Positions 1 through 19,027 of a DNA stretch of 19,027 nucleotides are shown here, piece after piece. The stretch comes from an archaeon (GTDB taxonomy: Archaea; Iainarchaeota; Iainarchaeia; Iainarchaeales; 1-14-0-10-31-34), in contig JBDRIL010000049.1 of assembly GCA_043815885.1 (NCBI GenBank), positions 1-19,027 on the forward strand, in the 5' to 3' direction. Both the position numbers and the translations under genes were made by a program. Each line of letters begins with the position of its first letter. Positions within the stretch are counted from its first letter, which is position 1. The notes beneath the pieces were generated by a model. That model did no database searches, had not been told where the DNA came from, and saw only the letters and a program-made list of their open reading frames with translations.

Positions 1-140
1 AAATCCTTTAATCTGACTGCTTCGAATTCATCCACTGTAAGAATACTTTCCTCTAAATCAATTACCCTTACTCCTGCGGGCTTAAAATAGGGGAAGTCTG
101 GCTTAAGCCAGACTCTCCTGCACAATCTTGGGCGAGGCAT
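1..140 (-). CDS. DUF134 (UPF0251) family putative DNA-binding protein, 5' part (runs off window)
   Basis: Not in the ORF track. Manual translation from ATG at 140 gives MPRPRLCRRVWLKPDFPYFKPAGVRVIDLEESILTVDEFEAVRLKD, the typical DUF134 N-terminus. It starts 8 nt after the DUF5320 stop, and the two families are commonly neighbours. Confidence 0.8.
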   Translation of the reverse strand, partial: MPRPRLCRRVWLKPDFPYFKPAGVRVIDLEESILTVDEFEAVRLKD

Positions 141-148
141 CTATAACA

Positions 149-352
149 CTATTCCTTCTCAATTTCTTTTAATTCTTTCTCTATTTCTTCCTTTTCTGCT
201 TTGAGTATTTTGGTTTTCTCTTCCTTACTCAATTCTATTGGAGTCCTGTGAAAAGACCTGGCAAACCTTCCGCCAGCCTTTTTTCCACAAGGGCCTCTCC
301 CAAAACCAGTTGGGCCGGTTCCCATAGGACCTGTTCCATCCATTCTAGGCAT
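149..352 (-). CDS. DUF5320 family small Gly-rich protein
   Basis: MPRMDGTGPMGTGPTGFGRGPC signature plus a C-terminal coiled coil; GGAGGT RBS upstream on the minus strand. Confidence 0.75.
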   Translation of the reverse strand: MPRMDGTGPMGTGPTGFGRGPCGKKAGGRFARSFHRTPIELSKEEKTKILKAEKEEIEKELKEIEKE

Positions 353-504
353 TTACATCAACCTCCTTTATGAATTTATATTCAAAACTTTATAATGAAT
401 ATATATTCATAACCCTTTTTAAACCTTTCTTTGGGCATTGGCAGAATCAAAGCTTTCTTCTAGGAGGTATCTATTTATTCTTTACCTGGAACTATTTTTT
501 CTGC

Positions 505-1245
505 ATGGACCTCTCTGAAAAGAACAAAAAAATTTATTCCAATAGATTTAATGAAGGCTATTACTCTGTCTTCAGGGACAGACTGAATAAAACCATCTCA
601 ATGATTAACGGAGAAAAAGGAAAACTTCTGGATATTGGTTGCGGGGACGGTTACTTCACTTCCCTTATAAAGGAAAATTCCTTTCTTGAGGTTTATGGGG
701 CAGACATTCTGGAAAAATATTCCAAGAAATTAAAGGAAAACGGAATTAATTTCCGCAGGATTGACTTAAACAGGGAAGTCCTTCCATTCAAGAACAGTTT
801 CTTTGATTTTGTTGTTGCAGAGGAAGTAATTGAACACGTATTCGATAACGAGAGAATGCTTGAAGAAATAAACAGAGTCTTAAAACCCAATGGAACCTTC
901 ATTTGTTCTGTTCCAAATATTGGCGCTTGGTACAACAGAATCCTTCTTTTATTTGGTTATGTTCCTCACTTCATTGAATCAGGCTCTGAAAAAAGCTATG
1001 GAACTCCTTATGGTTTAATTGACGGCCATGTAAAGGCATTCACAAAAAAAGCCTTTCTTGAATTGCTTAAAGCACACAAATTTGAAGTGCAGACAATCCA
1101 GGGCTGTGTAATTAATCCTCAGTCAGCAGCAGAAAACACCCGCTTCCAGCGCTGGGGCACAAAAATCATTTACCACGCTGAAAGATTCTTCGCCAAATTC
1201 CCCGGCCTAAGCACTAATATTCTAGTAAAGGCAAAAAAGAAATAA
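505..1245 (+). CDS. Class I SAM-dependent methyltransferase (Methyltransf_11-like)
   Basis: LLDIGCGDG motif I, FDFVVAEEVIEH and EINRVLKPNG. Start moved from 370 to the ATG at 505 (MDLSEK) because the upstream extension looks like promoter sequence. Confidence 0.85.
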   Translation: MDLSEKNKKIYSNRFNEGYYSVFRDRLNKTISMINGEKGKLLDIGCGDGYFTSLIKENSFLEVYGADILEKYSKKLKENGINFRRIDLNREVLPFKNSFFDFVVAEEVIEHVFDNERMLEEINRVLKPNGTFICSVPNIGAWYNRILLLFGYVPHFIESGSEKSYGTPYGLIDGHVKAFTKKAFLELLKAHKFEVQTIQGCVINPQSAAENTRFQRWGTKIIYHAERFFAKFPGLSTNILVKAKKK

Positions 1246-1253
1246 ATCGGGAT

Positions 1254-1844
1254 TTACAGGTAAACACTTAGGGCCCTTAGCATTTCAGCATCGGATTTAT
1301 TGTTCAAATCCATTTCCATAAAGTTTATGCTTGACTCTAATTTCCTTATTTCTTCACCTAACTTAAGGGAGAGCTCAGGTAATTTTAGGTGTTCATCGAA
1401 TTTTCTAAGATAATAAGGCGTTCCTCCTTTTTTCCTTCTTATTTCTATTGCATTGAATGGCAGCCACTTTCCAGGCATTCCACTATTCATTCCAGTGCTC
1501 TTATAAAAAAGTCTCCTCCTAGCAAACATGTCCAATACTATTACTATGGGCCTGCTGTGTCCCTTCATTTTTATTCCTGTTTCCAACAGAGTGAAGTGGA
1601 ATGGGTTTCCATTCATGGTTACAGTTATTTCCTTTTTATTTTTAGGATTTAAAATTTTCCTAAAGAAAGGAATTCTTTTTCGGAGAGCAATAAAATAATG
1701 CTTTCTACTTCTAATAAATGCCTTGTGGCTTTTCTCTGATATGCTTCCTCTACGGGTTTTACCCCAATACGTTCTGTTCCAGTTTCTTAGACTCCATTCT
1801 TTAGGTTTCTTCAATGCTCTTTTAACTGTTTTTCCCAGAGGCAT
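1254..1844 (-). CDS. Basic hypothetical protein
   Basis: 196-aa ORF with a Lys/Arg-rich N-terminus, following DUF6498 on the same strand; no family recognised. Confidence 0.6.
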   Translation of the reverse strand: MPLGKTVKRALKKPKEWSLRNWNRTYWGKTRRGSISEKSHKAFIRSRKHYFIALRKRIPFFRKILNPKNKKEITVTMNGNPFHFTLLETGIKMKGHSRPIVIVLDMFARRRLFYKSTGMNSGMPGKWLPFNAIEIRRKKGGTPYYLRKFDEHLKLPELSLKLGEEIRKLESSINFMEMDLNNKSDAEMLRALSVYL

Positions 1845-1868
1845 AATAAAAATTCGCAGTTGAAATAT

Positions 1869-2492
1869 TTAAACCCATTGTTCTCTGTGTTCTATTAAAT
1901 GCATTACCACGTCTGCGCCTGTTTTTAAGAGAAGGAAAAATAATAGCAGTAATGGGCTTGCAATGCCTAGACTGGCTGCAAGCATTATTGTTAGATGCAT
2001 TGGAATAATCCTTGCATAGGGAAACATCATCATTTTTCCAATGCTTTGTTTTTTGGGCTTGTTTTTATAGAATAAGAAGGAAATAAGGTGATTGATAAAG
2101 AATATTCCGGCCATTATTGGAACAAACAAAAAATCAGTGAAAGAAAAATTGATTTGAGTTCCTGAAAGTAAACTGAAAAAAGGAAGCATTATTAAAAAAA
2201 ATGCGTATACTAAATGAAATAACCCGTAATGGAATGCAAAAAAGAATGCCAATAAAGTTTTTACAGTTCCTGTTGGTGCAACAGGTTTATTATTAATAAG
2301 AACTCCTTCGGTTGAAAAGTCTTTTAGTGAGAGCATTCTGATGAAATTAAAGAACCCGATTATTACGCTCTGGCACCAATAAATCCACAGTATCTGAATG
2401 AGGCTCCAGTTCTGCGTGACAGCCAAAAAAATAGTGATAAGGTTTGCTATAATAAGCGAAATAATTGTAGGATCTCTGTAGAAATGCTTCAT
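1869..2492 (-). CDS. DUF6498-like integral membrane protein
   Basis: Several TM segments; motifs YWCQSVIIGFFN, FFAFHYGLFH and MMFPYARIIPMH. Confidence 0.7.
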   Translation of the reverse strand: MKHFYRDPTIISLIIANLITIFLAVTQNWSLIQILWIYWCQSVIIGFFNFIRMLSLKDFSTEGVLINNKPVAPTGTVKTLLAFFFAFHYGLFHLVYAFFLIMLPFFSLLSGTQINFSFTDFLFVPIMAGIFFINHLISFLFYKNKPKKQSIGKMMMFPYARIIPMHLTIMLAASLGIASPLLLLFFLLLKTGADVVMHLIEHREQWV

Positions 2493-2583
2493 GTAATTAA
2501 TTTAGCAGTTGTTTAATTTAAATCTTTTCATTTTTTTCTCATTCTATTTTTTGATTTTATTAAATGCTTTGAGGATGAGTTTC

Positions 2584-2934
2584 TTATAATCCATATAATT
2601 CCTTTATTTTTTGTTTTACTTCTTTTAGTTTCTGATTCGAGATTTTTCCAATCTTTTGTGATACGCTTTGCTTTTCTATAACGACCGGAAAATCTGCTTG
2701 AATTACGCTCTCGTGTTTGAGTTTTCCCACTGCAAAATCTTTTGCTGAGAGTTCCACGTCAAAAGGATAATCTTTTCCCTTGCTTGTGACCTTTAAGACG
2801 ATGATATCTTCTGATTTATTGTTGTATTCTTTTTTACTTATTACAAGCGCTGGTCTTATCTTGGCTGAAAATTGACTTGAAAAAGGAATCGGTGCTACTA
2901 CAATTTCTCCTTGTTCAAAATTCGAAGAGTTCAT
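2584..2934 (-). CDS. mazF: Type II toxin, PemK/MazF family endoribonuclease
   Basis: [12 protein letters not shown]...KIRPALVIS...IVLKVTS motifs. Likely start is ATG 2934 (MNSSNF), overlapping the 3' end of the antitoxin gene. Confidence 0.85.
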
Positions 2935-3121
2935 GTGCCTCGCTCCATCCTCTTTTGACTGCATGTTCATGGGCGTGCTTCATCCAAAGCATTTTTTCTT
3001 CTTCAACTTCTCTTGCCTTTTTTTCTATTGCCTGCCTTGCCACTTCTGTCCACTTTATTTCAGCGTGTTTTTTCATCACTTTGTGGAGCTGTTCAGGGAT
3101 AGCCATAGTCATATTAACCAT
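2915..3121 (-). CDS. Antitoxin, ribbon-helix-helix type
   Basis: [32 protein letters not shown] is an RHH pattern. It lies directly upstream of and overlaps the toxin; AGGTGA RBS. Confidence 0.75.
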
Positions 3122-3303
3122 AAAATCACCTTAAATAAGTAAAATAAGTAGAACTTAATTTAAATGTTTCTTATCGCGCGGCATGATTGTAAATCTCGTC
3201 TGTAAATGCTTTGCAATTGCGCATAAATCCAAACAAGTCTCTTATTAGAAAGCTCTGAACATATATATGTTAAAGAGTTATCTAATTCTTAGGAGGGATT
3301 GCT

Positions 3304-3414
3304 ATGGATCGCCAATTTACTAGAATGCGAAACAGAATACTGAATTACTCGCTTAAACGGCAAAAAAAAGAAGAACTCAAAAACCGTTTTCTTTTGCGCT
3401 CAATTTCACTTTGA
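3304..3414 (+). CDS. Putative 36-aa basic microprotein
   Basis: AGGAGG at 3291-3296, then ATG 3304: MDRQFTRMRNRILNYSLKRQKKEELKNRFLLRSISL*. AT-rich TATA-like run near 3261. Confidence 0.35.
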   Translation: MDRQFTRMRNRILNYSLKRQKKEELKNRFLLRSISL

Positions 3415-3481
3415 CTATTTTGTTTTGCTTTTTGAATTTTACGTTCCAAAGCATTTTTTTATTTTTTAGCAAGCATTTTTA

Positions 3482-3595
3482 TTAAAAAGCTTTAATCCAA
3501 CCCACCAACTCTGAGCAGTGGGTGTAATCCCGCCTCCCGGATTTGCGATTTGGTGGGTGGTTGGTGGTTTGTGGGGTGGGTTTTGTTTCGTTCAT
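3482..3595 (-). CDS. Putative N-terminal fragment (intN) of the att-split tyrosine integrase
   Basis: GAGGTG RBS (3606-3601), then ATG 3595: MNETKPTPQTTNHPPNR-KSGRRDYT (att core)-HCSELVGWIKAF*. The frame through the att core is the same as the open frame leaving the core at 14876. Confidence 0.6.
   Translation of the reverse strand: MNETKPTPQTTNHPPNRKSGRRDYTHCSELVGWIKAF
3521..3546. repeat. att site (tRNA-distal copy), 26-bp direct repeat duplicating the tRNA-Tyr 3' end
   Basis: GGTGTAATCCCGCCTCCCGGATTTGC is identical to 14877..14902; flanking bases differ on both sides. Confidence 0.95.
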
Positions 3596-3624
3596 AAAAT
3601 CACCTCATTTTTGACTTCGATTTT

Positions 3625-3981
3625 TCAAATATCCCTTCTTATTATTTGCCCGGTTAATTTTTCTACTTCCTTTTCTATTTGCCTTTGTCTCTTCGTGCGA
3701 GGATGCCAAAACTTAGCACTTAATTGATACCAACAAAAAGCAACAATTCCCAGACCCACAATGATTTGAATGTATAAACTATTTGGAAAAAGATTTGCAG
3801 AAGCTGAAGAGAACAACCCAGCTCCCAAACCAAAGAAGACGGCTAACATAAACAGAAGCAATTCATATTTTTTTTGGTGAATTTGTCGGTATTCTTTGAG
3901 CTTGCTTTTTACCCATTTCTTTTTGGTTTCCTCAGAAACTTGCGCTAAAAACTTTTTTTCAAGGTCTTTCACTTCAGGCAT
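3625..3981 (-). CDS. Hypothetical two-TM membrane protein
   Basis: Two hydrophobic segments; overlaps the stop of the upstream ORF (translational coupling); GAGGT RBS. Confidence 0.7.
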   Translation of the reverse strand: MPEVKDLEKKFLAQVSEETKKKWVKSKLKEYRQIHQKKYELLLFMLAVFFGLGAGLFSSASANLFPNSLYIQIIVGLGIVAFCWYQLSAKFWHPRTKRQRQIEKEVEKLTGQIIRRDI

Positions 3982-4753
3982 TTTTAAGACCTCTCTTTTT
4001 TAATTTATTTTTGGTAGTTACTATTGGATTGCCTTTCCAATCCTTAGCATAAATCCTCTTACTGGCCTTATTTAGAATGAGTAATATCAGACCAAACAAT
4101 CTGTCTTGTTTAATCTCTGCTCTAAAAGCAGATAAATAGAACACTTCTTCGTCTGTAATCTTTTTCCAGTTTGGCATTGGGTGGTATCCAACAATAGCTT
4201 CTTTGCCAGCCAATTCGGTTTGAATCCTTAGTAACACCATATCAGTTACAATTGAGAGTATTATATCGTTGAATCTTACTTTGTAGTGGTTTTTTGTCCA
4301 AGCTTCGTCTCTCATTGTTGTTGAGTTGAGTCCGCCCCAGTTGTTATCTTCCCACAGTTTCAGGATTGCGTTTTTAATTATCTCTTTTGTTTTGTTTGGG
4401 TAATCGCATTTTTCATTTATGATTTTTTTAATGGCTTTATCCAAGTGGAGAATGTATCTTCTAACTGTATTTTCTTCATCACGGTATTTTATCTTTCCAT
4501 CTTCCGCACTTTCAATTCCTTTGCGTTCAACCCAATCGTAACTTAGAATTCCTTCCTCGGCAGAATTTAATTCTTTAAGAGCCTTGTCTATTGTTCGATT
4601 GTTTGAAAAATCAGTAGTCCTTATTTTCTCATTAGTATGTGTTTTTGTTATTGGATTTAATAGGCGTTTGATTTCGCTGGCATTTAGTGAGTCGAAAAAA
4701 GCAAGTGCGGTTATTATCTTCCATTTTTTGTCTTCTATGCTGTCTCTTGTCAT
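3974..4753 (-). CDS. Putative winged-helix regulator (repressor position of the divergent switch)
   Basis: N-terminal LNASEIKRLL...RTIDKALKEL...GILS...RRYIL resembles a wHTH with long insertions; divergent from the terminase operon. Confidence 0.55.
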   Translation of the reverse strand: MTRDSIEDKKWKIITALAFFDSLNASEIKRLLNPITKTHTNEKIRTTDFSNNRTIDKALKELNSAEEGILSYDWVERKGIESAEDGKIKYRDEENTVRRYILHLDKAIKKIINEKCDYPNKTKEIIKNAILKLWEDNNWGGLNSTTMRDEAWTKNHYKVRFNDIILSIVTDMVLLRIQTELAGKEAIVGYHPMPNWKKITDEEVFYLSAFRAEIKQDRLFGLILLILNKASKRIYAKDWKGNPIVTTKNKLKKRGLKNA

Positions 4754-4864
4754 TTAGCTTACCTTTTCTTTAAGACTAATCTTAGCTTAGCACATGGGCT
4801 AAATTTATAATATAGGCTAACCTTTTTAATTGTAGTGTTGGGTTCTACCCAAGGAGGTCAAGTC
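4754..4864. promoter_or_regulatory. Divergent promoter/operator region
   Basis: TTTATAATATA box near 4804-4814; TTAGC at 4754, 4782 and 4787 and GCTAA at 4798 and 4816, including the inverted repeat TTAGC-N6-GCTAA (4787-4802); GGAGG RBS at 4853. Confidence 0.5.
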
Positions 4865-5056
4865 ATGGAACGAAAAGATTTGGTTGGAAAATCTGCTTTA
4901 GTCTTTTATCAGGACAATTCTAACCTTATTCAAGCCTTTGGAGTAATCAAAGCATTTGATGATACTTTTCTTACAATCCAAACAAGTAAGAACACCTTAC
5001 TCATTCCTAACAGCCAAATACAAAAAATCAAGTTGAGAGGTCTTGAGAGGGACTAA
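4865..5056 (+). CDS. Small Sm/Lsm/Hfq-like fold protein (63 aa)
   Basis: GGAGG RBS, ATG 4865. LVGKSALVFY...GVIKAFDDTFLTI...LLIPNSQIQKI resembles the Sm1/Sm2 pattern. Confidence 0.6.
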   Translation: MERKDLVGKSALVFYQDNSNLIQAFGVIKAFDDTFLTIQTSKNTLLIPNSQIQKIKLRGLERD

Positions 5057-5065
5057 GGTGATACT

Positions 5066-5224
5066 GTGATTATAAAGGATTATGAGAATGCCCCTTCCAA
5101 ATGTTGTCGCTGTGGCAATAAAGCGGTATTGGATTTTGACCTGAATTTCTATTGCAAGCGATGTGTTCTACAATTACTTTCCTCGGTTATACAAGACTTG
5201 CAGAGGCTGGAACATGAAAAATGA
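5066..5224 (+). CDS. 52-aa C4 zinc-finger protein
   Basis: Not in the ORF track. AGGTGA RBS at 5056-5061, GTG 5066: MIIKDYENAPSKCCRCGNKAVLDFDLNFYCKRCVLQLLSSVIQDLQRLEHEK*, with two CxxC motifs. Its end overlaps the next ATG (5214). Confidence 0.7.
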   Translation: MIIKDYENAPSKCCRCGNKAVLDFDLNFYCKRCVLQLLSSVIQDLQRLEHEK

Positions 5225-6050
5225 GTCCTTTTCTTCCGAACAGAAACGCCGAACAGCCCCTATACGTAGAGCAGACTTGCGAGTCCTTTTCGCTATCAGA
5301 AAAGGAGTAAATTCTGTAACGATGGTTTCGAAGGAAATAGGCAGAGGCAAGCCTACAGTGTCTGAGAGGCTACAAAAGCTGGTTAAGCAGGAGCTGGTAA
5401 AAAAGAAAGATTCCCTCTACTATCTCACTACATCTGGTCAAATGGCTTGTTCGGCTTTAGCACGACTACTGCCGAATGAGAAGATTTATTTCCGTCTGCA
5501 CAAGTATACTTTCTCTGCTCCTTTTTTGAAGAAGTCTCCTGAATTGGAGGAAAGGTTAGCTGTAGGTAAGCGGTTTTCTGAGAATTATAATTTTGATAAG
5601 GCTCAATTTCATACTAAGAAGGATTCTGTTACTGTACAGTTTTATTCCAATTCTATTAATTTTGTTTTACCCCCTGTTTATTCTCCTGATTTAATTGTTG
5701 CTGAGGCAGGTGTTGCAAGGTTGTCTAATATTGTTATTGATTTGGTGGAAGAGGCTTTTCCAGGTACGAAGGTTGGTACTTCAGAAGTCTCTTCGCATGT
5801 TGATGATAATCATATTGCTGTTGTTAATCATCCAATGACTCGTGAATTTGAAGAATTTCGCAAGAAGTTTGATGAAACCTATTGTTTCAAAGGAGATAGG
5901 CTTGAAGTTGATTTTTCTGAAGGCGCTCCTGAAATGGAATTTACTGACAGATTACATGCCAAGGAAGACTGTTATAAGGTAGCCAAGTTCTGTAATTGGG
6001 TGGTCAAAGGAAATAATCTTGAGAAGATAATGAAGCTGGTTGAATCGTAG
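5214..6050 (+). CDS. N-terminal wHTH (ArsR/MarR-like) protein with uncharacterised C-terminal domain
   Basis: SVTMVSKEIGRGKPTVSERLQKLVKQELV...YYLTTSG is a clear wHTH. Start placed at ATG 5214, coupled to the Zn-finger gene. Confidence 0.7.
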   Translation: MKNESFSSEQKRRTAPIRRADLRVLFAIRKGVNSVTMVSKEIGRGKPTVSERLQKLVKQELVKKKDSLYYLTTSGQMACSALARLLPNEKIYFRLHKYTFSAPFLKKSPELEERLAVGKRFSENYNFDKAQFHTKKDSVTVQFYSNSINFVLPPVYSPDLIVAEAGVARLSNIVIDLVEEAFPGTKVGTSEVSSHVDDNHIAVVNHPMTREFEEFRKKFDETYCFKGDRLEVDFSEGAPEMEFTDRLHAKEDCYKVAKFCNWVVKGNNLEKIMKLVES

Positions 6051-6092
6051 GCTTTTGGTAATAGTGAATGGTAATAGGTAATAGTGGTTTTT

Positions 6093-7640
6093 ATGAATTG
6101 GACTCCTGAACGAATTGATAAATTTACAGAGCTACTGTCTGAAGGCAGGAGTTTGGAATATGTTGCTGATTACTTTGGTGTCAGCTATACTGCCGCCAAG
6201 CAGGCTAAGTATTTTCACAAGGTAAAGAAGTTGAAGCCAGGGAAAAAGAATGTTCAATTGAAAGAGGTTAAGGAGCTTAATAGGCGTGATTTGGCTTCAA
6301 GGATTCGTGTCCTCAAGGGAGAGGAACTCAGAAAAGAAGTCCCCCTGTTTGGCTTTTCTGATAAGCAATTGAAGCAATGGTTTGACAATGTTGAAGGAGT
6401 AGACAAATTTTGCAAGGATGTACTCGGAATTGAATTACAGCCTTATCAATTGAAAATGGTAAAACTAATGCTTTCTCGGAAGCGCTGCTGTTTTGTCCTT
6501 GGTCGGCAGAGCGGAAAGGATTTTTGCATTGCCTGCTTTGTGCTATGGCTTGCTGTGGTTAATCCCAATCAGAGGATTTTACTTGTTTCTGCTGCTCAAA
6601 GGCAATCTGATTTGTTGTTTAATCGTATCATGCAGTTTATTGCTTCTTCCAATGAATTGTTTGACTCTGTTCAAAAGAGCAACATGGAAGTAATTCAGTT
6701 CACAAATGGCTCAGAGGTTTATTCTCTTCCAAGCACTTCCTATATTCGAGGCTTTACCGAGGTTACTTTTGTTTTTCTGAACGAGGTTGCTCACGGAATT
6801 ACTAAGGATACTCTTCAGGCTGTTGAGCCCATGCTTGCAATAAAGCATGGTTCTCTTGTTATGATGTCTTCTCCTTTGGGCACAAGTGGCGTTCTTTGGG
6901 ATGCCTACAATAATCCAATTTATGCCAAGCTTAAGCTTCCTTCAAGCGTGAACAAATTCATTTCAAGGGAGTGGCTGGAACAGCAGAAGAGAACAATGCC
7001 TTCAATCGCTTACGATTGCGAAATTAATGCAAACTTTTCTCAGGCAATTGATTCCTTTTTCAAGCTTGAAACAATCGAATCTGTTTCGGAGGAGTATTCT
7101 CTAAGACAGACTTGCCCAAAAGAACCAGGCAAGAAATATTTTGCTGGAATTGATTGGGGAAGAATCCAGGATTCGAGCGTTGTTACAGTTGTTTCAAGAG
7201 ATGAAGATGAGTTGTTAAAGGTTGAATCAATCATTGAAATGCAGAACGTTCCCTTCAAACAACAGGAAGAAAGAATTAAGCAACTTCATTCTGAGTGGGA
7301 TTTTGAAAACATTGTTTCTGAATACGCTGGCCTGTCAATCAATTCCTGTGAGAACTTGAACAGAGCTGGACTGCCTGTTGAATTCTTCACGCCTACCTTG
7401 GACAGCAAGGCAGAGGCTTACAATCATCTTTTGTGCAAAATGGAGAATGATGAGTTAACAATTCCATTGCATGACAAGTTGCAGTATGAGCTGCGTGTTT
7501 TCAAATTTGAGGTTAATGCTCAGGGAAAGATGCGTTTGCATCATCAGCAAGGCGGGAGCGATGACTTTGTGGATTCTCTTTGCTATGCTGTTTGGGCTGC
7601 TAAAAGTTCAGGGGAAAGTTGGGATGAACCAATTTGGTGA
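6093..7640 (+). CDS. terL: Terminase large subunit with fused N-terminal HTH
   Basis: LQPYQ adenine-binding motif, Walker A GRQSGKD, Walker B-like VFLNE, coupling motif MSSP, RNase H-like nuclease GIDWG..D and C-terminal DDFVDS. N-terminal WTPERIDKFTELLSEGRSLEYVADYFGVS is an HTH. Confidence 0.9.
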   Translation: MNWTPERIDKFTELLSEGRSLEYVADYFGVSYTAAKQAKYFHKVKKLKPGKKNVQLKEVKELNRRDLASRIRVLKGEELRKEVPLFGFSDKQLKQWFDNVEGVDKFCKDVLGIELQPYQLKMVKLMLSRKRCCFVLGRQSGKDFCIACFVLWLAVVNPNQRILLVSAAQRQSDLLFNRIMQFIASSNELFDSVQKSNMEVIQFTNGSEVYSLPSTSYIRGFTEVTFVFLNEVAHGITKDTLQAVEPMLAIKHGSLVMMSSPLGTSGVLWDAYNNPIYAKLKLPSSVNKFISREWLEQQKRTMPSIAYDCEINANFSQAIDSFFKLETIESVSEEYSLRQTCPKEPGKKYFAGIDWGRIQDSSVVTVVSRDEDELLKVESIIEMQNVPFKQQEERIKQLHSEWDFENIVSEYAGLSINSCENLNRAGLPVEFFTPTLDSKAEAYNHLLCKMENDELTIPLHDKLQYELRVFKFEVNAQGKMRLHHQQGGSDDFVDSLCYAVWAAKSSGESWDEPIW

Positions 7641-9205
7641 CTTATCAATTCTTTTTCTTTTTTGGAATATTCTTGAATTTTCTTAAGGATGTTTTCAAAT
7701 TCAGGCTTTATTAATTCTTCACGTAATTCATTTTCTTTCATTAGTTTTAATAATTGTTTGAAGAACTGCAAGCCGGTATAGTTTATTTCATTCATTCTTT
7801 TTGCCCATTCTTTATCTAATTTTGTTGATTGCTCTTCCAAACCAGCTTTTTTGAGATTCCTTATCCCTGCTTTTAGCTGGGACAATAATGCAGGCAACTC
7901 TCTGAATTCTTGAAACGCTTTTAAGGTCAAGCAGAGCAGTATTTCTGTTTTTGCATCAGCTATTTCGTACTCAATTGCGTCATCTAAAATCTTTTTTATT
8001 TTTGTGTGGGGCTTTTTGTAAATCCTTTCTCCTGAAAGCATTTGTTTTCCTATTGGCGTAAACTTGTAGGCTGTCAGAAAGCTTACTATTCCATATAGAG
8101 AATATTGTTTTATTTCTTCCAAGAACTGAATGTTCGCTTCTATTTCTTCTAAAGTGCTCCAAGGATGGAACATTATAAATCCTGGGTCAACGCTAATCTT
8201 GGCCTCATTGCACAACTGAATGGCCTTTTTTGTTTGTTCTACCGAGATATTTTTGTTAAAGATTTTTTGAAGCGTGAAATTGCTTCCGGCTTCAGCTCCA
8301 ATAAAGATAGACCTGATTCCGCTTTCTTTGAGTAGTTTTAACAATTGCTTGTTTACATCATTTGCTCTAAGGTATATGTCAAATTCCAAACCAATTTTTT
8401 TGAGCCCCTTACATAGTTTTTTTGTTCTCTGTAAACCCTGCTTGCCAGGCATTACAAAATTGTCATCAACAAACCAGATATCACTTAACGAAGGAAACTG
8501 TTCTTTCAACCCTTCTATTTCTTCCAAGACACTTTCTGCACTTCGATATCTAAAATTTGGCCCAGGTGGGTCGTTGTAAAACTGGCTTATTGTACAGTAA
8601 GAACATCTGTTATAGCAGCCCCTGCTTGAGGAAATTACTGGCAGGCCTCCTTTTTCGATTATGTTGGATAGAGTATCTCTTGCCGGGAAAGGCATTCCAT
8701 CCAAATCATGTATTAGCGGTCTTATAGGATTTTGTTTAATCTTACTTCCTTGTTTGAATGCAAGGCCCCTAATCTTCTCAATGTCTTTGCTATTTTCCAA
8801 AGCTTCTGCCAATTCTACAATTGTTTCTTCGCCTTCATAGCAAATAACAGAATCAAAACGCTCTTCGAGAGAAAGAAGGTCTTTGAACAGAAAGGTTGCG
8901 TATTGCCCTCCAATTGTAAAATGGGCTTTACTACCCTTGTTTTTTAACTCTTGGATGACTTCGAGGATTGAAAAAATTTGAGGTTTTGCTATGGCAGTAA
9001 AAGCAATTAAGTCATCATTCCTTTCCAGCTTCCTAATTGTTTCCTCTCTACTCAAGCCACTGGCTTCTTCATCAATAATTTCTGCCTGAAAACTATTTTT
9101 TCTTAGATAGCGGGCCAAGTAACCAAGCGCTAAGCTTTCTACTATTGGAAAGTATAGCACATCACTGGTTCTTGCATCTTGCAATCTTGTTAGTTGAATT
9201 TTCAT
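7583..9205 (-). CDS. Cobalamin-binding radical SAM protein (class B methylase-like)
   Basis: B12-binding domain (LALGYLARYL...EIID, TIGGQYAT, YEGEET), SRGCYNRCSYC (CxxxCxxC), FVDDNF and IFIGAEAG; AGGAG RBS. Convergent 58-nt overlap with terL. Confidence 0.9.
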   Translation of the reverse strand: MKIQLTRLQDARTSDVLYFPIVESLALGYLARYLRKNSFQAEIIDEEASGLSREETIRKLERNDDLIAFTAIAKPQIFSILEVIQELKNKGSKAHFTIGGQYATFLFKDLLSLEERFDSVICYEGEETIVELAEALENSKDIEKIRGLAFKQGSKIKQNPIRPLIHDLDGMPFPARDTLSNIIEKGGLPVISSSRGCYNRCSYCTISQFYNDPPGPNFRYRSAESVLEEIEGLKEQFPSLSDIWFVDDNFVMPGKQGLQRTKKLCKGLKKIGLEFDIYLRANDVNKQLLKLLKESGIRSIFIGAEAGSNFTLQKIFNKNISVEQTKKAIQLCNEAKISVDPGFIMFHPWSTLEEIEANIQFLEEIKQYSLYGIVSFLTAYKFTPIGKQMLSGERIYKKPHTKIKKILDDAIEYEIADAKTEILLCLTLKAFQEFRELPALLSQLKAGIRNLKKAGLEEQSTKLDKEWAKRMNEINYTGLQFFKQLLKLMKENELREELIKPEFENILKKIQEYSKKEKELISHQIGSSQLSPELLAAQTA

Positions 9206-9233
9206 GCCGTTCTCCTAAACAGAACAAGAAAAA

Positions 9234-9338
9234 TTATTCTCTGACGGAGAACCTGCAATGGTCTGAAGCAGATGCATGTCTCTTTTCAGTGTCGCATTCC
9301 AATCTCTCTTTTATAAGTAATTCAAACCATTCTTGCAT
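9234..9338 (-). CDS. Putative 34-aa peptide upstream of the B12-radical SAM gene
   Basis: Not in the ORF track. ATG 9338 to TAA 9234: MQEWFELLIKERLECDTEKRHASASDHCRFSVRE*. Weak GTGAT RBS; stop is 28 nt before the rSAM start. Confidence 0.4.
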   Translation of the reverse strand: MQEWFELLIKERLECDTEKRHASASDHCRFSVRE

Positions 9339-9442
9339 ATTTTATCACATAAGTATAGCAGCAGACCGATTAATTAAGCGTTTTTAGTCATTTTTGTTAA
9401 AAAAGTAAAAATTTATAATAACTTTTTTACAAATGTTAAGTT

Positions 9443-10396
9443 ATGGACTTAAAAGACAAGAGGATTCTGGCTGAATTAGATAAAAATGCGAGGCAGTCCA
9501 TTTCGGAAATTGCTAAGACAATAAAGCTTTCAAAGCAATCGGTAAAAAACAGAATTGACAAGCTTGAGAAGGAGAAAATAATCAAGGGCTATTACGCAAT
9601 AATTGATATGTTCAAACTCGACAGAGTTGCCGGCAGAGCATGGATAAAATTGCTGGGTGCTTCTGTTGATAAACAACAAGAGATAATCGATTTTGCATTG
9701 AAAATGCGGAACGTTGGATGGGTTGTAACACTAGATGGGTCTTACGATTTAGTGGTTATATTTTGGGCAAAGGATTTAATTGAGTTCTACAGTAGCCTCA
9801 AAGAACTTGAATTTAATTACGTAAACTACTTCAAAAGAATAGATATTTCATTTATTGTAAGGGAGCACCATCTTTCACATCGCTATTTGTTGGATGACGT
9901 GGGTCTGACTGAGTGGTTGACCTCAGTCAAATACCAAGAATCACAATTGGATGAAACCGACAAGAAAATATTGAATGAGTTAGCGGAGAATGCAAGAATT
10001 CCTTTAATTGAGCTATCCAAGAAACTAGAGATTTCGGATAAGGTTATAAGGTATAGAATAAAAAACCTCGAACAAAAGAAGATACTACTGGGTTACAGGG
10101 CCAATATAAATAATGTTAAGTTAGGCTACGATTGGTACAAGGTGTTTCTGTCCCTGCAAAACCTTAGTGCTGCAAAACAGAAAGAGTTGATGAACTACCT
10201 CAAAGGAAACAAAAACGTTATCTTCGTAACAGAAGTGATTGGCAAGGCTGACTTGGAATTCGAAGCCATGCTACAAACAAACAAGGATTTCCATGAACTG
10301 ATGCAAGAGCTTAGGCTCAAATTTGCAGACATAATAAGAGACTATGAATCGGTAATAGTTTATAATGTTCACAGGCTATATTATTTCCCAAGCTAA
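9443..10396 (+). CDS. Tandem (double) Lrp/AsnC family transcriptional regulator
   Basis: Two Lrp HTH+RAM units (MDLKDKRILAELDKNARQSISEIAK...; LDETDKKILNELAENARIPLIELSK...); divergent from the rSAM gene. Confidence 0.9.
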   Translation: MDLKDKRILAELDKNARQSISEIAKTIKLSKQSVKNRIDKLEKEKIIKGYYAIIDMFKLDRVAGRAWIKLLGASVDKQQEIIDFALKMRNVGWVVTLDGSYDLVVIFWAKDLIEFYSSLKELEFNYVNYFKRIDISFIVREHHLSHRYLLDDVGLTEWLTSVKYQESQLDETDKKILNELAENARIPLIELSKKLEISDKVIRYRIKNLEQKKILLGYRANINNVKLGYDWYKVFLSLQNLSAAKQKELMNYLKGNKNVIFVTEVIGKADLEFEAMLQTNKDFHELMQELRLKFADIIRDYESVIVYNVHRLYYFPS

Positions 10397-10408
10397 GAGC
10401 GGATTGTA

Positions 10409-10756
10409 ATGCAAGATTTCAAGCAACTAAATGTTTGGCAAAGAGCGCATCAATTTACTTTGGACGTTTATAAAGAAACAGCTCAATTTCCTGCAAATGA
10501 AAAATATGGAATTACTTCGCAGCTTCGAAGGGCTTCCTCTTCAATTGCTGCGAATATTGCCGAGGGAACCGGTAGGCAGACAAACAAAGGATTTCTGAGT
10601 TTCCTGTATATCTCAATGGGCTCGGTCAAAGAGTGCGAATCCTTTCTGGTATTGGCAAAGGACTTAAAATACTTAAAGAATGAGCGATTGTTTTCAGACC
10701 TTGAAAGCATTGCCAAGATGTTGAACAGGCTGATTAAAAGTATCCAGTATAAGTAG
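10409..10756 (+). CDS. Four-helix-bundle protein (23S rRNA IVS protein-like family)
   Basis: FKQLNVWQRAH...FPANEKYGITSQLRRASSSIAANIAEG...F..FLYISMGS.KE signature. Confidence 0.9.
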   Translation: MQDFKQLNVWQRAHQFTLDVYKETAQFPANEKYGITSQLRRASSSIAANIAEGTGRQTNKGFLSFLYISMGSVKECESFLVLAKDLKYLKNERLFSDLESIAKMLNRLIKSIQYK

Positions 10757-10759
10757 CCA

Positions 10760-11737
10760 TCAACAGAAACATATCCTGATTTTGAATATCAGGAATAGAA
10801 CCGCAAGTAGAATTAGGAGTAAGAGGGCGGTTAAGAAGTATTTGTCTTCAATTATTTGTTTCCAAACCTTGTTTAGAAAATCATATTTTTTTATTATCAA
10901 CTCATAGGCTGCAAAGTAAACGAATAAGGCTGAAATCAGCGCAGTGGCAAGTTTTAAAAAATCAAATGCACTTTGTTGTGTTTGTGCTTCCGTCATTGTT
11001 TTGTTTTGCACTTGTACCCTGAACTCATCTTTGTTAATGTAGTGGTCTTTGGATGTGTTTGAGCTGTAATCTTGGTCTATTCTTCGGTCATTTCTGTCGA
11101 GGTATTCTGAGCCATATGTAAATACAAGGATTTTCCATTCTCCAATCTCGTCTGGTGTGAAAGAAAACTTTATCTCATGTTCCTGGTCTGTCCAGTAAAT
11201 GCTTCCCCCTTGTTGGAAGACATATTTTCCTTTTCCCTCTAAAAGTGTTTGTCTAGGCAGATAAAATTTATTATTGGTAATTTCAATTTCAAGGGCGTCA
11301 GAGTAATAGTTACTATAATGGTCTTTGGTATACCATGCTTCTAATTTTTCGTTGAGCTTTATTCGACTTTCTTTTAGTTTTGGAAAGGTAAATCTAAGCT
11401 CGCCTTTTGGGTTTAGAACAAGGATGTGAAATGAATGTCCCTTTATAGGCAGTATGCCTGTGTCTTCTACCTTAATCCCAAAACTCATTTCTTGGTTAAC
11501 AGTGGCCTCTCTTTTGCTGTCAAACGATGTTTCGGAATTGTAGTTTGGAACATATGCGTAACCCCTTTCGTATTCGCCTATTTTTTCTTGGTTCAAACCA
11601 CCTGCGGTGTAAAGGGGAATTTTCAACTCGGGTGCTTCCGTTTGTGGTAGGCTGATAGTGTCTGCATAATAGTAGATAAAGACAATCAACGCCAGAAAAA
11701 AGGCTATGCACAATGCAATTTTTTTCTTCTTTTCCAT
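10760..11737 (-). CDS. Membrane-anchored protein with a large beta-rich extracytoplasmic domain
   Basis: N-terminal signal/TM segment, Ig-like beta pattern (FSFTPDEIGEWKILV) and two C-terminal TM segments. Confidence 0.7.
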   Translation of the reverse strand: MEKKKKIALCIAFFLALIVFIYYYADTISLPQTEAPELKIPLYTAGGLNQEKIGEYERGYAYVPNYNSETSFDSKREATVNQEMSFGIKVEDTGILPIKGHSFHILVLNPKGELRFTFPKLKESRIKLNEKLEAWYTKDHYSNYYSDALEIEITNNKFYLPRQTLLEGKGKYVFQQGGSIYWTDQEHEIKFSFTPDEIGEWKILVFTYGSEYLDRNDRRIDQDYSSNTSKDHYINKDEFRVQVQNKTMTEAQTQQSAFDFLKLATALISALFVYFAAYELIIKKYDFLNKVWKQIIEDKYFLTALLLLILLAVLFLIFKIRICFC

Positions 11738-11792
11738 AGTAAACCCTTTTCCCTAAAACTTTATAAAAAGGCTTTCATAGCGAGTATTCTTT

Positions 11793-12521
11793 ATGGCTAA
11801 GAAAAATGACCTTTATTTTTACTTGGATGATTCAGGCCAGCCCGGATTTGGAAGAGGCCTGCGTTGGCATGTGGTTGGAACCGTTTACACTGCTGACCCA
11901 ACAAAAGTTTCGAAAGCTTACAATATAGCAAAGAATAAGTTGATGCAAATAAATCCCAAATGGAAAAACTTTGAACTGAAAGGTGTTGAAATGGACACAG
12001 AGGAACGAACAATCGTTCTAGTAACATTGAAAGAGAGTGGTCTGAGTTGCTACGCTGGAAAGTGCGATACATCTGTGGCTCCAACCCGAGTAGTAAAGAA
12101 CAGAGACGCTACCTTCACGGATACGAAAAGAATTGTTGATTCTGCTGCTGGTGCAGAAGCTCGCCATTTCGCTTTTCTTGTTTGGGGCATAATCAATCCA
12201 ATCAAAAACTCTTTATCAAAAGTTGTGCTTTACTATGATGGCAAGAAATTTCGTGAATGTAAGGAACTGAAAGAAGAGCTAGCAACCCACCTTGAACGGC
12301 AGCTTGGTAGCATTCCTTTTGAAATACACGCTCCAGATTCTGAGGACTGTGAAGGTATTCAACTTGCTGACGTTCTTGCTAATTCTTATTACAAGCACGC
12401 AAAGAAGCCAGACTCGACCTTTAAGACAGTTAAAGACTACGTTAAGCAAGGCGAGATGAGTTTCAATAGCTTTTTTCCAAAATTTTCTCCAAAAAACTTT
12501 TTAGCTCTTCTGCTTTCTTGA
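11793..12521 (+). CDS. DUF3800 family protein (predicted RNase H-like fold)
   Basis: N-terminal YFYLDDSG, ELKG, and C-terminal DSEDCEGIQLADVLAN, the DUF3800 D(E/D)SG ... IQxAD signature. Confidence 0.8.
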   Translation: MAKKNDLYFYLDDSGQPGFGRGLRWHVVGTVYTADPTKVSKAYNIAKNKLMQINPKWKNFELKGVEMDTEERTIVLVTLKESGLSCYAGKCDTSVAPTRVVKNRDATFTDTKRIVDSAAGAEARHFAFLVWGIINPIKNSLSKVVLYYDGKKFRECKELKEELATHLERQLGSIPFEIHAPDSEDCEGIQLADVLANSYYKHAKKPDSTFKTVKDYVKQGEMSFNSFFPKFSPKNFLALLLS

Positions 12522-13443
12522 GAACTTGTTTCCTTTTCTCGAGAAGTTGTTTTGTTTCTTTTTCTTTTGCTAAAGCCCCTAATGCATTGGTTGCTATTTC
12601 TTTGCGCTTTTCCAACAATTGCTTTTCAGAAATCTTTGCCAACCGTAATTTTCCAGGCAATCCTTCATCTAATCTTTTTACAACCTTCTCCTTGGCTTCA
12701 TTTGAGTTTAATTCAAGCGCTTGAATTAATTCATAGCTCCAGTTATTACATAGCCTGTCAATAGCTGGCTCAATTGCTGTAGCATACATCCCAAGTGTTA
12801 TTTGGGAATCTACTTCATCCAACAAAGAATACATTATCGACTTAAACACTGTTTTGGATTTTTTTATGAATGCCAAATATCTTTCATTGTTTTCTTCCAC
12901 TAATGAATAATATGCCTCAATCTTTGGTCGCTCCCTTGTTTTCAAATACAAATTCTTTTTCTCTCGCACTGTGTTAAAAGTGTGTTTGCTAACTATTGTA
13001 ACAATACCTTTGCTAAAACATCCAATGTGTTCTTCAACATCGTTGAGAAGAGGTGTAAGAATTTCTTCTTCAATCAAATCTTTCCTGCTCTTCTCTCCTT
13101 GTATAATAGTTTGTGTTAAGTAGTCTCTTCCTTGCTGGCTTGCCATCGTTGGGTCTCTAGCCCCGTCTGCTGATAATCTGGCATCTTGTTTTGCAGCCCA
13201 CTCACTATTAAGCATTCTTGGAATTGCAGAGAATATTTTTTCCCAACTAAAATCGTAAATCCATTTAACAAAGACAATTATTCCGGCTGGTATTCCCACT
13301 GGCAAGGTATATCCTATCCAACCAAATATTGTTCCAAAAAGTGAAGAGAACATGGCCATGAAGGCTATTAAAATCAAAGCACCCATAATAGCCTCGAATC
13401 TGTGACCTATCCAACTTATCGCTTTGCGAATTTTTTCTTTCAC
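12463..13443 (-). CDS. Hypothetical protein with N-terminal TM pair and helical cytoplasmic domain
   Basis: 326-aa ORF, GTG start with GAGG RBS; convergent overlap with DUF3800. Confidence 0.7.
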   Translation of the reverse strand: MKEKIRKAISWIGHRFEAIMGALILIAFMAMFSSLFGTIFGWIGYTLPVGIPAGIIVFVKWIYDFSWEKIFSAIPRMLNSEWAAKQDARLSADGARDPTMASQQGRDYLTQTIIQGEKSRKDLIEEEILTPLLNDVEEHIGCFSKGIVTIVSKHTFNTVREKKNLYLKTRERPKIEAYYSLVEENNERYLAFIKKSKTVFKSIMYSLLDEVDSQITLGMYATAIEPAIDRLCNNWSYELIQALELNSNEAKEKVVKRLDEGLPGKLRLAKISEKQLLEKRKEIATNALGALAKEKETKQLLEKRKQVLKKAEELKSFLEKILEKSY

Positions 13444-13461
13444 AACAATCGCCTCTCTAGG

Positions 13462-13809
13462 TCATCCTCTCGGCAACAGTGCTTGCGCTACATTAGCATC
13501 CATAACCGCCTGAAAGGTTCCTTGAGCATATGGCCATAACGCAGACCCCATTATAAAAAAAGCAAGTGCGATACACCCAAGCCCTATCAATAAGGAAATA
13601 ATTCCCCATAACACGAACTTCTCTTCTTTTGTTGCAAAGCCTAATATAAAAAGCACAGCGGATGCAATTAAAGCCAAGGGACCAACTATCAATAGTATTT
13701 GGGTTAGCACAAAAATAGCAAGCAGAATAATGATGACAACGACAGCTGCCAATAAAAGCAAGCCTCTGGCTTCATCCTCTCTCTGGGTTGAGTAATAACC
13801 TCCTTTCAT
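13462..13809 (-). CDS. Small multi-TM membrane protein
   Basis: About three TM helices. GAGGAG RBS precedes ATG 13809 (MKGGYY), preferred over the track start at 13839. Confidence 0.65.
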   Translation of the reverse strand: MKGGYYSTQREDEARGLLLLAAVVVIIILLAIFVLTQILLIVGPLALIASAVLFILGFATKEEKFVLWGIISLLIGLGCIALAFFIMGSALWPYAQGTFQAVMDANVAQALLPRG

Positions 13810-13860
13810 CAACGACTCCTCAAGAAACTCTGTTTGCAAAATGTTTAAAAAATGGGCAAA

Positions 13861-14727
13861 TTAAGGAGTTATTTCATATATTTTCCTTATCGCATCATCC
13901 ACGTCTCTTCCACTCAAGTGCACATACCTTGCGGCCATGTCAGAGCTTTGTGTCCAGCCAAAGAACTGTTTCAACTGTGCTTCAGTAAGATGCTTTGCAA
14001 GGTGCGTTGCTCTGCTGTGCCGGAACATGTGCGGATTGTAGCGCTTGTTCACGCCAGCCTTCTGAAAGGAATTACGCAGGACTTTCTTCACACTGCTGTA
14101 ACACAGCTCCCGGTAAGTATCCCGTTCTCCCTGCTTTCTGAAGTCTCCCTTCCTTTCGTTCATCTTAATCCAGACAAGAGAATCGGGATTATTCTTCAAT
14201 GGATGCCTTTCAAGCCACTTCTTCAATAAGGTAGCACTCCTTACAATTGGAATCCTTCTCTGGCCTGTTTTGCCGCTAACTTGAATTGAAGAAATGTCTT
14301 CTCCAAAGGTTACATTCTTTATTCGCAATGTCAGCATTTCGCCAATGCGAGCACCGCTTTCATAGAGAACATAAATGAAAGCTTTATTTCTAACAAACTT
14401 TGCTGCCTCAACAAGCCTCAGAACTTCTTCCTCTGTAATCAATTCCTCAGGGAGAATGCCATTCTTGGGCTCAGTGTTCTTAATCCAGCTCACAATGCGT
14501 GGATAGTATTCATCCTCTCCCAGCAACCATTTGTAGAACCGCTTCAGAATTATCCTGTAATCAGCTTTTGTCCAAGCAGAATAATCTCTTTGTTCCAGGG
14601 AGCAAAGCAGTGCTTCTATATCCTCCTTGGTTGCTTCACTGAAAGATTGTCCAAGAATTCGTGCGATATCTCTGAGCATGTACACTGTTTTCTTTAATCT
14701 GATTGCTTTTATTCCTTGTGCCCTCAT
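13861..14727 (-). CDS. int: Tyrosine recombinase/integrase (catalytic intC portion)
   Basis: ESGARIGE (R), SGKTG (K), HMFRHSRATH (HxxR), FFGW and ARYVH (Y). The frame stays open upstream to 14844 with integrase-like sequence (RLQSALQAL...ENKQTIIKYINS) but no ATG/GTG/TTG start. Confidence 0.93.
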   Translation of the reverse strand: MRAQGIKAIRLKKTVYMLRDIARILGQSFSEATKEDIEALLCSLEQRDYSAWTKADYRIILKRFYKWLLGEDEYYPRIVSWIKNTEPKNGILPEELITEEEVLRLVEAAKFVRNKAFIYVLYESGARIGEMLTLRIKNVTFGEDISSIQVSGKTGQRRIPIVRSATLLKKWLERHPLKNNPDSLVWIKMNERKGDFRKQGERDTYRELCYSSVKKVLRNSFQKAGVNKRYNPHMFRHSRATHLAKHLTEAQLKQFFGWTQSSDMAARYVHLSGRDVDDAIRKIYEITP

Positions 14728-14876
14728 TGAATTAATGTATTTGATTATGGTTTGTTTGTTTTCAAGTAGTATGTCGGTGATGGTTAGTGCCTGTAAGGCT
14801 GATTGCAGCCTTTCTCTGAAGAATAGATATCGTAGTGTTTTCCACTACTAACTACTGAACTACTAACCACCAAACC

Positions 14877-14902
14877 GGTGTAATCCCGCCTCCCGGATTT
14901 GC
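14877..14902. repeat. att site (tRNA-proximal copy), overlapping the tRNA-Tyr T-arm and acceptor 3' strand
   Basis: Exact 26-bp match to 3521..3546. Confidence 0.95.
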
Positions 14903-15119
14903 ACCGGGGACCTTCCGGTAGCTGCAAAAAACCGCAAACCGCCACTGTCGGTTTACGCCAGTGTACTACTTTCAGTAGTACATACTTCTCACTACTACCT
15001 CGCTTAAAGGCGCGGTAGTAGGATTTCGACTTCGTCGAAACAAAAAAATGCTTCCGTAACAGCTTTTGCTGTCGTTTTTTCATCTACAGCCGGACGCACT
15101 ACTACTATGCAAAGGCGGG
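14884..15119 (-). tRNA. tRNA-Tyr(GTA) with a 164-nt intron at the canonical 37/38 position (exons 15119-15084 and 14919-14884)
   Basis: Acceptor stem CCCGCCT/AGGCGGG+A73 (archaeal C1-G72 Tyr identity), D arm GCAT/GTGC, anticodon arm TCCGG-CT GTA G|A-CCGGA, T arm CCCGG-TGCAAAT-CCGGG. BHB-like core: CUGU pairs with intron GCAG, with bulges AG|A and CU|A. CCA not encoded. Confidence 0.93.
14936..14971. repeat. 36-bp exact repeat, copy 1 (inside the tRNA intron)
   Basis: AAACCGCCACTGTCGGTTTACGCCAGTGTACTACTT is identical to 15129..15164. Confidence 0.9.
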
Positions 15120-15128
15120 AAACTGCAA

Positions 15129-15164
15129 AAACCGCCACTGTCGGTTTACGCCAGTGTACTACTT
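15129..15164. repeat. 36-bp exact repeat, copy 2 (in the tRNA 5' leader)
   Basis: Identical to 14936..14971. Both copies also have CTGCAAAAA to the left and TCAGTAGTAC to the right. Confidence 0.9.
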
Positions 15165-15214
15165 CCCTTTGGTCAGTAGTACTTGCCTCGCAGAAATAAT
15201 TAGTGGGGTAAGTT

Positions 15215-15231
15215 GTTTTAAATACTTTTTT
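15215..15231 (-). promoter_or_regulatory. Probable BRE/TATA promoter of the tRNA-Tyr gene
   Basis: Minus strand reads AAAAAGTATTTAAAAC, implying a start near 15190 and a ~70-nt leader. Confidence 0.45.
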
Positions 15232-15341
15232 ATTGTGTGCTGTAGGCATACAATATTGTTTTTTGATAAAACTCCCAATTTGAGTAGAACTCAAATGGAC
15301 CCCTTTGAATCCTTAGATTCAAATAGGGTTTATTAAAAGTT

Positions 15342-16262
15342 TTATTCCTTGATTCTTTCCTTTATTTTAAGTAACTTGTAAATGGTTATCTTTACCCCGC
15401 TTCTTCTTGATTCCAGTATTTGTTCAAATATGAAGGGATACAGCAAACTAATCCATAAGCCTACACAGAATTTAATTATGAATTGGAATGGCATTCTCAT
15501 GTAGGGAAACATCAGGAGAGGAATGAATGCAATTCCTATTGCTCCTAATCCAATCACTTCTTTAATGATTAAATTTCTTCCTTTAAGATAGGTAGTCTGG
15601 TGTTTTGTTTCTTTTACTATAAAGAATCCGGCATAAAAGCCCAGAAACAGGGCTACATCTGCATAATCGCCTATTACAAATAACAGGATTAAGGTAACCA
15701 CAATTATTAGTACTAATATTAGTTCATCCTCTAATTCAGTTAACCTGAATTTCGCTTTTCTAAATCTTTTGTTTATTTTTACATTGATTCTTCCAACAAA
15801 GAACCCTAAAATGATTCCTCCAATTATGTCTGAAGGAAAATGCACTCCCAAGTAAAGCCTGCTGTATGCAACCAATAAAACTGCAGCAATTAATCCAATG
15901 GTTAGAATCATTGCTGTTCTCTTGTACAGATAACCAAATACCCCGCCAATTATTGCTGTATGTCCTGAGGGAAAGGAATAAGCAAGCTGTTCCTTCATTA
16001 GTACTCTGAAAACAGTTACTGACGGTCTTGCTCTAAGGAAAAAAAATTTAAGCATTCCAGCGCAAATAACTACAAATACAAGCAGATTCACTAAATGAAA
16101 TGCTTCCTTTTCTCTTCCACTCCAGTAAATTATTGCTGCAATTAACAGCCAGAATAAAGGGTCTCCAAGGTAAGTGACAGCCATCATTAGGCTATCTAAA
16201 AACGAATTAGAGTAAGACTGAATTAAGTGAAGGAATACATAATCATAGTAGCCACTGTACAT
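15342..16262 (-). CDS. PAP2 family membrane phosphatase
   Basis: K...RARP, SFPSGH and SRLYLGVHFPSDIIGG motifs; multiple TM segments. Confidence 0.92.
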   Translation of the reverse strand: MYSGYYDYVFLHLIQSYSNSFLDSLMMAVTYLGDPLFWLLIAAIIYWSGREKEAFHLVNLLVFVVICAGMLKFFFLRARPSVTVFRVLMKEQLAYSFPSGHTAIIGGVFGYLYKRTAMILTIGLIAAVLLVAYSRLYLGVHFPSDIIGGIILGFFVGRINVKINKRFRKAKFRLTELEDELILVLIIVVTLILLFVIGDYADVALFLGFYAGFFIVKETKHQTTYLKGRNLIIKEVIGLGAIGIAFIPLLMFPYMRMPFQFIIKFCVGLWISLLYPFIFEQILESRRSGVKITIYKLLKIKERIKE

Positions 16263-16299
16263 TTTGTGTCTCCTTTTAAAAAAAGCAGGAAGTAGTTAA

Positions 16300-16734
16300 T
16301 TAAGCTTTTGTTTTCTTTGTTTTTTTCATTCCAGGAATCGCTATTTCGCTGTAATCCATTCTTATCTTTAATTCCTTTAATGCCTTCCTTGTGGCATACA
16401 CTTTCAGGAATTCCCCTAATTCTTTTTTTTCATTCTTCTGTAATTCCGGTTTATCGCTTAATTCATTGATTACACTGCTTACTGCACGGGAGTTCACTGC
16501 ATGAATTGCTTCCCCCGGGGTTTTTCCAGAAGAAAGAACCTCATTCAATGCATTATCCACTCTCTCTAATTCCACTAATTCCCTCAGCTTTTCTTCCACT
16601 TTCCTGTCAATTCCAGTTCCCAATGAAGCAAGAAATTCCATTACTGTTTTCGGGTCAGTCTTTTCTGTTACCTTTAATTTCTTTATTGCAACCCATCCCT
16701 TGCAGTTCGCAATGAATTGAATTGATTCCTCCAC
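16300..16734 (-). CDS. Archaeal conserved protein, DUF2666-like
   Basis: IQFIANCKGWVAIKKLKVTEKT...FLAS N-terminal pattern, recalled from DUF2666; AGGTGG RBS, GTG start. Confidence 0.6.
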   Translation of the reverse strand: MEESIQFIANCKGWVAIKKLKVTEKTDPKTVMEFLASLGTGIDRKVEEKLRELVELERVDNALNEVLSSGKTPGEAIHAVNSRAVSSVINELSDKPELQKNEKKELGEFLKVYATRKALKELKIRMDYSEIAIPGMKKTKKTKA

Positions 16735-16870
16735 TTTAAAACCACCTTCTTCTGTTCAGTATTCTATTTAATCTTTTTAGGATTTATATGTTTTTCTACT
16801 GTAGAAGCTTTTTAAATCCTTTTTTCCGCTATATTTAGTAGAACCAAAATAAAAGTTAAAGGGGAGCTAT

Positions 16871-18358
16871 TTGCTTTTAAGAAAAACAACCTCTCTCTGT
16901 CCTGTCTGCATGAAGTTGCTTCCGGCAGAAGTGATAGAGGAAGACAATAAAGTCTTTATTCAAAGAAATTGCCCAGAACATGGAATACATAAAGAACTCT
17001 ATTGGAGTGATTCCTCTCTGTACAAGCAATTCCATGAGTATGGAAGGGATGGCATTAAACCAGAAAACCCTCAATTAAAGCCATCAAAAGGCTGTCCATG
17101 GGACTGCGGTTTATGTTCAGTGCATGAATCCCAGACACTTCTGGCAAACATTGATGTAACCAACAGATGCAATCTCAGGTGCTGGTATTGTTTTGCCAAT
17201 GCAGCATTAACTGGTTATGTGTATGAGCCTTCAGTTGAACAAATAGAGAAAATGATGGATGCTCTCAGAGCACAAAAACCTGTTCCCTGTCTGGCGGTAC
17301 AGTTGGCTGGGGGAGAACCACTCATAAGAAAAGACATAGTGGATTTAGTGAAGTTAGCAAAAAAGAAAGGATTTACTGCAGTATTGATTGCCACTAATGG
17401 GATAATGCTTGCACAAAAACCCGAATTAGCAAAGCAATTACTGGATGCAGGGGCAACCACAGTCTACCTGAAGATGAATGGCTTGACTCCTGAAACCAAT
17501 AACGAAAACCTTAAATTTATTCCAAAAATCATTGAGAACTGCAGGAAAGCAAAGTTAGGCATTGCTCTTGTTCCAACCGTAATCAATGGAGTTAATGACC
17601 ATGAATTGTTTGACATAATTAACTTTGCCTTAAAGAATATTGATGTGGTCAGGGCAGTTAACTTCCAGCCCATTTCTTTCACTGGAAGAATTAAAGACAA
17701 GATAAGGAATGAACAAAGAATCACTATCCCTGATTTAATTGATAGAATAGATAAACAATCCAAGGGATTAATCTACAGAGAAACCTTTTTTCCGATAACA
17801 ACTGTTTACCCGTTTTCTTCCCTTGCTGAAACAGTCACAGACAAGCCCCAGACATATTATTCCTCTCACCCTAACTGCGGTGCAGCAACCTATTTATTCA
17901 AAACCGATAACAGGGTGATTCCAATAACTAACTTCGTTGAAGTAAAAGAATTAATGAAGGTAATAGAGGAAATGGGCACTACAATAAAGGAAAACAAGGG
18001 ATTGATTGGAAAAGCCAAAGCAATTTCTTTATTGACTAAAGCATTCCAGAAACACGTTGACTTGAAGAAGAGCCCAAAAGGATTAAACCTTCCGGTTCTT
18101 TTAGCAAAAATAATTATTACCGGAAAATACAATGAATTAGCCAAATTCCACATGGCTTCACTCTTTATTGGAACAATGCACTTCATGGACAGATATAATT
18201 TTGATGTCTCCAGAGTAAGAAAGTGCGTCATCCATTACGCTGTTCCGGATGGAAGGGTCATTCCTTTCTGTGCATATAATTCCTGTGGCTACAGAGAAGA
18301 AATAGAAAAACTCTATGCTAAAGATTCTATCCCCTTAAATGAATTCAAGGAAGAATAA
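16871..18358 (+). CDS. tes: Tetraether lipid synthase-like radical SAM protein (Tes/GDGT-MAS, MJ0619 family)
   Basis: TTSLCPVC...CPEHG, CPWDCGLC..H, LANIDVTNRCNLRCWYCFANA...GYVYEPS, HPNCG, MHFMDRYNFD..RV.KC.IHY..PDGRVIPFCAYN; GGGGAG RBS, TTG start. Confidence 0.8.
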   Translation: MLLRKTTSLCPVCMKLLPAEVIEEDNKVFIQRNCPEHGIHKELYWSDSSLYKQFHEYGRDGIKPENPQLKPSKGCPWDCGLCSVHESQTLLANIDVTNRCNLRCWYCFANAALTGYVYEPSVEQIEKMMDALRAQKPVPCLAVQLAGGEPLIRKDIVDLVKLAKKKGFTAVLIATNGIMLAQKPELAKQLLDAGATTVYLKMNGLTPETNNENLKFIPKIIENCRKAKLGIALVPTVINGVNDHELFDIINFALKNIDVVRAVNFQPISFTGRIKDKIRNEQRITIPDLIDRIDKQSKGLIYRETFFPITTVYPFSSLAETVTDKPQTYYSSHPNCGAATYLFKTDNRVIPITNFVEVKELMKVIEEMGTTIKENKGLIGKAKAISLLTKAFQKHVDLKKSPKGLNLPVLLAKIIITGKYNELAKFHMASLFIGTMHFMDRYNFDVSRVRKCVIHYAVPDGRVIPFCAYNSCGYREEIEKLYAKDSIPLNEFKEE

Positions 18359-18365
18359 ACCGATT

Positions 18366-19027
18366 TTATATTACTGATAATGCAACTACTGCTAATAAAC
18401 TTAACAGTACTCCTGTAAGGAAAAGCATTGGCTTTCCTTTTTCTTTTCTTGGAAGCATGTCCCTGATTGAAATATAGAGCATTGAACCTATAGCAAAAGA
18501 AAATAAACCGTGATAGATTAAAATATGCGGATGAAGAAGTGTAGCGAATGCCACTCCAAAAAGAGGAGACAGAGGCAACAGAATCCCTGAAATGCTCTTC
18601 CTTTTAAAGTATGCGTCAATATGATTCAATGAAAGACTGCTTGAAAAAGTATGCAAAAGTAATGGAATAAAGATAAGGAATCCTGGAACAAGGCTTTCAT
18701 AACTGAAGACAAGGAATAAAGTGATTCCAACTACAAAGTGATTGAAGAAGAATCCAACAGCGTGAACTGATGCAAGGTCTTGCAGTAATTCATTCTTGTT
18801 TTTAATATGCTGATAGAGATATTTTTCCCCCAAATGAAACACCACGAAACCAGCAACCATCAAAATATAGACTAGTTCATTAAGATAGGCAGTTCCATTT
18901 ACTGCTTCAGGCAAAAGAACCAGGAAAATCAGTCCAAGAAACATTCCAGCTGAAAAAGAAATAGTGTGGGTATGGTATTTCTCAAAGTGCCTGCTGTATT
19001 CTTCCGAAAAAAAATGCACTAACACCA
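18366..19027 (-). CDS. ZIP family divalent metal transporter-like protein (5' end outside window)
   Basis: SFSAGMFLGLIFLVLLPEA, HLGEKY, His-containing TM segments and GSMLYISIRDMLP. Confidence 0.75.
   Translation of the reverse strand, partial: VLVHFFSEEYSRHFEKYHTHTISFSAGMFLGLIFLVLLPEAVNGTAYLNELVYILMVAGFVVFHLGEKYLYQHIKNKNELLQDLASVHAVGFFFNHFVVGITLFLVFSYESLVPGFLIFIPLLLHTFSSSLSLNHIDAYFKRKSISGILLPLSPLFGVAFATLLHPHILIYHGLFSFAIGSMLYISIRDMLPRKEKGKPMLFLTGVLLSLLAVVALSVI

Follow-up and report, generated by a model that had tools for sequence, protein, structure and literature searches.

Why should both exons of a single intron-split tRNA gene be preceded by the same structured sequence? The question arises in a window of 19,027 nt (the whole stretch of DNA that was analyzed) from the 1.16-Mb genome of a DPANN archaeon (G000, 91.7% complete). 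In a tRNA-Tyr gene on its minus strand, a repeat search located an exact 36-nt direct repeat (14936-14971 = 15129-15164, offset 193 nt); such a repeat within 200 nt is far beyond chance. The first-pass annotation had described 36 identical base pairs before the two exons, hairpins kept with a loop alone changed, and a shared ending with GCAG. These descriptions were borne out, the identity being 36/36, and its interpretation overall is partly supported. As set out below, the repeat is one local case of a hairpin module family and not a special splice-site decoy.

The tRNA-Tyr gene and its hairpin modules

The intron-split tRNA-Tyr gene is real. Joined in silico, exons 15119-15084 and 14919-14884 give tRNA-Tyr(GTA) with a 7/4/5/5 cloverleaf in ARAGORN, relatives throughout the order carry both exons, and the same exon ends occur in 14 relatives. 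As it stands, neither ARAGORN nor the Rfam tRNA model detects the gene. No Rfam family reached gathering score anywhere in the window, and permissive E-values over 14700-15400 added sub-threshold matches only, the best (E = 0.018) being a plastid 3'UTR model in a neighbouring repeat. The features of the locus are as follows, in the order of transcription.

15216..15224, minus strand: TATA-like box (TATTTAAAA), probable tRNA-Tyr promoter, about 25 nt upstream of the leader hairpin start
15156..15182, minus strand: leader M4, long form GUACUACU-GACCAAAGGGA-AGUAGUAC with an inner CC/GG mini-stem, paired in the MFE
15129..15155, minus strand: leader M5, ACUGGCGU-AAACCG-ACAGUGG-CGGUUU, terminal hairpin of the cassette family (MFE, stem covariation)
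15120..15128, minus strand: leader tail UUGCAGUUU between M5 and tRNA +1, pairing locally with ACUGGC in the MFE
15084..15119, minus strand: tRNA-Tyr(GUA) exon 1, positions 1-37, with the anticodon-loop CUGU at 15089-15086
14920..15083, minus strand: intron at 37/38, 164 nt, with an A-run, a small hairpin and a T7 run in its 5' third and a hairpin cassette in its 3' 121 nt
15026..15038, minus strand: intron M1 (UCGAC-GAA-GUCGA), followed by AAAUCC, paired in the MFE
14990..15022, minus strand: intron M2, long hairpin CCUACUACC ... GGUAGUAGUG (repeat search, MFE, collinearity)
14963..14981, minus strand: intron M4, short form (GUACUACU-GAA-AGUAGUAC), 100% identical to the short form at C62
14936..14962, minus strand: intron M5, identical to leader M5
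14920..14935, minus strand: intron tail GCGGUUUUUU-GCAG-CU, whose GCAG (14925-14922) pairs with CUGU, CU|A being the 3' splice bulge
14884..14919, minus strand: exon 2, positions 38-73, with discriminator A at 14884 and CCA not encoded

The duplicated segment can be read as two copies of a two-hairpin module, M4 + M5. At both sites GTACTACTGA precedes the 36-mer, and the M4 stem GTACTACT/AGTAGTAC encloses 8 extra bases (CCAAAGGG) in the leader and a GAA loop in the intron. Each copy is followed, before the exon, by a T-run, GCAG and (T/C)T (leader 15128-15120, intron 14935-14920), a tail common to the two tRNA-Tyr copies only, and M5 lies 9 nt from the exon in the leader and 16 nt in the intron. 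The box AAAGCTTTAAATCC occupies the position equivalent to TATTTAAAA upstream of tRNA-Tyr in relatives G001 and G004-G008; TATTTAAAA is accordingly placed in the list as a putative promoter element on sequence grounds.

A canonical bulge-helix-bulge (BHB) motif is a 4-bp helix with a 3-nt bulge on either side, each bulge containing a cut site. When the 326-nt precursor was folded with a partition function, the probability that CUGU pairs with the intron GCAG was P = 0.77, and the 3' bulge is of 3 nt. As judged by eye, the 5' bulge has 4-5 nt (AGAU(G)) and is followed by an A-run/U-run helix, which would make the splice motif a relaxed BHB form. In the fold, the GCG of the intron tail extends the M5 stem and the U-run pairs with the intron A-run; each module folds on itself, and the thermodynamic model still gives the cloverleaf and the splice helix. 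The genome encodes EndA (one PF01974 match, 90 bits), in a 170-aa ORF of contig C32 with PF02778 + PF01974, and RNase P RNA (117 bits).

Misassembly, with the repeat collapsed or duplicated by the assembler, has a negligible probability. Contigs do break or fork at the module (C8 and C52 each overlap C59 by 141 nt), and metagenome unitigs over the locus are short, breaking at repeats. The first-pass annotation had asked whether reads support both copies, and a unitig of run X1 bridges the two, spanning 14952-15158 with 0 differences; X1 is a groundwater metagenome and possibly the source sample, so this support is not independent. None of the independent runs spans the whole repeat stretch: X3 and X6 gave conserved exons of relatives only, and X2 a relative's contig with 114 other letters between the same tRNA-Tyr exon ends. 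Also against an artefact, each copy is flanked by unique sequence, the copies differ by the 8-nt loop insert, and relatives show the same exon order and spacing.

Copies in the genome and in relatives

The M4 + M5 module was found at five other loci of the host genome:

C52:135-198
C45:11325-11388, touching tRNA-Ile
C62:8265-8313, in the tRNA-Val leader
C8:2356-2418
C14:17451-17482, partial, at the RNase P RNA flank

Each tRNA-Tyr copy has a longer match at another locus than with its partner. The leader copy is 95% identical to C52 over 64 nt, its long-loop M4 and upstream bases matching both C52 and C45 over that length, with the long-form M4 present at both. The intron copy is 100% identical to C62 over 49 nt, and C62 is 36/36 identical in the 36-mer. 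The 3' 121 nt of the intron align collinearly with the cassettes found in the leaders of tRNA-Ile (C45), Val, Cys and Met and of 23S; in this alignment M1 occupies the place of the CCGAGC...GCGAGG-AAATCC hairpin that opens leader cassettes. Modules of the M4/M5 type occur in trains of 2-6 hairpins. No second intron with the same M4 + M5 pair was found in the genome; the tRNA-Gly(CCC) intron has a reversed M5.

The terminal hairpin pattern GU-[A/C]AAC[C/U]G-loop-C[G/A]GUU matched 21 times, against 1 match of the reversed-pattern control, and the placement classes of the 21 were assigned by reading:

8 of 21: 0-2 nt from a tRNA 5' end (Met, Ile x2, Val x2, Trp, Pro, Cys)
1 of 21: ending flush with the base of the 23S processing stem
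2 of 21: the tRNA-Tyr leader and intron copies
1 of 21: start of the tRNA-Gly(CCC) intron, reverse orientation
1 of 21: after a tRNA-Leu-like 3' end, reverse orientation
1 of 21: 7 nt beyond the RNase P RNA 3' end
4 of 21: inner members of hairpin trains
2 of 21: ahead of a protein gene
1 of 21: apparent chance match

In every case read, the CRGUU end of M5 points towards the mature RNA, never the GU end. Spacing to +1 is just 0-2 nt, and the closing G of the C-variant is G+1 of the tRNA itself. Many copies are preceded by (G)CGT[A/C], others by ATGT or GGT. Several other hairpin repeat families are present in the genome, including a family-B hairpin unrelated to M5, which lies in sense orientation before 4 tRNAs and in reverse directly after 16S, tRNA-Ala and two other tRNAs. 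Whole-genome k-mer repeat maps were swamped by low-complexity words and were left out of the results.

All 8 family relatives carried terminal hairpin matches, 5-14 each compared with 0-3 in the reversed-pattern control. Across the order at least one match was found in 38 of 61 genomes, with patchy enrichment (20 vs 2 control matches in G012, 12 vs 2 in G023) and many genomes at background; copy number is high in G000, G002, G012 and G023. In the relatives, tRNA 5' ends are touched by seven copies in sense orientation; copies in reverse orientation are found at intron starts (L036, L053, L060) and tRNA 3' ends (L048, L072, L080, L081, L083), and the 23S flank has two copies. M5 stands at the same tRNA-Cys and tRNA-Tyr leader boundary in G000 and G002, and in G000, G004 and G007 (three genomes, two genera) it ends flush with the base of the 23S processing stem. 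Such recurrence at the same boundary in different genera could reflect function rather than passenger status.

Of the 8 family relatives, 5 (G001, G004-G007) lack the cassette in the tRNA-Tyr leader; G008 has different hairpins there, and G002 a related terminal hairpin. The intron, by contrast, is present in all 14 relatives examined, at 40-147 nt vs 164 nt here, and M5 in none of the 14, so the intron is older than the module. M2-like hairpins occur in the tRNA-Tyr introns of G005 and G006, and the GCAG-YU splice-helix strand in those of G002, G005 and G006, without M5.

Both variable stem pairs of the terminal hairpin covary. Among 73 unique instances the inner pair is C-G in 25, U-A in 45, U.G in 3 and C.A in 0, and the closing pair, whose second base lies outside the search pattern, is A-U in 28, C-G in 38 and other in 7; since the copies are related to one another, these counts overstate the independent events. 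In some sub-types (CACUG/CAGUG, CACGU/ACGUG, ACGC/GCGU) the M5 loop seemed to pair persuasively with bases 5' of M5, as a pseudoknot or an alternative "stem a". This was rejected as weak: the best complementary run was 3.84 over the 73 instances, against 3.58 +/- 0.10 with permuted partners (maximum 3.89 in 200 permutations), and a true M5-loop pseudoknot is sterically unlikely because the connecting loop is one base. Readings of the CUGA/GAA motifs as C/D-box, H/ACA, K-turn or hammerhead were likewise discarded by eye, the remaining boxes or bulge being missing.

Rival readings of the repeat

The first-pass annotation took the leader for a mimic of the 3' splice site that could compete for exon 1, as a splicing switch or in endonuclease-based 5' processing; on this reading the leader would pair with the anticodon loop and the 5' splice site and so control splicing, or it would let EndA trim the 5' end. 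In principle CUGU and the intron A-run could be bound by the leader tail, U5-GCAG, as they are by the intron tail, but in the fold CUGU pairs with the leader GCAG at P = 0.00, and the leader shows no pairing with exon 1 or the intron. Forcing the leader pairing gives -116.7 vs -123.2 kcal/mol, a cost of 6.5 that also breaks the cloverleaf, with the acceptor and D arms lost. Since the leader has no exon-side helix partner after GCAG-UUU, no BHB is possible there. The annotation had also called for a check of host RNase P; its RNA is present, and the genome's sole EndA, of the 170-aa single-unit form, also counts against the idea. The module itself sits at C52, C8, C45, C62 and C14, unrelated to splice sites, a scatter that the first-pass annotation had named as refuting its reading, and in G002, whose tRNA-Tyr leader ends GGCAGTTT|CCCGCC, the GCAGTTT is the plain 3' arm of an AAACTG...CAGTTT hairpin. 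A splice-site mimic is therefore highly improbable. EndA-made 5' ends at M5|tRNA junctions more generally were considered and set aside: the junction has just 0-2 unpaired bases, a second bulge at 4 bp distance is missing, and it thereby lacks bulge-helix-bulge geometry, and EndA is thus unlikely to read it.

Scarcely more credible is a single DNA event specific to tRNA-Tyr that copied the intron end to the leader or the reverse, a fossil of gene assembly in which, for example, two half-genes each had the same leader. The 36/36 identity, the tail confined to these two copies, which fits a local copying event, and the resemblance of the intron's 3' part to a complete leader cassette all favour it. 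Yet C62 is just as identical and matches the intron copy further, the leader copy has its longer match at C52 and C45, the leader GCAGTTT has its G002 counterpart in an M5 3' arm, the intron GCAG-YU is an ordinary splice-helix strand, and the intron is present order-wide without the module. The suggestion that the duplication records the intron's origin is weakened by these longer matches and by the age of the intron. Split-tRNA leaders of Nanoarchaeum equitans and Caldivirga (PMC4033280, PMC3293823) share with this locus an upstream sequence that resembles an intron, both being removed in maturation; the leaders of the two halves are, however, complementary and form a BHB, whereas here leader and intron end are identical direct copies in a continuous gene. 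By eye, no TATA-like box was seen inside the intron, hence there is no sign of a second promoter or a separate 3' half-gene.

A functional alternative has M5 and family-B hairpins as host elements stacking on the terminal helix of a stable RNA (acceptor stem, processing stem or splice helix), where they would define or protect the processing site or, in a variant, keep long flanks from invading the mature fold; tRNA-Tyr would have one hairpin per exon since each exon edge needs one. We regard this as unlikely, though it explains the exon-facing polarity in four contexts (sense in leaders and at the intron end, reverse at intron starts and in trailers), the 0-2 nt spacing to +1 in 8 tRNAs, the exact position at the 23S processing stem base in two genera, the same rule in the unrelated family-B hairpin, and compensatory change that keeps the stem pairs. 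It is less easily reconciled with a leader of hairpin type in just 13 of the 44 listed tRNA genes, the others having a TATA-like box near -30 and almost no leader, with the cassette missing from the tRNA-Tyr leader in 5 of 8 family relatives, with M5 touching the exon in neither tRNA-Tyr copy, and with copies before ordinary protein genes (C8/C52 in the host, also G023). Reverse family-B copies, moreover, would have an A.C mismatch in the host transcript where the element's own strand has G.T, so pairing in host RNA is not the conserved trait there.

Archaeal rRNA processing stems carry BHB motifs and offer a comparison. Such BHB-bearing stems are treated in a preprint (bioRxiv 10.64898/2026.03.23.713588). 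In both cases inverted sequences flank a stable RNA: M5 and family-B hairpins that precede an RNA are in sense orientation and those that follow one are reversed, an arrangement with the logic of a processing stem. In contrast to those stems, tRNA-Tyr and most tRNAs here have the element on one side only, so that it folds on itself, and at 23S M5 lies outside the real processing stem. At tRNA-Tyr the leader and trailer are not complementary: no complement of M4 or M5 occurs in the trailer (14883 downward), and the leader folds on itself in the MFE.

Dispersed hairpin cassettes and a possible route of intron growth

We consider it reasonably probable that the modules are duplicative, REP-like hairpins tolerated only in RNA that is cut away; among the possibilities raised in the first-pass annotation, it is the small palindromic mobile repeat linked to tRNA genes that the data favour. 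M4 + M5 would belong to a dispersed family of small self-folding hairpins strung into cassettes, which in this archaeon and its relatives lie mostly in precursor parts that are transcribed and then discarded (5' leaders, introns, trailers, rRNA spacers). The tRNA-Tyr gene offers two such discard sites, the leader (RNase P) and the 37/38 intron (EndA), and each may have received a cassette ending in M4 + M5, which would place the same structure before each exon. Because self-folding leaves the cloverleaf and the splice helix intact, the modules could be retained as harmless passengers; insertions elsewhere in a stable-RNA gene would presumably be lethal. Patchy presence among close relatives, near-identical copies in one genome and sub-type replacement at fixed sites suggest that the spread or homogenisation of copies takes place in the DNA, through gene conversion or copying akin to transposition.

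Among known systems, transposed tRNA introns (Thermoproteales type; a 2010 study, summarised in the review PMC4033280) likewise place near-identical sequence in non-coding parts of different tRNA genes of one archaeal genome, which there speaks for copying between them. Here, however, what is shared is a hairpin module of 20-60 nt and not an entire intron; it lies mostly in 5' leaders, and also in trailers, at the 23S and RNase P RNA flanks and before protein genes; and the tRNA-Tyr intron, already old, was enlarged by the module and did not arise from it. REP/BIME and CGTC-REPs, as described by Di Nocera et al. 2013 (PMC3733652), share short imperfect palindromes, composite arrays, intergenic scatter and variability between related genomes. 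The host genome shows many such extragenic palindromes in clusters. REP/BIME elements have a conserved head tetranucleotide, GTAG or CGTC. CGTC-REPs also have no dedicated transposase, and in their stem A-T pairs come first behind the tag; the sequence of M5, (G)CGT[A/C]-AAC...GTT, resembles the CGTC tag without being identical and serves as a lead, not a test. REP/BIME, by contrast, are bacterial, with stems of 8-9 bp (PMC3733652) vs 6-7 bp here, whereas the present elements belong to an archaeon, number a low 5-21 per genome, and have fixed polarity and a strong link to stable-RNA gene edges.

A search for Y1_Tnp (PF01797, the IS200/IS605-type transposase) gave 0 matches in the 91.7% complete genome; neither a cognate RAYT nor another mobilising enzyme was found, which runs counter to the passenger view, though in an incomplete genome such a lack is no proof. 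Unsystematic reading noticed no target-site duplications, such as a MITE would have, and no empty sites for M4 + M5. The fixed M5 polarity and the 0-2 nt spacing likewise make placement more orderly than simple tolerance predicts.

A broader reading, which we put forward tentatively, is that archaeal tRNA genes acquire and extend their introns and leaders by taking up hairpin modules. Some copying mechanism would place self-folding palindromes by preference in stable-RNA genes with high transcription, where hairpins have their loops and helices their ends: the anticodon loop, the acceptor stem foot, the 23S processing stem foot and loops within older modules. Its footprint would be the strict polarity of M5 and family-B, with the tip towards the exon, and tRNA-Tyr would show one cassette captured at both sites that a single gene allows.

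A literature search returned no published description of hairpin cassettes at DPANN tRNA gene edges. A 2026 Asgard census preprint (10.64898/2026.10.13.758758) states that the arrival route of tRNA introns "remains open"; here an old intron is seen enlarged by leader-building modules, and close relatives offer the states before and after. An exon-facing polarity that reflects function would represent an undescribed form of RNA-end marking in DPANN archaea; one that stems from insertion would indicate that archaea have a REP-like mobility system, so far undescribed and lacking a known transposase. Module-laden introns also hide essential tRNAs from standard finders, as the tRNA-Tyr gene illustrates. 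"Missing tRNA" patterns have been reported for Nanobdellota in a preprint (10.64898/2026.05.13.725050), and tRNAs hidden by such introns may explain some of them.

The tRNA-Tyr gene and its repeated leader

At the tRNA-Tyr locus, no tRNA was called by ARAGORN (intron option on or off) or by the Rfam tRNA model. When the two exons were joined by script, ARAGORN returned a normal cloverleaf tRNA-Tyr(GTA), and the intron is therefore 164 nt long and located at position 37/38.

15119-15084, minus strand: tRNA-Tyr exon 1
15083-14920, minus strand: tRNA-Tyr intron
14919-14884, minus strand: tRNA-Tyr exon 2

The tRNA-Tyr sequence was matched by DNA search in 35 of 40 relatives; the 14 loci extracted (those with matches to both exons plus a listed locus) all have the same exon ends, with introns of 40-147 nt. 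The gene is real, and its intron predates the genome studied here. Its D-loop, AGUAGUA, lacks GG and its T-loop, UGCAAAU, has G in place of the usual U55, so that the usual D-loop/T-loop contacts are altered on both sides, a state kept in 14/14 relatives examined.

On the minus strand, the leader reads GTACTACTGA-CCAAAGGG-AAGTAGTAC-ACTGGCGTAAACCGACAGTGGCGGTTT-TTGCAGTTT before CCCGCC..., and the intron end reads GTACTACTGA-AAGTAGTAC-ACTGGCGTAAACCGACAGTGGCGGTTT-GCGGTTTTTTGCAGCT before ACCGGA.... A repeat search of the window bore out the first-pass annotation that the same 36 bp precede both exons (exact direct repeat, 14936-14971 = 15129-15164). Each copy carries a two-hairpin module composed of M4 (GUACUACU-loop-AGUAGUAC) and the terminal hairpin M5 (GU-AAACCG-ACAGUGG-CGGUUU). 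The 3' 121 nt of the intron comprise, in order, a T-run, a small hairpin with AAATCC, a long CCTACTACC...GGTAGTAG hairpin, M4 and M5; the same order, with words partly shared, recurs in the leaders of tRNA-Ile (contig C45), Val(UAC), Cys and Met and in the 23S flank. The Tyr intron contains an entire cassette of such modules, and the leader only its last two. The long hairpin in the intron (M2) encloses an M1-like GCGCCTTTAAGCGAGG.

The same annotation had read the leader as a mimic of the 3' splice site, which folding does not support. In a partition-function fold of the 326-nt precursor, the anticodon-loop CUGU pairs with the intron GCAG at P = 0.77 and with the leader GCAG at P = 0.00; imposing the leader pairing costs 6.5 kcal/mol and opens up both the acceptor and the D arm. 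In the MFE structure, the leader tail pairs with the 5' flank of its own M5, and the intron forms a hairpin bundle closed by an A-run/U-run helix. The GCAG-YT tail after both modules can be traced to two ordinary sources: GCAG-YU is the usual splice-helix strand in Tyr introns of the relatives G002, G005 and G006 (others have GCGG or other endings), and GCAGTTT 5' of +1 in the leader is the 3' arm of the older M5 that G002 carries. Whether the genome has RNase P had also been asked; its RNA is encoded at C14:17627-17933 (117 bits), and there is one EndA (170 aa, both Pfam domains), so ordinary processing can proceed without a mimic.

G001 and G004-G007 lack the leader cassette and have a conserved AAAGCTTTAAATCC box about 10-20 nt from +1; G008 has different hairpins at the cassette site, and G002 has a related M5 ending GGCAGTTT directly before CCCGCC. 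None of the 14 relatives' Tyr introns contains M5. These differences suggest that modules are gained and lost over short evolutionary times, around an intron and a tRNA that persist.

The gene also adjoins a putative integrated mobile element or provirus that would use tRNA-Tyr as its attachment site.

3521-3546 and 14877-14902: 26-nt exact direct repeat of the tRNA-Tyr 3' end, 11.3 kb apart
13861-14727, minus strand: tyrosine recombinase ORF (PF00589, 87.6 bits), adjoining tRNA-Tyr
6084-7640: weak terminase-like ORF

The latter lies between the 26-nt repeats together with a radical-SAM/B12 protein, HTH regulators, a 23S-IVS protein and DUF3800. Additional copies of the tRNA-Tyr 3' end occur in several relatives. 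Just outside the putative element is a MazF/PemK-like toxin ORF (2584-2970, minus strand; PF02452, 71 bits).

Hairpin modules across the genome

The genome (G000; 1.16 Mb, 62 contigs numbered C, 91.7% complete; the window is C49) was searched by BLAST with the Tyr leader and intron end, and the further copies found establish that the M4 + M5 module is not peculiar to tRNA-Tyr.

Copies of the M4 + M5 module found by BLAST
C52:135-198
C45:11325-11388, last base one base 5' of tRNA-Ile(UAU)
C62:8265-8313, within the tRNA-Val(CAC) leader
C8:2356-2418
C14:17451-17482, partial

The leader copy, with a long-loop M4, is 95% identical to C52 and 92% to C45 (64 nt each); the intron copy, with a short-loop M4, shares 49 nt with C62 at 100% identity, the GCG after M5 among them. 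The longest match of each Tyr copy is therefore not its partner (36 nt). Three copies are identical at 36/36 positions (Tyr leader, Tyr intron and C62), which suggests recent copying or gene conversion.

Comparison of the upstream 110 nt of all 43 ARAGORN tRNAs plus Tyr revealed a hairpin, GT[A/C]AAC[C/T]G-loop-C[G/A]GTT, abutting the mature 5' end of several. This M5 pattern has 21 matches in the genome versus 1 for a backward-read control, and in none of the 21 is the GT end turned towards a neighbouring RNA gene.

Context of the 21 M5 matches, assigned by reading
8 matches: 0-2 nt from a tRNA 5' end (Met C18, Ile C19, Val C21, Trp, Pro(GGG) and Ile on C45, Cys C61, Val C62)
1 match: end is the exact start of the 23S processing stem (...CAGTT followed by GATGCATTGG; partner CCAATGCATC after the 23S 3' end)
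2 matches: Tyr copies, 9 nt and 16 nt from the exons
1 match: reversed, at the start of the tRNA-Gly(CCC) intron
1 match: C33, reversed, after a tRNA-Leu-like acceptor end
1 match: 7 nt past the RNase P RNA 3' end, reversed relative to that RNA
4 matches: inner members of hairpin trains
2 matches: C8 and C52, about 90 nt upstream of a protein-gene start codon
1 match: C34, without cassette context, probably chance

At C33:13841-14011, tRNA-Leu(CAG) is followed by an acceptor-stem-like mini-helix (GCAGGAGG...CCTCCCTCCTGCA) and directly by a reversed four-hairpin cassette. The RNase P RNA gene (minus strand) converges on a protein gene, and the entire 170-nt spacer is one hairpin cassette (region C14:17430-17933). 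The end of C8 and the start of C52 share the same 141-nt overlap with the end of C59 and diverge inside the M5 hairpin, giving two alternative upstream contexts of one protein gene at C59, whose N-terminus looked MCM-like in sequence; the fork is due either to strain variation or to a rearrangement hotspot at the cassette. Two near-identical tRNA-Ile(UAU) genes (C19:1651-1726 and C45:11389-11464) share a trailer hairpin, and both have cassettes in their leaders; UAU isoleucine tRNAs are uncommon in archaea.

Several unrelated hairpin families behave alike. Family B (GGTATCGGAACCGTAGGTTCTGAT), unrelated to M5, abuts four tRNA 5' ends in sense orientation and, reversed, directly follows the 16S 3' end, tRNA-Ala(UGC) in the rRNA operon and two tRNAs on C29. 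Its G.T wobble lies on the element's own strand in either orientation, and a TGACAAATCAG...CTGATTTGTCA hairpin is nested in its loop at C31:1578-1659 and C14:3646-3727. A third family (CCCTTTTCTTTTT-loop-AAAAAGAAAAG, then GTTGCCCAAAAGAAAAA) occupies at least seven introns, many of 55-112 nt, and some trailers.

Copies of two further hairpin families
Family B: C45:6103-6134, C20:11698-11729, C26:34348-34378, C31:1578-1659
Family B: C14:25429-25454, C14:25101-25130, C29:17971-18002, C29:19784-19815
Third family, introns: tRNA-Leu(CAA), Ser(GCU), Asn, Glu, Asp, Ser(GGA) and the gene at C29:17774
Third family, trailers: Ile, Pro

Just upstream of the putative Tyr promoter lies a 118-nt multi-hairpin repeat (15226-15343) with 13 further full-length copies in the genome at 86-89% identity; its last 48 nt have about 14 more copies elsewhere, and the repeat has a high summed contig word depth in sequencing runs X1-X3.

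M5 pairing and distribution in relatives

Stem pairs were counted in 73 unique M5 instances from this genome and all retrieved relative loci; because the copies are interrelated, the counts do not represent independent events. At the inner variable position, 25 instances have C-G, 45 U-A, 3 U.G and none C.A, whereas independence of the two sides would predict about 15 C.A. The closing pair (its 3' base lies outside the search pattern) is A-U 28 times and C-G 38 times, with 7 others; in C-variants, the tRNA's own G+1 sometimes serves as the closing G (Ile C19, Cys). Each of the four possible combinations of these two pairs occurs. Base pairing in the stem is therefore under constraint.

The eight other family genomes have 5-14 M5 matches each, versus 0-3 for the control. 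In 24 distinct relative loci (L-numbers), sense M5 abuts a tRNA 5' end in seven copies (L034, L041, L043, L045 twice, L047, L059) and exon 2 in one (L053); reversed M5 abuts the exon 1 end in three (L036, L053, L060) and lies at tRNA 3' ends in two (L048; L061 at 7 nt). Two precede the 23S stem (L046, L056), and about 10 have no ARAGORN-recognised neighbour. Order-wide, 38/61 genomes have at least one match, many at control level, and clear enrichment is patchy (G012, 20 vs 2; G023, 12 vs 2; G002, 11 vs 1; G011, 6 vs 0; control second). In 20 loci read from G023 and G012, one copy abuts a tRNA 5' end (L065), reversed M5 is found 3-4 nt from a tRNA 3' end at four loci (L072, L080, L081, L083), and several stand directly 5' of a Shine-Dalgarno-like sequence and ATG (L066, L067, L071); M5 is therefore not confined to stable RNAs.

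Origin and possible role of the cassettes

The simplest and most likely account is that the modules are duplicative REP-like hairpin DNA, which would be kept only where the RNA is excised and self-folding. Among the earlier suggestions, a palindromic mobile repeat targeting tRNA genes comes closest. No Y1 transposase was found in the 91.7% complete genome. The REP-like account leaves three features unexplained: a strict polarity, in which the tip of M5 points to the mature RNA from either side; a spacing of 0-2 nt; and the persistence of M5, as different sub-types, at one and the same boundary across genera (23S in G000, G004 and G007; tRNA-Cys and the tRNA-Tyr leader in G000 and G002). These three features keep alive the reading of M5 as a functional end-marking or insulating hairpin. 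We nevertheless consider it unlikely, as the reversed family-B transcript would have A.C where the element strand has G.T, most tRNAs are without any cassette, and copies also occur upstream of protein genes. The same features also leave room for a copying mechanism that targets hairpin loops and helix ends.

The nearest precedents concern intron transposition and split-tRNA leaders (PMC4033280), tRNA gene disruption by insertion (PMC3293823) and GTAG/CGTC REPs (PMC3733652). No description of hairpin cassettes at the edges of DPANN stable-RNA genes was found in full-text searches of the literature. The cassettes are a new form of known kinds, REP-like repeats and tRNA intron sequence sharing, and show an exon-facing polarity.
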